From contig JAZDCZ010000398.1 of the NCBI GenBank assembly GCA_036679605.1, positions 64,001 through 128,000 of the forward strand: DNA of 64,000 bases, read 5' to 3'. The translations under genes and the position numbers were made by a program. The first letter of the stretch is position 1; each line of letters starts with the position of its first letter. The notes under the pieces were generated by a model. The model saw nothing but the letters and a program-made list of their open reading frames with translations, did not search any database and was not told where the DNA came from. Positions 1 through 64,000 of this stretch are shown here, one piece after another. This DNA is from Gemmatimonadota bacterium. GTDB taxonomy: Bacteria; Gemmatimonadota; Gemmatimonadetes; Gemmatimonadales; GWC2-71-9.

Positions 1-1
1 A

Positions 2-184
2 CGGGTAGAGGTTGAGGAGGGTCAGTCCATCGATGTTGGAACCGGGCTCGTGGTGCTCGAGGCCATGAAGATGGAGAATGAGATAAAGTCTCCGGCCGGC
101 GGCAGGGTCAGTTCAATCCAGGTGACAGCGGGCCAGGCCGTAGAAAAAGGGGCTGTATTGGTCGAGGTAGACGTTCAGGGTTGA
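2..184 (+). CDS. Biotin carboxyl carrier/biotinyl-lipoyl domain protein, 3' partial
   Basis: Frame 2 reads RVEVEEGQSIDVGTGLVVLEAMKMENEIKSPAGGRV...VDVQG*, containing the EAMKM biotinylation motif; runs off the window start. Confidence 0.85.
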   Translation, partial: RVEVEEGQSIDVGTGLVVLEAMKMENEIKSPAGGRVSSIQVTAGQAVEKGAVLVEVDVQG

Positions 185-209
185 CCCCACTAAAAAGCCG
201 AGGTAAGTT
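181..209 (+). promoter_or_regulatory. Putative sigma70 promoter of rplM-rpsI
   Basis: TTGACC-N17-TAAGTT about 60 bp upstream of rplM. Confidence 0.4.
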
Positions 210-268
210 AAGTGGCTATACGCGTTTGCGCATCACCTGTAACCTGAAGAACTCGCTCAGCGAGGCAA

Positions 269-706
269 ATGAAGACCTATTCTCAAAAGAAGAGCGAGCT
301 GGAGCATGCCTGGCACATCGTCGATGCCGACGGTGTGGTTTTGGGCAGGCTAGCCAGCAAGGTCGCTCAGTTAATTAGAGGCAAGCACAAGCCTACGTTC
401 ACGCCGCACATGGACGGAGGCGATTTTGTGGTCGTAATCAATGCCGAGAAGATCCGGCTTACCGGAAGGAAGCTCGAGCAAAAGCAGTATTTCCGCCACA
501 CCGGTTACATAGGACACGAAAAATTCACGTCGGTTTCTGATATGTTGCGAAAGCATCCTGAGCGGGTAATACAAAAGGCCGTTTTCGGAATGCTTCCGAA
601 GGGCACTTTGGGAAAGCAGGTCCTCCGGCAAAAACTGAAGGTCTATGCCGGTGGCGAACATCCGCACGCCGGTCAGAGGCCATCTCCAGTCGATTTGGGG
701 TTGTAG
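269..706 (+). CDS. rplM: 50S ribosomal protein L13
   Basis: MKTYS...WHIVDADGVVLGRLASKVA...GKHKPTFTPHMDGGDFVVVINAEK. Confidence 0.99.
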   Translation: MKTYSQKKSELEHAWHIVDADGVVLGRLASKVAQLIRGKHKPTFTPHMDGGDFVVVINAEKIRLTGRKLEQKQYFRHTGYIGHEKFTSVSDMLRKHPERVIQKAVFGMLPKGTLGKQVLRQKLKVYAGGEHPHAGQRPSPVDLGL

Positions 707-710
707 AGAG

Positions 711-1118
711 ATGACTACGAAGGAACAGCCGGAAGATAGGTGGCATGCTGTCGGGAGGCGAAAGACATCCGTGGCACGGGTGTACCTCACGCCAGGATCG
801 GGTAAGTGGAACGTCAACGGTCGAACACTGGGTGACTATTTCCCGCGCCGCTCCCTAATTCAGCACATTCAACAGCCGTTCGTTGTGACCGACACGTTAG
901 GCGCATTCGATGTCAAGGCACGGGTGTTCGGTGGCGGTATCACCGGGCAGTCCGGCGCCATTATGCTTGCCATATCACGGGCACTAGTTGTGGCCGATGA
1001 AGAACGTCGTAAGAAGTTGCGTTCCCATGGTCTGATGACTCGCGATCCCAGGGCGGTCGAGCGCAAGAAGCCGGGCCAGCCTAAGGCGCGCAAGCGGTTC
1101 CAATTCTCGAAACGGTAG
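711..1118 (+). CDS. rpsI: 30S ribosomal protein S9
   Basis: GRRKTSVARV...RDPRAVERKKPGQPKARKRFQFSKR; ATG at 711 just after the rplM stop. Confidence 0.98.
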   Translation: MTTKEQPEDRWHAVGRRKTSVARVYLTPGSGKWNVNGRTLGDYFPRRSLIQHIQQPFVVTDTLGAFDVKARVFGGGITGQSGAIMLAISRALVVADEERRKKLRSHGLMTRDPRAVERKKPGQPKARKRFQFSKR

Positions 1119-1136
1119 GACTTTAGCGAAGAATTT

Positions 1137-1215
1137 CTCACACCGTTGGATTCGGCTCGGGGTGTCCGTAGTAGCAGCGGATCGGAGCCGGAGATGAAGA
1201 CGGTGGACGAATAAC
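1137..1215 (+). promoter_or_regulatory. rpsB 5' leader (S2 autogenous control RNA structure)
   Basis: Nested stems CACCGT/ACGGTG, GGCTC/GAGCC and TCCG/CGGA with a GGGGTG motif directly upstream of rpsB, as in known rpsB leaders. Confidence 0.55.
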
Positions 1216-1232
1216 CCAAGGACTAGCATTAG

Positions 1233-2183
1233 ATGGCACAACCAGAACTCCAAGATTTGCTTAAGGCCGGCGTACACTTTGGGCATCAGACACGCCGCTG
1301 GAATCCCAAGATGCGCCGTTTCATCTTTGCCGAGCGCTCGGGCATCTATCTCATAGATCTTCAGAAGACCCTCAAGCAACTAAAGATCGCACAAGACTTG
1401 ATTCGTGACGTGCTCATGAAGGGTGAAAGCATTCTATTCGTTTGCACCAAGAAGCAGCTCAACATGATCGTGAAATCCGAGGCAGAGAGATGTGGTGCGC
1501 AGTGGGTTACTGAGCGTTGGCTTGGTGGCACGCTGACGAATTTCCATACGATCAAGAAGCAGACTAGGCGGCTTCGGGAACTCGAGCAGGGGCAAGAGGA
1601 CGGAAGCTACGAGTTCTTGATCAAGAAGGAGAGGCTCCAACTCGATCGCGAGCGCCAAAAACTGCATCGCAATCTCGAGGGCATCAAGAACATGGGGCGG
1701 CTTCCGGGTGTCATGTTTGTCGTCGATGCGAAGAAGGAGCGCATCGCGATTGCTGAAGCCAACAAGCTTTCGATCCCGGTCATTGCGATCGTTGACACGA
1801 ACGCAGATCCAGATTTGATAACAGTCCCGATACCCGGGAACGACGATGCGATCCGGTCCGTATCCGTCATCACGGAAGCAATTGTGGATCTTATTTCCGA
1901 AGTCCGCACACAGGTCCCGGCGCGAGACGTGGCGGTGGAAGCGGAGCCGTACAGCACCTACAGCACGGACAGATTTGAAGGAGATGCAAGCGATTCGCGG
2001 CGGCGGCCCCGTAAGAGACGACCAAAACCTGAGGCTATTGCAGCGCGACTGAAGACCGACGTTCCGCCGGAGCAGGCGGCAACTTCCCCCGAGCCGACGG
2101 TGGAGGTCGGCGCTGCTGAACCCAGCAAAGAAAGTGTCGCCCCGGTGGAATCGAGTGACGCTGGTACCGAAGGGCAGGACTGA
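1233..2183 (+). CDS. rpsB: 30S ribosomal protein S2 with charged/low-complexity C-terminal extension
   Basis: AGVHFGHQTRRWNPKM, ERWLGGTLTN, IPGNDDAIRS. Confidence 0.99.
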   Translation: MAQPELQDLLKAGVHFGHQTRRWNPKMRRFIFAERSGIYLIDLQKTLKQLKIAQDLIRDVLMKGESILFVCTKKQLNMIVKSEAERCGAQWVTERWLGGTLTNFHTIKKQTRRLRELEQGQEDGSYEFLIKKERLQLDRERQKLHRNLEGIKNMGRLPGVMFVVDAKKERIAIAEANKLSIPVIAIVDTNADPDLITVPIPGNDDAIRSVSVITEAIVDLISEVRTQVPARDVAVEAEPYSTYSTDRFEGDASDSRRRPRKRRPKPEAIAARLKTDVPPEQAATSPEPTVEVGAAEPSKESVAPVESSDAGTEGQD

Positions 2184-2210
2184 TCCCAACTGTTGAGGAA
2201 TCGGGTCCTT

Positions 2211-2252
2211 GCCGCCGCTGCCGACCACCAAAGGTGTCGACGGCGGCGGTTC
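2211..2252 (+). terminator. GC-rich hairpin between rpsB and tsf (attenuator/processing site)
   Basis: GCCGCCGCTGCCGAC-loop-GTCGACGGCGGCGG followed by TTCT. Confidence 0.4.
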
Positions 2253-2294
2253 TCACATAAACGACTCATAGAGTTTGACTAGGATATTTTTCTG

Positions 2295-2894
2295 ATGGCA
2301 ACAAAGGTTTCCGCCAAAGAAGTAAGCGCCTTACGTACCCGTACCGGTGTGGGCATGATGGAGTGCAAGAAGGCACTCCAAGAGACCGACGGTGACTTAG
2401 AGAAGGCAGTGGATCTTCTGCGGCAAAAGGGTATGGCAAAGGCCGGCGGGCGAGCGGGAAGGATAACGAGCGAGGGAGTGATCGGTAGCTACCTACACTT
2501 CAATGGCCGAATTGGAGTCTTGGTCGAGTTGAATTGCGAGACCGATTTCGTCGCCCGTACCGACGATTTTCGTGACCTTGCCAACGACCTGGCAATTCAT
2601 GTTGCTTCAGCGAACCCAGTTTCTGTATCGACAGAGCAGGTCCCTGAGGATATCGTGTCTCGGGAGCGGAATATCATCGAGAAGCAGGTGGCCGACTCCG
2701 GTAAACCCGAACAGGTCAGAGAGAAGATGGTAGAGGGCAAGCTCAAGAAGTTCTTCAAGGAGCGAGTTTTGCTGGAGCAGCCGTTCGTCAAGGACGACAA
2801 GATGAGCGTGGGCGAACTGGTGACCCAAGTATCTACCAAGGTCGGTGAGAATCTGGTGGTGCGTAGGTTCGTGCGGTACGAACTAGGGGAATAG
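2295..2894 (+). CDS. tsf: Elongation factor Ts (short form)
   Basis: [36 protein letters not shown]. Confidence 0.98.
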
Positions 2895-2896
2895 TA

Positions 2897-3610
2897 ATGA
2901 GCGACATCCGCTATCACCGTGTGCTACTCAAGTTGTCAGGCGAGGCACTTGCAGGTGACCAAGGATTTGGAATCGATTTCGGCGTTGTGGAGCGACTGGC
3001 CGACGAGATTAAGGACGTGCGAGCCACCGGGGTTGCTCTCGGTGTAGTCGTCGGTGGTGGCAACATTGTCCGCGGTGCGGTAGCGAGTCAGCAAGGAATG
3101 GATCGTGTGTCAGCCGACTACATGGGTATGTTGGCGACCGTGATCAATGCCTTGGCCATTCAAGATATCCTAGAGCGTAAGGAAGTCGACACTCGGGTGA
3201 TGACGGCCATTAGGATGGAAGAACTTGCTGAACCCTACATTCGTCGCCGGGCGCAGCGTCACCTCGAGAAGGGCCGCATCGTCCTGTTCGCGGGTGGGAC
3301 TGGAAACCCGTACTTTTCCACTGACACTGCAGCGGTGCTGCGGGCTCTGGAGATAGAGGCGGATTTGCTCATCAAGGCAACCAGCGTGGACGGCGTCTAC
3401 GATGCCGATCCAAAGAAAACCCCGAATGCTGAGTTCATCCCGGAACTGAGCTTCCAGGACGCGATCGTTCGCGGCCTCGAGGTGATGGATGCTAATGCCT
3501 TTGGCCTTTGCAAGGAGAATTCCTTGCCTATCATCGTCATGAACGTCAACCAGCAGGGTGCTATCTCGCGCGTTCTAAAGGGCGACCGGGTCGGCACAAT
3601 CGTACGATGA
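2897..3610 (+). CDS. pyrH: UMP kinase
   Basis: [34 protein letters not shown]. Confidence 0.98.
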
Positions 3611-4161
3611 AAACACTGCAAGATGTTTCCAAGGAATCGAAGCGCCAGATGCACAAGGCGATCGAGAACACCAAGCGTGAACTGGCCACCATCCGAAGCG
3701 GCAAGGCTACGACGAGTCTGCTGGACACAGTCAGGGTCGATGCATACGGGCAGCAAGTGCCGCTGAATCAAGTAGCGTCCGTGGCTGCACCTGAGCCACA
3801 AATGCTGACGGTCCAGCCGTGGGACAAGACACTCATTGGTGCTATAGAGAAGGGAATACTCACGTCAGACTTGGGCCTCAACCCATCGAATGACGGAACC
3901 CTGATCCGCGTGCCGCTACCTCCGTTGACCGAGGAGCGTCGAAAAGATCTCGCCAAGATCGTACGGAAACTGGCCGAGGAGGGGAAGATTGCGGTGAGGC
4001 ATGCACGCACGGAGGCGATATCCGGTGTCAAGAAAATCGAACACGTATCCGAAGACGACAAGCATCGGACCGAGGTAGACATTCAAAAGCATCACGACGA
4101 TGCAGTTCAACAGCTTCATTCGATTGTTGAGGCCAAAGAACGGGAAATCATGGAGGTCTGA
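3607..4161 (+). CDS. frr: Ribosome recycling factor
   Basis: [29 protein letters not shown] at 3607 overlaps the pyrH stop (ATGA). Confidence 0.97.
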
Positions 4162-4191
4162 CTCCTCTATCGTTATGACCCCTCGAATGTC

Positions 4192-5058
4192 GTGATCTCT
4201 TCAAATCTGGCCCGCAGGATTTCCGTGATAGTGGTGGTGATACCAGCCGCCCTGGGAGTAGTGTATGTGGGTGGATGGGCGCTGGCGATCGCTATTGCTG
4301 CATTTGGCGTTCTTGGAGCGTCTGAGTTCTACCGCCTGGCAGAACACAAAGGCATTCAACCTCTCAAGGCAGTGGGTTTTGCGGGAGCTGCACTCCCGGC
4401 ACTGGCCGTATTTGCGGTATCTGCGGACGGGTTGGACCTCGAGGGCGCATGGTTCGCGTTTGGTCTATCCGTTTGGATCATTGCCGTCCTCATGGTGGCT
4501 ATGCGACGCAGGGGGCCGGATCAGAATCCGTTGGCCAGCGTCGCGATTACGGTGTTCGGCGCGCTGTACGCCGGCGGAATGATCGCCTTCGTAATTCTCA
4601 TAAGACATCCGCACGCCCCCTACACATCATGGGGCGCGACCTGGTTGGTGTTCCTCCCGCTGGCCGTGGTTTGGATATGCGACAGCCTGGCTATGGGCTG
4701 CGGGTCGCTGATTGGCGGTCCCAAGCTCGCCCCGGTGCTAAGTCCCAATAAGACGTGGGCGGGGGCCATAGGAGGAAGCATCGGCGGGGCGTTTCTAGTG
4801 GCGCCGTTGTATGGCCATTTCATTCTTGAGCGAGTGGGAATCCAGTTGTCGCTGTGGCAATTGGTAACGTTGGGCCTGGTGGTGTCAGGGCTCGGCCAAG
4901 TGGGGGACGTTGCCGAGTCCTTGTTCAAGCGCGAAGCGGGCGTCAAGGATTCAGGCGGTTTCTTCCCCGGCCACGGCGGCGTGCTCGACCGGTTCGATTC
5001 GATGTACTGGGCGTTGCCGGTAGCGGCGATCATGCTCAACCTGTACGGTACGATATGA
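4192..5058 (+). CDS. cdsA: Phosphatidate cytidylyltransferase
   Basis: Multi-TM; SPNKTWAG, GDVAESLFKREAGVKDSG..PGHGGVLDRFDS. Confidence 0.96.
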   Translation: MISSNLARRISVIVVVIPAALGVVYVGGWALAIAIAAFGVLGASEFYRLAEHKGIQPLKAVGFAGAALPALAVFAVSADGLDLEGAWFAFGLSVWIIAVLMVAMRRRGPDQNPLASVAITVFGALYAGGMIAFVILIRHPHAPYTSWGATWLVFLPLAVVWICDSLAMGCGSLIGGPKLAPVLSPNKTWAGAIGGSIGGAFLVAPLYGHFILERVGIQLSLWQLVTLGLVVSGLGQVGDVAESLFKREAGVKDSGGFFPGHGGVLDRFDSMYWALPVAAIMLNLYGTI

Positions 5059-6191
5059 GCACTGGCGTAGCGATACTGGGTTCGACGGGTTCGATTGGCA
5101 CCAGTACTTTGCGGGTCCTGGAGCGCCAGCGCGACCACTTCCACGTGGTAGCGCTTACGGCTAACGGGTCGGACGAATTGCTTTACAGGCAGGCCGAGTC
5201 CGCTGGCGCCAAGGTTGTGGGCCTGGTGGCCGGGCCTTCAAATGGAGTCCCGGCAAGGACCAACTTGAGCCCGGGGCCAAAGTGTTTGGTGGAGGCGGCC
5301 ACCCATCCGGATGTCGATATCGTGGTCAATGCTGTGGTGGGTTCGGCAGGGCTCGAGGCTACTATCGCAGCGCTGAAGTGCCAAAAACGTGTTGCTCTCG
5401 CGAACAAGGAAACCTTGGTGATGGCGGGTGACCTTGTGCTCGAAACCGCGCGGACGCACGGCGGAGAGATCGTACCGATCGATTCGGAGCACAGTGCCGT
5501 GCTCCAGTGTGTTACCGGCAGGCCGGACGTTGAACTCGCAAGACTCATACTTACGGCTTCCGGTGGCCCGTTTAGGGAGTGGCCGATCGAGCGGTTGAGG
5601 CGGGCGACTGTCGAAGAAACGCTCAAGCACCCGACATGGCGGATGGGACCTAAGATCACGGTCGATAGTGCGAGTCTTGCTAACAAGGCGCTGGAAGTGA
5701 TTGAGGCGCACCATTTGTTCGGTTTGGGGTATGATGCCATCGATGTGGTCGTTCACCCACAATCGATCGTCCATGCCTTCACTGAGTTTGTCGACGGTTC
5801 GGTGTTGGCCCAAGTTGGGTTCCCTAGCATGGAGCTGCCGATCTTGTATGCGCTGACACATCCGGGGCGTCTGGCTGACACGGCGCTGCCACGGTTCGAC
5901 CCGGTCGCCGCCGGATCGCTCACATTCGAGCCGCTCAGGAAAGATGCTTTTCCGGCCTTTTCGTTGGGAGTCGAGGCCGGCAGAGCGGGGGGAACTGCAC
6001 CGGCCGTATTCAACGCCGCTAACGAAGTGGCTGTGCAAGCTTTTCTCGATAGCCGGATCTCTTTTGGCAAGGTAGTTGAAGTAATCGAAAAGGTCTTGAG
6101 CATCCATACTGCCGGCTCGGCACTAGAGATGGAAACCATTCTGGCAGCCGACCGCTGGGCTCGTGAAGCGACGGGGGCTGAATGTTGCTGA
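5055..6191 (+). CDS. dxr: 1-deoxy-D-xylulose 5-phosphate reductoisomerase
   Basis: LGSTGSIG, LANKE, PIDSEH, HPTWRMGPKITVDSA; ATG at 5055 overlaps the cdsA stop. Confidence 0.97.
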   Translation: MSTGVAILGSTGSIGTSTLRVLERQRDHFHVVALTANGSDELLYRQAESAGAKVVGLVAGPSNGVPARTNLSPGPKCLVEAATHPDVDIVVNAVVGSAGLEATIAALKCQKRVALANKETLVMAGDLVLETARTHGGEIVPIDSEHSAVLQCVTGRPDVELARLILTASGGPFREWPIERLRRATVEETLKHPTWRMGPKITVDSASLANKALEVIEAHHLFGLGYDAIDVVVHPQSIVHAFTEFVDGSVLAQVGFPSMELPILYALTHPGRLADTALPRFDPVAAGSLTFEPLRKDAFPAFSLGVEAGRAGGTAPAVFNAANEVAVQAFLDSRISFGKVVEVIEKVLSIHTAGSALEMETILAADRWAREATGAECC

Positions 6192-7549
6192 CTATCGCCG
6201 CGTTTGGATTCGTACTTGGTGTATTGATCCTGGTACACGAACTCGGTCACTTCATTGCCGCGAAGGCAATGGGGATCGGGGTGCCGCGCTTCTCGATCGG
6301 TTTTGGTCCTGCCACGCCCATCAAGTTCCGGCACGGCGAAACCGAGTACCAAATCTCTTGGTTTCCGCTTGGTGGTTACGTCAAGATGGCCAGCAAAGAG
6401 GAACAAGAGGCCATGGAATCGTTGGAGGGCGGTGCTCTTGACGAGAACTATCCCCCCGAAAAGCTCTTCGAGAGCAAATCCCTGCCTGCGCGCATTCTGG
6501 TAATTTCGGCCGGCGTAATCATGAATGCACTGTTCGCATGGGCTGTCTACAGTGGCATTGCGGCAGTATACGGTCGAGTGCTTGATCCCAATACGACCAT
6601 CGCCCGCGTTGATTCGGCAAGACTCCCCGCGGAAGCTGCTGCTCTAGCGACGATTCCTTTTGGAACCCAAGTGATACGTGTCAATGGCGACACTGCCGCG
6701 TACTGGGACGATCTACAGCGTGGCGTGCTCGATCCGACATCAGAGAATCTAAGGTTCGAGTTCGCCGACGGCCTCGAACCGATCGCGATTGCGATCCCCG
6801 GGGTCGATACGGAAGCAAGAGAACGAATACTTGTGGCTATCGAACCGCTGTGGGAGCCCCGAGTCGGTTTGGTCGACCCGGGCCAGCCGGCCGCGGTCGC
6901 CGGTCTCGAGCAAGACGATCTAATCCTGAGGGCCGATGGAGACACGATCCCCTCGTGGGGCAACCTGGTGGCTGCAGTGGAGAGAAGCGTTGAAACGCCT
7001 CTTACCCTGACGATCCTGCGTGCCGATTCAATATTTGATGTCTCCGTGGTGCCCGTGGAGCGGACGATCCAAGATCCGATCACGGGCGAGACCGGCAAAG
7101 CGGGCCGGATCGGGATAGGTAGGCAGGCGGACTTCATACGTGTGCGTTATGGCCTGGCGGAAGCCATCGTCCAGGGCGCCCGCGAAACAGGGACTATGGG
7201 TGGGCTGGTGCTATTCACGCTCAAGGGAATGGTGGTCGGCACCGTTTCACCGCGGGAACTAGGCGGCCCGATCTTGATCGGTCAGGCGGCCGGTCAGTTC
7301 GCGAGCTTGGGTGGAGCAGCCCTGTTCAGTTTTATGGCGTTTCTTTCGATCAACTTGGCAATCCTGAATTTGCTGCCGATTCCAGTACTCGACGGGGGCC
7401 ATCTACTCTTTCTCTTGGCAGAGGGAGTCAGAGGGAAGCCGCTATCTCTCACTCTTCGTATGAGACTGACCCAGGCCGGTCTCGTCGTTTTGCTCGGAAT
7501 CATGGCGCTGGCGATTACCAACGACCTGTTTCGCGTCTTCAGCGGATGA
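6182..7549 (+). CDS. rseP: RIP metalloprotease RseP (M50, PDZ domains)
   Basis: HELGH, NLLPIPVLDGG; conserved synteny after dxr. Confidence 0.96.
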   Translation: MLLTIAAFGFVLGVLILVHELGHFIAAKAMGIGVPRFSIGFGPATPIKFRHGETEYQISWFPLGGYVKMASKEEQEAMESLEGGALDENYPPEKLFESKSLPARILVISAGVIMNALFAWAVYSGIAAVYGRVLDPNTTIARVDSARLPAEAAALATIPFGTQVIRVNGDTAAYWDDLQRGVLDPTSENLRFEFADGLEPIAIAIPGVDTEARERILVAIEPLWEPRVGLVDPGQPAAVAGLEQDDLILRADGDTIPSWGNLVAAVERSVETPLTLTILRADSIFDVSVVPVERTIQDPITGETGKAGRIGIGRQADFIRVRYGLAEAIVQGARETGTMGGLVLFTLKGMVVGTVSPRELGGPILIGQAAGQFASLGGAALFSFMAFLSINLAILNLLPIPVLDGGHLLFLLAEGVRGKPLSLTLRMRLTQAGLVVLLGIMALAITNDLFRVFSG

Positions 7550-7556
7550 CATAGGG

Positions 7557-7603
7557 TCAATGTAGAATGTCCAATGACCAAGTTGGACATCATTGGACAT
7601 TGA
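7557..7603. repeat. Heptamer-built inverted repeat between convergent genes (bidirectional terminator or MITE-like relic)
   Basis: Perfect 12-bp arms AATGTCCAATGA (7566-7577) / TCATTGGACATT (7590-7601), built from (C/G)AATG(T/A)(A/C) heptamers. Confidence 0.6.
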
Positions 7604-7640
7604 GCGTTGATAAAACACGACCTCGAAGACCAGTCCGGGT

Positions 7641-8624
7641 CTATTTTCCCAGCACCACTATGAGCACGGCAACCACCACGACCAGCACTACGGCCGCCAG
7701 GGGCATGATCCATTTGGGACGGTCAGCCGACTCTGCTACGGCTGTGAAATCGAAATCCTCAGGGGACGTGCCGAACATGCTGGTCCGGCGCAGGCGATCG
7801 GCGATGTTGTTTAGGTCGTCGAGCAGGGCATTGGCCGACTCATAGCGATCGTCCGGATGTTTTGCCAAGCAGCGCAGGATGATTCTCTCGAATCGCGCTG
7901 AGATATCGGGCCGCTTTTCTCGCGGCGGCGTCGGCTGGTCCTCAACGTGCATGCGGGCCAACTCGAACCAGTCAGCCGACCGGAACGGCACTTCCCCTGT
8001 AACCGCCTTGTAGAGAGTGATGCCGAGGGCGTAGAGGTCGCTGCGCCCATCCAGCTTGCGCCCCTGGGCCTGCTCCGGGGAGATGTATTGTGGCGTCCCA
8101 ATCGTCATGTTGACCCCGGTTGCCGACACGTAGCCGGAGATGGCGCGCGCGATACCGAAGTCAGAGATGACGGCGTCGCCTTCCTTAGTTAGGAGAATGT
8201 TGTCTACCTTGATGTCGCGGTGGATAACCCCGCTCTCGTGAGCGAAGGCCAGGGCAGACGCGACGTCGATCGCTATTCTGACGAGCGTGACTTCGCTGAG
8301 AACCCCGTCCCGTTCGATATGGGAAGACAAAGATTCGGGATAGAGGTGCATCGAGAAGTAGGTGATGTCATCGACCTGGCCTACCTCCAGAATGCGCGCG
8401 ACGTTGGGGTGCGTTAGCTGAGAAGCAAAATTAGACTCGTTGCGGAACCGTGTCTCAAATTCCTTGTCGCCCGAATAGCGCGGCTTCAATACCTTGAGCG
8501 CCACCTTACGGCCATCATCATGCTGGGCTTCGAAGACCCACGAGAATCCCCCAGCGCCGATCAGGCGCTCAGGGATATATGGGCCAATGGTTCTGCCAAT
8601 GAGATCTGTTGAATCAAGAGCCAT
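7641..8624 (-). CDS. Hanks-type Ser/Thr protein kinase with C-terminal membrane anchor
   Basis: GAGGFS, VALK, HRDIKVDN, DFG, GTPQYISPE; hydrophobic C-terminus. Confidence 0.95.
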   Translation of the reverse strand: MALDSTDLIGRTIGPYIPERLIGAGGFSWVFEAQHDDGRKVALKVLKPRYSGDKEFETRFRNESNFASQLTHPNVARILEVGQVDDITYFSMHLYPESLSSHIERDGVLSEVTLVRIAIDVASALAFAHESGVIHRDIKVDNILLTKEGDAVISDFGIARAISGYVSATGVNMTIGTPQYISPEQAQGRKLDGRSDLYALGITLYKAVTGEVPFRSADWFELARMHVEDQPTPPREKRPDISARFERIILRCLAKHPDDRYESANALLDDLNNIADRLRRTSMFGTSPEDFDFTAVAESADRPKWIMPLAAVVLVVVVAVLIVVLGK

Positions 8625-8632
8625 TATCGGTC

Positions 8633-8661
8633 TTTACAGCGTCGAGGGGAGCAGCTAAATT
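8633..8661 (+). promoter_or_regulatory. Putative sigma70 promoter of rpsO
   Basis: TTTACA-N17-TAAATT. Confidence 0.45.
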
Positions 8662-8729
8662 ATTGTGCTATTGTAGAATAGGAGTTTCCGGGATCTTAAA
8701 CGGCCCGCTTTCTGGAGGATACATATTTA

Positions 8730-8990
8730 ATGAGTTTTGACAAGCAGGCCGTGATCCGGAAGTACCAGCGACACGCCTCCGACACAGGCTCCACAGAGCT
8801 TCAGGTTTCCATGCTGACAGAGCGCATATCGGCGCTGACTGATCACTTCAGAACACACAAGAAGGACCATCATGGGCGCCGCGGCTTGATGACGATGGTG
8901 AGCAAGAGGCGCCGGCTGCTGAACTATCTCAAGGGTACCAACGTCGAAGGTTACAGAAAGCTGATTGCCGATCTTGGCCTTCGCCGCTAG
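8730..8990 (+). CDS. rpsO: 30S ribosomal protein S15
   Basis: [28 protein letters not shown]. Confidence 0.99.
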
Positions 8991-9007
8991 CAGTTGGGCG
9001 TGGCATA

Positions 9008-9046
9008 TAGGGCGTCCGAGATGAGCACCTCGGGCGCCTACGTTTA
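9008..9046 (+). terminator. Hairpin between rpsO and pnp
   Basis: TAGGGCGTCCGAG-loop-CTCGGGCGCCTA then CGTTT. Confidence 0.5.
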
Positions 9047-9073
9047 TTCTCGAGTGCTCTCACAGGAAACAGA

Positions 9074-11179
9074 ATGGTAAAGCATGTAGAACGGTCCTTC
9101 GACGGTCGGACCTACCGAATGGAGACAGGACGCCTGGCAAAGCAAGCCGCCGGCAGCGCAATGGTGCAGTTCGGCGACACCGTAGTTCTTGCTGCAGTCA
9201 CGGTTTCCGATAAAGAAACTCACCTTCCCTTCTTTCCTCTCACTGTCGAATACCGCGAAAAGACCTATGCCGCCGGCAAGATCCCTGGCGGCTTTTTTAA
9301 GCGAGAGGGCAGACCGGCCGAGAACGAGATATTGGCAGGGCGTTTGATAGACAGATCGATCAGACCGCTTTTTCCGGATGGATTCAAGAACGAGATCCAG
9401 ATTTTTGTCTATGTCCTATCGGCAGATCAGGAAAACGATGCCGATGTTCTGGGTCTAACAGCTGCGTCTCTGGCCCTGTCACTGTCCAAGGCACCTTGGA
9501 ATGGCCCTGTAGCGGCGGTACGGGTAGCGCGAGTGGAGGGTAATTGGGTGCTAAACCCGACCTTTGAGCAGCTCGACAGCAGCGATCTGGACCTTGTGGT
9601 GGCAGGGCGTAGTGACTCTCTGATGATGGTTGAGGGCGGCGCGCTCGAAATCAGCGAAGAGGGAGTGGCGGAAGCCTTGGAGTTCGCTCAGTCCGGGATA
9701 GCGGAACTCATCGAGCAACAGAACGAAATCATTCGGGAGGCCGCGGCGCCCAAGATGGAATGGGCCGCTCGTGTACCGGCAGACGAGATAACGAACAGGG
9801 TTAGTGAACTGGCTTCGGCGCGCATCAAAGAGGCTCTCAATCTTTCGGAGAAGTCGGAACGCGCCCAAGCGGTGGCTTCGGTGCGCAGTGACGTGATTGA
9901 ACAGCTCGCCGACATTGATGAAGAAGAGTTGAAAGATGCAAAGAGCGTCTTTGACAAGATCGAGTACGACACGATGCGTCGTCAGGTGCTGGAAGATGGA
10001 GAGCGACTGGATGGGCGTGATTTGGAGACCGTTAGGCAGATCACATGTGAGGTAGGGGTCTTACCGCGGGTGCACGGAACGGCTGTCTTTACTCGAGGTC
10101 AGACGCAGGCGCTCGTTACGGCCACCCTCGGTACCGTGTCTGATGAGCAACGAATTGACAACATCCATCTCAGTCAGGGTACGACCAAGAGTTTTATGCT
10201 CCACTACAACTTCCCGTCGTTTTCCGTCGGTGAGGTGCGACCGATACGTGGAGTCAGCAGGCGTGAGATCGGTCACGGGAATCTGGCAGAGCGTGCGTTG
10301 CAAGCGCTGCTTCCGACGTACGACGAATTTCCCTACACGATCAGAGTCGTTTCCGAGATCCTCGAGTCTAACGGATCGTCTTCCATGGCGACTGTGTGCG
10401 GCGGATCTCTGGCAATGATGGATGCAGGCGTCCCGATCAAAGGCCCGTGTGCCGGAGTCGCGATGGGATTGATCAAAGAGGGTGATAAGGTCGCGGTCTT
10501 GACCGATATACTCGGGGCCGAAGATCACCTTGGCGATATGGATTTCAAGGTTGCCGGCACTAAGGACGGCATTACTTCCATCCAGATGGATATCAAGATC
10601 GAAGGAATATCTCTTGACGTTCTTCGAGACGCGTTACAGAAGGCGAAGAAAGCACGCCTGCACATTCTCGATGTGATGAGTCAGACTTTGTCCGAGGCAA
10701 GGGATACTCTCTCCAAGTACGCTCCTCGGATTATTACGATCCAGATCAAGCCCGAGAAGATCGGTGATATCATCGGTCCCAAAGGAAAAATCATTCGAGG
10801 TATCCAGGAGCAAACTGGAGCGACGATAAACGTCGATGATACGGGCTTGGTGACGGTCTCGGCGTTGGACGGCAAGGCCGGCGAACGAGCGCGTGAAATG
10901 ATCGAGGGGATCGTACAGGAGCCCGAAGTCGGTCGGATCTACGAGGGTGTGGTGAAGAACACGACCCAATTCGGAGCCTTCGTTGAGATCACTCCGGGAG
11001 TCGAAGGTTTGCTGCACATATCGGAGCTGCAGCACGAGCGTACCGACCGCACAGAGGATGTTGTGAACAAGGGTGACGTTGTTAGGGTCAAGTTGCTCGA
11101 AGTGGATTCTCGAGGAAAGATGCGGCTTTCCAGAAAGGCTCTGTTAGACAAGCCGGAAGCCGCACAGACAAGCTCCTAA
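9074..11179 (+). CDS. pnp: Polyribonucleotide nucleotidyltransferase
   Basis: GRLAKQA, FFPLTVEYRE, RREIGHG, ESNGSSSMA, KH and S1 domains. Confidence 0.99.
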   Translation: MVKHVERSFDGRTYRMETGRLAKQAAGSAMVQFGDTVVLAAVTVSDKETHLPFFPLTVEYREKTYAAGKIPGGFFKREGRPAENEILAGRLIDRSIRPLFPDGFKNEIQIFVYVLSADQENDADVLGLTAASLALSLSKAPWNGPVAAVRVARVEGNWVLNPTFEQLDSSDLDLVVAGRSDSLMMVEGGALEISEEGVAEALEFAQSGIAELIEQQNEIIREAAAPKMEWAARVPADEITNRVSELASARIKEALNLSEKSERAQAVASVRSDVIEQLADIDEEELKDAKSVFDKIEYDTMRRQVLEDGERLDGRDLETVRQITCEVGVLPRVHGTAVFTRGQTQALVTATLGTVSDEQRIDNIHLSQGTTKSFMLHYNFPSFSVGEVRPIRGVSRREIGHGNLAERALQALLPTYDEFPYTIRVVSEILESNGSSSMATVCGGSLAMMDAGVPIKGPCAGVAMGLIKEGDKVAVLTDILGAEDHLGDMDFKVAGTKDGITSIQMDIKIEGISLDVLRDALQKAKKARLHILDVMSQTLSEARDTLSKYAPRIITIQIKPEKIGDIIGPKGKIIRGIQEQTGATINVDDTGLVTVSALDGKAGERAREMIEGIVQEPEVGRIYEGVVKNTTQFGAFVEITPGVEGLLHISELQHERTDRTEDVVNKGDVVRVKLLEVDSRGKMRLSRKALLDKPEAAQTSS

Positions 11180-11189
11180 GCTTCGAGCA

Positions 11190-12440
11190 ATGCACACTGC
11201 CAAGCTCGACGAACGGATTCATCGCACAGTCGCGGACAACGGTGCAACGGTCATTTCGGAAATGTTACCGGGTGTCCGGTCGGTGGCCGTAGGTATCTGG
11301 GTCACCACAGCCACGGCCCACGAACAGCGCGGCAAGATGGGAGTGTCCCATCTTCTCGAGCACATGGTTTTCAAGGGCACCCAGCGCCGAAGTGCTAAAG
11401 AGATTGCGCTGGAACTCGAGGTGCGTGGTGGATCATTGGATGCGTACACGTCCCGTGATCATACCTCGTACCAGGCAAGGGTGCTCGACGAAGACCTCCC
11501 CAGGGCGCTCGACGTGCTCACCGATTTGGTCCGAAATCCTACCCTCCGTTCCGCAGATCTCGATTTGGAGCGCAAAGTTGTCCTCGAGGAGATCAACTCC
11601 GTCTCAGACACGCCTGACGACATGGTCTTCGAACTGCACTCCGAAACCTTGTGGCCCGATCACCCCTACGGTTTCTCGATACTGGGAACCAAAGAATCTG
11701 TTGGCGGTTTGGAATCCGAAGACCTCAGGGATCTGCACGCAAGCACCTATCATCCGCGACACGTCGTAATAGCTGCGGCCGGCAACGTAAAACACGAGAT
11801 CTTACTAAAACTTCTCGCGAAGTGCGGATGGTTCAATTTTGAGGCGGGACCTGAGCCCAAAAAGATCCCTGCAGTTCCACCGGCTTGCCACACGCAATTG
11901 CGAGTCGAGCGGGATACCGCTCAGGCACACATAGTAATGGGTACCGACACATTCCCGTTTCGAGACGAACGCCGTTATCCGCTGATACTTCTAACCACAG
12001 TGCTGGGCGCTGGGATGTCCAGCACGCTGTTTCAGAGGATTCGCGAAGAACTGGGGCTGGCGTATGCGATCTTCAGCTTTCAGTCATTCTTCAAGGAGAC
12101 GGGAGTGGCGGGGGTGTATGTGGGCACTGATCCGGCTAGAGCTGATCAAGCGCTAGAGGCGATATCAAAGGAGTTGAGTGAGTTGGCGGCGAAGGGGCTC
12201 ACTAACGATCGTCTAGCTGACGCAAAGCAGCAGCTGAAGGGACAGGTGACACTATCTTTGGAGAGTCCGTCTGCGCGGATGTATCGTTTGGCATCGGGCG
12301 CAATTTTCGATCAGGAATATAGGACCATAGACCAGATACTTGCCCGAATAGAAGCTGTGAGCGCGGAACAAGTTGCTGACGTTAGCCAAGAATTTCTGAA
12401 TCCCGATCGCCAGACCGTAGTCTGGCTGGGTCCCAACTAA
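11190..12440 (+). CDS. M16 family zinc peptidase
   Basis: Inverted zinc motif HLLEH, FKGT, LFQRIREELGLAY. Confidence 0.95.
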   Translation: MHTAKLDERIHRTVADNGATVISEMLPGVRSVAVGIWVTTATAHEQRGKMGVSHLLEHMVFKGTQRRSAKEIALELEVRGGSLDAYTSRDHTSYQARVLDEDLPRALDVLTDLVRNPTLRSADLDLERKVVLEEINSVSDTPDDMVFELHSETLWPDHPYGFSILGTKESVGGLESEDLRDLHASTYHPRHVVIAAAGNVKHEILLKLLAKCGWFNFEAGPEPKKIPAVPPACHTQLRVERDTAQAHIVMGTDTFPFRDERRYPLILLTTVLGAGMSSTLFQRIREELGLAYAIFSFQSFFKETGVAGVYVGTDPARADQALEAISKELSELAAKGLTNDRLADAKQQLKGQVTLSLESPSARMYRLASGAIFDQEYRTIDQILARIEAVSAEQVADVSQEFLNPDRQTVVWLGPN

Positions 12441-13552
12441 TGGTCATCGGCGTTCCCAAAGAAATAAAGGCGAACGAGAACCGGGTCGCTGTGGTGCCGG
12501 CGGGCGTGGAGATACTGGTGGCCGATGGCCATACAGTATTGGTGCAGCAGACTGCGGGAGAAGGTAGCGGCTTTTCAGATGAGTTGTATACGAAGGTCGG
12601 TGCAACCACTGTGTCTTCCGCAGAGGAGACTTGGTTGCAGTCCGACATGATTGTGAAGGTCAAGGAACCCGTGGAGAGCGAATGGTCGTTCATGCGGGAA
12701 GGCCAAATCGTCTTCACATATTTTCACTTTGCCGCGAGTGAGGTGCTTACGCGGGCGGTGATGGAATCGAAGTGTGTGGCGATCGCGTATGAGACGGTGC
12801 AGTTGCCATCGCGTGAGCTACCACTACTGACTCCCATGAGCGAAGTAGCTGGACGCATGGCAGTCCAGGAAGGTGCGAAGTATCTGGAGCAGCACTATGG
12901 TGGTCGGGGCCTGCTCATGGGAGGTGTGCCGGGAGTCCTGCCTGCAGATGTTGTCATAATAGGCGGTGGGGTGGTGGGAGCTAACGCGGCCAAGATGGCG
13001 TCAGGATTGGGGGCTCATGTGACGTTGTTCGACGTGTCGCTCGAGCGCTTGAGATACCTGTGCGACGTAATGCCGGCGAACGTGGACTTGGTCTACTCGA
13101 ACCGTCTCAACATCCTAGATCAGTTGCCGAAGGCGGATCTGCTGATAGGTGCCGTCCTGCTGCCGGGTGCAAAGGCACCAAAACTGGTCCTGCGCGAGGA
13201 TCTCAAGCTGATGAAGCCAGGCGCGGTTATTGTCGACGTGTCGGTGGATCAAGGCGGTTGCATCGAGACGATCAAGGCGACCACACACGAGCAGCCTACC
13301 TACATGGTAGACGGCGTACTTCACTACGGCGTGGCGAACATGCCCGGAGGGGTGCCTAGGACATCCACCCTAGCGCTTACCAACGCCACTTTGCCATATG
13401 CTCGACACCTGGCCCGAGACGGATGGCGCCAGGCGTGCGGTTGTGACAGTTCGTTGGCACTTGGGCTCAACATAATTGAGGGGAAAGTGGTCTATCCCGG
13501 TGTGGCCCAGGCCTTCGGGTTGGAGCTAGCTAAAGTATCTTTGCAGCACTGA
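12440..13552 (+). CDS. ald: Alanine dehydrogenase
   Basis: IGVPKEIKANENRV, VKVKEP, PMSEVAG, GGGVVG, VANMPG. Confidence 0.97.
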   Translation: MVIGVPKEIKANENRVAVVPAGVEILVADGHTVLVQQTAGEGSGFSDELYTKVGATTVSSAEETWLQSDMIVKVKEPVESEWSFMREGQIVFTYFHFAASEVLTRAVMESKCVAIAYETVQLPSRELPLLTPMSEVAGRMAVQEGAKYLEQHYGGRGLLMGGVPGVLPADVVIIGGGVVGANAAKMASGLGAHVTLFDVSLERLRYLCDVMPANVDLVYSNRLNILDQLPKADLLIGAVLLPGAKAPKLVLREDLKLMKPGAVIVDVSVDQGGCIETIKATTHEQPTYMVDGVLHYGVANMPGGVPRTSTLALTNATLPYARHLARDGWRQACGCDSSLALGLNIIEGKVVYPGVAQAFGLELAKVSLQH

Positions 13553-13662
13553 CTGGTAAGTACCTATCTTGTCATAACTTAGAGCATCAGTTATGTTTGG
13601 TCGCCCGAGCTATGGGCAACCGCTGTTGTGTCGGTCCAACAATTTAAACTAGCTGAAAACGG

Positions 13663-14700
13663 ATGCGCTGGCCAAAAATATCTCTAGGCACGCTGCTGCC
13701 GGCCAATGAAATCGCAGTTGACCTGGGCACGTCGAATACACTCATCTACGTGCGTGGAGAGGGAATCGTCCTGAACGAGCCCTCTGTCGTAGCCGTCGAG
13801 AAGGCCACTGCCAAGATCATGGGAATTGGCCTCGAGGCCAAACGCATGCTGGGGCGGACTCCTGATGGCATACAGGCGGTTCGTCCGCTCAAGGACGGGG
13901 TCATCGCCGATTTCGACGTTACCGAGAAGATGCTGCGATATTTTCTCGAGTCGATTATCCAAAAGCGCGTATTCAAGGTCAAGCCCAAGGTCATCGTTTG
14001 CGTACCGAGTGGAATCACCGAGGTGGAAAAGCGTGCCGTGCGAGACAGTGCGCACTCTGCAGGTGCCAAGGAAGTGTACATGGTGGCTGAGCCGATGGCG
14101 GCTGCCATAGGGGTAGGTTTGCCGGTCGAGACGCCGACCGGCAACATGGTCATTGACATCGGCGGGGGAACCACTGAGATCGCGGTAATCGCGCTGTCGG
14201 GAATTGTAAGCGATACCTCCATCAGGACCGGAGGGGACGAACTCGACCAAGCGATCGTTCAGTTCATGCGCAAGAATTACAACCTGCTCATTGGTGAGCC
14301 GACGGCGGAAGCGATAAAAATCCAGATAGCCTCTGCCGCCCCAGTAGACGGTGAGCAGGAGATGGAGGCCAAGGGCCGGGATCTGGTGTCAGGGATTCCA
14401 AAAGTGGTCAGAATCCACTCCAGTGAGATCAGGGAGGCCATTCAGGAGCCGGTCCAGCAGGTAGTGGACGCGGTGCGCCGGGCCCTTGAGATCACACCAC
14501 CGGAACTGGCGAGCGATATAGTCGACAGAGGGATCGTAATGGCCGGAGGTGGTGCGTTGATCCGCGGACTAGACGTCGTCCTGTCCCAGGAGACGTCGCT
14601 TCCAATTAGAGTGGACGAGGATCCTCTGACCTGTGTGGTGCGGGGTACTGGCCGTATCCTCGATGACTATGAGAAGTACCGCTCGGTGCTGACCACCTAG
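13663..14700 (+). CDS. mreB: Rod shape-determining protein MreB
   Basis: DLGTSNT, EPMAAAIG, DIGGGTT, TPPELASDI. Confidence 0.99.
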   Translation: MRWPKISLGTLLPANEIAVDLGTSNTLIYVRGEGIVLNEPSVVAVEKATAKIMGIGLEAKRMLGRTPDGIQAVRPLKDGVIADFDVTEKMLRYFLESIIQKRVFKVKPKVIVCVPSGITEVEKRAVRDSAHSAGAKEVYMVAEPMAAAIGVGLPVETPTGNMVIDIGGGTTEIAVIALSGIVSDTSIRTGGDELDQAIVQFMRKNYNLLIGEPTAEAIKIQIASAAPVDGEQEMEAKGRDLVSGIPKVVRIHSSEIREAIQEPVQQVVDAVRRALEITPPELASDIVDRGIVMAGGGALIRGLDVVLSQETSLPIRVDEDPLTCVVRGTGRILDDYEKYRSVLTT

Positions 14701-14706
14701 GTAGCT

Positions 14707-15558
14707 GTGATCATCGCGCCGGAACGCTTCGCGTCACGCCGCGACACGCTGGCCTTCGCAGTATGTCTAGTTCTCTCGATAGTTGGGCGCCTCGCACCGG
14801 TGGACGTCCAACAGGCCGTGGCAACGGGAATTACCAATACTGTGCTGGTGCCGTTCCTCGCCCTCGAGAATGAGGCGTTGTTGATCAGAACGTCCAGGAC
14901 GAGGGTGGAGGGCCTCGTTGCCCAGAGAGATTCGGCGGCTATAGCTGCGCTGGAGATCTACAGTCTGAGAGAGGACAATGAACGCCTTCGCGAACTCCTG
15001 TCCCTGTCCAGCCGGGTTACGTCAACGCACGTATCCGCACAAGTACTGCGACAAGGCTCGATCGGCGATGGGATGATGTTCGCCCTGTCTGCGGGCAGCG
15101 CAGATGGGGTTCATGAATTGGATCCGGTTATAACTCCCGATGGTTTGTTGGGGGTTGTTTCTAGCGTGCGGACCGCGACGTCGGTGGCGCTGATCTGGAC
15201 GCATCCCGACTTCCGTGCGAGTGCCATGGCCGAGGACGGGTCTATATTTGGGATCGTGGCACCTGGTGGTAGCGAGGGCCCGAGCACTCGCCTCATGGAG
15301 TTGCGCGGCGTGCCATATCGGAACACCGTGCCCATTGGAACTCGCGTGTATACATCGGGTCTGGGCGCCGAAAGGGGCGGTGTGTACCCGCGGGGCATTC
15401 CGTTGGGGACAGTCATAGCCGAGGGGGCCTCCAGTTCTGGTTGGTCCAAGACGTTCATTCTGAGGTCGGCGGTGCATCCTGCATCAGTGTCCCATGTGAT
15501 CATTCTGACCGCTTCGACTCGGAACATCGGGACGGCATTCGGGGCTGACGTGCCGTGA
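14707..15558 (+). CDS. mreC: Rod shape-determining protein MreC
   Basis: TM helix + coiled coil, GLLGVV, TSGLG...YPRGIPLG; synteny. Confidence 0.92.
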   Translation: MIIAPERFASRRDTLAFAVCLVLSIVGRLAPVDVQQAVATGITNTVLVPFLALENEALLIRTSRTRVEGLVAQRDSAAIAALEIYSLREDNERLRELLSLSSRVTSTHVSAQVLRQGSIGDGMMFALSAGSADGVHELDPVITPDGLLGVVSSVRTATSVALIWTHPDFRASAMAEDGSIFGIVAPGGSEGPSTRLMELRGVPYRNTVPIGTRVYTSGLGAERGGVYPRGIPLGTVIAEGASSSGWSKTFILRSAVHPASVSHVIILTASTRNIGTAFGADVP

Positions 15559-16061
15559 GACTGGATCGGGATCATCTGCGGATGGGTGGTGTCCTGCTCC
15601 TGCTGGCAGTGCTGCATTTTGGGCTCAGGCCGTTTGCAGGTACTGCCACGATGCAACAGATCGCTCCCGATTTCTTGATGTTGGCGCTTCTGGTGTATGC
15701 CATTCGTGCGAGGCCTGGCCAAGGAGCGATAGCTGGTTTCTTTGTCGGGCTGCTGGCCGACTCGCTATCACCCACTGCGTTTGGGGCGGCTGCCCTGGCC
15801 CACACCGTGATCGGCTACTTTGCCGCTTGGGGCAAGGCGGTTTTTTTTGCCGACAACCTGTTCGTCAACGTGGTGTTCTTTTTTGTGGGAACCTGGGCCC
15901 GTGATATTTTGGTGTTGATGACCGGGCGTCATGTCGACGGCAGTGCGCTTCTCTGGCAGGCCTTGTATTGGTCTCCCCTGACGGCGCTCTCTACTTCTCT
16001 GGCCGGCGCGGTCATACTGTTGGTCTTTCGCAACTGGTTACACATTAGACTTAGCGAATGA
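15555..16061 (+). CDS. mreD: Rod shape-determining protein MreD
   Basis: Hydrophobic, PDF...GFFVGLLAD; synteny. Confidence 0.9.
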   Translation: MRLDRDHLRMGGVLLLLAVLHFGLRPFAGTATMQQIAPDFLMLALLVYAIRARPGQGAIAGFFVGLLADSLSPTAFGAAALAHTVIGYFAAWGKAVFFADNLFVNVVFFFVGTWARDILVLMTGRHVDGSALLWQALYWSPLTALSTSLAGAVILLVFRNWLHIRLSE

Positions 16062-17926
16062 ACTGGCACCACCCTCACTCAGTAGCCAGGCGCGGCGCGG
16101 CAAGTCGGTGGATTGTATTCGTAGTTTTCGGCGTCCTGTTGGTGGCGTTCTTTAGGGCCCAAGTCCTTCATTCAAGCAGGTACGAACTCGAGTCCGAGGA
16201 AAACCGACTTCGACCGGTGCCATTGCCGGCACCCAGGGCGCTCATAACAGACCGCCATGGTGTGGTATTGGCAGATAACGTTCCAGGGTATTCGATAGCC
16301 ATAATGACGTCGTCTGAGGATTCGTTACGTGCCACTCTAGAAATCCTGGCGAACTACCTAGAACTCGACTCGGCTCGTATCAGGCGGATCATTCGACGCT
16401 TCCGACGTTCCTCATACGAGCCAACCGTGGTACAACGTGACGCGCCGTTCGATCTTGTGTCGGCGCTGGAGGAAAGCAGGGTCAAGATCCCTCGGCTCGT
16501 CATACAGACCGAGCCAAAGCGATGGTATCCCGATAGCAGCGTCGCTGCACACGTGGTTGGTTATGTGGGAGAGATTTCTGAGGGCGAACTGATCTCGAGT
16601 GCCGTACCTGGTGCTCGGAGCGGTACCTTGGTTGGACGGGACGGGCTCGAGCGGACCTATGGCGATCGACTGCGGGGAAAGGACGGGGTGCGGTTCGTCG
16701 AGGTCGACGCGTTGGGCCGGACGGTGCGTGACCTCGTGGATGACGGATCGACCCTCGAGCCGCAGCAGCCAGATACACTTAGAACCACCCTAGATATGGC
16801 CTTGCAAAAGTACGCAGCCAGTGTGTTTCCAAGTGGCTCGCGGGGCGCAGTGATGGCAATGGATCCCCGCAATGGCGACGTCCTTGCCCTCTACTCGTCG
16901 CCGTCTTTCGATCCCAACCTGTTCGTCGGCGGAATGGAACCAGAAGAATGGCAAGCGCTGTCCGGATCGGTCGACGAGCCGCTGTTCAATAGAGCCGTAG
17001 GCGGTCAGTACCCTCCTGCGTCACCGTGGAAGCTGGCAGTGGCGGTGAGCGCGATCAAGCGAGGCATCGTGACGTTGGACAGCAAGATGACCGAACCGTG
17101 TAGGGGAGGATACCAATACGGAAATCGCTATTTCCGCTGCTGGAAACTTGATGGCCACGGTGATATCACGTTGCGGGAGGCGATACAATATTCATGTGAC
17201 GTCTTTTTCTATCAACTCGGACTAAAGCTCGGGTTGGTCAACCTCCTGCACGACGGCGTGGAATTGGGCTTTCGCGAGCGATCGGGCATCGATTTACCGG
17301 GGGAGGCGAGGCCGCAGTTTCCCGGTTCCACCGAGTACTACGATCGGCGGTTCGGACCGCGTGGATGGACCTCTGCGGTGACACTCAATCTTGCAATCGG
17401 TCAGGGTGAAAACGCACAGAGTCTAAGCAACATGCTCAGATTCTATGCCATGCTTGCGAATCCGCGGGGTGAAGCTCCGGAGCCTAGGCTCGTGGTCGGT
17501 GATGGTGGGAAGATCCGCTCGCTCGGTCTTTCACCCAGCGAACTCGACGGTCTACGTGATGCGCTTGTCCAAGTGGTGCAGAGCGGGACTGCCGCACGAT
17601 CTCAGATAGCCGACCTCAAGATCGCGGGCAAAACCGGAACGGCCCAGAACTCGCATGGTCCGGACCATGGTTGGTTTATTGCGTTCGCGCCAGCGGATGA
17701 TCCCGTCATCGTTGTTGGCGCGATCGTTGAGTTTGCCGAGCACGGGACTAGGGTTGCGCCGATGGTGACACGCATCATTGCACACCACATCTTGGGACCA
17801 ACAGCTCCAGAGGTAGATACCAGCGAGTTGGAGCTAGTGTTGCCGGCCGACTCCGCTCCGGAGTCGCGCCCTCTTTTTCCAGACACATCTCTCCTTCGCG
17901 GACGTGATTCGACGCAGTCTAGATAG
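16058..17926 (+). CDS. mrdA: Penicillin-binding protein 2
   Basis: SPWK (SxxK), SCD (SxN variant), KTGTAQ. Confidence 0.96.
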   Translation: MNWHHPHSVARRGAASRWIVFVVFGVLLVAFFRAQVLHSSRYELESEENRLRPVPLPAPRALITDRHGVVLADNVPGYSIAIMTSSEDSLRATLEILANYLELDSARIRRIIRRFRRSSYEPTVVQRDAPFDLVSALEESRVKIPRLVIQTEPKRWYPDSSVAAHVVGYVGEISEGELISSAVPGARSGTLVGRDGLERTYGDRLRGKDGVRFVEVDALGRTVRDLVDDGSTLEPQQPDTLRTTLDMALQKYAASVFPSGSRGAVMAMDPRNGDVLALYSSPSFDPNLFVGGMEPEEWQALSGSVDEPLFNRAVGGQYPPASPWKLAVAVSAIKRGIVTLDSKMTEPCRGGYQYGNRYFRCWKLDGHGDITLREAIQYSCDVFFYQLGLKLGLVNLLHDGVELGFRERSGIDLPGEARPQFPGSTEYYDRRFGPRGWTSAVTLNLAIGQGENAQSLSNMLRFYAMLANPRGEAPEPRLVVGDGGKIRSLGLSPSELDGLRDALVQVVQSGTAARSQIADLKIAGKTGTAQNSHGPDHGWFIAFAPADDPVIVVGAIVEFAEHGTRVAPMVTRIIAHHILGPTAPEVDTSELELVLPADSAPESRPLFPDTSLLRGRDSTQSR

Positions 17927-19145
17927 ATCCTTACTGATCACGTCAGGCCTGCTGGTCTTGTCGGGGTTCGCGGCACTCTACTCTGCTGGTCAGACGGATG
18001 TGCCGTCTGCCGTTGCGGATATCTGGCAGAAGCAGCTCGTTTGGCTTCTGGTAGGCACGATTGGCGCAGCGGCGATCTTCAAGGTTTCACCGCGGCTGTT
18101 GGACTGGGCTGCCCCAATTGTCTATGGTGCTTCCCTGCTGCTGTTAGTTGTGACGCTGGTTGTCGGAGTGGGAGCCGGGACAGCGGCAGGCACTAAGTCG
18201 TGGCTCGCGATCGGTGGAATTCGCTTAGGACAGCCGGCGGAACTAGCTAAGCTTGCGACAATTTTGATGCTCGCTCGGCATCTGGGTGGACGGCGCGAGC
18301 CACCGTCGGGGTTATGGGAAGCTGCTCCGGCGGGCTTGATTGTAGCGGCGCCGTTCCTACTCGTTGCCCTGCAGCCTGATCTGGGTAGCGCAATCGTGTT
18401 CTTTGCTATTCTCTTCGGCTCTCTTTTTTGGGCGGGAGTGCGCCCGGCACTGCTGCTGCTGCTGGCATCCCCCATCATCAGCCTGATGCTGGCGTTCTCG
18501 ACGGCTTCCTGGGGTGCGTGGATCGTTTTCATTACGATCTTCGTGATTTGGACACGGCCGTATCTGCTGGATGGGTTAATCGTATGGTTCTCCAACGCAA
18601 TCATGGGACTCGTTGCTTTGGGTCTGTGGGACCAGCTCAGGCCGTACCAACAGAGCCGTCTGCTGTCGTTCCTGAACCCGGAAATAGATCCCCGAGCAAC
18701 GGGCTGGCATATAATCCAATCGAAGATCGCCATTGGGTCCGGTGGTCTCTTCGGTAAGGGGTATATGGAGGGAACTCAGAAACGGCTTGCCTTCCTACCG
18801 GCTCAACATACCGACTTCGTTTTCTCGGTGGTCGGCGAAGAGGTGGGGTTTGTCGGCGTGTTTGTGGCACTAGTGATCTATACCATCTTTCTCATCACAC
18901 TCATCCGCATCGCTTGCAAGGCAACCGATCCTTCTTCGGGTGTCCTGGTGTTTGGCGTCGCCAGCCTGTTCCTCACGCACATTCTCGTTAACGTCGGTAT
19001 GACGGTTGGCGTGATGCCGATCACTGGGATTCCACTGCCGTTCTTTTCTTACGGTGGATCATTCTTTGTCACCTGCTGCGTTGCGATCGGCTTGACGCTC
19101 AGGGTTGCTTGGGACTCGCAGCGTGCCGGTTATTTGAGTGGGTAG
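17904..19145 (+). CDS. rodA: Rod shape-determining protein RodA (SEDS)
   Basis: QPAELAK, LQPDLG, HTDFVF, TGIPLPFFSYGGS. Confidence 0.96.
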   Translation: MIRRSLDRSLLITSGLLVLSGFAALYSAGQTDVPSAVADIWQKQLVWLLVGTIGAAAIFKVSPRLLDWAAPIVYGASLLLLVVTLVVGVGAGTAAGTKSWLAIGGIRLGQPAELAKLATILMLARHLGGRREPPSGLWEAAPAGLIVAAPFLLVALQPDLGSAIVFFAILFGSLFWAGVRPALLLLLASPIISLMLAFSTASWGAWIVFITIFVIWTRPYLLDGLIVWFSNAIMGLVALGLWDQLRPYQQSRLLSFLNPEIDPRATGWHIIQSKIAIGSGGLFGKGYMEGTQKRLAFLPAQHTDFVFSVVGEEVGFVGVFVALVIYTIFLITLIRIACKATDPSSGVLVFGVASLFLTHILVNVGMTVGVMPITGIPLPFFSYGGSFFVTCCVAIGLTLRVAWDSQRAGYLSG

Positions 19146-19251
19146 GCTGGCGAGCCGCTTGTCAGCCATGGGTGCGCAGGCGTTGGATGAATGACCGCCG
19201 ACTAGCCTCGTCAGCAGCCAGTGCGCTGTGAAGTTTCCCCCCTCCCGACAG

Positions 19252-19332
19252 CCCATCCCCGTAGAATTCGGCACGGTGTTTGGCTACGACGGGCTCAATC
19301 GTGTGGTAAGGGACACGATGGGTATGATAGAG
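19252..19332 (+). pseudogene. 81-bp Rhs core fragment (PIPVEFGTVFGYDGLNRVVRDTMGMIE)
   Basis: Matches 24281-24361 with 7 nucleotide differences, all synonymous. Confidence 0.85.
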
Positions 19333-19431
19333 GCGGTCAAGAGGCAGCAGCCGACAGCAGGTTGTGCCAGCCAACGTTAGTGGTGGGCTTTGGTCATGAA
19401 GTGCGCTGAGCTAGTCCCAAGAGCAGCTGTG

Positions 19432-19457
19432 TGAACTTGCCCCGGTTTTGTGGACAC
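19432..19457 (+). mobile_element. Orphan IS3-family-like terminal inverted repeat
   Basis: TGAACTTGCCCCGGTTTTGTGGACAC resembles IS3-family ends (TG...CCCC..TTTT.TGGA.A); no transposase follows. Confidence 0.5.
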
Positions 19458-19465
19458 GGAAGCTA

Positions 19466-19549
19466 ACTCCATCATTCCACCGCATCTCGTATACCGATGC
19501 AGTAGACGACCTTCGAGAAATGGGAGCTGATATCGAGTGGGGCAACGAT
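19466..19549 (+). pseudogene. Fragment of asparaginyl-tRNA synthetase-like gene
   Basis: TPSFHRISYTDAVDDLREMGADIEWGND resembles the AsnRS segment PF.RI.Y..A...L...G..I.WG.D. Confidence 0.6.
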
Positions 19550-19551
19550 GT

Positions 19552-19593
19552 GTATGTTATTGACATACGAACGTATGGTATTTACATACATCT
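19552..19593 (+). promoter_or_regulatory. Promoter/operator of MNT-HEPN operon (probably leaderless)
   Basis: TTGACA-N17-TACATA ending 5 nt before the ATG; palindrome CATACG-AA-CGTATG nested within TGTATGT...ACATACA. Confidence 0.55.
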
Positions 19594-20157
19594 ATGTCTG
19601 GCGCTCTCATCTTCGGCACCGCCGCCCGCAGGGCGATCCTCGCCCGAACCTTCCTTGACTCATCTCGCGAGTTTTATCTGCGCGAACTCGTGCGTCTCAC
19701 CGGCTTTGCTCCACGAACGGTAAACCAGGAAATCGACCGACTGGTAGCTAGCGATCTTCTCACCGAGCGACGCCACGGCAACAGACGGTACCTTAGTGCG
19801 AACGAAAGACACCCGCTCTTCCGGCCCATCCGCGAGATTGTGTTGAAGACCGACGGGCTGGCGGGAGTACTGAGTGAGGCACTGGGAATTGACGGTGTCG
19901 ATTTCGCCTTTGTTTTCGGTTCGATTGCGGCGGCAGCGGCCAAAGGGGGTAGCGACATCGATCTTCTGATCGTGGGAGATATCGGACTGAGGGAGGCGGT
20001 CAAGCGATTGGCACCCGCGCAGGACCAACTCGAGCACGAGATCGTGCCAATCGTGTGGACCCTTCGGGAATTCGAGCGGCGGCGTCAAGATGGCGATCAC
20101 TTTCTCAGTGATATCTTGCGCGGACCCAGGATAGTGGTGGTCGGCAGTGAGCCTTGA
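19594..20157 (+). CDS. wHTH + minimal nucleotidyltransferase (MNT antitoxin-like)
   Basis: N-terminal ArsR-like HTH (YLRELVRLTG...VNQEIDRL), FGS-x10-DIDL. Confidence 0.88.
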   Translation: MSGALIFGTAARRAILARTFLDSSREFYLRELVRLTGFAPRTVNQEIDRLVASDLLTERRHGNRRYLSANERHPLFRPIREIVLKTDGLAGVLSEALGIDGVDFAFVFGSIAAAAAKGGSDIDLLIVGDIGLREAVKRLAPAQDQLEHEIVPIVWTLREFERRRQDGDHFLSDILRGPRIVVVGSEP

Positions 20158-20584
20158 GCGTTGGTTGGAGCACGGGTGGCTTAAGCGCCACACAACGTCG
20201 CGACAGGAAGTTCGGCTGCTGCTCGATGCCGTCGAGCGTGACCTACACGACGCAGGCCAGCGTCTATCCTCCGGGTGGCGGTTTGCTATCGCCTATACGT
20301 CGGCACTGCGTCTGAGTTCAGTAGCGCTATTCGCCTCTGGGTACAGAGCTGAACGGGACCACAAGCACTACCGGACGATAGCGGCGCTTCCGCTCGTGCT
20401 CGGTCCGGACGTGGCAGAGCTGGCGCAGTTTCTCGATACCTGCCGCTCCAAACGCCACGAAGTAACCTATGAATCGGCGACCGCCGTTTCCGAAGCAGAG
20501 GCCGATGAACTTATCGATGCGGTAGATGAATTGCGTAGGCGCCTCCGTGAGTGGCTGAAGGCCGCACATCCAGATTTGATTTGA
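20147..20584 (+). CDS. HEPN-domain protein (partner of the upstream MNT)
   Basis: Helical protein overlapping the MNT gene; AY..AL, H...I, RSKRHEVTY motif. Confidence 0.8.
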   Translation: MSLERWLEHGWLKRHTTSRQEVRLLLDAVERDLHDAGQRLSSGWRFAIAYTSALRLSSVALFASGYRAERDHKHYRTIAALPLVLGPDVAELAQFLDTCRSKRHEVTYESATAVSEAEADELIDAVDELRRRLREWLKAAHPDLI

Positions 20585-20696
20585 GCGAATCGAATATCCG
20601 TATCGAGCGGGCTCATGCCGTTCCCTTCGCATGCCAGCAGCATGCTGCATGGTAGATGAAAACTTGGTTCAAGTCCGCGTCTGCGACCCGCGCTGA

Positions 20697-20814
20697 GAGT
20701 GTTCGGGCGAACAGATGGAGTGTTCGGGCGAACACTTTCCCGCGACGGATTGAATCTCTAACACTTTTTCTATCAACAACTTAACGACTAACTGATCGGG
20801 GCACGCTCCGTGCC
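20697..20814 (+). promoter_or_regulatory. Putative sigma54 promoter with tandem enhancer sites and IHF site
   Basis: Two identical GAGTGTTCGGGCGAACA (20697-20713, 20718-20734); IHF consensus TATCAACAACTTA (20771-20783); GG-N10-GC element GGGCACGCTCCGTGC (20799-20813). Confidence 0.7.
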
Positions 20815-20867
20815 TTTTAGGTGTGCTGGTTTCTCCTTACGAACTCCGCACCAACGGAGCGTGGCCC

Positions 20868-21269
20868 ATGTTGCGTACTCGGCGCTTTGCAATGGCGTTG
20901 TCTCTTCCACTGGCTCTCCTTTTTTCACAGCCCGTCTTGACCGAGGTGATCTCGGGCGATGTCTCTGTCAGCCCCGACCGGGCAACGACCGAGGCCCGCA
21001 CTGCCGAGACCGGCGGCCACAAGCTGAGCTTCACCGTCAGCAACACGGGCACAGAGACTGACACATACGAACTCATCTGTATAGGCGTGGGCCGGGTGAG
21101 CTGTGACGGTGCGAATCCCACTCACACCACGCTGGAACCGGGCCAGAGCGCCACCATCGCAGTTACCTACGATGTGAAGGAGGCTGGTGCTGGTCTCGTG
21201 CGCCTGATCGCGTTCAGCGAATCGAGTCTGGCGCGTGACGACGGCACCTACCGCATACCGGTCAAGTGA
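20868..21269 (+). CDS. Secreted single Ig-like domain protein, paralogous to the Rhs N-terminal domain
   Basis: Signal-peptide-like N-terminus; FTVSNTG..DTY...C.......C aligns with Rhs FTVKNTG..DTF...C.......C; GGAG upstream of ATG 20868. Confidence 0.8.
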   Translation: MLRTRRFAMALSLPLALLFSQPVLTEVISGDVSVSPDRATTEARTAETGGHKLSFTVSNTGTETDTYELICIGVGRVSCDGANPTHTTLEPGQSATIAVTYDVKEAGAGLVRLIAFSESSLARDDGTYRIPVK

Positions 21270-21367
21270 TCTCACCGATGCTGAGATCACCATCCAACTC
21301 GAAGTGCTTGACGACAACGCGCTTGGAATCTCTGAACAACAACCAGACACAGCTCGCGGAGGCTGTC

Positions 21368-24300
21368 ATGTCGGCTGCTCGTAAGTTCATTATCACACTC
21401 GCTGCTCTATCCCTTGCTATCGCGTTGCCCAACGTTCTCGCCGCTCAGGGCCCTCCTGGCGGCCCTCCTGGCGGTGGTGGATCGGTATCTGTAACGCCCG
21501 ACGGTGCCACTACACCGGACCGGATTGCCAACACCGACGATCACAGCGAGGACTTCACGGTTAAGAACACGGGGAGCGGCACCGACACGTTCTTCATAAG
21601 CTGTGGCGGCTCGAGCAATGTGACCTGCACGGGGGTCAGCCCCTCGCAGGTGACCCTGGGTGCTAATCAGAGCACGACAGTGACGGCCGACTACGATGTG
21701 GGTGCTGTTGGGACGGGGAACCTAGACGTTACTGCCTTCAGCGAGGACACGTTCGCCGAGGACAATGGCGACTACAACGTGCCGGTGATCTCAGCGCTTG
21801 CGGTACCCGAGGTAGACATAACGCCCTACAACCACGAGACCCAGCAGATGGGGCGCTGTGCGGCGTCCTGCTTTGCGGTCACGCACGCCCAGGGCACGGT
21901 GCCCTACGTGAGCCACGACACACCGCGCAACGTGACCCTGGTCTATCACGGCGACCGTGTGGATCCCAAGCCGTTCATCCACGTCAACGTACGGCACCCG
22001 GACAGCGAAACACCGGTGCCCTCGAAGTTCTGGCTCGAGGCCAAGAAGGATGGCGTGTTGCTGACGTTCCTAAATGGGGAGACCAGGCTCAAGTTCACGG
22101 CAGCCAGTTCGGGTTGGCAGCGGTTGGCCGGACAGTTCAACGCGAGTTCCTACAGCACTGGAGTCTATGCCCTAGACATCATCGTTACGGCCGACTACGG
22201 TGGTCAGGGCACCCAGCAGAAGGTGACCCAGACCAAGCTGGTGGTGGTAAACGAGAACAACTCCTCCATAGCACGCGGCTGGAACATTGCCGGTGTGCAG
22301 CGGCTCTACGTGCAGGGCGATGGTTCGGCATTCATCACCGAGGGAGACGGCTCGGCCGTGTATTTCCAGAAGTCGGGCAGCACGTTCATAACACCAGCGG
22401 GCGAGTTCTCGAAGCTCGTGGCTGGCGGGGGCGGAGGTTGGGACCGCTTCTACCCCGATTCCACACAGGTGAGTTTTAACAGCAGTGGCCGGATGACCCG
22501 GGTGTATGACCAGTTCAACAACATTACCAACTTCACCTATGTCGGCAACAACCTCACCTTGATTGCCGACCCAGCCAACAAGATGCTGAGTTTGACCTAC
22601 GGCACCTACGGGCTGAGTTCAATCAGGAGCACGATCACCCCCTACCGCTACACCAACTTCACGGTGCTGTCGAACAAGACTCTGACCAAGATCAAGGATC
22701 CCGACAACATCGCGACAAATTTCCAGTATGACGGGAGTAAGAGACTGTGGAAGGTCACGGACCGGCGGAGCAAGACGACAACTCTGGCATACGATTCGCT
22801 ATCGGGGAAACTAGCGAGCGTTACCGTGCCAGCTGTGCCGATCTTCACAGAGGGTACGGTATCACCCGTCACGCAGTTTGCCCCGTGGCAGCCGGTGGGC
22901 GTGCCGTATACTGCCACTTCATCTACGCCAGCCGCAATGGTGCGTCCAGCGGATGTCAAGGGCACTGTCACCGACCCGGGTAACCACGCGACTACTTTCA
23001 CGGTGGACCGCTGGGGCCAGCCGGTGGCGTCTACCGATCCCCTGAGCACGGTCACTACTATCAGCTACAACAGCAACGGGCTGCCGGTACGCACGGTGAA
23101 TTCTACCGATACGACCGCAGTCGACAGCTTGGACTACAACTTCGATGGGCTGGTGACCTACGCCAAGCCGACTGGTGGGACCGCTACCATCACCACGTAC
23201 GGCGCCTGGGCCCAGCCGACTCTGATCCTGGGCGACGGGCAGCCGAGCCGGACGTTCAAACTTGGCACCAACGGCCGCATCGACTCGACCTGGGTAGGGG
23301 GAACCAAGTACACACGCTTCACGTACGACAGCCGTGGTCGAGTGTTGACGGTCAAGGACGGTTTGAACAATCTGGTCCAGAGTTTTGCCTATAGCGGAAC
23401 CAACGGGAACAGGAGCAGTGTCACTCTTCCGGGCGGCAGGATCACGACGTACGGCTACGATGCCTACGGCCGGGTGACCACTGTGAGCACGGCGGGGCTG
23501 CCGACCAGAACGACGTACTACGATTTGTTGAACCGGCCAGACTCGGTCAAGGACGGTGTCAACACCAAGGCCACCCGGTTTGGCTACGACGCGCTGTACA
23601 GGACCAGCGTGACCGATCCCAAGGATCAGGTGTATAGCTTTACCCATAATGCACTCGGGTGGCTCACTCAGCAGACGGACCCGGTGAACAAGTCAGACAC
23701 TTACGAATATTCCAAGGACGGAGAACTCAAGCGCTGGAAGAACCGCAGGCTCGAGAGCACAGATTACGCGTATGACGTCATGCACCGGCAGACGTCCAAG
23801 TCGGGGTCCAATACGGACAACACGACATTTGCGTATTCGGACGACGGCAGGCGGGTCAAGGCAACGAGCCCGATGGCGACGGATTCTATCTTTCTGAACG
23901 TGCTGGGCGCAGCGGAGAAGACGTGGACTCAGATGGGTGGCAAGACCTATACGCGGAACTACAACTACACCCAGGCGGGTCTGTTGGACAGCGTGTGGAC
24001 CAATGTATCGCACGAGACATTCCTGGGTAGGAAGTACAAGTACACCACTAGTCGTGGCACGCTGGACGAGATCAGGGTAGGTGGCAAGAGTACCTCACAC
24101 ACGTTCAACTCAAACCTGCAGCACACGTCTACGACCTTTGCCGGTGGAGACGTGGTGACCCGCCAGTACACGACGCCGCATTCGACAGCCAAGATCGAGA
24201 GCAACCAGGCGGGGCTGGACGTATTGGTGAGAAGGCTTGAGCACGACACGGTAGGTAGGATAAAGACCCAGTACACCGATCCCATCCCCGTAGAGTTCGG

Positions 24301-25714
24301 CACGGTGTTTGGCTACGATGGCTTGAACCGTGTGGTCAGGGACACGATGGGTATGATAGAGTCCGATCTCTGCACGTTTGATCCCGACAACGGCTACGAC
24401 TGTCCACCGCCCACGACTGATTCGGTGCGGAGCTTCATCTACGACGCCGTGGGGAACATGACGCGGGATTCGTTGTACCGCGTGTGGAACGGAGGTACGG
24501 ACGTGGCCACGGGCGCGTATGGCACCGGCAACAGGATCACCTCGTTCGACGGGTGCAGCTACCAGACCGACGCGGATGGGAACGTGACCCAGCGGTCGGG
24601 CTGTGGTAGCACCGCCAACTTCTATTGGTCGTCGGAGAACGTATTGGACTCGATGACTGTGGGTGGTCAGAAGATAAAGAATTATTACGATGCATTCGGT
24701 AGACTTGTAAAGCGGGACGTGTATGGGACGGTGAGCTATTACTGGTGGGACGGAGACAATCTCTTTGCCGAGCTGGATGCTACGGGGCAGAAGAAGGCCG
24801 AGTACTCCTACTATCCGGGTCTCGACAACCTGCATGCTCTGGTCGACCAGGACGACAGCGTGTACTTTGCCCACAGCGACGGAATGGGGAATGTTGTCGG
24901 TCTGGTGAGCGACAGCAAGGTACTCAAGCGGCGTTACGACTACGATCTCAAGGGTAGTCTGGTTGGGACCGGTGACATCAAACCGTTCAGTGACAGAGAT
25001 CGTGCGCGTTTCAAGGGTGCCTTGTGGATGGGCCCGGAGGTGGACCTCTACTACATGAGGAATAGGTGGTACGAGACAAGCACTGGGCGTTTCTTGAGTG
25101 AGGATCCCATTGGACTGGGTGGTGGTATCAACGTCTACGCGTTTGCGGGAAACAATCCGGTGTCGGGGCGGGATCCGTTGGGGCTCTGTCCCCCTTATCC
25201 CTGCGATCTGCCGGGTGTCACTGTGACCGGCGTCCGCGAAGATCCCTTTGCTGACTTCGACAAGATGGTCGGCAGTGACCGTGACACGTTCGATGGCTCT
25301 GGCCCAGGTGGGTTCGGTTGGGGTGGTGGTGGCGGAGGCGGAGGTGTTGTCAGTGGGCTGCAGCAATCGCGGAGCTGTAGCTTCAACCAGAACTTTCTGC
25401 GCCAGATAAATGAGCAATTTGACTTGGCCGCAAATGACGGTCGGGAACGCGCTGGTTTTTACGGTGCACCGTGGACGTCACCAGTCCGCCTCACGGCTAT
25501 CGGTGGACCCGATTTCGTTCGTATTCCATTGCGTCCTGGCGCCGCGGGGTATTGGCACACTCACCAGAACCCGCCGCAGACGCATCTTCAGGGTCCCAGC
25601 CAGGACGACTTGGACTTTGCGGTCAATCGCGCTAACTCAACCTTATTCGCAGTTGCCCGCGACTCGCTTTATGTGATTAGTCAGAATGGCTCTGTAACGG
25701 CATGCGGTCGGTAG
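21368..25714 (+). CDS. Rhs/YD-repeat polymorphic toxin with Sec signal peptide, Ig-like N-terminal domain and JAB/MPN-like C-terminal tip
   Basis: MSAARKFIITLAALSLAIALPNVLAAQ signal; many YD repeats; core end YYMRNRWY...GRFLSEDPIGLGGGINVYAFAGNNPVSGRDPLGL; tip E..(ERAG)...WHTH...PSQDD; GGAGG RBS before ATG 21368. Confidence 0.93.
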   Translation: MSAARKFIITLAALSLAIALPNVLAAQGPPGGPPGGGGSVSVTPDGATTPDRIANTDDHSEDFTVKNTGSGTDTFFISCGGSSNVTCTGVSPSQVTLGANQSTTVTADYDVGAVGTGNLDVTAFSEDTFAEDNGDYNVPVISALAVPEVDITPYNHETQQMGRCAASCFAVTHAQGTVPYVSHDTPRNVTLVYHGDRVDPKPFIHVNVRHPDSETPVPSKFWLEAKKDGVLLTFLNGETRLKFTAASSGWQRLAGQFNASSYSTGVYALDIIVTADYGGQGTQQKVTQTKLVVVNENNSSIARGWNIAGVQRLYVQGDGSAFITEGDGSAVYFQKSGSTFITPAGEFSKLVAGGGGGWDRFYPDSTQVSFNSSGRMTRVYDQFNNITNFTYVGNNLTLIADPANKMLSLTYGTYGLSSIRSTITPYRYTNFTVLSNKTLTKIKDPDNIATNFQYDGSKRLWKVTDRRSKTTTLAYDSLSGKLASVTVPAVPIFTEGTVSPVTQFAPWQPVGVPYTATSSTPAAMVRPADVKGTVTDPGNHATTFTVDRWGQPVASTDPLSTVTTISYNSNGLPVRTVNSTDTTAVDSLDYNFDGLVTYAKPTGGTATITTYGAWAQPTLILGDGQPSRTFKLGTNGRIDSTWVGGTKYTRFTYDSRGRVLTVKDGLNNLVQSFAYSGTNGNRSSVTLPGGRITTYGYDAYGRVTTVSTAGLPTRTTYYDLLNRPDSVKDGVNTKATRFGYDALYRTSVTDPKDQVYSFTHNALGWLTQQTDPVNKSDTYEYSKDGELKRWKNRRLESTDYAYDVMHRQTSKSGSNTDNTTFAYSDDGRRVKATSPMATDSIFLNVLGAAEKTWTQMGGKTYTRNYNYTQAGLLDSVWTNVSHETFLGRKYKYTTSRGTLDEIRVGGKSTSHTFNSNLQHTSTTFAGGDVVTRQYTTPHSTAKIESNQAGLDVLVRRLEHDTVGRIKTQYTDPIPVEFGTVFGYDGLNRVVRDTMGMIESDLCTFDPDNGYDCPPPTTDSVRSFIYDAVGNMTRDSLYRVWNGGTDVATGAYGTGNRITSFDGCSYQTDADGNVTQRSGCGSTANFYWSSENVLDSMTVGGQKIKNYYDAFGRLVKRDVYGTVSYYWWDGDNLFAELDATGQKKAEYSYYPGLDNLHALVDQDDSVYFAHSDGMGNVVGLVSDSKVLKRRYDYDLKGSLVGTGDIKPFSDRDRARFKGALWMGPEVDLYYMRNRWYETSTGRFLSEDPIGLGGGINVYAFAGNNPVSGRDPLGLCPPYPCDLPGVTVTGVREDPFADFDKMVGSDRDTFDGSGPGGFGWGGGGGGGGVVSGLQQSRSCSFNQNFLRQINEQFDLAANDGRERAGFYGAPWTSPVRLTAIGGPDFVRIPLRPGAAGYWHTHQNPPQTHLQGPSQDDLDFAVNRANSTLFAVARDSLYVISQNGSVTACGR

Positions 25715-25789
25715 AGCGGGGTGATCCGATCATGCCTGGTTGCGATATCGAGTTGCCCTTGTCATTTGCATTAGAAGGGATACACAAAA

Positions 25790-26401
25790 ATGAGTCGATG
25801 GATCGGTAGCGTCATTGCGACCGTCGTTCTTGCGGCGACTGCGGTCAGTGGTATTGCGTGTGGGCCGCCCGACGGAAGCGACTCACAGTCGGACCGCGCG
25901 GCTGACGCTCAGCAATGCCTGGTGGATGAACTGGGGCTATCCACAGTTGCCCGAGCGGCAGACCTAGTCGATGTGTTCGATCTCGAACTCCACGTGACCA
26001 CTGGTCGGGAGCAGGATTCAGTGATCCGAGGTCGCATTACCCTAGTGACGTGGCCAGACAGCACTAAAGGTGAAGAGCGTGGAGCATCACCATTCGTGCT
26101 CTATGGCTGGACCACTATCTCTAGCGAGCGAATTGGGGATGTAGTGATGACCACCCCTCTATCATCAACAGATCCGACACAACCGGGCGTCATCGGCTTG
26201 GCGGACCGTAGGGACAGTGCGATTGTGCTTACCCTTGGCTCAGCTGCAGAAGGCGGAAACTTTTCACTTCACACGGGTCTACGCTTCCAGGTGCTACGTA
26301 GCGGACCGGACGGGTTCCGCGGAACGTGGGAGGTTGCAAGCCTTCGGCGTAGGCGACCAGCAGGCATCTTCTGCGCTCGGCGCGTGCAGGAGGGCAACTA
26401 A
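25790..26401 (+). CDS. Putative lipoprotein, candidate immunity protein 1
   Basis: Immediately downstream of Rhs; hydrophobic leader ending in GIAC lipobox-like motif. Confidence 0.7.
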   Translation: MSRWIGSVIATVVLAATAVSGIACGPPDGSDSQSDRAADAQQCLVDELGLSTVARAADLVDVFDLELHVTTGREQDSVIRGRITLVTWPDSTKGEERGASPFVLYGWTTISSERIGDVVMTTPLSSTDPTQPGVIGLADRRDSAIVLTLGSAAEGGNFSLHTGLRFQVLRSGPDGFRGTWEVASLRRRRPAGIFCARRVQEGN

Positions 26402-26525
26402 ACGACGAAGTTACCGGGAGAGCTATATTCGTTCGTGAGGTAGTTGAAGCACGTGAGGTGGTAGCTTTCGCACGCAGACGCTTCACCTGCGATTCGCGAC
26501 CGATACAACTTCGTTGGCGATATCG

Positions 26526-28553
26526 CTACGGGCAGTGCAATCACGAGCACAATCAATCCCTACCGCCACAGCTACATGCCGGTGCTGTCGAACAAGAAGC
26601 TGACGCAGATCAAGGATCCGGTCCGACCGTTAGAAGTATTCCAAGCACGGCGAACTAAAGCGCTGGAAGAACCGCAGGCTCGAGAGCACAGATTACGCGT
26701 ATGACGTCATGCACCGGCAGACGTCCAAGTCGGGCTCCAACACGGACAACACGACGTTTGCGTATTCGGACGACGGTCGGCGGGTGAAGGCAACGAGCCT
26801 CATGGCGACTGATTCTATATATCTGTGGACCAATGTATCGCATGAGACGTTCCTGGGCAGGAAGTACAAGTACACCACCAGCCGCGGCACGCTGGACGAG
26901 ATCAGGGTAGGTGGCAAGAGTACCTCACACACGTTCAACTCAAACCTGCAGCCCACGTCTACGACCTTTGCCGGTGGAGACGTGGTGACCCGCCAGTACA
27001 CGACGCCGCATTCGACAGCCAAGATCGAGAGCAACCAGGCGGGGCTGGACGTATTGGTGAGGCGGCTTGAGTACGACACGGTAGGCAGGATAAAGACCCA
27101 GTACACCGATCCCATCCCCGTAGAGTTCGGTACGGTGTTTGGTTATGATGGGCTTAACCGTGTGGTAAGGGACACGATGGGAATGATCGAGTCCGATCTC
27201 TGCACGTTCGATCCAGATGACGGGTATGACTGTCCTCCTCCTACTACGGACTCGGTGCGGAGCTTCATCTACGACGCCGTGGGTAACATGACGAGGGATT
27301 CCTTGCGAAGGGTCTTTAACGGCGGCACCGACGTGGCCACGGGCGCGTATGGTACGGCCAACAGGATCACGTCGTTCGACGGCTGCAACTACCTGACCGA
27401 TGCCGATGGCAACGTGACTCAGAGATCGGGCTGTGGCAGTACTGTCACGTTCTACTGGTCATCCGAGAACCGTTTGGACTCGATGCTGGTCGGTGCTCAA
27501 AAGATCAGGAGCTACTACGACGCGTTCGGTAGGCTTGTGAAGCGTGACGTGTACGGGACCATCAGTTACTACTGGTGGGATGGGGACAATCTCTTTGCCG
27601 AGCTCGACGGTGCTGGCCGGAAGAAGGCCGAGTACTCTTATTATCCGGGTCTCGACAACTTGCATGCTCTGGTCGACCAGGACGACAGCGTGTTCTTTGC
27701 CCATAGCGACGGGTTTGGCAACGTGATCGGCTTGGTGAGTGAGACGAAGGTCTTGAGGCGAAAGTACGAGTACGATCTCAAGGGCAACCTGGTGGGGGGC
27801 TGGGACACCAAGCCGTTCAGTGACAGAGACCGAGCGCGTTTCAAGGGAGCGCTCTGGATGGGCCCGGAGGTGGATATGTACTATATGAGGAATCGGTGGT
27901 ACGAAACACACAGCGGACGGTTCCTGAGTGAAGATCCGATTGGATTGGACGGTGGGATCAATCAATACGTTTACTCAAAGAACAATCCGGTGTCGTTGAA
28001 AGATCCGGCCGGCCTGAAGATATGTTTTGCCAAATTCGACAGTGGAGACCGTGAACGGCTTGTGGATTCACTTGAACATGCTTTGGACGCGATTATCGAG
28101 ATTGGAGATGATGGTTGTTTGAAGAAAATCATTTCGTTGGCTGATCCGGGTACCCGGAGAGGTCGCATTGCACGGCTCTTGGTTGCGGCTCTCAACGCTC
28201 AGATTGAATTTGGACGGAAAATCATAATCGAAGGGGCCTTAGGTGAGGGGTCGAATTTCAGCCGCCTCAGCTTGAATGTGCTCCTTTGGAAGATGAAGTT
28301 GAAAAAATGGAGGGTAAATATCGACCGGGGCCAGATAGGACTCCGGTACGCAACTGACGACGCAATCAGGGGTTGCGGGCGGTACGGAGCGACGTGGAGC
28401 GCGGGCTCAATCTTCATTCATGAAACGGTGGGTCACGGACGGGATATCCCATTCGGAGGAGGCATCCTGGGGCAGCGTGAGGCGATACTTACTGAGAATC
28501 TCTACCACTTTCTCGAAGGTGGGCCAAGCAGGAGCATACGTTGTGGTTTGTAG
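26526..28553 (+). pseudogene. Orphan Rhs module 2 (5'-truncated core, ORF 26709-28553) with HExxxH metallopeptidase-like tip
   Basis: High nucleotide identity to 23707-25185 plus a piece matching ~22606-22702; in-frame 33-aa deletion; after DPAGL a new tip with IFIHETVGH...EAILTEN. Confidence 0.88.
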
Positions 28554-29397
28554 GTCGACCATACCATCTAGTTCGCAGATCTTGGCGATGCTGGCTTCAG
28601 TGTGTTGCGGCGTCGGCTGCCTTCAGCCGGATCGCGCGAACCCGACCCTGCAGGAACTCGGACACGGAATTGTGGAGCGTGCAATCCAGGGAGATTTCGC
28701 GTCGGTGGGGTGGTATGCCACAAACGTTCGTGTGGTTCAGAATATTGCATGGCTGGCGCGTGAGGAACCCGACATACTCGCCCGATTGGTTGCTAAAGGG
28801 CGTATGGATGGTCGGTGGTCTGATTCTACATTGGCGGATTCTCTGCCGGCCGTATATACCGTGGCTGAAGGAGATGGCCTAGACACGGCTCTGACGTTCA
28901 CCTTCGTTCGCAATAGAGGAGTGTGGAAGGTGTCCGAGCTGCTTCTGACTGATCATCTGCAGCAGCGAGCGGACTCGACGAGAGTTCAGGTACTGGAGAG
29001 GTTGGAGCGTATGTCGGCCCGTGCGGCGGGCGACGTTGGGAGCGTGCTCCTTTCGCTGGTTGTTGAGCAGCTAGATGCCGTGGTAGCTGGCGATTTTTTC
29101 ACTGCTGCTGCGATCTCAGCACATCCCTGGGCGATATCGGATGCGGCCATCCTTCGTAAGGAGGACCCGACACTCCTTGAAGCTGCCAGAGGACTAGACA
29201 CGGTTCGAGTTGACTGGATCGTGGATCATGCGAGAGCGGACTGGGTCGTGGATGAGAAGACAGGCGATTCGGTGGGAGTGGGGTTGTGGTTGAGATCGGC
29301 AGGCGTGGCGGGGCTGGGACGCGCCGTGGACTACGACTTCGTTCGCCAAGGTGACGTTTGGATGATTCTGCGCGGGCCAAATTTCCGTCAGCCGTGA
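28543..29397 (+). CDS. Putative lipoprotein with two tandem homologous domains, candidate immunity protein 2
   Basis: GTG at 28543 with GGAG RBS overlapping the toxin stop (start uncertain; ATG 28588 is an alternative); GVGC lipobox-like; internal duplication. Confidence 0.68.
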   Translation: MVCRSTIPSSSQILAMLASVCCGVGCLQPDRANPTLQELGHGIVERAIQGDFASVGWYATNVRVVQNIAWLAREEPDILARLVAKGRMDGRWSDSTLADSLPAVYTVAEGDGLDTALTFTFVRNRGVWKVSELLLTDHLQQRADSTRVQVLERLERMSARAAGDVGSVLLSLVVEQLDAVVAGDFFTAAAISAHPWAISDAAILRKEDPTLLEAARGLDTVRVDWIVDHARADWVVDEKTGDSVGVGLWLRSAGVAGLGRAVDYDFVRQGDVWMILRGPNFRQP

Positions 29398-29961
29398 TCG
29401 TTACTTCTAGTAGTTGAGATCTGAGTCAAGCAGTTGTCCCCGTAGGTGGCCAGGCGTCGGCGGTTGCGTCAGGATGGGCTTTGTTGTAGCCGCTGACGGT
29501 TTCGTCGATCCCCATCGTCGCTTGCCGGCGCACGAGCGCTTCGATCCGTCATTCCTGATGGCCAGTGTGCCCTGACAGGAGTTCCTATTTGCTTGCACGC
29601 CGGCGCTACGCAAGGCGTGCGAGGAGGCCGTCTGTGGTGCGGACAAGGCGACGACAGGCCCTCCGATGACGCCGTGAGGGAGATCGGTCGAGAGTGTCCT
29701 CGCCAGGCTCGAGGAGAATCCTATGTTGGCGAGGCGGTCTTGAAAGGGCGAGGGATTTCGTGCGGCGCCAGTGCTGCCGTGCGGCAACACCTGGACGACC
29801 CGCGCGCCAAGCGCGAATGTCCGAAAACGCTAGAGCCGACTCTGCCGCGCCTTGGAGCGCAATGACGCGATACAGTGGTCGACCACGGAATGCTGATCGG
29901 CGGCGGAGTGCCTAGTTGAACATCCTGCCCCATAGAACATTGTCAAACTCGGCACGAACGG

Positions 29962-31026
29962 CAGTACACGACGCCGCATTCAACGGCCAAGGGCTCAGAA
30001 GATCAGGAACTCCTACGATGCATTTGGGCGGCTGGTTAAACGGGATGTTTCTGATACTATCAGCTATTATTGGTGGGACGGCGGGAATCTCTTTGCCGAG
30101 CTGGACGCTACGGGGCAGAAGAAGGCCGAGTACTCTTATTATCCTGGCTTGGACAACCTGCATGCTCTGGTCGACCAGGACGACAAGGTGTATTTTGCCC
30201 ACAGGGCCGCGGATAATAACGCGGATGTACGCGGATGCGGTGAATGCTCTCGATCACCTAAGCGCGAGCTCCGGGTTTTCGATGCGCGAGAGCACCGATC
30301 CGCGTTCATCCGCGCAACAGATCCGCGGCTTGGATGGGCCCGGAGGTGGATCTCTACTACATGAGGAATAGGTGGTACGAGGTGCACAGCGGGCGATTCT
30401 TGAGCGAGGACCCGATAGGACTGGGTGGTGGTATCAACGTCTACGCGTTTGCGGGTGGGAATCCGGTGTCGGGGAGAGATCCTAGTGGGCTCACTCCTTG
30501 CGATCCTCCGGTTATCGCGCACCAGCTCGACGCCAGTGGTAACTGTGAGCTCGTTATAATTGAGCTTGATCCTGTTATCCTTGATCCGGTGGTGGTGACC
30601 GGACTTAGGGGAGGGAGCGGAGGCTTTCCGTACACTGGCGTCCCGTTCGGGCGGAACCCAATCACGTCAAGCTTTGGCCCACGGGTACTAGACGGTGTAA
30701 GTGGTCACCACAATGGCATCGATATTCGAGGAGACAAGGGAACGCCCACAAGGGTAGTTTGCGAAGGAACGGTTACTTTCGCCGGTCCTGGAGCACCACG
30801 CGAGGGGATCAAGGTCACCATTTACCAAAATGGCTATTCTCAGTTCTACGTGCATTTGCATCGAGTTGCTGACGGAATCGAGGTTGGGTCCAGACTATCT
30901 CGTGGCCAAGTGATGGGCTATTCCGGTAAGACTGGTAACGCTACCGCCCCAAGCCTCCACTTTGGAGCGTACGGTCCAACTGGGTTCATAGACCCATTAG
31001 CCGGGGTACAATTTTGTGGTAACTAG
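29962..31026 (+). pseudogene. Orphan Rhs module 3 (fragmented core, ORF 30334-31026) with M23 peptidase tip
   Basis: Pieces QYTTPHSTAK, AQKIRNSYDAFG...YFAH, then WMGPEVDLYYMRNRWY...DPSGL; tip ITSSFGPR, HNGID (HxxxD), YVHL, G.SG.TGNATAPSLHF, DP. Confidence 0.88.
30206..30329. mobile_element. MITE/REP-like palindromic element interrupting Rhs module 3
   Basis: Arms GCCGCGGAT-N5-CGCGGATGTACGCGGAT and ATCCGCGTTCATCCGCG-N6-ATCCGCGGC; sits exactly where ~148 bp of Rhs core (24877-25024 equivalent) is missing. Confidence 0.7.
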
Positions 31027-31110
31027 CATCGAGATTTGAGTTCGATCATGTGACCTCGGTTCCAATGTCGCGTTTTCTGTGTCGGTAAGTATGTAATGGA
31101 GGTTATCGTC

Positions 31111-31821
31111 ATGAGTGCACTGCTCAGACAAATCGACTCACCCGGATCTCCGAGTATCGGGTTGCCGTCGTCGATAGCAAGCACGGCTGGAGTTGCGGTG
31201 TTGGTAGCCGTCATGGTGGGCTGCGCTAATGATGCCGCGGCTGGCCAAGCCACCCGAACCAAACCTTGGCGATCCCTCGGTCAGGTAACAATCCAGCTGG
31301 GTGACTGTAGTTCTATTCCCCCAACTGGTTCCTGTCAAATCTTCTACGGACAGAGCATCGAGATAGTCAGAGGCGTGAAATCCGATACGATCGGCCCGAT
31401 CTCAACAGTGCTAGGACCATGGGTACTCATGGATTCGACCTTGGTGCTCCCGTGGCTCGTGGAAGCGGATGGTTCATTGCAAGTCGAGCTGCGCGTCTAC
31501 CATAGGGATTCGGGTGAGATCACAGCCGTAAGTATGCCGAATGATTATGATCCTGCGTTTACGGGTGGACACTTGTTTCCGCCACGCGGACTCATGGCGT
31601 ATCGAGTCGCGCTGCCTGAAGAAGATGGCAGTCGTATTGTTGTGCGTACGTGGGGTGATTGGCGACTAGTAACGGAGGGGCCGCTCGTTAAAGGCTGTAC
31701 CGACACAGGCCTGGAGTACCATTGGTCTGTCAACGGACAGTATATTGTATGGTATCCGCCGCCATGTGAAGATGGTATTCCGGAACGGGACTCGGTCTAC
31801 GTCAAGAGCCCTAAGAGGTAG
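31111..31821 (+). CDS. Putative lipoprotein, candidate immunity protein 3
   Basis: Follows the M23 tip; GGAGG before ATG 31111; hydrophobic stretch ending MVGC. Confidence 0.68.
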   Translation: MSALLRQIDSPGSPSIGLPSSIASTAGVAVLVAVMVGCANDAAAGQATRTKPWRSLGQVTIQLGDCSSIPPTGSCQIFYGQSIEIVRGVKSDTIGPISTVLGPWVLMDSTLVLPWLVEADGSLQVELRVYHRDSGEITAVSMPNDYDPAFTGGHLFPPRGLMAYRVALPEEDGSRIVVRTWGDWRLVTEGPLVKGCTDTGLEYHWSVNGQYIVWYPPPCEDGIPERDSVYVKSPKR

Positions 31822-31889
31822 GAGCGAGTTCACTTAGAAGTGCAGCTGCCAAGCCCCTTTGGATGTGCATATCAGTCTTGTCTTGCACA

Positions 31890-32006
31890 TCAATCCGTCG
31901 CGGGATGGTCGATGCCGTTAGTTCTTCCCTCGGCGTCAACAACGTCCTTAAATGGTCGGAAGAACTGACCTAGGCTAACGTCCAGGGCTGTCAAGATCGC
32001 CCACAG
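31890..32006 (-). pseudogene. C-terminal relic of an XRE-HTH protein
   Basis: Minus strand reads LWAILTALDVSLGQFFRPFKDVV; homologous to 51684-51755. Confidence 0.55.
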
Positions 32007-32073
32007 TGGGCGTTGGAGCATGGCTCCAGATCTTGACGCATCATGTAGTCATGCCCTGATCTGGAGTGGCCGC

Positions 32074-32871
32074 GGTATTGTCAACTTGAGCCGGTGCCCC
32101 CCAGACTTCCCGGATGAAAACGAATACGAATGGCTACCACGGCCACCGGTTCCCTCGCGAAATCATCAGCCACAGCGTTTGGCTATACCATCGATTTTCC
32201 CTGAGCTTTCGCGATGTGGAAGAGCTCTTGGCGAAGCGGGGGATTGTCGTCACCTACGAGACCATCAGGCAATGGTGCCGGAAGTTCGGACCTGAGTACG
32301 CACGAAATCTCAAACGTCGCCAAGGTCGGCTCGGCGACGTGTGGCACCTGGATGAAGTCTTCGTGAACATCCAAGGCCAGCGTCACTATCTCTGGCGGGC
32401 TGTCGATCAAGACGGGGATGTGATCGACATCCTGGTTCAGCGATATCGTAATGCCCGGGCGGCCACACGGTTCTTCCGCAAGCTACTGAAGGGGCAGGAA
32501 GGCAAGCCGTGGCGATTGGTGACGGACAAGTTGAAGAGTTACGGAGCCGCTCGCCGGAGCATGATGCCTTCCGTGGATCACAACACGGTACGCTATGGGA
32601 ACAATCGAGCTGAGGTGTCGCATCAGCCGACACGACAACGAGAGCGTCAGATGCGAGGGTTCAAGTCAGCAGGCCAAGCACAGCGATTTCTATCGGTTCA
32701 CGGAGTCGTCCTGAACTTCTTCAGATTCGCGCGCCACCAGATGCGCTCAGAGAACTACCGACTGCTACGTGCACGATCCTTCAAAGAATGGAGTGCGGCT
32801 ACGGGCGCCTGAGCAATCCCGGCCGACCCCTTGCTTCGGCTTCACCCGGGTCCCATTAAGTTGACAATACC
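32074..32871 (+). mobile_element. IS6-family insertion sequence (798 bp)
   Basis: Perfect 14-bp terminal IRs GGTATTGTCAACTT / AAGTTGACAATACC; no obvious target-site duplication. Confidence 0.93.
32114..32812 (+). CDS. IS6 family DDE transposase
   Basis: HRFPREII, WHLDEVFV, YLWRAVDQDG, VTDKL.SY, NNRAEVSH. Confidence 0.96.
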   Translation: MKTNTNGYHGHRFPREIISHSVWLYHRFSLSFRDVEELLAKRGIVVTYETIRQWCRKFGPEYARNLKRRQGRLGDVWHLDEVFVNIQGQRHYLWRAVDQDGDVIDILVQRYRNARAATRFFRKLLKGQEGKPWRLVTDKLKSYGAARRSMMPSVDHNTVRYGNNRAEVSHQPTRQRERQMRGFKSAGQAQRFLSVHGVVLNFFRFARHQMRSENYRLLRARSFKEWSAATGA

Positions 32872-32954
32872 GAGTGGGTAAGTTCACAGGACTGGCGCCG
32901 GAGAGATTTCCCCGCGAGATTCGTAGCGCATCCTTGAACTCAAATGGAAAATGA

Positions 32955-33809
32955 ATGGCCTGGTTTCGCAAAGAACGTAAACTCCGCAAGCCAACACGGG
33001 AGCGACTTGAGATACCGCACGACGCTTGGGATAAGTGTGAGCAGTGCGGACATGTAGATCTCACTGAGAAATTCGACCGTGCCCTCCAGGTGTGCCTCGA
33101 ATGTGGTTATCACCGGCGCATCGGCGCGAATCGCTATTTGGACATACTGACCGACCCAGGCAGTTTTGTGGAGATGTTTCGTGAAGTCAGATCGGTCGAT
33201 GCTCTGAATTTTGAGGGATACGCTGAGCGTATCGAGCGGGCAGAGAAAAAAATCGGCACCCAGGATGCGGTGGTGACCGGGTCGGCCACAGTGAGCGGGT
33301 TGGCCGTGCACATTGCTGTAATGGAGTTCGCCTTCATGGGCGGATCAATGGGCTCGGTCGTCGGCGAGAAAATAGCGCGTTTGGTGGGTCGGTGCATCAA
33401 GAAAAGAACTCCACTCATTATTGTGTCGGCGTCTGGCGGTGCCCGGATGCAAGAGGGAGTCTTGAGTTTGATGCAAATGGCGAAGACATCGGCGCAGATT
33501 GCCCAGCTCAAGGAGGAGGCCCTGCCTTTCGTATCAATCCTAACTGATCCCACAACTGGCGGTGTGTCAGCGTCGTACGCGATGCAAGGGGACGTCAATA
33601 TCGCTGAACCGTGTGCACTCATTAGTTTTGCGGGGCCCCGGGTGATAAAGCAAACGATTGGCCAGGATATGCCTGATGGATTTCAGACATCCGAGTTCCT
33701 GGTCGAGCACGGTATGGTGGACCGCGTCGCGACTCGCAGCGAACTGAAAGACACCGTCTCGAGAGTGCTACATCTCATGCTCGCGATGGAAGAGCCCTCG
33801 CCCACCTAG
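32955..33809 (+). CDS. accD: Acetyl-CoA carboxylase carboxyltransferase beta subunit
   Basis: C4 zinc finger, FMGGSMGSVVGEK, SGGARMQEG, DPTTGGV. Confidence 0.98.
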   Translation: MAWFRKERKLRKPTRERLEIPHDAWDKCEQCGHVDLTEKFDRALQVCLECGYHRRIGANRYLDILTDPGSFVEMFREVRSVDALNFEGYAERIERAEKKIGTQDAVVTGSATVSGLAVHIAVMEFAFMGGSMGSVVGEKIARLVGRCIKKRTPLIIVSASGGARMQEGVLSLMQMAKTSAQIAQLKEEALPFVSILTDPTTGGVSASYAMQGDVNIAEPCALISFAGPRVIKQTIGQDMPDGFQTSEFLVEHGMVDRVATRSELKDTVSRVLHLMLAMEEPSPT

Positions 33810-33848
33810 TGCCCGCGTCCTAGCCCCAATAGAGCGCGACCGGCAGTC

Positions 33849-35066
33849 TTGCCCCAAACCGCAGATACTGAGAGATACCACGAAGCAGTACGGTTCCTGT
33901 TTGACCGCACTGCTGATCGAATCAAGTGGTCCCTCGAACCCACTAGGGAGCTGCTCGAGGTGCTCGGCCGACCCGACAAGCATTTTGATTCAATTCACAT
34001 AGGGGGCACTAACGGCAAAGGATCCGTGGCGGCGATGGTAGGTGCCGCTCTCCGTTGTGCGGGCTTTCGGGTCGCTGTTTACACATCGCCCCATCTCGTT
34101 GATGTGCGGGAGCGCATTATCGTCGATGATCGTCCGATCTCGGTCGATGGTTTCGTTAGTTGGAACGATCGATTGCGTGATGCGGTGCTGGCCAGCGACG
34201 CTAGCTTCTTTGAGGCGACGACGGCGATAGCCTTTGCCGATTTCGCCGCAAGAGGGGCTGATATAGCCGTAGTCGAAGTAGGGCTCGGCGGTAGGTTGGA
34301 CAGTACGAACGTGCTCAGTCCGCTCGTCAGTGCAGTGACGAACATTGCCGTTGAGCATACCGACTACTTGGGAGACTCGGTCGAGGAGATAGCCAAGGAG
34401 AAGGCCGGGATCGCAAAACCAGGTACGCCCTTCGTGATCGGCGAAACAGATCCTCGACTCGTCCAGGTGCTGACGTCGACAGCAGAAGAGGTGGGTGCGG
34501 TGTTGAGCGAGATCCCGGTGGCGGAGCGTTACGATGGCAGGTTGGGACTGGTCGGAAAACATCAGGCACGCAATGCGGCTGTTGCACAAAATATTCTCTC
34601 GAACCTGCCGGCTCGGTGGAGACCTCCGCCGAGTGCGATCGAGGAGGGATTCGCGAGAGCATGGTTGCCGGGCCGGTACGACCGCCGTGGGAAATGGCTC
34701 TTCGACGTAGCCCACAATGCAAGTGGCGTCTCGGCCCTAGTTGCCGAGCTGCAGCGGGATACGATTCCTCGGCCCCTCAATCTCTTATTCGCGGCATTGT
34801 CGGACAAGGATTGGGCGGCGATGCTCGTGATGCTGTTGGATCAGGTGGATGGAGCTTGGGTCAGTATTCCTCCCTCCGCCCCAGCTCAACGGCTTGTCGA
34901 ACTCGAGGAGGTGAAGCGGCGGTTCCCCGGAGTAGTCGTGAATTCTGATTTCGACAAGGCGCTGTCCGCCGTGCAACAGGGAGCCGGGACCATCTTGGTC
35001 ACTGGATCACTTCACACAGTTGGAGATGTTCTGAGCCGCTTGCCCGGCTTCCAGCCTCTCGGGTAG
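33849..35066 (+). CDS. folC: Folylpolyglutamate synthase/dihydrofolate synthase
   Basis: GGTNGKGS, YTSPHL, EVGLGGRLDSTN, DVAHN; start uncertain. Confidence 0.93.
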   Translation: MPQTADTERYHEAVRFLFDRTADRIKWSLEPTRELLEVLGRPDKHFDSIHIGGTNGKGSVAAMVGAALRCAGFRVAVYTSPHLVDVRERIIVDDRPISVDGFVSWNDRLRDAVLASDASFFEATTAIAFADFAARGADIAVVEVGLGGRLDSTNVLSPLVSAVTNIAVEHTDYLGDSVEEIAKEKAGIAKPGTPFVIGETDPRLVQVLTSTAEEVGAVLSEIPVAERYDGRLGLVGKHQARNAAVAQNILSNLPARWRPPPSAIEEGFARAWLPGRYDRRGKWLFDVAHNASGVSALVAELQRDTIPRPLNLLFAALSDKDWAAMLVMLLDQVDGAWVSIPPSAPAQRLVELEEVKRRFPGVVVNSDFDKALSAVQQGAGTILVTGSLHTVGDVLSRLPGFQPLG

Positions 35067-35075
35067 ATTGTTGCG

Positions 35076-36311
35076 ATGCAAAAGCAAGCCTTACCTGGGT
35101 TCCGGGATTTCTACCCGGACGAGGCAGCATTCCGAAATCACATCTTTGCAGCCTGGCGCGAGGTGGCGCGTCGCTACGGTTTCGAAGAGTACGATGGTCC
35201 TCCCCTGGAGCCGCTCGATCTGTATGTGAAGAAGAGCGGTGAGGAGATCGTGGGGCAATTATATGCGGCACGCATGGTGGCCGCGCGGGCGAGCGCACTC
35301 AAGAAACCGATTCGGTGGTTCTCGATGCCTCAACTAATGCGCTACGAGCGACCACAGCGCGGCCGGCTCAGAGAGCACTTCCAGCTCAACATGGATATCA
35401 TAGGCGAGTCAGGGCCACTCGCCGACGCCGAGTTGATTGCGGCTGCCTTGGATGTGATGCGCACGCTCGGTCTGGGTCCCAACGAAGTCCGAGTCAAGGT
35501 GTCGGATAGGCGAGTCGTACGGTCGCTGCTCGACGTTCACAGGCTCGACGAAGATCAGATTGCCGCGGCGTTTCAGGTCATAGACAAGATCGATCGCGAT
35601 CCGAGAGATGTACTGACGCACCGGTTCATGACCGCGACGGGTGTGACCGATGATGTCGCGCAACATGTGTTGTCTGTCGGAGACTTAAAAGGCGGAGAAG
35701 CCGTCGCGGCGGCGCTGCGTGAGGTACCGGGCGGCCCGGAAGCTGGTGAAGGACTCGCCGAGTGCGTAGAGGCGTTGGAAGCAATGGGGCTCTCGGAGTT
35801 CGTGGAGGTCGATCTGTCCATAGTGCGCGGTCTGGCATACTACACAGGAGTTGTATTCGAGCTGTTCGATGCCGGTGGATCACTCCGCGCCATTTGCGGA
35901 GGTGGGCGCTACGACGGGTTGTTGGCGAGTCTCGGTGGGCAGGACCTTCCTGCGGCAGGCTTTGGGATGGGAGATGTGGTGTTGGGAGAACTCTTGAAAG
36001 AACACGATGCCGGTCCGCCGGACCAGGGAAGACTAGACGCGTTTCTCATAGCCGTGACCATTGAAGAATTCCCGCAGGTGTTGAACCTCGCTCACCGGTT
36101 GAGGGATGCCGGGGTGAGGGTCGAGTTCGGGCTCAAACAACAGTCGATCGCAAAGCAACTGAAGCTTGCTGCGGCGAGACCTGCCGGTAGGGCAGTCATC
36201 ATCGGTCCGGATGAGCGCGCCAGCGGGCAGGCTGTAGTGAGGGATATGGCAACGGGAGTTGAGGAGAAAGTTGAGATCGATGCGTTGGTTAGCGACTACG
36301 ACTGGAGCTGA
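35076..36311 (+). CDS. hisS: Histidine--tRNA ligase (apparently lacking the RPExT segment)
   Basis: PGFRDF, RYERPQRGRLREHFQ, VRGLAYYTG, GGGRYD; reads GQLYA-ARMV without the usual F.DKG...LRPEMTP.L. Confidence 0.9.
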   Translation: MQKQALPGFRDFYPDEAAFRNHIFAAWREVARRYGFEEYDGPPLEPLDLYVKKSGEEIVGQLYAARMVAARASALKKPIRWFSMPQLMRYERPQRGRLREHFQLNMDIIGESGPLADAELIAAALDVMRTLGLGPNEVRVKVSDRRVVRSLLDVHRLDEDQIAAAFQVIDKIDRDPRDVLTHRFMTATGVTDDVAQHVLSVGDLKGGEAVAAALREVPGGPEAGEGLAECVEALEAMGLSEFVEVDLSIVRGLAYYTGVVFELFDAGGSLRAICGGGRYDGLLASLGGQDLPAAGFGMGDVVLGELLKEHDAGPPDQGRLDAFLIAVTIEEFPQVLNLAHRLRDAGVRVEFGLKQQSIAKQLKLAAARPAGRAVIIGPDERASGQAVVRDMATGVEEKVEIDALVSDYDWS

Positions 36312-36331
36312 AGGGATATTAGACGGAAATA

Positions 36332-37777
36332 ATGGCGCAAGAAAGGGCAATAACGACTCGGGCTGAAGATTTTAGCCAGTGGTACAACGATGTCATCATG
36401 CGTGCGGAGTTGGCCGACTACACACCGGTCAGAGGTTGCATGGTAATTCGTCCCAGAGGATACGGCATCTGGGAGCTGATGCAGCGCGCACTAGACGAGC
36501 GACTTAAGGAAACCGGACACAAGAACGCATATTTTCCGATGTTCATCCCCCAAAGTTTTCTCGAAAAGGAAGCCGAACATGTCGAGGGGTTCGCCCCCCA
36601 AACGGCTGTCGTGACTCAAGCCGCCGGCAAGGAGTTGGAGGAGCCCCTAGTCGTGCGTCCAACGTCGGAGACGATCATCTACTCGCTCTATTCCAAGTGG
36701 ATCCAGAGCTATAGAGACCTTCCACTTCTGCTCAACCAGTGGGTCAACGTCGTACGCTGGGAAATGCGTACGCGACTATTCTTGCGCACGACCGAGTTTC
36801 TCTGGCAAGAGGGTCACACCGCACACGCTACGGAAGAGGACGCGGAAGCGGAGGCGCGTCTGATACTCGGCGTGTATCGCCAGTTTATGGAGGATTGGAT
36901 GGCGATGCCCGTTGTTACGGGCGAGAAGACCGAGTCGGAGCGATTTGCCGGGGCAGTGCGGACATACGCATGCGAGGCCCTGATGCAGGACAATAAAGCG
37001 CTGCAGGCGGGCACGTCGCATCACCTCGGCCAAAATTTTGCCAAGGCGTTCGACACCAAGTTCCAAACTGCTGAAGGAAATCTCGAGTACGTGTGGAGCA
37101 CATCATGGGGTGTGTCGACTCGGTTGGTCGGTGGTTTGATAATGAGTCACAGTGACGACAAGGGATTGGTCTGTCCTCCGCGACTGGCGCCGGATCAGGT
37201 GGTGATCGTACCGATTTGGAGATCAGACGATCAGCGATCCGATGTGCTCGAAGTTGCCAATCGAGTGAAGGGTGATTTGGTTGGTCAGGGATTGCGTGTG
37301 GAGCTTGATGTGCGCGACATGAAACCGGGCGCCAAGTATTATGAGTGGGAGGCGAGAGGTGTGCCGGTTCGTTTGGAACTCGGACCACGTGACATCGCCG
37401 CGGAGCAGGCAGTTATGGTGAGACGCACGGGAGGTGGCAAGGAACCTGTTGGCCTTGGGGGACTCGGTGAGACGCTGGTATCAGTTCTGGACGACATTCA
37501 ACAAGGTCTCCTGACGGCAGCACGAGAACGACGCGAGGAAAACTCTGTACGAGGAATCTCTAAGGACGACCTGGTCTCATTGATGGATGGGCCAGGTGGA
37601 TTCGCATATGGTGGGTTCTGCGGCAAAGATGAATGCGAAACCAAGATCAAGGAGCAGACGAAGGCGACAGTGCGGGTCTTGCCAGACGCGGAGTTCCGGA
37701 GCAGCGACGCTCCAGCCAAGTGCGTGTGGTGCGGCGATAGTTCCATAACCGAAGCGGTGTGGGCCAAGGCGTATTGA
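36332..37777 (+). CDS. proS: Proline--tRNA ligase (archaeal/eukaryote-like type, C-terminal Zn domain)
   Basis: DFSQWY, RPTSET, FLRTTEFLWQEGHT, QAGTSHHLGQNF, SWGVSTR, C-terminal AKAY. Confidence 0.97.
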   Translation: MAQERAITTRAEDFSQWYNDVIMRAELADYTPVRGCMVIRPRGYGIWELMQRALDERLKETGHKNAYFPMFIPQSFLEKEAEHVEGFAPQTAVVTQAAGKELEEPLVVRPTSETIIYSLYSKWIQSYRDLPLLLNQWVNVVRWEMRTRLFLRTTEFLWQEGHTAHATEEDAEAEARLILGVYRQFMEDWMAMPVVTGEKTESERFAGAVRTYACEALMQDNKALQAGTSHHLGQNFAKAFDTKFQTAEGNLEYVWSTSWGVSTRLVGGLIMSHSDDKGLVCPPRLAPDQVVIVPIWRSDDQRSDVLEVANRVKGDLVGQGLRVELDVRDMKPGAKYYEWEARGVPVRLELGPRDIAAEQAVMVRRTGGGKEPVGLGGLGETLVSVLDDIQQGLLTAARERREENSVRGISKDDLVSLMDGPGGFAYGGFCGKDECETKIKEQTKATVRVLPDAEFRSSDAPAKCVWCGDSSITEAVWAKAY

Positions 37778-39030
37778 GCGTTCCGTCGAGCACCCTACGA
37801 CGGATCGCCGAGGTGGTCGGCACGCCTGTCTACGTGTATGACGTTCAAACGATTAGAGAGAGTTTCAGCGAGTTAACCGATTCGTTGAGCGGTGTTCCAC
37901 ACCGGATCTACTATTCCGTAAAGGCGAACAGCAACCTTACAATCTTGCGGCTCATTCGGAGCCTGGGGGCGGGAGCCGATATCGTATCGGGTGGAGAGTT
38001 GGTTAGGGCGTTGAATGCCGGATTCGCGGGCCGAGAGATTGTGTTTAGTGGGGTAGGGAAGACAGAGGAGGAACTGTCGTCTGCTCTCGATGCCAGTGTG
38101 GGGTTGATCAACGTAGAGTCGCAGAGTGAGTTGGCGCTGCTAGGCGACATCGCTAGGTCGAGGCAGGTGACTGCGCAGTTCGGAATCAGGGTCAATCCTG
38201 ACGTCGCTACCGACACGCATACCTACACGCAGACGGGAGAGCGTGGGATGAAGTTCGGTGTTCCTCTCGACGATGTGGTGAAGATGGTACGTTGGAGTGC
38301 TGAGCAAAGGCACCTGGATTTCTCTGCCTTGGGCGTGCACATCGGCTCGCAGATTACCGATGCCCAGCATTACGCAGACGCAGTCGGCAAATTGTTGAGC
38401 CTGTTGCAGCAAATCAAAACCGGTGGAATGGCGGAGCCGCGCTCGCTGGGAATCGGCGGGGGGTTGGGAATCACCTATCGGCAAGATGCTCGACTCGAGC
38501 CGTCTGCATTTGCGGAAGCGGTAAGGCCGCTGTGGGAAAGGTCGCAACTGCCGATCACCTTGGAGCCCGGCAGGTTCTTGGTAGGCAACGCAGGTTTGCT
38601 TCTGACTCGATGTGTACGCACGAAGGAGTCGGGAGGACGGAAGTTCGTGGTAGTAGATGCGGCGATGAATGATTTTCTTCGTCCCAGCCTCTATGGTGCA
38701 GAACACGATATCAGTGTAGTGGGTGCCGAGTCGGGTAACGGTGACTCTCGGTACGACGTTGTCGGGCCGGTGTGTGAGACGGGAGATTTCCTGGGCACCA
38801 ATCGTGACCTTCCGGAAGTAAGAGCCGGGGCACTGATGGCAATTGCCGGAGCTGGAGCCTACGGCTTCACAATGAGTTCGACATACAATTCGAGGCCACT
38901 GGTTGCCGAGGTGATGGTCGATGGAGATTGTTGGGCCGTGATTCGTGCCCGTGAGAGCAGGCAGGATCTCATGAGGGGAGAGATATTCAGCGATGACGAT
39001 TTGTGTTGGGAGACTTGCAGCGAAGCCTAA
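37759..39030 (+). CDS. lysA: Diaminopimelate decarboxylase
   Basis: YSVKANS, HIGSQ, EPGR, GPVCETGD, GAYG; start uncertain. Confidence 0.95.
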   Translation: MGQGVLSVPSSTLRRIAEVVGTPVYVYDVQTIRESFSELTDSLSGVPHRIYYSVKANSNLTILRLIRSLGAGADIVSGGELVRALNAGFAGREIVFSGVGKTEEELSSALDASVGLINVESQSELALLGDIARSRQVTAQFGIRVNPDVATDTHTYTQTGERGMKFGVPLDDVVKMVRWSAEQRHLDFSALGVHIGSQITDAQHYADAVGKLLSLLQQIKTGGMAEPRSLGIGGGLGITYRQDARLEPSAFAEAVRPLWERSQLPITLEPGRFLVGNAGLLLTRCVRTKESGGRKFVVVDAAMNDFLRPSLYGAEHDISVVGAESGNGDSRYDVVGPVCETGDFLGTNRDLPEVRAGALMAIAGAGAYGFTMSSTYNSRPLVAEVMVDGDCWAVIRARESRQDLMRGEIFSDDDLCWETCSEA

Positions 39031-39033
39031 CAA

Positions 39034-40590
39034 ATGAGCAACATCGAGCGTGGCATCATAGTTGTCGACTACGGATCGCAATTTACGCAGTTGATCGCTC
39101 GGCGAGTACGTGAACAAAAGGTCTATTGTGAGATCCGCTCCCCGAACGAATCGGCCGATCAGATCCGGCAGTCGAACCCGCGGGGAATCATCCTGTCGGG
39201 CGGACCCAATTCTGTCTACGACAAAGGGGCGCCACAACTCAGCCCGGGGATAGCTGATCTAGATATCCCTACTCTTGGGATCTGCTACGGCATGTACCTC
39301 ATAGCGTCGGCCGCCGGTGGCGACGTAGAGAGTTCCGGCGAGCACGAGTATGGCCGCGCTGACCTCGAGGTGCTCGGTACCGGTGGCATGTTTGCCGGGT
39401 TCCAAGCAGGTGAGTTGGTGCAGGTATGGATGAGTCACGGAGACCGCATCACGTCCGTGCCGTCGGACTTCAAGGTTACAGGTGCAAGTGCCAACAGTCC
39501 TATTGCGGCGTTCGAGGCGCCTGGGCGCGGTCTGTATGGATTGCAGTTCCATCCCGAGGTCGTCCATTCGATTCGCGGCGGAGAGATGTTGCACAACTTC
39601 CTCTTCTCAGTCTGTGACTGCAAGCCGGACTGGACAGCCGGACATTTTATTACCGAGCATGTCGAAGAGATTCGCAGCCGAGTTGGCTCGAAGAGGGCCA
39701 TTTGCGGTCTCTCCGGCGGTGTAGATTCGGCGGTTGCTGCGGCCCTGGTGCATGAGGCGCTCGGCGATCGCCTCACATGTATCTTCGTGGACCATGGGTT
39801 GCTTCGGCTCGGCGAACGTGAGCAGGTCGAGCGACTGTGCCGCTCCAATCTCGACATCGAACTATTGATTGTAGATGCGGCATCCCAGTTCCTCGAAGGA
39901 CTCGACGGAGTGGACGACCCGGAGGAAAAACGTCGTATCATTGGCCATGCGTTCATCGATGTTTTCGAAGAAACCGCTAAGACGGTCAGAGGGGATGTCC
40001 GTTTCCTGGTTCAAGGAACGCTGTATCCCGACGTCATCGAGTCGGTCTCTCCCCATGGTGGTCCCTCCGCAACGATAAAAACACACCACAACGTCGGGGG
40101 GTTACGGCCCGATCTTCCTTTTGAACTCATTGAACCTCTGCGAGAGTTATTCAAGGACGAGGTGCGTGAGGTCGGGCGGGAATTGGGCCTGCCCGAAGAG
40201 ATGGTAGGTCGCCACCCGTTTCCGGGCCCGGGGTTGGCAATCCGCATAATCGGACCGGTGAGCGATGCTGGACTGGAGATGCTACGCCGGTCGGACGCGA
40301 TCTTTATCGAGGAGATCCGTGAGGCCGGCCTCTATGACGAGATCTGGCAGGCGTTCGCATTGCTGCTTCCAGTCAAATCGGTGGGTGTGATGGGAGATGC
40401 GCGGACGTACGAGAATGTTGTTGCGCTGCGAGCGGTTACGAGTCAGGACGGGATGACAGCCGACTGGTTCCCGTTTTCCGGAGAGGTAATTGGGCGTATC
40501 GCCAACCGTATTATCAACGAGGTCGAAGGCGTGAATCGGGTTGTGTACGACGTAAGCTCCAAGCCGCCGTCGACAATCGAGTGGGAGTGA
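39034..40590 (+). CDS. guaA: GMP synthase (glutamine-hydrolysing)
   Basis: [39 protein letters not shown]. Confidence 0.98.
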
Positions 40591-41043
40591 CTAGACGCTT
40601 TTTTCTTGCAGCAGTGCGAGGAACTGCTCGGAGGTTTCGAGCGCAGCCAACTTGTCTGAAATGTCCGGCTCTTTCGCGAACTGGGCTACCTTCCCGAGCA
40701 CTGGGAGATACTGGTTCGAAACCTCGAGGGGTGGAGCCACGATCAGGAACAGATTGAACACCGGCTGATCATCTATGGCTTTGAAGTCCAGTCCGTCCGG
40801 CTTACGGGCAAAGGCCACTCTCAGTCTGCTAACTACAAGCGATCGGCAGTGGGGAATCGCTATTCCATGTCCGATCCCCGTAGATCCGAGGTTCTCCCGC
40901 CGCTTGAGCATCTTATAGAGAATCCCTTCGGACTTCTCATCCAGATCTAGGAGCGCGATCAGCTCTCTCAAGACATCGTCCTTGGTACCGCTGTCGAGCT
41001 GCAGTTTGATGGCATCCGGTGAAAAGAAATCTGTCAGGTGCAT
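40591..41043 (-). CDS. PTS EIIA domain protein (fructose/nitrogen-regulatory type)
   Basis: RRENLGSTGIGHGIAIPHCR; ATG at 41043. Confidence 0.92.
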   Translation of the reverse strand: MHLTDFFSPDAIKLQLDSGTKDDVLRELIALLDLDEKSEGILYKMLKRRENLGSTGIGHGIAIPHCRSLVVSRLRVAFARKPDGLDFKAIDDQPVFNLFLIVAPPLEVSNQYLPVLGKVAQFAKEPDISDKLAALETSEQFLALLQEKSV

Positions 41044-41153
41044 ATCGCCACTTGTGGTTTTCGAATAAGATGGGCGGAAACCTAACCGAACGACGATGCG
41101 GGTGTCAAACGGACGGTTGCCGCTCGTGATTGCTCTCGTTATTCTTTCGCGAT

Positions 41154-42137
41154 ATGACGTTCCCATATCCCGTTGGCCACAAGATTCCGCTCTTTCTCGC
41201 ACCGATGGCGGGTGTGTCCGAGCCTCCGTTCCGGCGCCTCTGCCGGAGTTTCGGCGCGGATGTAGTCGTATCGGAGTTTCTGTCGTGTGAGGGTCTGAGG
41301 AGAGGCATCAAGAGTGTACACGATGGAGCCTATTTCACGCCGGACGAACGCCCGATCGGCATCCAATTGTACGGAGCAGACCCGACAGGTATGGCGGAGG
41401 CGGCCCGACTCGTCACAGAGCACTATGGCCCCAATTTTGTCGATATCAATTTTGGTTGCCCCGTAAAGAAGGTCGTGAAGCGCAACGGGGGGTCGGGGTG
41501 TCTCAAAGACTTAGGGTTAATGCGGCGCATCATCCAGTCGGTGCGGGACGCTACGCATCTCCCGGTGACGGTAAAGGTGAGAAGTGGCTGGGACGAGGCT
41601 TCAAGGGACCCCGTCGAGTTGGCGTTGCGCTGTCAGGACGCAGGGGCGGAGGTTCTGACCATACACCCTCGCACGCGGGCTCAGATGTACAAAGGGGCGG
41701 CCGCGTGGGATGAGATTGCAGCTGTGGTAGACGCTCTCGACATCCCCGTAGTGGGGAACGGCGACATCAAGAGCGCCGAGGATGCTTACGCGATGTGGCG
41801 CCAGACGAAGTGCGCCGGAGTCATGATCGCGAGAGGCTCATTCGGAAATCCATGGATTTTCGAGCGCGCTCGCGCTCTTCTTGTAGGTAAGACGCCGCGC
41901 GCTGCTCATGGGGCTGCAGAGCGATTCGCGGTGGCACTGCGGCATGCTGCTCTACAGCGGGAAATCAAGGGTGACGACCGGAAAACGGCGCTAGAGTTTC
42001 GGAAACACGCTGGCTGGTACACCAAGGGGCTATCAGGCGCGGGTGAGCTTCGCGCGCAGCTTCACCAGATAGAGTCCATGGCGGACGTAGAAGACATCTT
42101 CCGCGACTACCTGAACCCGCGAGTGGTTGCGGTGTGA
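41154..42137 (+). CDS. dusB: tRNA-dihydrouridine synthase
   Basis: LAPMAGV, DINFGCP, TVKVR.GW, HPRT, NGDI. Confidence 0.93.
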   Translation: MTFPYPVGHKIPLFLAPMAGVSEPPFRRLCRSFGADVVVSEFLSCEGLRRGIKSVHDGAYFTPDERPIGIQLYGADPTGMAEAARLVTEHYGPNFVDINFGCPVKKVVKRNGGSGCLKDLGLMRRIIQSVRDATHLPVTVKVRSGWDEASRDPVELALRCQDAGAEVLTIHPRTRAQMYKGAAAWDEIAAVVDALDIPVVGNGDIKSAEDAYAMWRQTKCAGVMIARGSFGNPWIFERARALLVGKTPRAAHGAAERFAVALRHAALQREIKGDDRKTALEFRKHAGWYTKGLSGAGELRAQLHQIESMADVEDIFRDYLNPRVVAV

Positions 42138-43552
42138 CTCCCGTTCTCGAGTTTGCGGTTGTCTTTGGGCTAGGCCTGGCGGTTGGGGCCATCGCGTACG
42201 GCCTGTTGCGCGGAAAGAATCGTGGATCTCCGCCCGACTTTCGCTCCGGTGACATTCCGCATGTGCTGGACCTGCTGCGTCGCGCTCACGGGGCGATCGC
42301 AGTTTGTGCCGTAATGCCGGAGACAGATCCTGTAGTGGCGGACGGGGGTCATAAGGTCTCCAGCACCACCCTCGACAGAGTGGTTGCGCTGGCCAAGTTG
42401 GGCATGGGGGACGGCCGTGTGCATGTCGTCAACGAGGAAGAAACTCTGGTGGCTGTAGGTGATGGGCAAGTCGGTTTGTCGATGCTGCTCGAAGGTTCCG
42501 ATGATGCGGAGCAGTCCGAGTCCGGCGCTGCCGATTTGAGGCGATTGGTGGCCGATTTGCGTGTCCAGAGAAACCGGGGTGCCTCGTTTGGGGGTTCGCG
42601 AGAACTTCGCGAGTGGATGGCTGGCGGTGCCGAGTCGGTGGAGGCCATCTCCGCGGAGGTGTGTGAGGCGGTGAGGGACGCGGTAGGAAGGCCCACGGCG
42701 CTGGTGTTTCGAGATCCGGCAGGTCAGGTAGCGATGGTGATGGCAGCATCGACCGGGGCAGATCGAAGGCTGCTGGGTGCAAAGGTAGAAGCCGATACCT
42801 GTGCAGGCAGGGCTTGTGTCAGTGATGTGCCGATCGTAGGAACCACCTTTCAGGAGCTGTTCGGGTCGATCTTGGGAGACAGAAGGCAGCGGGATGAGCC
42901 GGGCGTGGCCTTTCCACTGCGAGACGGTCGCGAAGGCGTAGGATCCCTCGTCATCCTAGGGTCGACCAAATGGCTGGATTCGCCGATAAGGGAGCGTGTT
43001 GTTTGGCTTTTGGCCAATGCCGGCCCGAGGCTCGGCAGGTCGGTCGCCGTAGAGACAGCAGAGCACCTGGCGCTGACCGACCAATTGACGGGCCTTCCCA
43101 ACCGGCGTGCTCTGGACCGGGCTCTGCACGACCAATCGGACAGGACTGGCTCCCTTCTGTGTGTAGACCTCGACCATTTCAAGAAGCTGAATGACGGGTT
43201 CGGTCATGCGGCGGGTGACGCAGCCCTAAAGCATGTCGCCAAGATATTTAGGCAAGCGTTGAGGGATGGGGACGTCCCGGCGCGCACAGGTGGAGAGGAG
43301 TTCGCGCTGTGGCTGCCAGAAACCGGACAGGACGTCGCTCTAGAGGTCGCCGAGCGCGTGCGGGGGGCAGTGCACCGGTCATGGCTCAAGTGGGCAGGTG
43401 CAGAAGTGAGGCTGACCTGCTCGGTCGGTGTGGCCTCTATCCCCGAGACCGTTGCCCATATCGATAATCTCCTAGCGGCTGCGGATATGGCACTCTACAG
43501 CGCCAAAGAGGCAGGGCGGGACCGGGTAGAGGTGGCCAAGAGCGAGCGTTAG
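42134..43552 (+). CDS. Membrane-anchored GAF-like/GGDEF diguanylate cyclase
   Basis: N-terminal TM; DQLTGLPNRR, DLDHFK.LND.FGH..GD, RDGD I-site, GGEEF. Confidence 0.93.
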   Translation: MTPVLEFAVVFGLGLAVGAIAYGLLRGKNRGSPPDFRSGDIPHVLDLLRRAHGAIAVCAVMPETDPVVADGGHKVSSTTLDRVVALAKLGMGDGRVHVVNEEETLVAVGDGQVGLSMLLEGSDDAEQSESGAADLRRLVADLRVQRNRGASFGGSRELREWMAGGAESVEAISAEVCEAVRDAVGRPTALVFRDPAGQVAMVMAASTGADRRLLGAKVEADTCAGRACVSDVPIVGTTFQELFGSILGDRRQRDEPGVAFPLRDGREGVGSLVILGSTKWLDSPIRERVVWLLANAGPRLGRSVAVETAEHLALTDQLTGLPNRRALDRALHDQSDRTGSLLCVDLDHFKKLNDGFGHAAGDAALKHVAKIFRQALRDGDVPARTGGEEFALWLPETGQDVALEVAERVRGAVHRSWLKWAGAEVRLTCSVGVASIPETVAHIDNLLAAADMALYSAKEAGRDRVEVAKSER

Positions 43553-43563
43553 CCGTTTAAGAT

Positions 43564-43600
43564 TTGCGATGTAGTCATAATGGCTGCATATTGCAGTCAT
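43564..43600 (+). promoter_or_regulatory. Leaderless promoter and operator repeats of the Arc-MNT/HEPN operon
   Basis: TTGCGA-N17-CATATT ending 6 nt before the ATG; three TG(C/T)AG(C/T)CAT units, the middle one inverted. Confidence 0.55.
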
Positions 43601-44114
43601 GGACAAACGCACCATTACGGTTCGGGGTGTTCCGGACTGGGTCTTACGGGTCATCCGAGAGAAGGCCGAGGCCAATCGTCGGAGCCTGAACGGCGAGTTG
43701 CTGGTGATTCTGGAGCATGCCGGGGTCGGGTGCCGGGAGCCCAATGCAGGCGCGTCCCGAGTTAGCGAAGCACCGGCGGAGTTCTATGCAGTAGCCCCGG
43801 AGTGGGCGTCGCCGCAAACCCTCGCAGAATCTGTGAACCACGACGAACTCGCCGCGGTCTGCCGTCGGCACCACATCCAGTGGCTGGCCGTCTTCGGATC
43901 CAGGGCTCGGGGTGATGCGCGATCGGACAGCGACGTGGATGTCGTAGTGGATTTCGAACCCGGAATGACGCCGGGCCTTGGGATTGTGACGGTGGCCGAG
44001 GCGCTGCGGCCGGCGCTTGGCGGATGGCGGGTGGACCTCGTGACGCGAAAGGGCCTCCGGCCTCGCGTCAGCGAACACATAATGGCCACTGCGCTGCCGT
44101 TGTATGGCGTTTGA
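43599..44114 (+). CDS. Arc/RHH DNA-binding domain fused to minimal nucleotidyltransferase (MntA-like antitoxin)
   Basis: ITVRGVP...AEANRRSLNGEL then FGSRARGDARSDSDVDV, VDLV. Confidence 0.88.
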   Translation: MDKRTITVRGVPDWVLRVIREKAEANRRSLNGELLVILEHAGVGCREPNAGASRVSEAPAEFYAVAPEWASPQTLAESVNHDELAAVCRRHHIQWLAVFGSRARGDARSDSDVDVVVDFEPGMTPGLGIVTVAEALRPALGGWRVDLVTRKGLRPRVSEHIMATALPLYGV

Positions 44115-44439
44115 CGATCGTCTGACGCTCGAGCAGATGCTTGACACCGTGCGGCGCATCCGGGCGATTGCACGGGGGCAGACCCGCGACGCGTTCGACG
44201 CCGATGAGGTTTGCCAGCTCGCTATGCTGCACCTCATCCAGGTGCTGGGCGAGGCTGCCAGCCGGACCTCAGCCGACTTCCGTGGCGCGCATCCCGAGCT
44301 TCCCTGGGCGCAGATGATGGGAATGCGCAATCGCATCGTGCACGGCTACGACAACGTAGATCCGGACATCGTATGGCGTGTGGCGACGGAAGATGTTGAG
44401 CAACTGCTGGCAGTGTTGGAGCGGATCGTGACCGGGTGA
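44104..44439 (+). CDS. HepT-like HEPN RNase toxin (DUF86)
   Basis: LGEAA, PW..M.GMRNRIVHGY (Rx4HxY). Confidence 0.93.
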   Translation: MAFDDRLTLEQMLDTVRRIRAIARGQTRDAFDADEVCQLAMLHLIQVLGEAASRTSADFRGAHPELPWAQMMGMRNRIVHGYDNVDPDIVWRVATEDVEQLLAVLERIVTG

Positions 44440-44525
44440 TCCGAAGCCATCGCACGCGGGCGGCGGGTAGAGGTAGCCGGTATGCTTGCCGTTAATCGGT
44501 AGTAGCGGCTAGATTTAGTCCAATC

Positions 44526-44879
44526 GGGGGCGACCGGATTCGACGGATCTGGTGAAAACTCCGCTGCGTGTCCAGGTTCTCAGTCTCCTGGTAAAACAAC
44601 TGGGAAAAAACACAATTGCCAACTCTAACTTGGCTTTGGCTGCGTAAGCATTTGGTGCGCACCTGCTCGTGTCTGCAGCTCGCCTGAGGCGGCGCACGGG
44701 TATCGTAAATTCGGGCTGGCGCCAAGCTTCGCTTTCGGGTGCGGCGTGAGATTTTAGAGAGCTTGTTCAGCGGTTGGATGGCTGCGTGCCTGCCGCTGGA
44801 GACCTTAAAGCGTAGCCTATGCACGTAGATGCGGTCTTGGATCGAGGTTCGGACCGGGGTTCGACTCCCCGCGCCTCCA
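44526..44879 (+). ncRNA. ssrA: tmRNA; tag peptide (A)ANSNLALAA at 44618-44647
   Basis: 5' GGGGGCG pairs with 3' CGCCTCC-A including G3.U70; GGATTCGAC D-loop-like motif; T-arm GGGGTTCGACTCCCC; tag ending LALAA-TAA. Confidence 0.97.
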
Positions 44880-44888
44880 TTTCTGTTG

Positions 44889-47453
44889 TTAGTTCTCGAA
44901 CTTCGCGAGCAACGCTTGAAACCGCGAATGATCACGCAACGGGTCCCAGAGTGGATCGATGCGAAGCACTGGAACGGAAACGACCGAACTAACGCCCGAA
45001 AGTTGCTCCAGAAGATCAACCGCGGCGTCATAGTCCCCGATCAGCATGTAGATCTCGGCCACAGTCGGCCTGAGTGAGAGCCCGGCCGCAATCCGCCTGG
45101 CGTCCTCCGTGTTGCCCAAGTGCGCATACGCGAGACCGAGGTTTTTCGAGGTTCTGTTCGGGTACTGCGAGTTCCCCCGTCGTCCTTCCAGAACCACTCT
45201 CGCCGAGTCGTAGTACGCCTCTGCTTCAGTAGCCCTGAGGTTGCGCCCCGCTGCGTCCGCCCTGGCGAAGTAATACGCCACGCTGTCTGCAGGGTCATCC
45301 AGGGTGCGCCTTTGGATCGCGTCATCGAAGTGGTCGGCGAAGACCCTGAGCACCAGGGCATCGTCGAAGTCCCAGCTCACCAGCATGAAGTTCACGAGAT
45401 CAGCCCGACCCGCATCGGCCTCCACCACCCCTTGCGCGCGTTCGCGGCTTCCGTCCAAGCGCAGATAAAGGAGCATCTTCCAGAAGTAGTTAAAGGGATT
45501 GTCAGGCTGGAGCACGATGCCGCGGTCATAGAGCGCCTCCGCCTCGTCATACCGCCCGGCTGCCATGCGCTGCCCAGCCAGACGCTGGAGGATCCATTCG
45601 GAGCGAGGGTCGAGCTTGAGAGCCGCTTCAAGGGTGGCCGTGGCCTCATCGTCCTTACCCAGTTGGCGCTGACTATCCGCGAGCCGCAGCAGGACAGATG
45701 CGTCATTGGGCCGTGCTTGCCTGGCCGCCTGGAAATGTTGCTCCGCAAGGTCAAGGCGTCGCGTAACCCATAGGTGATAAGCGCCCATTGCCATATGGGC
45801 TGCAGGATGGTCGGGCGCCAGTTGGATAGCTCGCTCGGCGGCGCTCCGTGCTTTGGGCACGGCGTCGGCCTGGCTGAAACTGAGCTCCCAGCCAAGGTAC
45901 GAATACGTTTGCGCCAGCATCGCGTAGGCCTCGACGTACTCCGGATCCGCGGCGACCGCTCGCTCGAACATGTCGGTCGCCAGGCGAACATCCTCTAAGC
46001 GACGGCGATCGCGATTGAAATAGCTCCTCCCTCTCAGGTAATAGTCGTACGCTTCCTCACTGTCCGTGCCCTGCGATGCGAGCAATTCTCGCTCGCGCTG
46101 TGGCAGGACGACGTCCATGCTCGCGGCGATTCGGGTCGCGATCTCGGCCTGGACGCGGAATATGTCTCCGGCCACCAGCTCCGCCGTATAGGCTTTCGCC
46201 CACAGGTGCGTCTCATCGGAGGCCCGGATCAGCTGGGGCGTGATGCGTACCTGCCCGGCTCCCTCGGCTGCTCGGTCCGTCCGCACCGTGCCCTCGAGCA
46301 CGTAATCCAGGTCGAGCTCATTGGCGATCTCTCGAGCTGACAGTGGGCTTCCCACGTATTGAATCGCCGTCTGACGTGCGATGACCCGTAACCCGCTGAA
46401 GTTCGACAGCCTGCTCGTGATCTCTTCGGTCATCCCGTCCGCGAAATAGTTGTCCTCGGAGGGGCTCAAGTTCACGAAAGGCAGTACGATCAGTCGTGGG
46501 ACCGCGTCATGGTTATCTGCTGCGGCGCCGTTACGGCTCAGCATCACCGCGACGGTGGCGATGACGAACAGGACCGCGGCAACAGCGAGTCCGATCCGGT
46601 GCCGTGGCGCGGACGCCGCCAGGGCGGGTGAGTCGGTCACCGGCTCGCGAGGGACGAGGTTCGAGCCTGCTTGCGTCCGGTTGGGCGTCTCGGTGGTCAC
46701 CGAGGCCAAATCCACGATGGCCGGCGCGTTACGTATCTCATGGAGGAGGTTCAGTGTCTCGGCCGCCGGCTCCAGATCGAGCTCGGCACGGAATCGCGCC
46801 TCGAATTGCTCGTATGCGAGGGCTGCGCCACCGCGGTCACCGCTGCTTGCCAGCAGACTCATGAGCGCTCGCACATGAGACTCCTCGAATGGAGCCAGCG
46901 CGAGGGCTCTGCGGGCGAACTCGACCGCCGTCGGGAGGTCCTGCTCCTTCCGTTGCCTGGAGAGCGTCGCTGCCGCCGCCGCCGCCGAGCTACGAAGCGT
47001 GGCGGAGCGTCGGTCCCGCCAGTGGTCGAATTCCGGACATCCGCTCACGTAGAGGTCCTCGACCAGGTCGCCGCGGTACAACTCCAACGCCCTCTCTAGA
47101 TCTCCGGCCGCTACGCTCTGCTCGAAGTCCACCACGTCACATCCGAGCAGGTCGTGGTCGACCACCAGCTCGCGGTCGCCGCGATTGATGACCACGCCCT
47201 CGGCCAGTGAGCGCCGCAGGCGGTGTAGGGCCTGTCGTAGCGCGTTGCTGGCTTCGTCCTCGGTGCGATCGGGCCAGAAGACCCCGATCAGCTTGTCACG
47301 GGAAAGATTGCGTTCGGGATCGACCACCAGATAGGCCAATAAGGCGAGGCGTTTGGGCTGCGCAAGGACCGAGAGTACCTGCCTGCCGTCCGGTGCCGCC
47401 AGATCGAGAGAACCCAGTAACCGTAAGTGAAACAATATCTTGTCCCATCCCAT
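44889..47453 (-). CDS. Membrane-spanning regulator: SARP-like wHTH + BTAD, TM helix, TolB-N-like domain and TPR repeats
   Basis: LRLLG...LLAYL...RDKLIGVFWP...ALRQALHRLRR; LYRGDL; TM IGLAVAAVLFVIATVAVML; VLPFVNLS...YFADGMTEEI; TPRs; DPLWDPLRDHSRFQ; start uncertain. Confidence 0.88.
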   Translation of the reverse strand: MGWDKILFHLRLLGSLDLAAPDGRQVLSVLAQPKRLALLAYLVVDPERNLSRDKLIGVFWPDRTEDEASNALRQALHRLRRSLAEGVVINRGDRELVVDHDLLGCDVVDFEQSVAAGDLERALELYRGDLVEDLYVSGCPEFDHWRDRRSATLRSSAAAAAATLSRQRKEQDLPTAVEFARRALALAPFEESHVRALMSLLASSGDRGGAALAYEQFEARFRAELDLEPAAETLNLLHEIRNAPAIVDLASVTTETPNRTQAGSNLVPREPVTDSPALAASAPRHRIGLAVAAVLFVIATVAVMLSRNGAAADNHDAVPRLIVLPFVNLSPSEDNYFADGMTEEITSRLSNFSGLRVIARQTAIQYVGSPLSAREIANELDLDYVLEGTVRTDRAAEGAGQVRITPQLIRASDETHLWAKAYTAELVAGDIFRVQAEIATRIAASMDVVLPQRERELLASQGTDSEEAYDYYLRGRSYFNRDRRRLEDVRLATDMFERAVAADPEYVEAYAMLAQTYSYLGWELSFSQADAVPKARSAAERAIQLAPDHPAAHMAMGAYHLWVTRRLDLAEQHFQAARQARPNDASVLLRLADSQRQLGKDDEATATLEAALKLDPRSEWILQRLAGQRMAAGRYDEAEALYDRGIVLQPDNPFNYFWKMLLYLRLDGSRERAQGVVEADAGRADLVNFMLVSWDFDDALVLRVFADHFDDAIQRRTLDDPADSVAYYFARADAAGRNLRATEAEAYYDSARVVLEGRRGNSQYPNRTSKNLGLAYAHLGNTEDARRIAAGLSLRPTVAEIYMLIGDYDAAVDLLEQLSGVSSVVSVPVLRIDPLWDPLRDHSRFQALLAKFEN

Positions 47454-47472
47454 GGAGGAGTGCGTGCTCGCC

Positions 47473-47501
47473 AGATAACGCCGGGTAACGGTCCTGTAAC
47501 C
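47473..47501. promoter_or_regulatory. Helically phased direct repeats, candidate SARP/OmpR-type operator
   Basis: TAACG (47476), TAACG (47486), TAACC (47497): 10- and 11-bp spacing in the divergent intergenic region. Confidence 0.5.
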
Positions 47502-47561
47502 GGGCATCGGGACACTTGCTAATCATACGGTCGGATTCGCCGCACCGGAACACCCTCATCC

Positions 47562-49077
47562 AGTCTGGAGACGAACGATGAAGAATGGTCTCACTATCCC
47601 AGCGGCTCTGGGAGCCGCCCTGATTCTCGCCGGCTGCGGGGGTAACGACGGCCCTACCAGTTCAAGCCCTACCAGTTCAAACCCTGCGACGCTGGCGATT
47701 ACTACGACGTCGCTATCAAACGCCCAACAGGCTGTTGCCTACAGTGCGACGCTCGTGGCCACCGGAGGAGACGGCAGTTACGCGTGGTCGGTAACGGTCG
47801 GGTCGCTACCGACGGAGCTCTCGTTGAACACGTCCACGGGCGTGATCTCGGGGACACCGACGGTGGCCGAGACCCAGAACTTCACGGTCCAGGTCGCAAG
47901 CGGCGACGGTCAGACAGCCGCGGGACAGCTCTCGATCACCGTGCCGCTGGTTTACCAGTCGGTGAGCGCTGGATTCTTCTACAGTTGCGGGGTCAAGGAA
48001 GCGGGGGGCGCCTACTGCTGGGGCAATAACACCAACGGCCAGCTCGGGGACGGCACCTTCACGGCCAGAAATGTGTCGGCGGCGGTCTCGGGCGGGCTCA
48101 CCTTCCAGTCGCTGAGCGCTGGCCAGACATTCAGTTGCGGGGTCACGACGGCGGGGGACGCCTACTGCTGGGGCAACGCGTTGACCGTGAGCACTGTGCC
48201 GGTTGCGGTCCCGGGCGGCCTCACCTTCCAGTCGGTGAGCCCTGGCGTCGGATTCAGTTGCGGGGTGACGACGGCGGGCGACGCCTACTGCTGGGGCGAG
48301 AACACCAACGGCGAGCTCGGGGACGGCACCACCACCGCGGCCAGCAATGTGCCGGTGGCGGTCTCGGGCGGGCTCACGTTCCAGTCGGTGAGCGCTGGCT
48401 TCGGATTCAGTTGCGGGGTGACGACGGCAGGTGACGCCTACTGCTGGGGCAGTAACGCGGCGGGCGAGGGCGGGAACGGCACCAACACGAAGAGCAATGT
48501 GCCGGTGGCGGTCTCGGGCGGGCTCACCTTCCAGTCGGTGAGCACTGGCAGCGACCACAGTTGCGGTGTGACGACGGCGGGGGCCGCCTACTGCTGGGGC
48601 TTTAACGGCTCCGGCCTCCTCGGGGACGGCACCACCACCGCGGCCAGCAATGTGCCGGTGGCGGTCTTAGGCGGGCTCACCTTCCAGTCGGTGACCGCTG
48701 GCGGCACCCACAGTTGCGGGGTGACGACGGCGGGGGTCCCCTACTGCTGGGGCGGGAACACCAACGGCGAGCTCGGGGACGGCACCAACACGAACAGCAA
48801 TGTGCCGGTGGGGGTCACGGGCGGGCTCACCTACCAGTCGGTGATCGCTGGCGATCACCACAGTTGCGGGCTCACGACGGCGGGGGCCGCCTACTGCTGG
48901 GGCCTCAACGTCTTCGGCTCGCTCGGGGACGGCACCAACACGGACAGCAACGTGCCGGTTGTTGTCAGGTAGTAGCTCCCCGCGGCGGAACACCCTTTTG
49001 AAGTCTGGAGACGAACGATGAAGAATGGTCTCACTATCCCAGCGGCTCTGGGAGCCGCCCTGATTCTCGCCGGCTGC
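47562..49077 (+). repeat. 76-bp perfect direct repeat (47562-47637 and 49002-49077): RBS + lipoprotein signal peptide
   Basis: Identical sequence ending exactly at the lipobox Cys codon; offset 1440 bp; weaker similarity extends ~20 bp upstream. Confidence 0.95.
47578..48972 (+). CDS. Lipoprotein with putative Ig (He_PIG-like) domain and seven RCC1/BLIP-II-like repeats
   Basis: LAGC lipobox; ATGG...Y.WS...GSLP..LSLN..TGVISGTP; 7x FQSVSAG..(F/H)SCGVTTAG.AYCWG.N..G.LGDGT. Confidence 0.92.
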   Translation: MKNGLTIPAALGAALILAGCGGNDGPTSSSPTSSNPATLAITTTSLSNAQQAVAYSATLVATGGDGSYAWSVTVGSLPTELSLNTSTGVISGTPTVAETQNFTVQVASGDGQTAAGQLSITVPLVYQSVSAGFFYSCGVKEAGGAYCWGNNTNGQLGDGTFTARNVSAAVSGGLTFQSLSAGQTFSCGVTTAGDAYCWGNALTVSTVPVAVPGGLTFQSVSPGVGFSCGVTTAGDAYCWGENTNGELGDGTTTAASNVPVAVSGGLTFQSVSAGFGFSCGVTTAGDAYCWGSNAAGEGGNGTNTKSNVPVAVSGGLTFQSVSTGSDHSCGVTTAGAAYCWGFNGSGLLGDGTTTAASNVPVAVLGGLTFQSVTAGGTHSCGVTTAGVPYCWGGNTNGELGDGTNTNSNVPVGVTGGLTYQSVIAGDHHSCGLTTAGAAYCWGLNVFGSLGDGTNTDSNVPVVVR

Positions 49078-49131
49078 AGGCGAGCGAGCGACGAGACCGC
49101 GGAGAGCCCCTCACAAATCCACAGTCCTTAA
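49018..49131 (+). pseudogene. Truncated lipoprotein (37 aa) using the duplicated signal peptide
   Basis: MKNGLTIPAALGAALILAGCRRASDETAESPSQIHSP*. Confidence 0.6.
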
Positions 49132-49143
49132 CAGGAGGTTACC

Positions 49144-49731
49144 ATGCGTACCATACAACTCGCCGGGAGCTTGCTGCTCGGCACCATGCTCGTAGTCGGC
49201 TGCACCGAGCAGCAGAACCCGACCGCGCCGGAGGCCGACGCCCTGTCGGCGACACCGCTATTCAACCGCGCGGGTGGTGCGGTACACCATGTGTCCGTGA
49301 GCGGCGCGGATGTCTTTTGTGAAGCCTTTGGTAACCAGACCGGTTGCGATGCCAACCTCTCACTGGTTGCGAATGGGTTCGCCGATGGGAGTGCAAGGGG
49401 ACAATGGCAGGACGTTCAAGGCCCCAAGGACGAGTTCGGCCCACCCCCTTTTCCCGTTCACATAGCGATTGACTGTCTCCACGTTGTCGGTAACGAAGCA
49501 TGGGTAAGTGGAGCGGTTACACTTCCCAGCTTTCTCTCTGGGATTAGAGTACTGTCGAGGATGGCGGACAACGGCAGCACTCCGAACGATCCCCTGGATC
49601 AGGTCAGTTTCCTGCATATTACCGAAATTCCCTGCACCGATGCGCCCACCGAGACTACGGACGTACCAGGCTTTGGTACCGGCTTCTTTGTTCTATATGA
49701 CCTGACCAATGGGCAGGTCGTGGTGCGGTAG
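49144..49731 (+). CDS. Uncharacterised lipoprotein
   Basis: AGGAGG RBS; VVGC lipobox; four further Cys. Confidence 0.8.
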   Translation: MRTIQLAGSLLLGTMLVVGCTEQQNPTAPEADALSATPLFNRAGGAVHHVSVSGADVFCEAFGNQTGCDANLSLVANGFADGSARGQWQDVQGPKDEFGPPPFPVHIAIDCLHVVGNEAWVSGAVTLPSFLSGIRVLSRMADNGSTPNDPLDQVSFLHITEIPCTDAPTETTDVPGFGTGFFVLYDLTNGQVVVR

Positions 49732-49761
49732 CGAAGCTGTCCTCTGCGGAGACAATGTCGA

Positions 49762-49799
49762 GCCCCCGCCCGACGCAGGATCGGGACGGGGGCGCTTTG
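49762..49799 (+). terminator. Hairpin after the lipoprotein cluster
   Basis: GCCCCCGCCCGA-loop-TCGGGACGGGGGC then GCTTT. Confidence 0.5.
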
Positions 49800-50031
49800 G
49801 TTCGCAGCCCTGAGCGTTCCAGCGGCGTTCGGGCAATAAAGGAAGGCGATCGTCTGCTCGCCTTCTTTATGGTGACAACCGGCATTGCTTCAGAGGGAAC
49901 TGTGATCGCTGAGTAGTACTTGGATTCAATTATCTGTGTAACGCTATTGATCTGCAGATCAAATATGCTAATGCATATTGACGCGCCGATGCCCCAGCGA
50001 CTCAAACATGCTCTTCGAACAAAGATCTATC

Positions 50032-50099
50032 AGTTCCCTATAGGGAATCCAGACATTGCACAATCTCACGAGCTTGGCTATAGTCCCTTAAAGGGAACT
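50032..50099 (+). promoter_or_regulatory. hipBA promoter with two palindromic operators
   Basis: AGTTCCCTATAGGGAATC and AGTCCCTTAAAGGGAACT flank TTGCAC-N17-TATAGT. Confidence 0.65.
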
Positions 50100-50103
50100 A
50101 TAG

Positions 50104-50388
50104 ATGAATCCAACACAATGTAGGGTGCGGGATCTCCGTCAGTTGGGAGCGGTCATGCGCTCACGCCGCGAGGCTGCCGGCCTCACTCTCGACGAAGCTT
50201 CGGACCTCCTTGGAGTCGGCAGACGGTTTCTGATCGAATTGGAGCACGGGAAACGCCGCGCCAACATCGAGACATTGCTCCAGGTCTTGAACGCGCTGGG
50301 GTTGGAGATGGTGATTGAACCTAGGACCGCAGCCGGAACGGCCTCTGCCGACGGACCGCCGGGCTCCGCCTCCGAGACCCAGTATTGA
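50104..50388 (+). CDS. hipB: HipB-like XRE antitoxin
   Basis: RREAAGLTLDEASDLLGVGRRFLIELEHGK; overlaps hipA. Confidence 0.85.
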   Translation: MNPTQCRVRDLRQLGAVMRSRREAAGLTLDEASDLLGVGRRFLIELEHGKRRANIETLLQVLNALGLEMVIEPRTAAGTASADGPPGSASETQY

Positions 50389-51629
50389 AGTTTCGAGTCT
50401 TCCTATTCGACAACGAAGTTGGCGCGCTTACCACCGAGCGCGGTCGACTGGAATTCAAATACATCGACACGGCCATCGACGATGCCGGCATCCCTCCGGT
50501 GTCGATTCGTCTTCCCAAGCGTAGCGAATCGTACGGTGACAACGAGACGCGTGCGTTCTTTGAGAACCTGCTTCCAGAAGAGCAATACCGTCGGCTCATC
50601 GCCAGCGCCCTCCGAATATCCGAAACCAACACAGCAGGCCTACTCGGCGCGATCGGCGGCGAGTGCGCGGGCGCCGTTTCCGTATGGCCCTCCGACACGT
50701 CACGGGAGACCGAGCCGCGTTATCGCACCTTGAGCGACGATGACCTGCGCGATCTCTTCGCCGTACCAGACGACCCGAGCCTCACCGCAGCGCAGCGCGA
50801 GGGAAGAATCTCCTTAGCCGGCGCTCAGGCCAAACTTACTCTCCGGCGGGACGGACAAGCCTGGCGTCTACCAACTAACGGTTCGCCTGCGTCTCACATT
50901 CTGAAACGCACACGGTTCGGTATCCCATACCTGGTCGAGAACGAGTTCTTCTGCATGCGATTGGCCACTGCGGCCGGGCTCCCGGTACCCGAAGTCGACT
51001 ATCTGGACGTGGGCGTCCCGCTCCTCATGATCCGCCGATTCGACAGAGTGGAGGAGCAAGGCGTCATTCGCCGCATACATCAAGAGGACTTCTGCCAGGC
51101 TACGGGAACCGTACCCGCCAGCAAGTACGAGGCCGAGGGTGGTCCCGGGCTCGCGTCGTGCGCCGCTGTCATCCGTCAACACAGTGGCCTGCCGATCGCC
51201 GACCTTAGGCTGCTGGTCCGCTGGGTCGCATTCAACTATTTGATCGGGAACGAGGACGCACACGCAAAGAACTTGGCACTACTCTACACCGATGACGGCC
51301 TGCGTGTGGCGCCGTTTTACGATCTCGTCTCCAGCATCGTGTACCGGGAATTGACTCGGAAGGCGGCGATGAGCATTGGCGGTGAACGGCGCTATTTCTA
51401 TGTCGAGCGCCGTCATTGGGAGCGCTGTGCCGACGCAATGGAATTGGCGTTCAAAGTCGTTCGGCGCGTCGTGCTGGAGAGCGCCGAGTTGGTAGAGCAA
51501 TCTATGGATATGGTACAGCAAGACGCAGCTACGGCGTTCGGGTCGCTCGAATTGATCGACACCATTCTCGAGGGAACGCGTCGGCGAGTTGCGGCGGTGC
51601 GGGCGGGTCTGGGTGCCATCTCAAGTTGA
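50385..51629 (+). CDS. hipA: HipA family Ser/Thr kinase toxin
   Basis: FFENLLPE, ISLAGAQAK, HILK, ENE, RFDR, HQEDFCQA, GNEDAHAKN, APFYD; TTG start. Confidence 0.95.
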   Translation: MKFRVFLFDNEVGALTTERGRLEFKYIDTAIDDAGIPPVSIRLPKRSESYGDNETRAFFENLLPEEQYRRLIASALRISETNTAGLLGAIGGECAGAVSVWPSDTSRETEPRYRTLSDDDLRDLFAVPDDPSLTAAQREGRISLAGAQAKLTLRRDGQAWRLPTNGSPASHILKRTRFGIPYLVENEFFCMRLATAAGLPVPEVDYLDVGVPLLMIRRFDRVEEQGVIRRIHQEDFCQATGTVPASKYEAEGGPGLASCAAVIRQHSGLPIADLRLLVRWVAFNYLIGNEDAHAKNLALLYTDDGLRVAPFYDLVSSIVYRELTRKAAMSIGGERRYFYVERRHWERCADAMELAFKVVRRVVLESAELVEQSMDMVQQDAATAFGSLELIDTILEGTRRRVAAVRAGLGAISS

Positions 51630-51773
51630 CAACATCAAGGCTGGAACGCGGTGAGAGCGGCGGTACGGTCGAGACATTGGCGGGCGATCTTGGCGGCGCT
51701 GGACATCAGCCTAAGTCAGTTCTGCAGACCGTTCAAAGAGCTTGTGAGGCCGAGGATGCCACGCCACAGGTAG
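51630..51773 (+). pseudogene. Frameshifted XRE-HTH relic
   Basis: SRLERGESGGTVETL / AILAALDISLSQFCRPFKELVRPR in two frames; homologous to 31928-32000 (-). Confidence 0.55.
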
Positions 51774-52419
51774 GAGCGGGGTAGTATGAGACGGTGTCCA
51801 GGTGAGTGTAGTAGATTGGCTCGCCGAGGCGACTACGTTGTCAGCGAAATGGGTCGATGCACGGAATGGCAAGAATGACTAGAGAAACGTCGTTCACGGC
51901 TCTCGTCAAGACCGGAAGCGCACTACATAGTGCTCGTCGAACTCACCGCGCGATAGGCGGGCTTTGCATGGGGAACCTCGTACTCGGCACGATGGCCCAT
52001 GGTGACCTCTCGCGGCGCAATGTGAGGTTAATCTAGGTCCGTTCTGAGCCGGCGGAAGCGCGCATCGTGAGCCAAGTACCTTGGCGCGGGCCTTCCTCCG
52101 CATGGTAAGGCATGGTGCAAGTTACAAAGCGTTACCTCTACAATACAAATGCCGTGAACGGGCAAATTGTTACATAGGCGAGCAAAAAAGTTCGGAAACC
52201 AACTTCGGTGAGTGCCCCAAAAAAACAGAAGCGAGCCATAGCGAGCGCGGCTGCCCTATCCCATGCGTTCCATTCATTTGGTAAGCTCGCTATCACGTCG
52301 TTCTTGTGGTAACTGCCCGTTTTTCGTGCATTGTGTGCACGGAGGTGCGTGCAGTTCACCCTTTCTCGGTGTTTCTTGGGGTTCGACTCCCCGCGCCTCC
52401 ATCAGTATCGAATAGATAG

Positions 52420-52460
52420 CCCGTCTCTCCGGGGTCGTTTTCCGGGAGGGCGGGTTTTTT
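52420..52460 (+). terminator. Rho-independent terminator after the distal att copy
   Basis: CCCGTCTCTCCGG-loop-CCGGGAGGGCGGG followed by a T run. Confidence 0.75.
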
Positions 52461-52532
52461 ATGGAAATATTATGTAGAGATCATGAACCAGGGGACGGCA
52501 TCGTCTGCAACGGACGGCAGATAAGTGATCAC

Positions 52533-52628
52533 ATGGCAAAACAGAAACCAAAACTTGAACTGACCTGGATCGGGAAGGAGAATCGGCGCCCCGATCAACC
52601 TTGTGTGGAAAAGCTCCTAAGACACTAG
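52533..52628 (+). pseudogene. N-terminal relic of a type III R-M Mod-like DNA methyltransferase
   Basis: MAKQKPKLELTWIGKENR resembles the recurrent KLELTWIGK N-terminus of Mod-like methyltransferases; truncated. Confidence 0.6.
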
Positions 52629-52765
52629 ATTAGGCAGATGTGCTGTCTTATGGTAATCCGCTAATCAATTGTGGTGTAACCATTTGACACTGGTCATATA
52701 ACAATTTACATGATGTGTGGAACACGGTGTAGATAGGCTGTGGATGCCCCACAGGATTATCCACA
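52604..52765. promoter_or_regulatory. DnaA-box cluster in AT-rich intergenic DNA
   Basis: TTATCCACA (52757-65), TGTGGAAAA (52604-12), and degenerate TGTGGAACA, TGTAGATAG, TGTGGATGC at 52716, 52728, 52739. Confidence 0.6.
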
Positions 52766-52802
52766 CGCCTAGATGGAGCTTGCGGAATTCTAGTTGGAAA
52801 GG

Positions 52803-55436
52803 TCAGCTGGCTTGCGCTGCTTGGGCCGCTGCCAGGCGGGCTATCGGGACTCGAAACGGCGAGCAGGAGACGTAGTTGAGGCCCAGCCGATGGCAGAACG
52901 CCACCGAGCGCGGGTCCCCGCCGTGCTCGCCACAGATGCCGATCTTGAGCCCTGGTTTCTTGCCTTTCCCCAATTCGACCGCTATTTGCACCAGCTTGCC
53001 CACCCCCCGCTCATCCATGGTCTGGAACGGATCGTCATCGAGGATTCCCAATTCTAGATACTTTGACAAAAACCGGCCGGAATCGTCCCTGGACACCCCA
53101 CAGGTGGTCTGAGTCAGGTCGTTGGTCCCAAACGAAAAGAAATCGGACACCTCGGCGATCTCGTCAGCGGTCAGTGCCGCCCGCGGGAGTTCGATCATAG
53201 TCCCCACCAGGTAGTCCACCCGGCATTTGGTCTCTGAGAAGACCTGTTCTGCCGTCTGACGCACCAGGTCGGACTGGAGTCTCAGCTCCTCACGGTGTGC
53301 CACAAGCGGCACCATGACCTCCGGATGCACCTCGACTCCGCTGGCCGAAGCCTCGCAGGCGGCCTCGAAGATCGCCCGAGACTGCATTTCCGTGATCTCC
53401 GGGTATGTGATGCCCAGTCGGCAGCCCCTGTGGCCCAGCATCGGGTTCGTCTCGGTGAGCACATCAACACGGTTTTCGATAGTGCTGAGGGGGACGCCCA
53501 ACTGAGCGGCGATCTCCTCCAGCTCTGCCGTCTCCCTCGGCAGAAACTCGTGTAACGGTGGGTCGAGCAGCCGGATCGTGACCGGCAACCCATCCATCGC
53601 CCGAAAGATCCCCACAAAATCCTGGCGTTGCATCGGGAGGAGCTTTCCTAGCGCCGCCTTTCTGCCGTCGAGCCCGGTTGCCAGGATCATCTCGCGCATG
53701 ACAGATATTCGCCCGTCCTGGAAAAACATGTGCTCGGTGCGGCAAAGCCCTATTCCCTCTGCCCCGAAGGCCCGTGCTCGCTCCGCGTCGGCCGGCGTGT
53801 CTGCATTGGCTCTCACCCGGAGCAGCCGAGCATCATCGGCCCAGCTCATTAGCTTCTCGAACTCGGGGCTCGATTCAGGCTGCACCAACGGCACCCTACC
53901 GGCCAAGACCCTGCCCGTGGATCCATCGACACTGATCCACTCGCCCTCGCGTATGGTGGTTCCGTTAACTGAGAAGCAGCGACCCTGTTCATCTACGTTT
54001 AGCTCCCTTGCGCCGGCAACACAACACTTGCCCATGCCACGCGCCACTACCGCGGCGTGACTGGTCATTCCGCCACGCGACGTCAAGATCGCCTTGGCGG
54101 CGACCATTCCATGGAAGTCGTCCGGGCTGGTCTCTCGCCGAACCAACACCACATCCTCACCCGCCTTGGCCATCTCAGCGGCCAATGTGGCATCGAAGAC
54201 AACCTGGCCCACGGCGGCTCCCGGCGAGGCGGGCAACCCGGTGGTCAACACAACCGCGTTCGCGGTGGGATCGATCGTGGGGTGAAGCAGTTGGTCCAAC
54301 TGCGCCGGAGCTATTCGCGCGAGAGCCGTCTGCCGGTCGATGAGACCCTCGGTCTCGACCATCTCAACCGCTACCCGAATGGCTGCCGCGGCCGAACGCT
54401 TGGCGGTACGTGTTTGCAACAGATAAAGAGTTCCGCGCTCGACTGTAAACTCTATGTCCTGCATGTCGCGGTAATGTTGCTCGAGCAACTCGCGAGTACG
54501 CTGTAGTTCGCGGTAGGTTTCGGGCAGCAGATCGGCCATTCTCGCGATCGGTTCCGGGTTGCGAATGCCGGCCACCACATCTTCACCCTGCGCGTTCATG
54601 AGAAATTCACCGAAGAGTTCGTTCTCGCCGGTAGATGGATGCCGGGTGAACACGACGCCGGTCCCGGAATCATTTCCCATATTTCCGTAGACCATAGACA
54701 CAACGCTCACGGCCGTACCGAGATCCTCCGGAATACGATTCAGCTGTCTGTAGTCGATCGCACGTCGCGTATTCCAACTACCGAACACGGCCTCGATTGC
54801 GCCCCAAAGCTGCAGCCAGGGATCTTCGGGGAAGGGAGCACCCGTTTCGCGCTCGACAATTGCCTGGAACTCCTCTACAAGTCCCTTGAGGTCGCCAGCC
54901 TTCAGGTCAGCGTCCGATTCGGTTCCGCGTTCTCGTTTGAGGCAGTCGAGAGCCGCCTCGAACGGATTGACTTCCGCGGACGAATCGCCAATTCCAAAAA
55001 CAACCTCCGCATACATTTGCAGAAAACGACGATATGAGTCCCAAGCGAACCAGTCGTTGCACGATTGAGCAGCTAGGCCTTGGACCGTCGAGTCGTTGAG
55101 TCCAAGATCGAGAATCGTATCCATCATTCCGGGCATCGATACCTCGCTACCGGAACGGACTGATACCAGCAAAGGGTCAGCAGGATTCCCGAACCCGCGT
55201 CCAGCCGCAATCTCCAACTTTTCCATGGCCGCTTCGACTTCACGGCGCACCTCGTCGGCGATCTTGCCGGACTCTATGTACTTGGTGCACAGCTTTGCCG
55301 AGATTGTGAATCCCGGTGGTACTCGCACACCAAGGTTGGTCATTTCGGCTAGGTTAGCACCCTTTCCCCCCAACAGCTCTGCCATGCCGGCGTCACCGTC
55401 GGCCTTCCCGTTGCCGAAAAAAAATACGTTCTTCAT
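52803..55436 (-). CDS. ppdK: Pyruvate, phosphate dikinase
   Basis: LGGKGANLAEM, SVRSG..SMPGMMDT, GGMTSHAAVVARG, GIGLCRTEHMF, GICGEHGG; ATG at 55436. Confidence 0.98.
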   Translation of the reverse strand: MKNVFFFGNGKADGDAGMAELLGGKGANLAEMTNLGVRVPPGFTISAKLCTKYIESGKIADEVRREVEAAMEKLEIAAGRGFGNPADPLLVSVRSGSEVSMPGMMDTILDLGLNDSTVQGLAAQSCNDWFAWDSYRRFLQMYAEVVFGIGDSSAEVNPFEAALDCLKRERGTESDADLKAGDLKGLVEEFQAIVERETGAPFPEDPWLQLWGAIEAVFGSWNTRRAIDYRQLNRIPEDLGTAVSVVSMVYGNMGNDSGTGVVFTRHPSTGENELFGEFLMNAQGEDVVAGIRNPEPIARMADLLPETYRELQRTRELLEQHYRDMQDIEFTVERGTLYLLQTRTAKRSAAAAIRVAVEMVETEGLIDRQTALARIAPAQLDQLLHPTIDPTANAVVLTTGLPASPGAAVGQVVFDATLAAEMAKAGEDVVLVRRETSPDDFHGMVAAKAILTSRGGMTSHAAVVARGMGKCCVAGARELNVDEQGRCFSVNGTTIREGEWISVDGSTGRVLAGRVPLVQPESSPEFEKLMSWADDARLLRVRANADTPADAERARAFGAEGIGLCRTEHMFFQDGRISVMREMILATGLDGRKAALGKLLPMQRQDFVGIFRAMDGLPVTIRLLDPPLHEFLPRETAELEEIAAQLGVPLSTIENRVDVLTETNPMLGHRGCRLGITYPEITEMQSRAIFEAACEASASGVEVHPEVMVPLVAHREELRLQSDLVRQTAEQVFSETKCRVDYLVGTMIELPRAALTADEIAEVSDFFSFGTNDLTQTTCGVSRDDSGRFLSKYLELGILDDDPFQTMDERGVGKLVQIAVELGKGKKPGLKIGICGEHGGDPRSVAFCHRLGLNYVSCSPFRVPIARLAAAQAAQAS

Positions 55437-55444
55437 GAAGGCCC

Positions 55445-56842
55445 TCAGACCATGGTTACGTCCACGAACTGTGCGTCCTCGGCTTGCTCTTTGTTCTCCG
55501 GGGCCACGATGGGATAATCTCCCGAGAAACAGGCATCGCAAAACTGATGCCCGTCGCTGCCGCAGGCGCCAAGCATGCCTTCCAGCGAGAGATATCCCAG
55601 CGTATCTACGCCGAGCTGCTCCCGAATCTCCTCTACCGAGTAGTTCGCTGCGATCAGCTCGGCGCGGGTGGGTGTATCGATACCGTAGACGCAGGGCCCC
55701 GTGATCGGAGCGGACGCGATCCGCATGTGGACCTCCGAAGCTCCGGCCCTGCGAATCATTTGTACCAGACTACGTGAAGTCGTGCCTCGCACCAATGAAT
55801 CATCCACTACGACCACGCGTTTGCCCTCGATAACTTGGCGAACGGGGTTGAACTTGATCCTGACTTTTTCGGTGCGCGAGGCTTGCCCAGGATTTATGAA
55901 CGTGCGTCCGACGTAGTGATTCCGGATCAGGCCGTGCTCGAGCTTGATGCCGCTCTCCTCCGAGTAGCCGAGTGCCATCGCGTTCGATGAGTCGGGGACT
56001 GCGAAGACGCAGTCCGCTTCCGGAGCCGGGTGCTCTCGGGCGAGTTGCCTACCCAGATTGCGACGGGCGCGATCGACCGACTGTCCGAAGACCACGCTGT
56101 CCGGACGCGAGAAATAAATCAACTCGAAGACGCAACGCTTGTGGGGTTTCTTGGCAAGGGGAGGGAGGTCTGTAACATGTCCGTCCTTGATCTTGATCCA
56201 TTCTCCCGGCTGCAGTTCCCGTATGAGTTTGGCCCCAAGGATGTCCAGCGCGCACGTTTCCGATGCCAGCAGCCATCCGTCGCCCAATTGGCCGAGGACC
56301 AGCGGCCGAAAGCCGAGCGGGTCTACTATGCCGAAGAGTGTGCGGCCCACAGTCAGGACAAGCGAATACGCCCCTTCAACTCTCTCGAGTGCGTCGAGGA
56401 TCTGGTCCTCAACAGCGCGCGCATCCGACCGCGCAATTAGGTGAACGATTACCTCAGAGTCGGACGAAGACCTGAAAATGGAACCCGTGCCGACGAGATC
56501 GTCGCGCAGGGCATTGGCGTTCGTCAGATTGCCGTTGTGCGCCAACGAGAGTGGACCATCATGGTAATGAACGAGTCCGGGCTGAGCGTTCGCGAGCACC
56601 GAACTGCCGGTGGTCGAATAGCGCGTGTGACCAATGGCGATGTCACCCGGCAGGTCCGCAAGGATCCGCGCAGGGAACAGCTCGGGAACAAGCCCCATTC
56701 CCCGGTGACCGCGCGCTATGCCTTCGTGATCGATTGCGACGATGCCGGCCGACTCTTGACCGCGATGCTGCAGCGCATACAGGCCGAGGTAGGCGAGTTC
56801 GGCCGCCTTCTCAACACCCGAGACACCGAGGACGCCGCACAC
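55445..56842 (-). CDS. purF: Amidophosphoribosyltransferase
   Basis: N-terminal MCG, LQHRGQESAG, GHTRYST, VDDSLVRGTT. Confidence 0.98.
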   Translation of the reverse strand: MCGVLGVSGVEKAAELAYLGLYALQHRGQESAGIVAIDHEGIARGHRGMGLVPELFPARILADLPGDIAIGHTRYSTTGSSVLANAQPGLVHYHDGPLSLAHNGNLTNANALRDDLVGTGSIFRSSSDSEVIVHLIARSDARAVEDQILDALERVEGAYSLVLTVGRTLFGIVDPLGFRPLVLGQLGDGWLLASETCALDILGAKLIRELQPGEWIKIKDGHVTDLPPLAKKPHKRCVFELIYFSRPDSVVFGQSVDRARRNLGRQLAREHPAPEADCVFAVPDSSNAMALGYSEESGIKLEHGLIRNHYVGRTFINPGQASRTEKVRIKFNPVRQVIEGKRVVVVDDSLVRGTTSRSLVQMIRRAGASEVHMRIASAPITGPCVYGIDTPTRAELIAANYSVEEIREQLGVDTLGYLSLEGMLGACGSDGHQFCDACFSGDYPIVAPENKEQAEDAQFVDVTMV

Positions 56843-56844
56843 GG

Positions 56845-59130
56845 TTAGGCAGGCTCCGCTGTCGAAGTGAGTTCCATGCGGGAGGGGATCGCCTGCATGT
56901 ACACCTCCCGCAATGCCGTCGTCGATAACGTAAGTGTGGTATCCGCGGTAACGATCTCCAGAGAGCCCGTCGATTCACCTACTGTGCCGATTCTGGACGC
57001 GGCCAAGTCGTGCTGTGCGGCAACACCCAACACAGCGTCCAGGTGTTCAGGCGCTAGGCTGATCAAAGCTCTGCTGTGGTCTTCGGCGAAGAGAACGGCG
57101 CTGGCCGGCAGGGTCCCTTGGATGGGTCTCAAATCGAGACTAGCGCCCACGGTTTCCTTCTGGTAAGGGTCTCCCATACAGCATTCCGCTATTGCTACAG
57201 CCAATCCACCGTCGGAAAGATCTCTAGCGCTCGATACCAGGCGACGGGCTGCTAGCAAGATCAAGACGGTTATGAGTCTCTGCTCGGCATCGAGGTCTAC
57301 ATGCGGCGGCCTGCCGCCAACGGTGTCTAGTACGTACTCCCAATATGCCGAACCGCCGAGATGGCCTTGTGTAGTGCCAAGTAGAACCACCGCGTCGCCG
57401 CTGGCTCTGAACTGAGATGTAACGGCAACCGTCACATCTTCCAGCATCCCTATCATCCCGACCACCGGCGTTGGGTATACCGGACCGCTAGGGCTTTCGT
57501 TGTAGAACGATACGTTCCCGCCGGTAACCGGCGTGTCGAGTTTACGACACGCCTCGGCCATTCCGCGACAGGCTTCTCGGAATTGATAGAATACCTCTGG
57601 TTTTTCAGGAGTACCAAAATTGAGACAGTTAGTTATTCCAATGGGTGTAGCACCCGTGCAAGCAACGTTGCGGGCGGCTTCCGCCACGGCTGCCTTACCG
57701 CCCTCGAAGGGGTCGAGCAAGACGTAGCGCGAATTGCAATCGGTCGAGGCCGCGATTCCGAGTGTCGTTCCTGGTATCACGATCACCCCTGCGTCGCCGC
57801 CGGGGCCGAACACGGTTCCGGCTTGGACCGTCGAGTCATACTGTTCGTGGACCCACCGCTTGCTTCCCAGAGTGGGGGAATCCAAGAGCTGGAGCAGAGC
57901 TTTCTCCGGGCTAACATCTACGGCAGTCGGACTGATGTTCCTGCGAACCTCCGCCTCGGTTTCCTCGGTGGCCTCCGGCTGATAGAGGGGGCAATCCTCT
58001 ATCAGTCGCTGGCCCGGGATCTCTGCAACCGTCAGGTCGCCGTGTTTGATTCGGTAGAGTCCATCGTCTGTGACTGTCCCAATCGCCACCGCTTCCAGCT
58101 CCCACTTTGTCGCGATGTCCTGTACCTCCTGCACACGATCGTGCAGCGCCACAACCAACATTCGCTCCTGTGATTCTGACAGCAGAATCTCGTACGGCGT
58201 CATGTCGGGTTCGCGAGTGGGCACCAGGGCAGTGTCGATTTCAACACCCATTCCTCCCCTTGCCGCCATCTCGGCGGAGGACGATGTCAGACCTGCGGCG
58301 CCCATGTCTTGAATCGCCACTATATGACCCGATGCGATCAACTCGAGGCTGGCTTCGAGTAGCAGTTTCTCCGTGAATGGATCACCTACTTGGACTTGTG
58401 GGCGCCGTTGTTCGCTTTGTGCGGAGAGTTCCTCCGAGGCAAACGAAGCACCATGAATTCCATCGCGACCGGTGCGACTTCCTACCGTAAGCAGCACGTT
58501 GCCGGCGCCGGTAGCGCTCGCGCGGATCAAGTCCTTCTCTTGTAGCACACCGATGCACATAGCGTTGATCAGCGGGTTTCCGCTATACGCTGATGAGAAA
58601 CAGACCTCCCCTCCAACAGTCGGCACACCCATGCAATTGCCGTAGTCACCGATTCCACGCACGGCTCCTGAAAGGAGGTAGCGGTTCCGTGGATCTGTGA
58701 GCGGGCCGAAACGTAGGCTGTTGAGCAGTGCAACCGGTTTGGCACCCATGGTGAACACATCTCGCAGGATCCCGCCAACTCCAGTGGCTGCGCCCTGGTA
58801 GGGCTCAACTGCAGTCGGGTGATTGTGCGATTCTATTTTGAACGCGACGGCCCAGCCGTCTCGGAGTCGGAGAACACCGGCATTCTCTCCCGGTCCCTGA
58901 ATGACGCGGTCGCCCTCTGTCGGAAACAGTTTGAGGATCGGGCGGGAGTGTTTGTACGAACAGTGCTCACTCCACAGAGCTGAGAAGATACCTAGCTCCG
59001 TAAAAGTGGGAGTTCGTCCTAGCATGCGTTCGATCAACTCGAACTCGGCAGAGTTGAGGCCGTGATGGCGAACTTCATCATCGGTGACCGGCGGATCGCC
59101 AGGATAACCCTGGGCGTGAGTTGCTCTCAT
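56845..59130 (-). CDS. purL: FGAM synthase subunit PurL
   Basis: [40 protein letters not shown]; start may be GTG 59169. Confidence 0.97.
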
Positions 59131-59152
59131 AGTGCCGCCAGCGGGAGCGGTG

Positions 59153-59458
59153 TCAGCTACTGCTGACACCGCGTAGGATGGATTTGAACAGGTCGGCAAC
59201 CCCATGGTGGTCCTTGAACAACGTCTCGGCCTCTCTAGCATCAAACCAGACGCCCTTGCATTCGTGGCAGCGGTCTACCTCGAGCCCGCTGTGATCTTCG
59301 ATCGCGAGGTCGGAGCCGCACTTGGGACACTTCATATAGTGGCTCTGCCGCTCCTCACTGGTTCGCTCTTTTTGAGCTGTCTCCTTCCGCGCCTTCAGCA
59401 ACTCGGCCTCGCGTTGGGCGAAGTATTCCTCTTCGTTTCTGCTCGGCTTGTCGGTCAT
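59153..59458 (-). CDS. Small zinc-ribbon (zf-TFIIB-like) protein
   Basis: EEEYF...MKCPKCG...[13 protein letters not shown]. Confidence 0.85.
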
Positions 59459-59462
59459 CGGG

Positions 59463-59960
59463 TCAACCCATCGCTCCGACGGCACTGTCTGGTGCGGTAA
59501 ACTCGGGCGCACGGTCCGGCGGAGAAGATGACACACCCGAGTACGTGTGCCCCCGGCCTCGAACGACTGCATCCACGACCTGGTTTCCCTGTAGGAAAAC
59601 GATGTCGAAGGTGCCGCAAGAAATTTCGCAGCCGTTTCGGAAGTAGAGATAGGTCCAGTCACCTTCAGCGCGCTCAACGGCCGGCTCTCCCCAGGTCGCG
59701 ATTACGTCCTCGCGCGACATACCAGGGTCAACCGTGCCGGTGGCCGTGGGTACCCAGGGTTCCTCTTCACCTTCCGTACGCACAACCCGTGTAGTGAATG
59801 CAGGTTGGGGAGCTGGTGTGGGATCGGGCGTAGTCGCAGCCGGCTGGGTCTCGGCCTGCGGCTCGGCAGCCTGATCGTCGGCCGGTGGTGGCGCTTCCTC
59901 CTTGTTGCATCCCGACAGTGCAATGGCTAAGATCGTAAACGTAAGAGTTGGGCGTATCAT
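59463..59960 (-). CDS. Lipoprotein with SmpA/BamE-like domain
   Basis: LSGC lipobox, Pro/Ala linker, GMSREDVIATWGEP...WTYLY. Confidence 0.7.
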   Translation of the reverse strand: MIRPTLTFTILAIALSGCNKEEAPPPADDQAAEPQAETQPAATTPDPTPAPQPAFTTRVVRTEGEEEPWVPTATGTVDPGMSREDVIATWGEPAVERAEGDWTYLYFRNGCEISCGTFDIVFLQGNQVVDAVVRGRGHTYSGVSSSPPDRAPEFTAPDSAVGAMG

Positions 59961-60640
59961 CTTGCGGCTCCTCCGAAGAGTTCAACGGCATGCATCATCG
60001 AATTGAAGACATCTGCTCCGTCAGTACGACCGACGGCAGGGTCTGCCGCGCGTTCCGGGTGTGGCATTATGCCCACCACTGTGCGCTCGGCGTTTGTTAT
60101 CCCGGCGATATCGTTGAGTGATCCGTTCGGGTTCTCTCCAAAATAGCGTAGCACGACTCGCTCGTCGTTTTCGAGCTGCTCGATCACCTCCGGGTGCGCC
60201 ACGTAGCGTCCCTCTCCGTGCGCAACGGGCAACTGTAAGATAGCGCCCTTTTCGTAAGCGGAGGTGAAGGGGGTGTCGGTAGACTCTACCCTCACGGACA
60301 CTGGCCGTGAGACGAACCTAAGGTCGGCGTTCCGCATCAAAGCCCCCGGGAGGAGTCGGGCTTCACAGAGCACCTGAAATCCATTGCATATGCCAAATAC
60401 CATACCCCCTGCGGTGACATGATCGTAAACCGCCGGCATGACCTCACTAAACCGCGCAATGGCGCCGGCGCGCAGATAATCGCCGTACGAGAAACCACCT
60501 GGAATAATCACGACATCGGCGTCGGCCAGGTCACTCTCCCGATGCCATACATAGTATGCATTGGCACCGGCACTGGTAGCAGCCCTTAGCGTCTCAGCGT
60601 CGCAGTTCGATCCGGGAAACCGTATTACAGCTACCTTCAT
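59957..60640 (-). CDS. purQ: FGAM synthase subunit PurQ
   Basis: FPGSNCD, GGFSYGDYLRAG, GICNGFQ, AHGEG, MPHPER. Confidence 0.98.
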   Translation of the reverse strand: MKVAVIRFPGSNCDAETLRAATSAGANAYYVWHRESDLADADVVIIPGGFSYGDYLRAGAIARFSEVMPAVYDHVTAGGMVFGICNGFQVLCEARLLPGALMRNADLRFVSRPVSVRVESTDTPFTSAYEKGAILQLPVAHGEGRYVAHPEVIEQLENDERVVLRYFGENPNGSLNDIAGITNAERTVVGIMPHPERAADPAVGRTDGADVFNSMMHAVELFGGAAR

Positions 60641-60897
60641 GAATTGGTCTTCCGCACCGAAAGCGTAAAGTCTTCGGTTACTGGGTTGGCCAGAAACTTC
60701 TCACACATTGCACGCGCGTCGTGTTCGGCATCTTCCATACTGTCGCGCTCGATCTGTACGGTGAGGGCCTTCCCGATCCTCACGTCGTTGACGGGAGAAA
60801 ATCCGAGCGATGTAAGAGCATGTTCCACTGCTCGGCCCTGTGGGTCGAGCAGGGTCGCACGCGGCATGATGCGCAATTCAACCTCAAACTGTGCCAT
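60637..60897 (-). CDS. purS: FGAM synthase subunit PurS
   Basis: LLDPQG, VRIGK, LANPVTEDF; ATG at 60897. Confidence 0.95.
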   Translation of the reverse strand: MAQFEVELRIMPRATLLDPQGRAVEHALTSLGFSPVNDVRIGKALTVQIERDSMEDAEHDARAMCEKFLANPVTEDFTLSVRKTNS

Positions 60898-61720
60898 CTT
60901 CGTTCTTTCGCTTGTTGCGTGTTTCGTGTACCAACGACGGGCCAGCCGATTCCTGTGGTTCTCCGCCGTCGTATTCGCCCCGGTCGAGAAACCCGACTGC
61001 CGCTGTACGAACGAAGCCGTAGGTAACGTATGCAATGCCGAGCGGGAAGAAAAATATGTCGCGTGACCAGATACCAAAGCCTAGGATCGACAAGTAGATG
61101 GCAAGTCCCAGCAGGCCGCTAGATGTACGGTATCCGATGCGGGGAAGCCGGGCGTACTTGACTTGGCTTACCATCGCCAAGCTGAGCGTGATAGTGAGGA
61201 ATACCAGGATCTGAGGCCACGGTAGTCCACTGAGTTGCGTCTGGTAGAATGAGGTTTGCGTGAAGGGATAGTAGGTTGCGAGAGTGATCCCAGCAGCGGG
61301 GGAGGGCAAGCCTACAAACGTTGCCCTACCTTCAGATTCGGGCTGCAAGTTGTAACGGGCCAGGCGGAGAGCAACACATACGATAAACGCGTACGAGAAG
61401 ACCCAAGCGAACTGGCCCTGTGACGAGAATTGTACCATGTAGATCAAGATCGCCGGCGCGACACCAAAGCTTATGATATCCACCAGCGAGTCCAGCTCCG
61501 CTCCGAACTTGGTCTCCGTCTGGCTCATTCGTGCAAACAGGCCATCCACGGTATCGAGAAGTCCGGCGATCACGATCCACCAACCAGCGCGATAGAAATT
61601 CCCCTGCGTGGCCAGAATGATCGCCCAGATACCGAAAAAGAGATTTGCCAGTGTAAACAGGCTTGGAACGACCACAACTACCCGCCGTACTCTTGCTCTT
61701 CCGTGGGTCGATTTTCTCAT
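60884..61720 (-). CDS. pssA: CDP-diacylglycerol--serine O-phosphatidyltransferase
   Basis: PSLFTLANL, D..DG..AR......FGAELDSL.D..SFG.AP, RLARYN, GLPSP. Confidence 0.93.
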   Translation of the reverse strand: MRKSTHGRARVRRVVVVVPSLFTLANLFFGIWAIILATQGNFYRAGWWIVIAGLLDTVDGLFARMSQTETKFGAELDSLVDIISFGVAPAILIYMVQFSSQGQFAWVFSYAFIVCVALRLARYNLQPESEGRATFVGLPSPAAGITLATYYPFTQTSFYQTQLSGLPWPQILVFLTITLSLAMVSQVKYARLPRIGYRTSSGLLGLAIYLSILGFGIWSRDIFFFPLGIAYVTYGFVRTAAVGFLDRGEYDGGEPQESAGPSLVHETRNKRKNEDGTV

Positions 61721-62367
61721 GACGGCCACCTTCCGATCACCGTGATTCCTGCCTTGGTCTTGTCTCCCACGCGGATAGAAACCTGTGCGTCGAGTGGCAA
61801 GAACGTGTCAACTCGCGATCCGAACCTGATGAGCCCCAACCTATCACCTTGGCATGCGGCTGTCCCGACCTCCGCATCGGTGACTATGCGTCGGGCTACG
61901 AGGCCGGCGATTTGTCTCACGAGTACAGGTCCGCGAACGGTGCGCAAACCCAACGACATCTGTTCGTTGTCGACGCTGGCCTTGTCGAGTGACGCATTGA
62001 CAAAGCTTCCGGGCCGATAGTGACGATATTCGATAGTGCCGTCCACCGGGTAGCGATTGACATGTACGTTGCAAACGTTCATGAAGACCGATATTTTTCG
62101 GGCCTTACCCCGGAGAAAGTCAGGTTCGTCCACCTCAGCCACGCTCACGATACGACCGTCAGCCGGCGCCACAACCAGATCCGCTCCTCTTGGACCGTTG
62201 CGCACCGGGTCTCGGAAAAACCAGGGAACCCAAAGTGCGATCGGTGCCCACAGTACTGGCAACGTAACCCACCATCGTCCCCCCGCCAGCCAAGCAATGG
62301 CGATGGCTATCGCCATCACTGCCCATCCAATTGCTATGAACGGCTTGCCCTCGGGGGCTACTCTCAC
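61717..62367 (-). CDS. psd: Phosphatidylserine decarboxylase
   Basis: FFRDP, APADG, NVHVNR.P, QIAGLVARRI, IRFGSRVD. Confidence 0.95.
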   Translation of the reverse strand: MRVAPEGKPFIAIGWAVMAIAIAIAWLAGGRWWVTLPVLWAPIALWVPWFFRDPVRNGPRGADLVVAPADGRIVSVAEVDEPDFLRGKARKISVFMNVCNVHVNRYPVDGTIEYRHYRPGSFVNASLDKASVDNEQMSLGLRTVRGPVLVRQIAGLVARRIVTDAEVGTAACQGDRLGLIRFGSRVDTFLPLDAQVSIRVGDKTKAGITVIGRWPS

Positions 62368-63290
62368 GAAGGGCTGCTCAGCGTCTGTCCAGTGATACGC
62401 ATGTACGCGTCCCGATAACGAGCACTCGTTGCACTCACTACCTCAGGCGGCAGTGGCGGGGGCGGAGAGTCTCCGTTCCACTCTCCTGAGGATTCGAGCG
62501 CGCTCAAGTAATCGCGTAATGGCTGCTTGTCAAAGCTCGGTTGCGGAGAACCCGGGCAGTACGTGTCTGCCGGCCAGAACCTCGAGGAATCTGGGGTCAG
62601 CAGTTCGTCAATCAGGATGAGGTCTCCGGATGGCAGCAACCCGAACTCGAACTTGGTGTCCGCGATAATGATACCTGATTCTGCTGCGCGTTCCCTGCCA
62701 CTCGAGTACAAAGCAAGGCTCACGTCCCGCAGTTGATCGGCAAGTTTTTCTCCAAGCTCTGCCTTCAATCGTCCGAACACGACGTTCTCATCGTGACCCT
62801 CTTGGGCTTTCGTTGCCGGCGAAAAGATAGGCTTATCGAACCGGGCACTCTCGGTGAGACCGGCGGGTAAGGCCTCACCGGCCAATGTCCCATGCTTCCG
62901 GTATTCCTTCCACGCTGAGCCTGCCAAGTATCCTCTGACGACGCATTCGAATAAGACTGGTTCTGTTCTGCGGACCAGGCACGATCGATCTATGATTTGG
63001 TCCATGTGGCCGGCAAGCTCCGGGACCTTAGCTACTATCTCGTGTGTGTCGGCGGTGATAAAGTGATTGGGCACGACGTCTGCCAGCAGCTGAAACCAAA
63101 ACGCGCTCATCTGTGTGAGCACCATCCCTTTTGAAGGAATCGGCTCGTCCAACACAACGTCGAACGCACTCACTCGATCGCTGGTTACCAACAACAACGT
63201 TTGGTCGTCTACCTCGTATACCTCTCGGACCTTTCCCTGTGTCAGTAGTGGGAGCGGCAACCGGCTCTCGGTGACTGGCGCGGTGGTCAC
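62364..63290 (-). CDS. purC: SAICAR synthase
   Basis: GKVREVY, SDRVSAFD, ECVVRGYLAGS, ADTKFEFG, DELLTPDSSRFW. Confidence 0.97.
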   Translation of the reverse strand: MTTAPVTESRLPLPLLTQGKVREVYEVDDQTLLLVTSDRVSAFDVVLDEPIPSKGMVLTQMSAFWFQLLADVVPNHFITADTHEIVAKVPELAGHMDQIIDRSCLVRRTEPVLFECVVRGYLAGSAWKEYRKHGTLAGEALPAGLTESARFDKPIFSPATKAQEGHDENVVFGRLKAELGEKLADQLRDVSLALYSSGRERAAESGIIIADTKFEFGLLPSGDLILIDELLTPDSSRFWPADTYCPGSPQPSFDKQPLRDYLSALESSGEWNGDSPPPPLPPEVVSATSARYRDAYMRITGQTLSSPS

Positions 63291-64000
63291 AATGTTACCG
63301 CCGCTTCATCAGGGGCTTCGTAGGAAGACATTGACGTGAGCAGATCGGCCAAAGGTCCTTCCACGAATTCTAATACCTGTTCCGGGGCACGTCCGATGTA
63401 GTGTTCAGGGTCGAGGTCGGCGCGGAGAGACGTGGCGTCGACGCTCTCGAACGCGGGGTCGGCGGACAGTCTTTCGAGCAAGTCGTTCTCTGCGCCGCTG
63501 GCCATTGCAGTTGAGACCTCACTGCTATGCTTGCGGATTACCTCATGCAGAGCCTGCCGGTCGCCACCCGCTTCGACACCTCGCATGAGCCACCGTTCGG
63601 AAGCCATGAAAGGCATGACGCGATTCACGTTCCGAGCCACTACGTCTCGCCTCACCTCCAGGCCAGCAGCGACGTTCGTGCACAACACGAGCACGGCGTC
63701 TGCCGAGAGGAACCCTTCTGGCAAGGTCATTCTTCGGTTTGCGCTGTCATCCAGGGTGCGTTCCAGCCATTGGGTCGCGGCGGTCGCTGCGGTGTTAGCT
63801 GTTAGCGTCATCACGTGGCGTGAGAGACCCGAAATTCGTTCGGCACGCATGGGATTGCGTTTGTAGGGCATAGCGCTCGATCCTACCTGCTCCCGTTCGG
63901 CTGGCTCGAGTACCTCGTCCTCATGTTGCAGCAGTCTCAGATCGTTGGCAAATTTGGAGGCCGACTGAGCAATTCCGCTGAGGATACCAAGCACATTGCT
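63287..64000 (-). CDS. purB: Adenylosuccinate lyase, 5' partial
   Basis: QVGSSAMPYKRNPMRAER, WLERTLDDSANRR; runs off the window end. Confidence 0.95.
   Translation of the reverse strand, partial: SNVLGILSGIAQSASKFANDLRLLQHEDEVLEPAEREQVGSSAMPYKRNPMRAERISGLSRHVMTLTANTAATAATQWLERTLDDSANRRMTLPEGFLSADAVLVLCTNVAAGLEVRRDVVARNVNRVMPFMASERWLMRGVEAGGDRQALHEVIRKHSSEVSTAMASGAENDLLERLSADPAFESVDATSLRADLDPEHYIGRAPEQVLEFVEGPLADLLTSMSSYEAPDEAAVTL

Follow-up and report, generated by a model that had tools for sequence, protein, structure and literature searches.

Two of the three toxin tips encoded by an Rhs array of a Gemmatimonadota bacterium carry a TonB-box-like strand, and this putative TonB box probably lets the TonB-ExbBD system of a target cell pull the released toxin across the target outer membrane, a reading drawn from sequence comparison and from analogy with known bacteriocins. 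Given a receptor-type TonB tag at the front of these two tips and no injection needle, the toxins are likely pulled in by the import machinery of the victim. Sequence data directly show how the array is built, that the box is present and enriched, and that it is exchanged between toxins. A TonB box on a cleaved tip would provide a concrete entry route for Rhs/YD toxins that lack a type VI secretion system (T6SS) and would join the Rhs and colicin classes.

Organization of the Rhs array

The window, a stretch of 64,000 nucleotides, lies in a 152 kb contig within an assembly of 6.7 Mb (434 contigs, 96.5% complete). The array is bordered on one side by mreB-mreCD-pbp2-rodA and a nucleotidyltransferase-HEPN pair and on the other by an IS6-type transposase, followed by accD. 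Its genes are ordered as an Ig-like gene, the full Rhs with tip 1, an immunity-like gene, an orphan module with tip 2, an immunity-like gene, a frameshifted core remnant, an orphan module with tip 3, and a last immunity-like gene. The features are as follows.

20823..21269, + strand: small Ig-like protein, hydrophobic at its N-terminus and paralogous to the N-terminal Ig-like domain of Rhs (weak HYDIN/choice-of-anchor-D matches)
21368..25714, + strand: full-length Rhs toxin (1448 aa) with signal-peptide-like start (by eye), Ig-like domain, YD/RHS core, DPxG site and tip 1 (PF05593, TIGR03696, TIGR01643)
25184..25714, + strand: tip 1 (176 aa), with Cys-x4-Cys loop, box, Gly-rich linker and JAB-like toxin domain (HxH...S..D residues in the sequence)
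25208..25231, + strand: TonB-box-like strand of tip 1 (16.0 bits, receptor-trained matrix)
25790..26401, + strand: probable immunity protein 1 with lipoprotein-like N-terminus (follows tip 1; by eye, a signal and a Cys at residue 24; no family match)
26709..28553, + strand: orphan module 2, a partial Rhs core and tip 2 (28014-28553) with an HExxH motif and no box (best box score 4.7 bits)
28420..29397, + strand: probable immunity protein 2, its start probably near 28588 (place after tip 2; no family match)
29916..30333, + strand: frameshifted Rhs core remnants ahead of module 3 (core-like peptides in different frames)
30334..31026, + strand: orphan module 3, a core end and tip 3 (30490-31026) with Cys-x13-Cys loop, box, short Gly-rich linker and M23 peptidase (PF01551, E 6.8e-18)
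30580..30603, + strand: TonB-box-like strand of tip 3 (20.9 bits; inside the modelled TonB interface)
31096..31821, + strand: probable immunity lipoprotein 3 (lipobox-like Cys at residue 43; place after tip 3)

The array was assigned to the Rhs polymorphic toxins by its YD/RHS repeats and an Rhs-associated core ending in DPxG (the three profiles listed for the full-length protein), and by three mutually unrelated tips, each with a downstream ORF, together with orphan modules; 116 diverse tips were found on related cores. The earlier note had described an Rhs with a signal peptide and neither PAAR nor VgrG, and this description held: the N-terminus of the protein at 21368-25714 is signal-peptide-like as judged by eye, and profile searches of the same protein returned no match to either domain. 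The small Ig-like protein is 47% identical to Rhs residues 40-140, and the pair of Ig-like gene and Rhs was found again on another contig (C326). Tip 1 had no Pfam or NCBIfam match, and its toxin domain gave only weak atlas leads (Toxin-JAB1/DUF4329 at 0.80-0.82); for tip 3, NCBIfam peptidoglycan endopeptidase matches fell below the cut-off.

In Rhs proteins DPxG is the cleavage site, the shells of T6SS Rhs enclose their tips, and orphan modules are activated by recombination. Because the orphan module of tip 3 lacks a signal peptide, use of this tip would need recombination onto a full core.

TonB boxes of the tips and of the host receptors

Both 8-residue motifs reported earlier were confirmed in frame, at tip residues 9-16 of tip 1 (25208-25231) and 31-38 of tip 3 (30580-30603), as was the lack of one in tip 2. 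A receptor matrix was built as an unsupervised width-8 motif from the 30 residues before the plug; eight genomes supplied 90 receptor loci, of which 76 were used. Most receptor boxes scored 9-23 bits with this matrix, and tips 1, 2 and 3 scored 16.0, 4.7 and 20.9 bits, respectively. The comparison with receptor boxes of the same genome that had been proposed thus came out as expected by both pattern and matrix, and tips 1 and 3 conform to the sequence consensus of the host receptor boxes. The consensus common to tip and receptor boxes is Leu, two polar or Pro residues, then Val/Ile-x-Val/Ile-Thr-Gly/Ala. The host genome contains 24 plug matches and a tonB-exbB-exbD-exbD-like operon (contig C319).

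A strict pattern had also been put forward as a detector. It proved rare in the genome background (16 of 26,351 60-residue windows); of 23 segments immediately preceding a TonB-receptor plug match, 7 contain it, and so do 2 of the 32 Rhs tips, both inside the window; roughly a third of its 28 genome-wide matches were, by eye, receptor/plug proteins or the two window tips. As a detector it was nevertheless too narrow, with 0/64 in a held-out set.

Pro at box position 3 was present in 12/23 box tips of the Rhs family of the window and in 5/47 from Bacteroidota, compared to 6/25 and 0/30 for the corresponding receptors (one Bacteroidota genome). This residue therefore tracks the host receptors, with one Bacteroidota genome compared, and GC content could also explain the pattern.

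Enrichment of the box in the Rhs family

Family set 1 consisted of 120 full-length relatives gathered by the core alone, which yielded 116 tips. The strict pattern was found in four of these, including the query, against 0.02 in shuffles and 0/116 in residues 61-120 (a few cleavage sites were misplaced). A medium pattern, drawn up after the data had been seen, matched 12/116 tips (shuffles 0.55), and a loose pattern 23/116 compared to 7.3 by shuffling. In the held-out GTDB set of 64 tips, which the strict pattern failed to match, the medium pattern matched nine, four of which look spurious; in a third held-out set the strict pattern matched 1/75.

Receptor-matrix counts were made at a threshold of 10 bits in three non-redundant family sets with the window excluded, the third set being the 75 kept of 92 new proteins. 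Tips at or above threshold numbered 8/116, 12/70 and 3/75 (shuffles 0.08, 0.67 and 0.45), and residues 61-120 gave 0/115, 0/68 and 1/72. The total is 23/261, and since only about 9% of family tips carry the box, the majority must enter by some other route. A second matrix, trained on scan matches from outside the family and used at 9 bits, agreed with the first (9/116, 13/70 and 0/87 PAAR). An orphan set was barred from the statistics because its query contained the box; in this query-biased set the strict pattern matched 3/104 and the medium pattern 10/104.

As a T6SS control, relatives of a vgrG-linked Proteus PAAR-Rhs effector were used, with the cleavage site located in 90 of 120. None of 89 PAAR-Rhs tips reached 10 bits, and the contrast between family and PAAR gave a Fisher p of 3e-4, a value that overstates the significance as kin are not independent. 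Other candidates for this control (a transglutaminase-type Rhs, a VgrG fusion and an orphan array) were discarded. The enrichment check suggested earlier therefore had a positive outcome, the box being enriched in the first 60 tip residues relative to shuffles, to later residues and to PAAR-Rhs.

In unbiased GTDB samples, tips of at least 10 bits were found in 1/63 from Bacteroidota, 0/49 from Gammaproteobacteria, 0/31 from Actinomycetota and 2/45 from Bacillota. The contrast with monoderms was weak (2/76; p 0.046 at 10 bits, 0.19 at 8 and 0.36 at 12, with kin again not independent).

Distribution across Rhs lineages

The GTDB was scanned using a DNA pattern made of an Rhs end, a gap of up to ~21 codons and the box; as the pattern begins with a fixed AAT, AT-rich genomes are favoured, and the scan gives no denominators. 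At least 119 matches were obtained. Among the matches listed, a crude rule marks 92 as resembling Rhs ends; 88 of the 92 are in frame where about one third is expected by chance, which argues against a chance origin. Among the same listed matches, 71 score at least 10 bits outside a hydrophobic helix, the helix filter having been chosen post hoc. Of the 71, Bacteroidota (broadly defined) account for 53, Proteobacteria for 9, Gemmatimonadota and a cyanobacterial bin for 1 each, and others for 7. Among the monoderm matches listed, 0/13 passed, two with at least 10 bits being dropped solely by the post hoc hydrophobicity filter. Two good boxes among the matches listed were in bins of Patescibacteria (L108 and L156), a group not known to have an outer membrane. 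Viral contigs gave 0 matches in the pattern scan.

In the 16 carriers that were scanned, DUF6443 was found in 8, FG-GAP/TcdB-mid in 2 and PAAR in 0, with 7 of the 16 cut at the 5' end; several complete carriers begin with signal-peptide-like segments (by eye). Cultured environmental Bacteroidota with box tips included Pedobacter, Chitinophaga, Pseudoflavitalea, Mucilaginibacter and Flagellimonas. Pfam matches were obtained for the toxin domains of 9/55 box tips (Colicin D, Colicin E5, Cytotoxic (E3), REase-7, Ntox17 and HINT), and Ntox21, NlpC/P60 and ParB were matched below the cut-off. The box thus accompanies both cytoplasmic and periplasmic toxins, for which the outer-membrane step is common. 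As judged by these comparisons, the box feature is real, widespread and absent from the PAAR-Rhs set examined (0/89).

The leader as an exchangeable module

The position of the box varies from tip residue 5 to 44. Among 47 box-like tips, query-biased orphans included, 16 pairs had the 32 residues after the box in common and unrelated last 85 residues, and the toxin domain of tip 1 was also found behind box-less leaders. By these comparisons the box is situated in a leader that is exchanged independently of the toxin domain. The earlier note had named a motif lying within the toxin core as grounds against its proposal; the box was found outside the toxin domain, and in tip 3 outside the M23 match, with a single-sequence fold of that tip too poor to judge flexibility (mean pLDDT 41.9). 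No separate receptor-binding domain was found in tip 3, in which ~18 residues lie between box and M23 peptidase. The conserved segments behind the box look like candidate channel-binding epitopes.

At least two Cys in the first 45 residues were present in 248/261 family tips and 1/87 PAAR tips, and this Cys richness of the family leaders fits periplasmic folding. Ahead of the box, 15 of the 23 box tips have a Cys pair. Gly runs were found in 47/261 family tips and 0/90 PAAR-Rhs tips. The Gly-rich stretch reported for tip 1 is present, but its comparison to the TolB box of group A colicins was not borne out: the Trp of DG(S/T)GW is missing, the full motif occurs in 1/261 tips, and Gly runs are not tied to the box (6/23 box tips vs 41/238 others), so that this reading was rejected.

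Export and gene neighbourhood

The statement that no secretion genes lie nearby was borne out by the 24 ORFs scanned in the window (11190-42137), among which none was seen, but some relatives do have such genes next to Rhs. Twenty loci of relatives with long Rhs frames were picked by hand. In six of these, a gsp operon (F, pseudopilins, K/L/M/C and D) and a sigma-54 activator lie directly upstream of Rhs on the same strand, and one of the six loci with the full type II secretion system (T2SS) operon upstream is a box carrier, L523. Four more of the 20 have gsp genes within 14 kb, and 12/20 have the sigma-54 activator; two other Rhs copies of the host genome also follow such an activator. The adjacent T2SS is likely the export route of Rhs in the relatives, and finding Rhs immediately downstream of a type II secretion operon is new here.

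In the assembly of the window (96.5% complete), VipB and PAAR were not found, nor were a T2SS secretin, GspD, GspM or GspC; the single secretin is pilQ in a pilMNOPQ operon. No TonB-dependent transporter was found as a fixed neighbour among 40 hand-picked of 181 listed upstream ORFs.

Model of the TonB complex

The C-terminal domain of the host TonB (30-row alignment) was modelled in complex with 39 residues of tip 3, alongside three controls. The score was 0.64 compared to 0.01 for the best control, on a scale where the mark is reached by 116/157 solved pairs and 2/215 mismatched pairs; runs agreed in at least 83% of contacts and partner pLDDT was at least 58. The modelled interface covers peptide residues 18-31, the box included, and the strand runs parallel to the last strand of TonB. 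The same parallel-strand geometry is described for FhuA-TonB in a passage of PMC11658791. The model that the earlier note called for hence placed the tip 3 box on TonB as predicted, with the limit that the score may reflect memory of solved TonB-box complexes and indicates likeness rather than binding.

Proposed mechanism and alternatives

Under the preferred reading, the Rhs protein would be exported by Sec and folded in the periplasm, where the leader disulfide would form. After self-cleavage at DPxG the tip would stay within the Rhs shell, hiding the box from the TonB of the producer, and the particle would then cross the producer outer membrane, in relatives likely via the adjacent T2SS. 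The part that docks on a target outer-membrane channel could be the shell, the Ig-like domain or the post-box segment. The leader would be threaded through the channel, the box captured as an added beta-strand on TonB, and the unfolded toxin pulled into the periplasm, where the M23 peptidase would cut target peptidoglycan; nuclease tips would still have to cross the inner membrane. A wider proposal, to which we give even chances, is that needle-less Gram-negative Rhs proteins are shielded bacteriocins, with the first 40-60 tip residues as an exchangeable entry module. The TonB-box class would have arisen in several Rhs lineages across phyla to hijack the Ton motor of the target, and box-less disulfide-hairpin leaders would serve as further kinds of entry module. 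Export of the whole would, in this phylum, fall to a dedicated T2SS that comes with a sigma-54 activator.

The evidence for binding (matrix scores and TonB model) would apply equally if the box bound TonB for unpacking only, with Rhs entering the periplasm otherwise, through vesicle fusion or membrane exchange, and TonB then pulling the tip from its shell. Such a course agrees with tip 3 having no receptor-binding domain, and a passage of PMC13018210 treats what triggers the release of shell-enclosed toxins as an open question for teneurin-like proteins; it is nonetheless unlikely, as a free periplasmic shell would probably offer no fixed load for TonB to pull against and the conserved post-box segments resemble channel-binding epitopes. 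Slightly less likely again is a strand that acts as a general beta-augmentation handle for some other partner (the inner wall of the shell, a chaperone or an envelope protein), its likeness to a TonB box being convergent. A strand of alternating Val/Ile makes for a simple motif, the loose pattern has a shuffled background of 7.3 against its 23/116, and a few matches came from monoderm and Patescibacteria records. A shell-binding strand, however, would be expected at a fixed place in most tips, and the box floats over 40 residues in 9% of them; it also recurs in unrelated Rhs architectures, and matches to the strict pattern cluster ahead of receptor plugs in the genome.

That the box acts in the producer, in TonB-assisted export or release, or else as a decoy jamming the target TonB as a second toxic effect, we regard as improbable. 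TonB-dependent secretion does exist, with PopC passing through Oar in the account of PMC11658791, and no T2SS was seen in this assembly; but TonB pulls inward, the box in the PopC case belongs to the transporter, and the box-tip relative L523 has a full T2SS operon upstream. Least probable is a motif produced by chance from low-complexity leaders, even with a medium pattern that was drawn up post hoc, four spurious-looking matches among its nine in the held-out set and the strict 0/64. This origin is largely refuted by the receptor matrix, which beats composition-matched shuffles in three sets, and by the 88 of 92 listed scan matches at Rhs ends that are in frame.

Comparison with known systems

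With the T6SS PAAR/VgrG Rhs effectors (RhsA, Tse5 and Tse15), the array has in common the YD-repeat core, DPxG, polymorphic tips, immunity genes and orphan modules. It differs in that the Rhs of the window has no PAAR and no T6SS sheath gene was found in the assembly, and the PAAR-Rhs tips differ in box (0/89), Cys pair (1/87) and Gly run (0/90).

Another comparison is with Rhs/YD toxins that carry signal peptides (WapA, bacterial teneurin-like proteins and the class called 'T2SS' by Zhang et al. 2012), which according to passages of PMC3482391 likewise have a signal peptide, a shell and polymorphic tips that include JAB and HExxH types. A candidate entry handle is what is identified here in addition. 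The term 'TonB' has 0 occurrences in PMC3482391 and PMC13018210, the passages of both on signal-peptide Rhs/YD toxins give no entry mechanism, and the entry of teneurin-like toxins is stated as open in the latter, a 2026 paper, in the part consulted. In the full-text literature, in which subscription journals are mostly uncovered, no title or abstract opening on TonB boxes in Rhs tips was found, and such leaders may be listed in the PMC3482391 supplement; TonB-box entry is thus known for colicins and was not found in print for the Rhs class.

SusC-like and other TonB-dependent transporters have the same box consensus, there before a plug and barrel and here before a toxin. For one of them, Bt1763, deletion of the TonB box abolishes function, as reported in a passage of PMC7782687. 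Group B colicins, S-type pyocins and klebicin C, as presented in parts of PMC12927319 and PMC11658791, carry a TonB box in a flexible N-terminal leader before an exchangeable toxin domain, and TonB draws the protein through a channel. The box-bearing Rhs leaders, which may likewise be flexible, show the same order of parts. For pyocin S2 and klebicin C the box of the toxin itself is described as being threaded through to the periplasm, where TonB pulls on it (PMC12927319, in the same parts). The likeness to colicins extends to the same RNase domains in some Rhs relatives. In contrast to group B colicins, the N-terminus of the Rhs leader would be made by self-cleavage from a 1,270-residue core, and tip 3 has no receptor-binding domain of its own. 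Colicins are released by lysis, whereas this Rhs has a signal-peptide-like start for probable export and, in relatives, an adjoining T2SS. If entry by way of the target TonB is true, the leader and not the toxin domain would be predicted to set the target range.

Toxin type and candidate export genes at other loci

The box, a TonB-box-like strand behind the DPxG site, was found in an Rhs protein of another genome together with a colicin-type toxin domain:

L149, 4337-8797, (-): DUF6443 Rhs with box and Colicin D tRNase domain

The toxin type of a TonB-dependent colicin stands behind a TonB box in this Rhs. At six loci of relatives (L523, L525, L526, L539, L540, and L541), the Rhs gene is directly preceded by a complete T2SS operon, which is accompanied upstream of Rhs by a receiver-less sigma-54 activator. 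This 5' arrangement of operon and activator is a candidate dedicated toxin exporter.

Leader types

Among the related Rhs proteins P0002-P0120, most box-less tips begin with a Cys-closed segment and a Gly run (e.g., P0006, P0046, and P0082). The Cys-closed segment is probably a beta-hairpin, and the recurring leader types (the N-terminal part of the cleaved tip ahead of the toxin domain) of box-less tips may be other entry modules. In some leaders (P0100, P0443, L132, and tip 3 of the window), a second box-like strand follows the first in tandem or overlaps with it. One box-bearing tip is almost identical between a Saccharimonadales bin (L156) and a cyanobacterial bin (L185), one of which may be mis-binned.

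Array edges and the source genome

The following features mark the edges and interior of the array in the window:

19594-20584: nucleotidyltransferase and HEPN gene pair, MNT-HEPN toxin-antitoxin-like; left edge
26540-26625 and 29916-30333: decayed short Rhs core pieces between modules
32114-32812: IS6-family transposase; right edge

The decayed core pieces are recombination traces. Elsewhere in the source genome (G000), one further copy was located:

C326 (end): second Ig-gene and Rhs copy, 88% identical, interrupted by the contig end

Together with that copy, contigs C326, C406, C65, C372, and C426 contain a further, box-less M23 tip and a second family of Rhs genes, which has a long array of orphans; the box is absent from all of these extra copies, tips, and orphans. 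Many short G000 proteins (270-650 aa; contigs C422, C294, C346, C357, C251, C326, and C276) have a plug match without a barrel, and an N-terminal domain and a TonB-box-like strand are also present in them.
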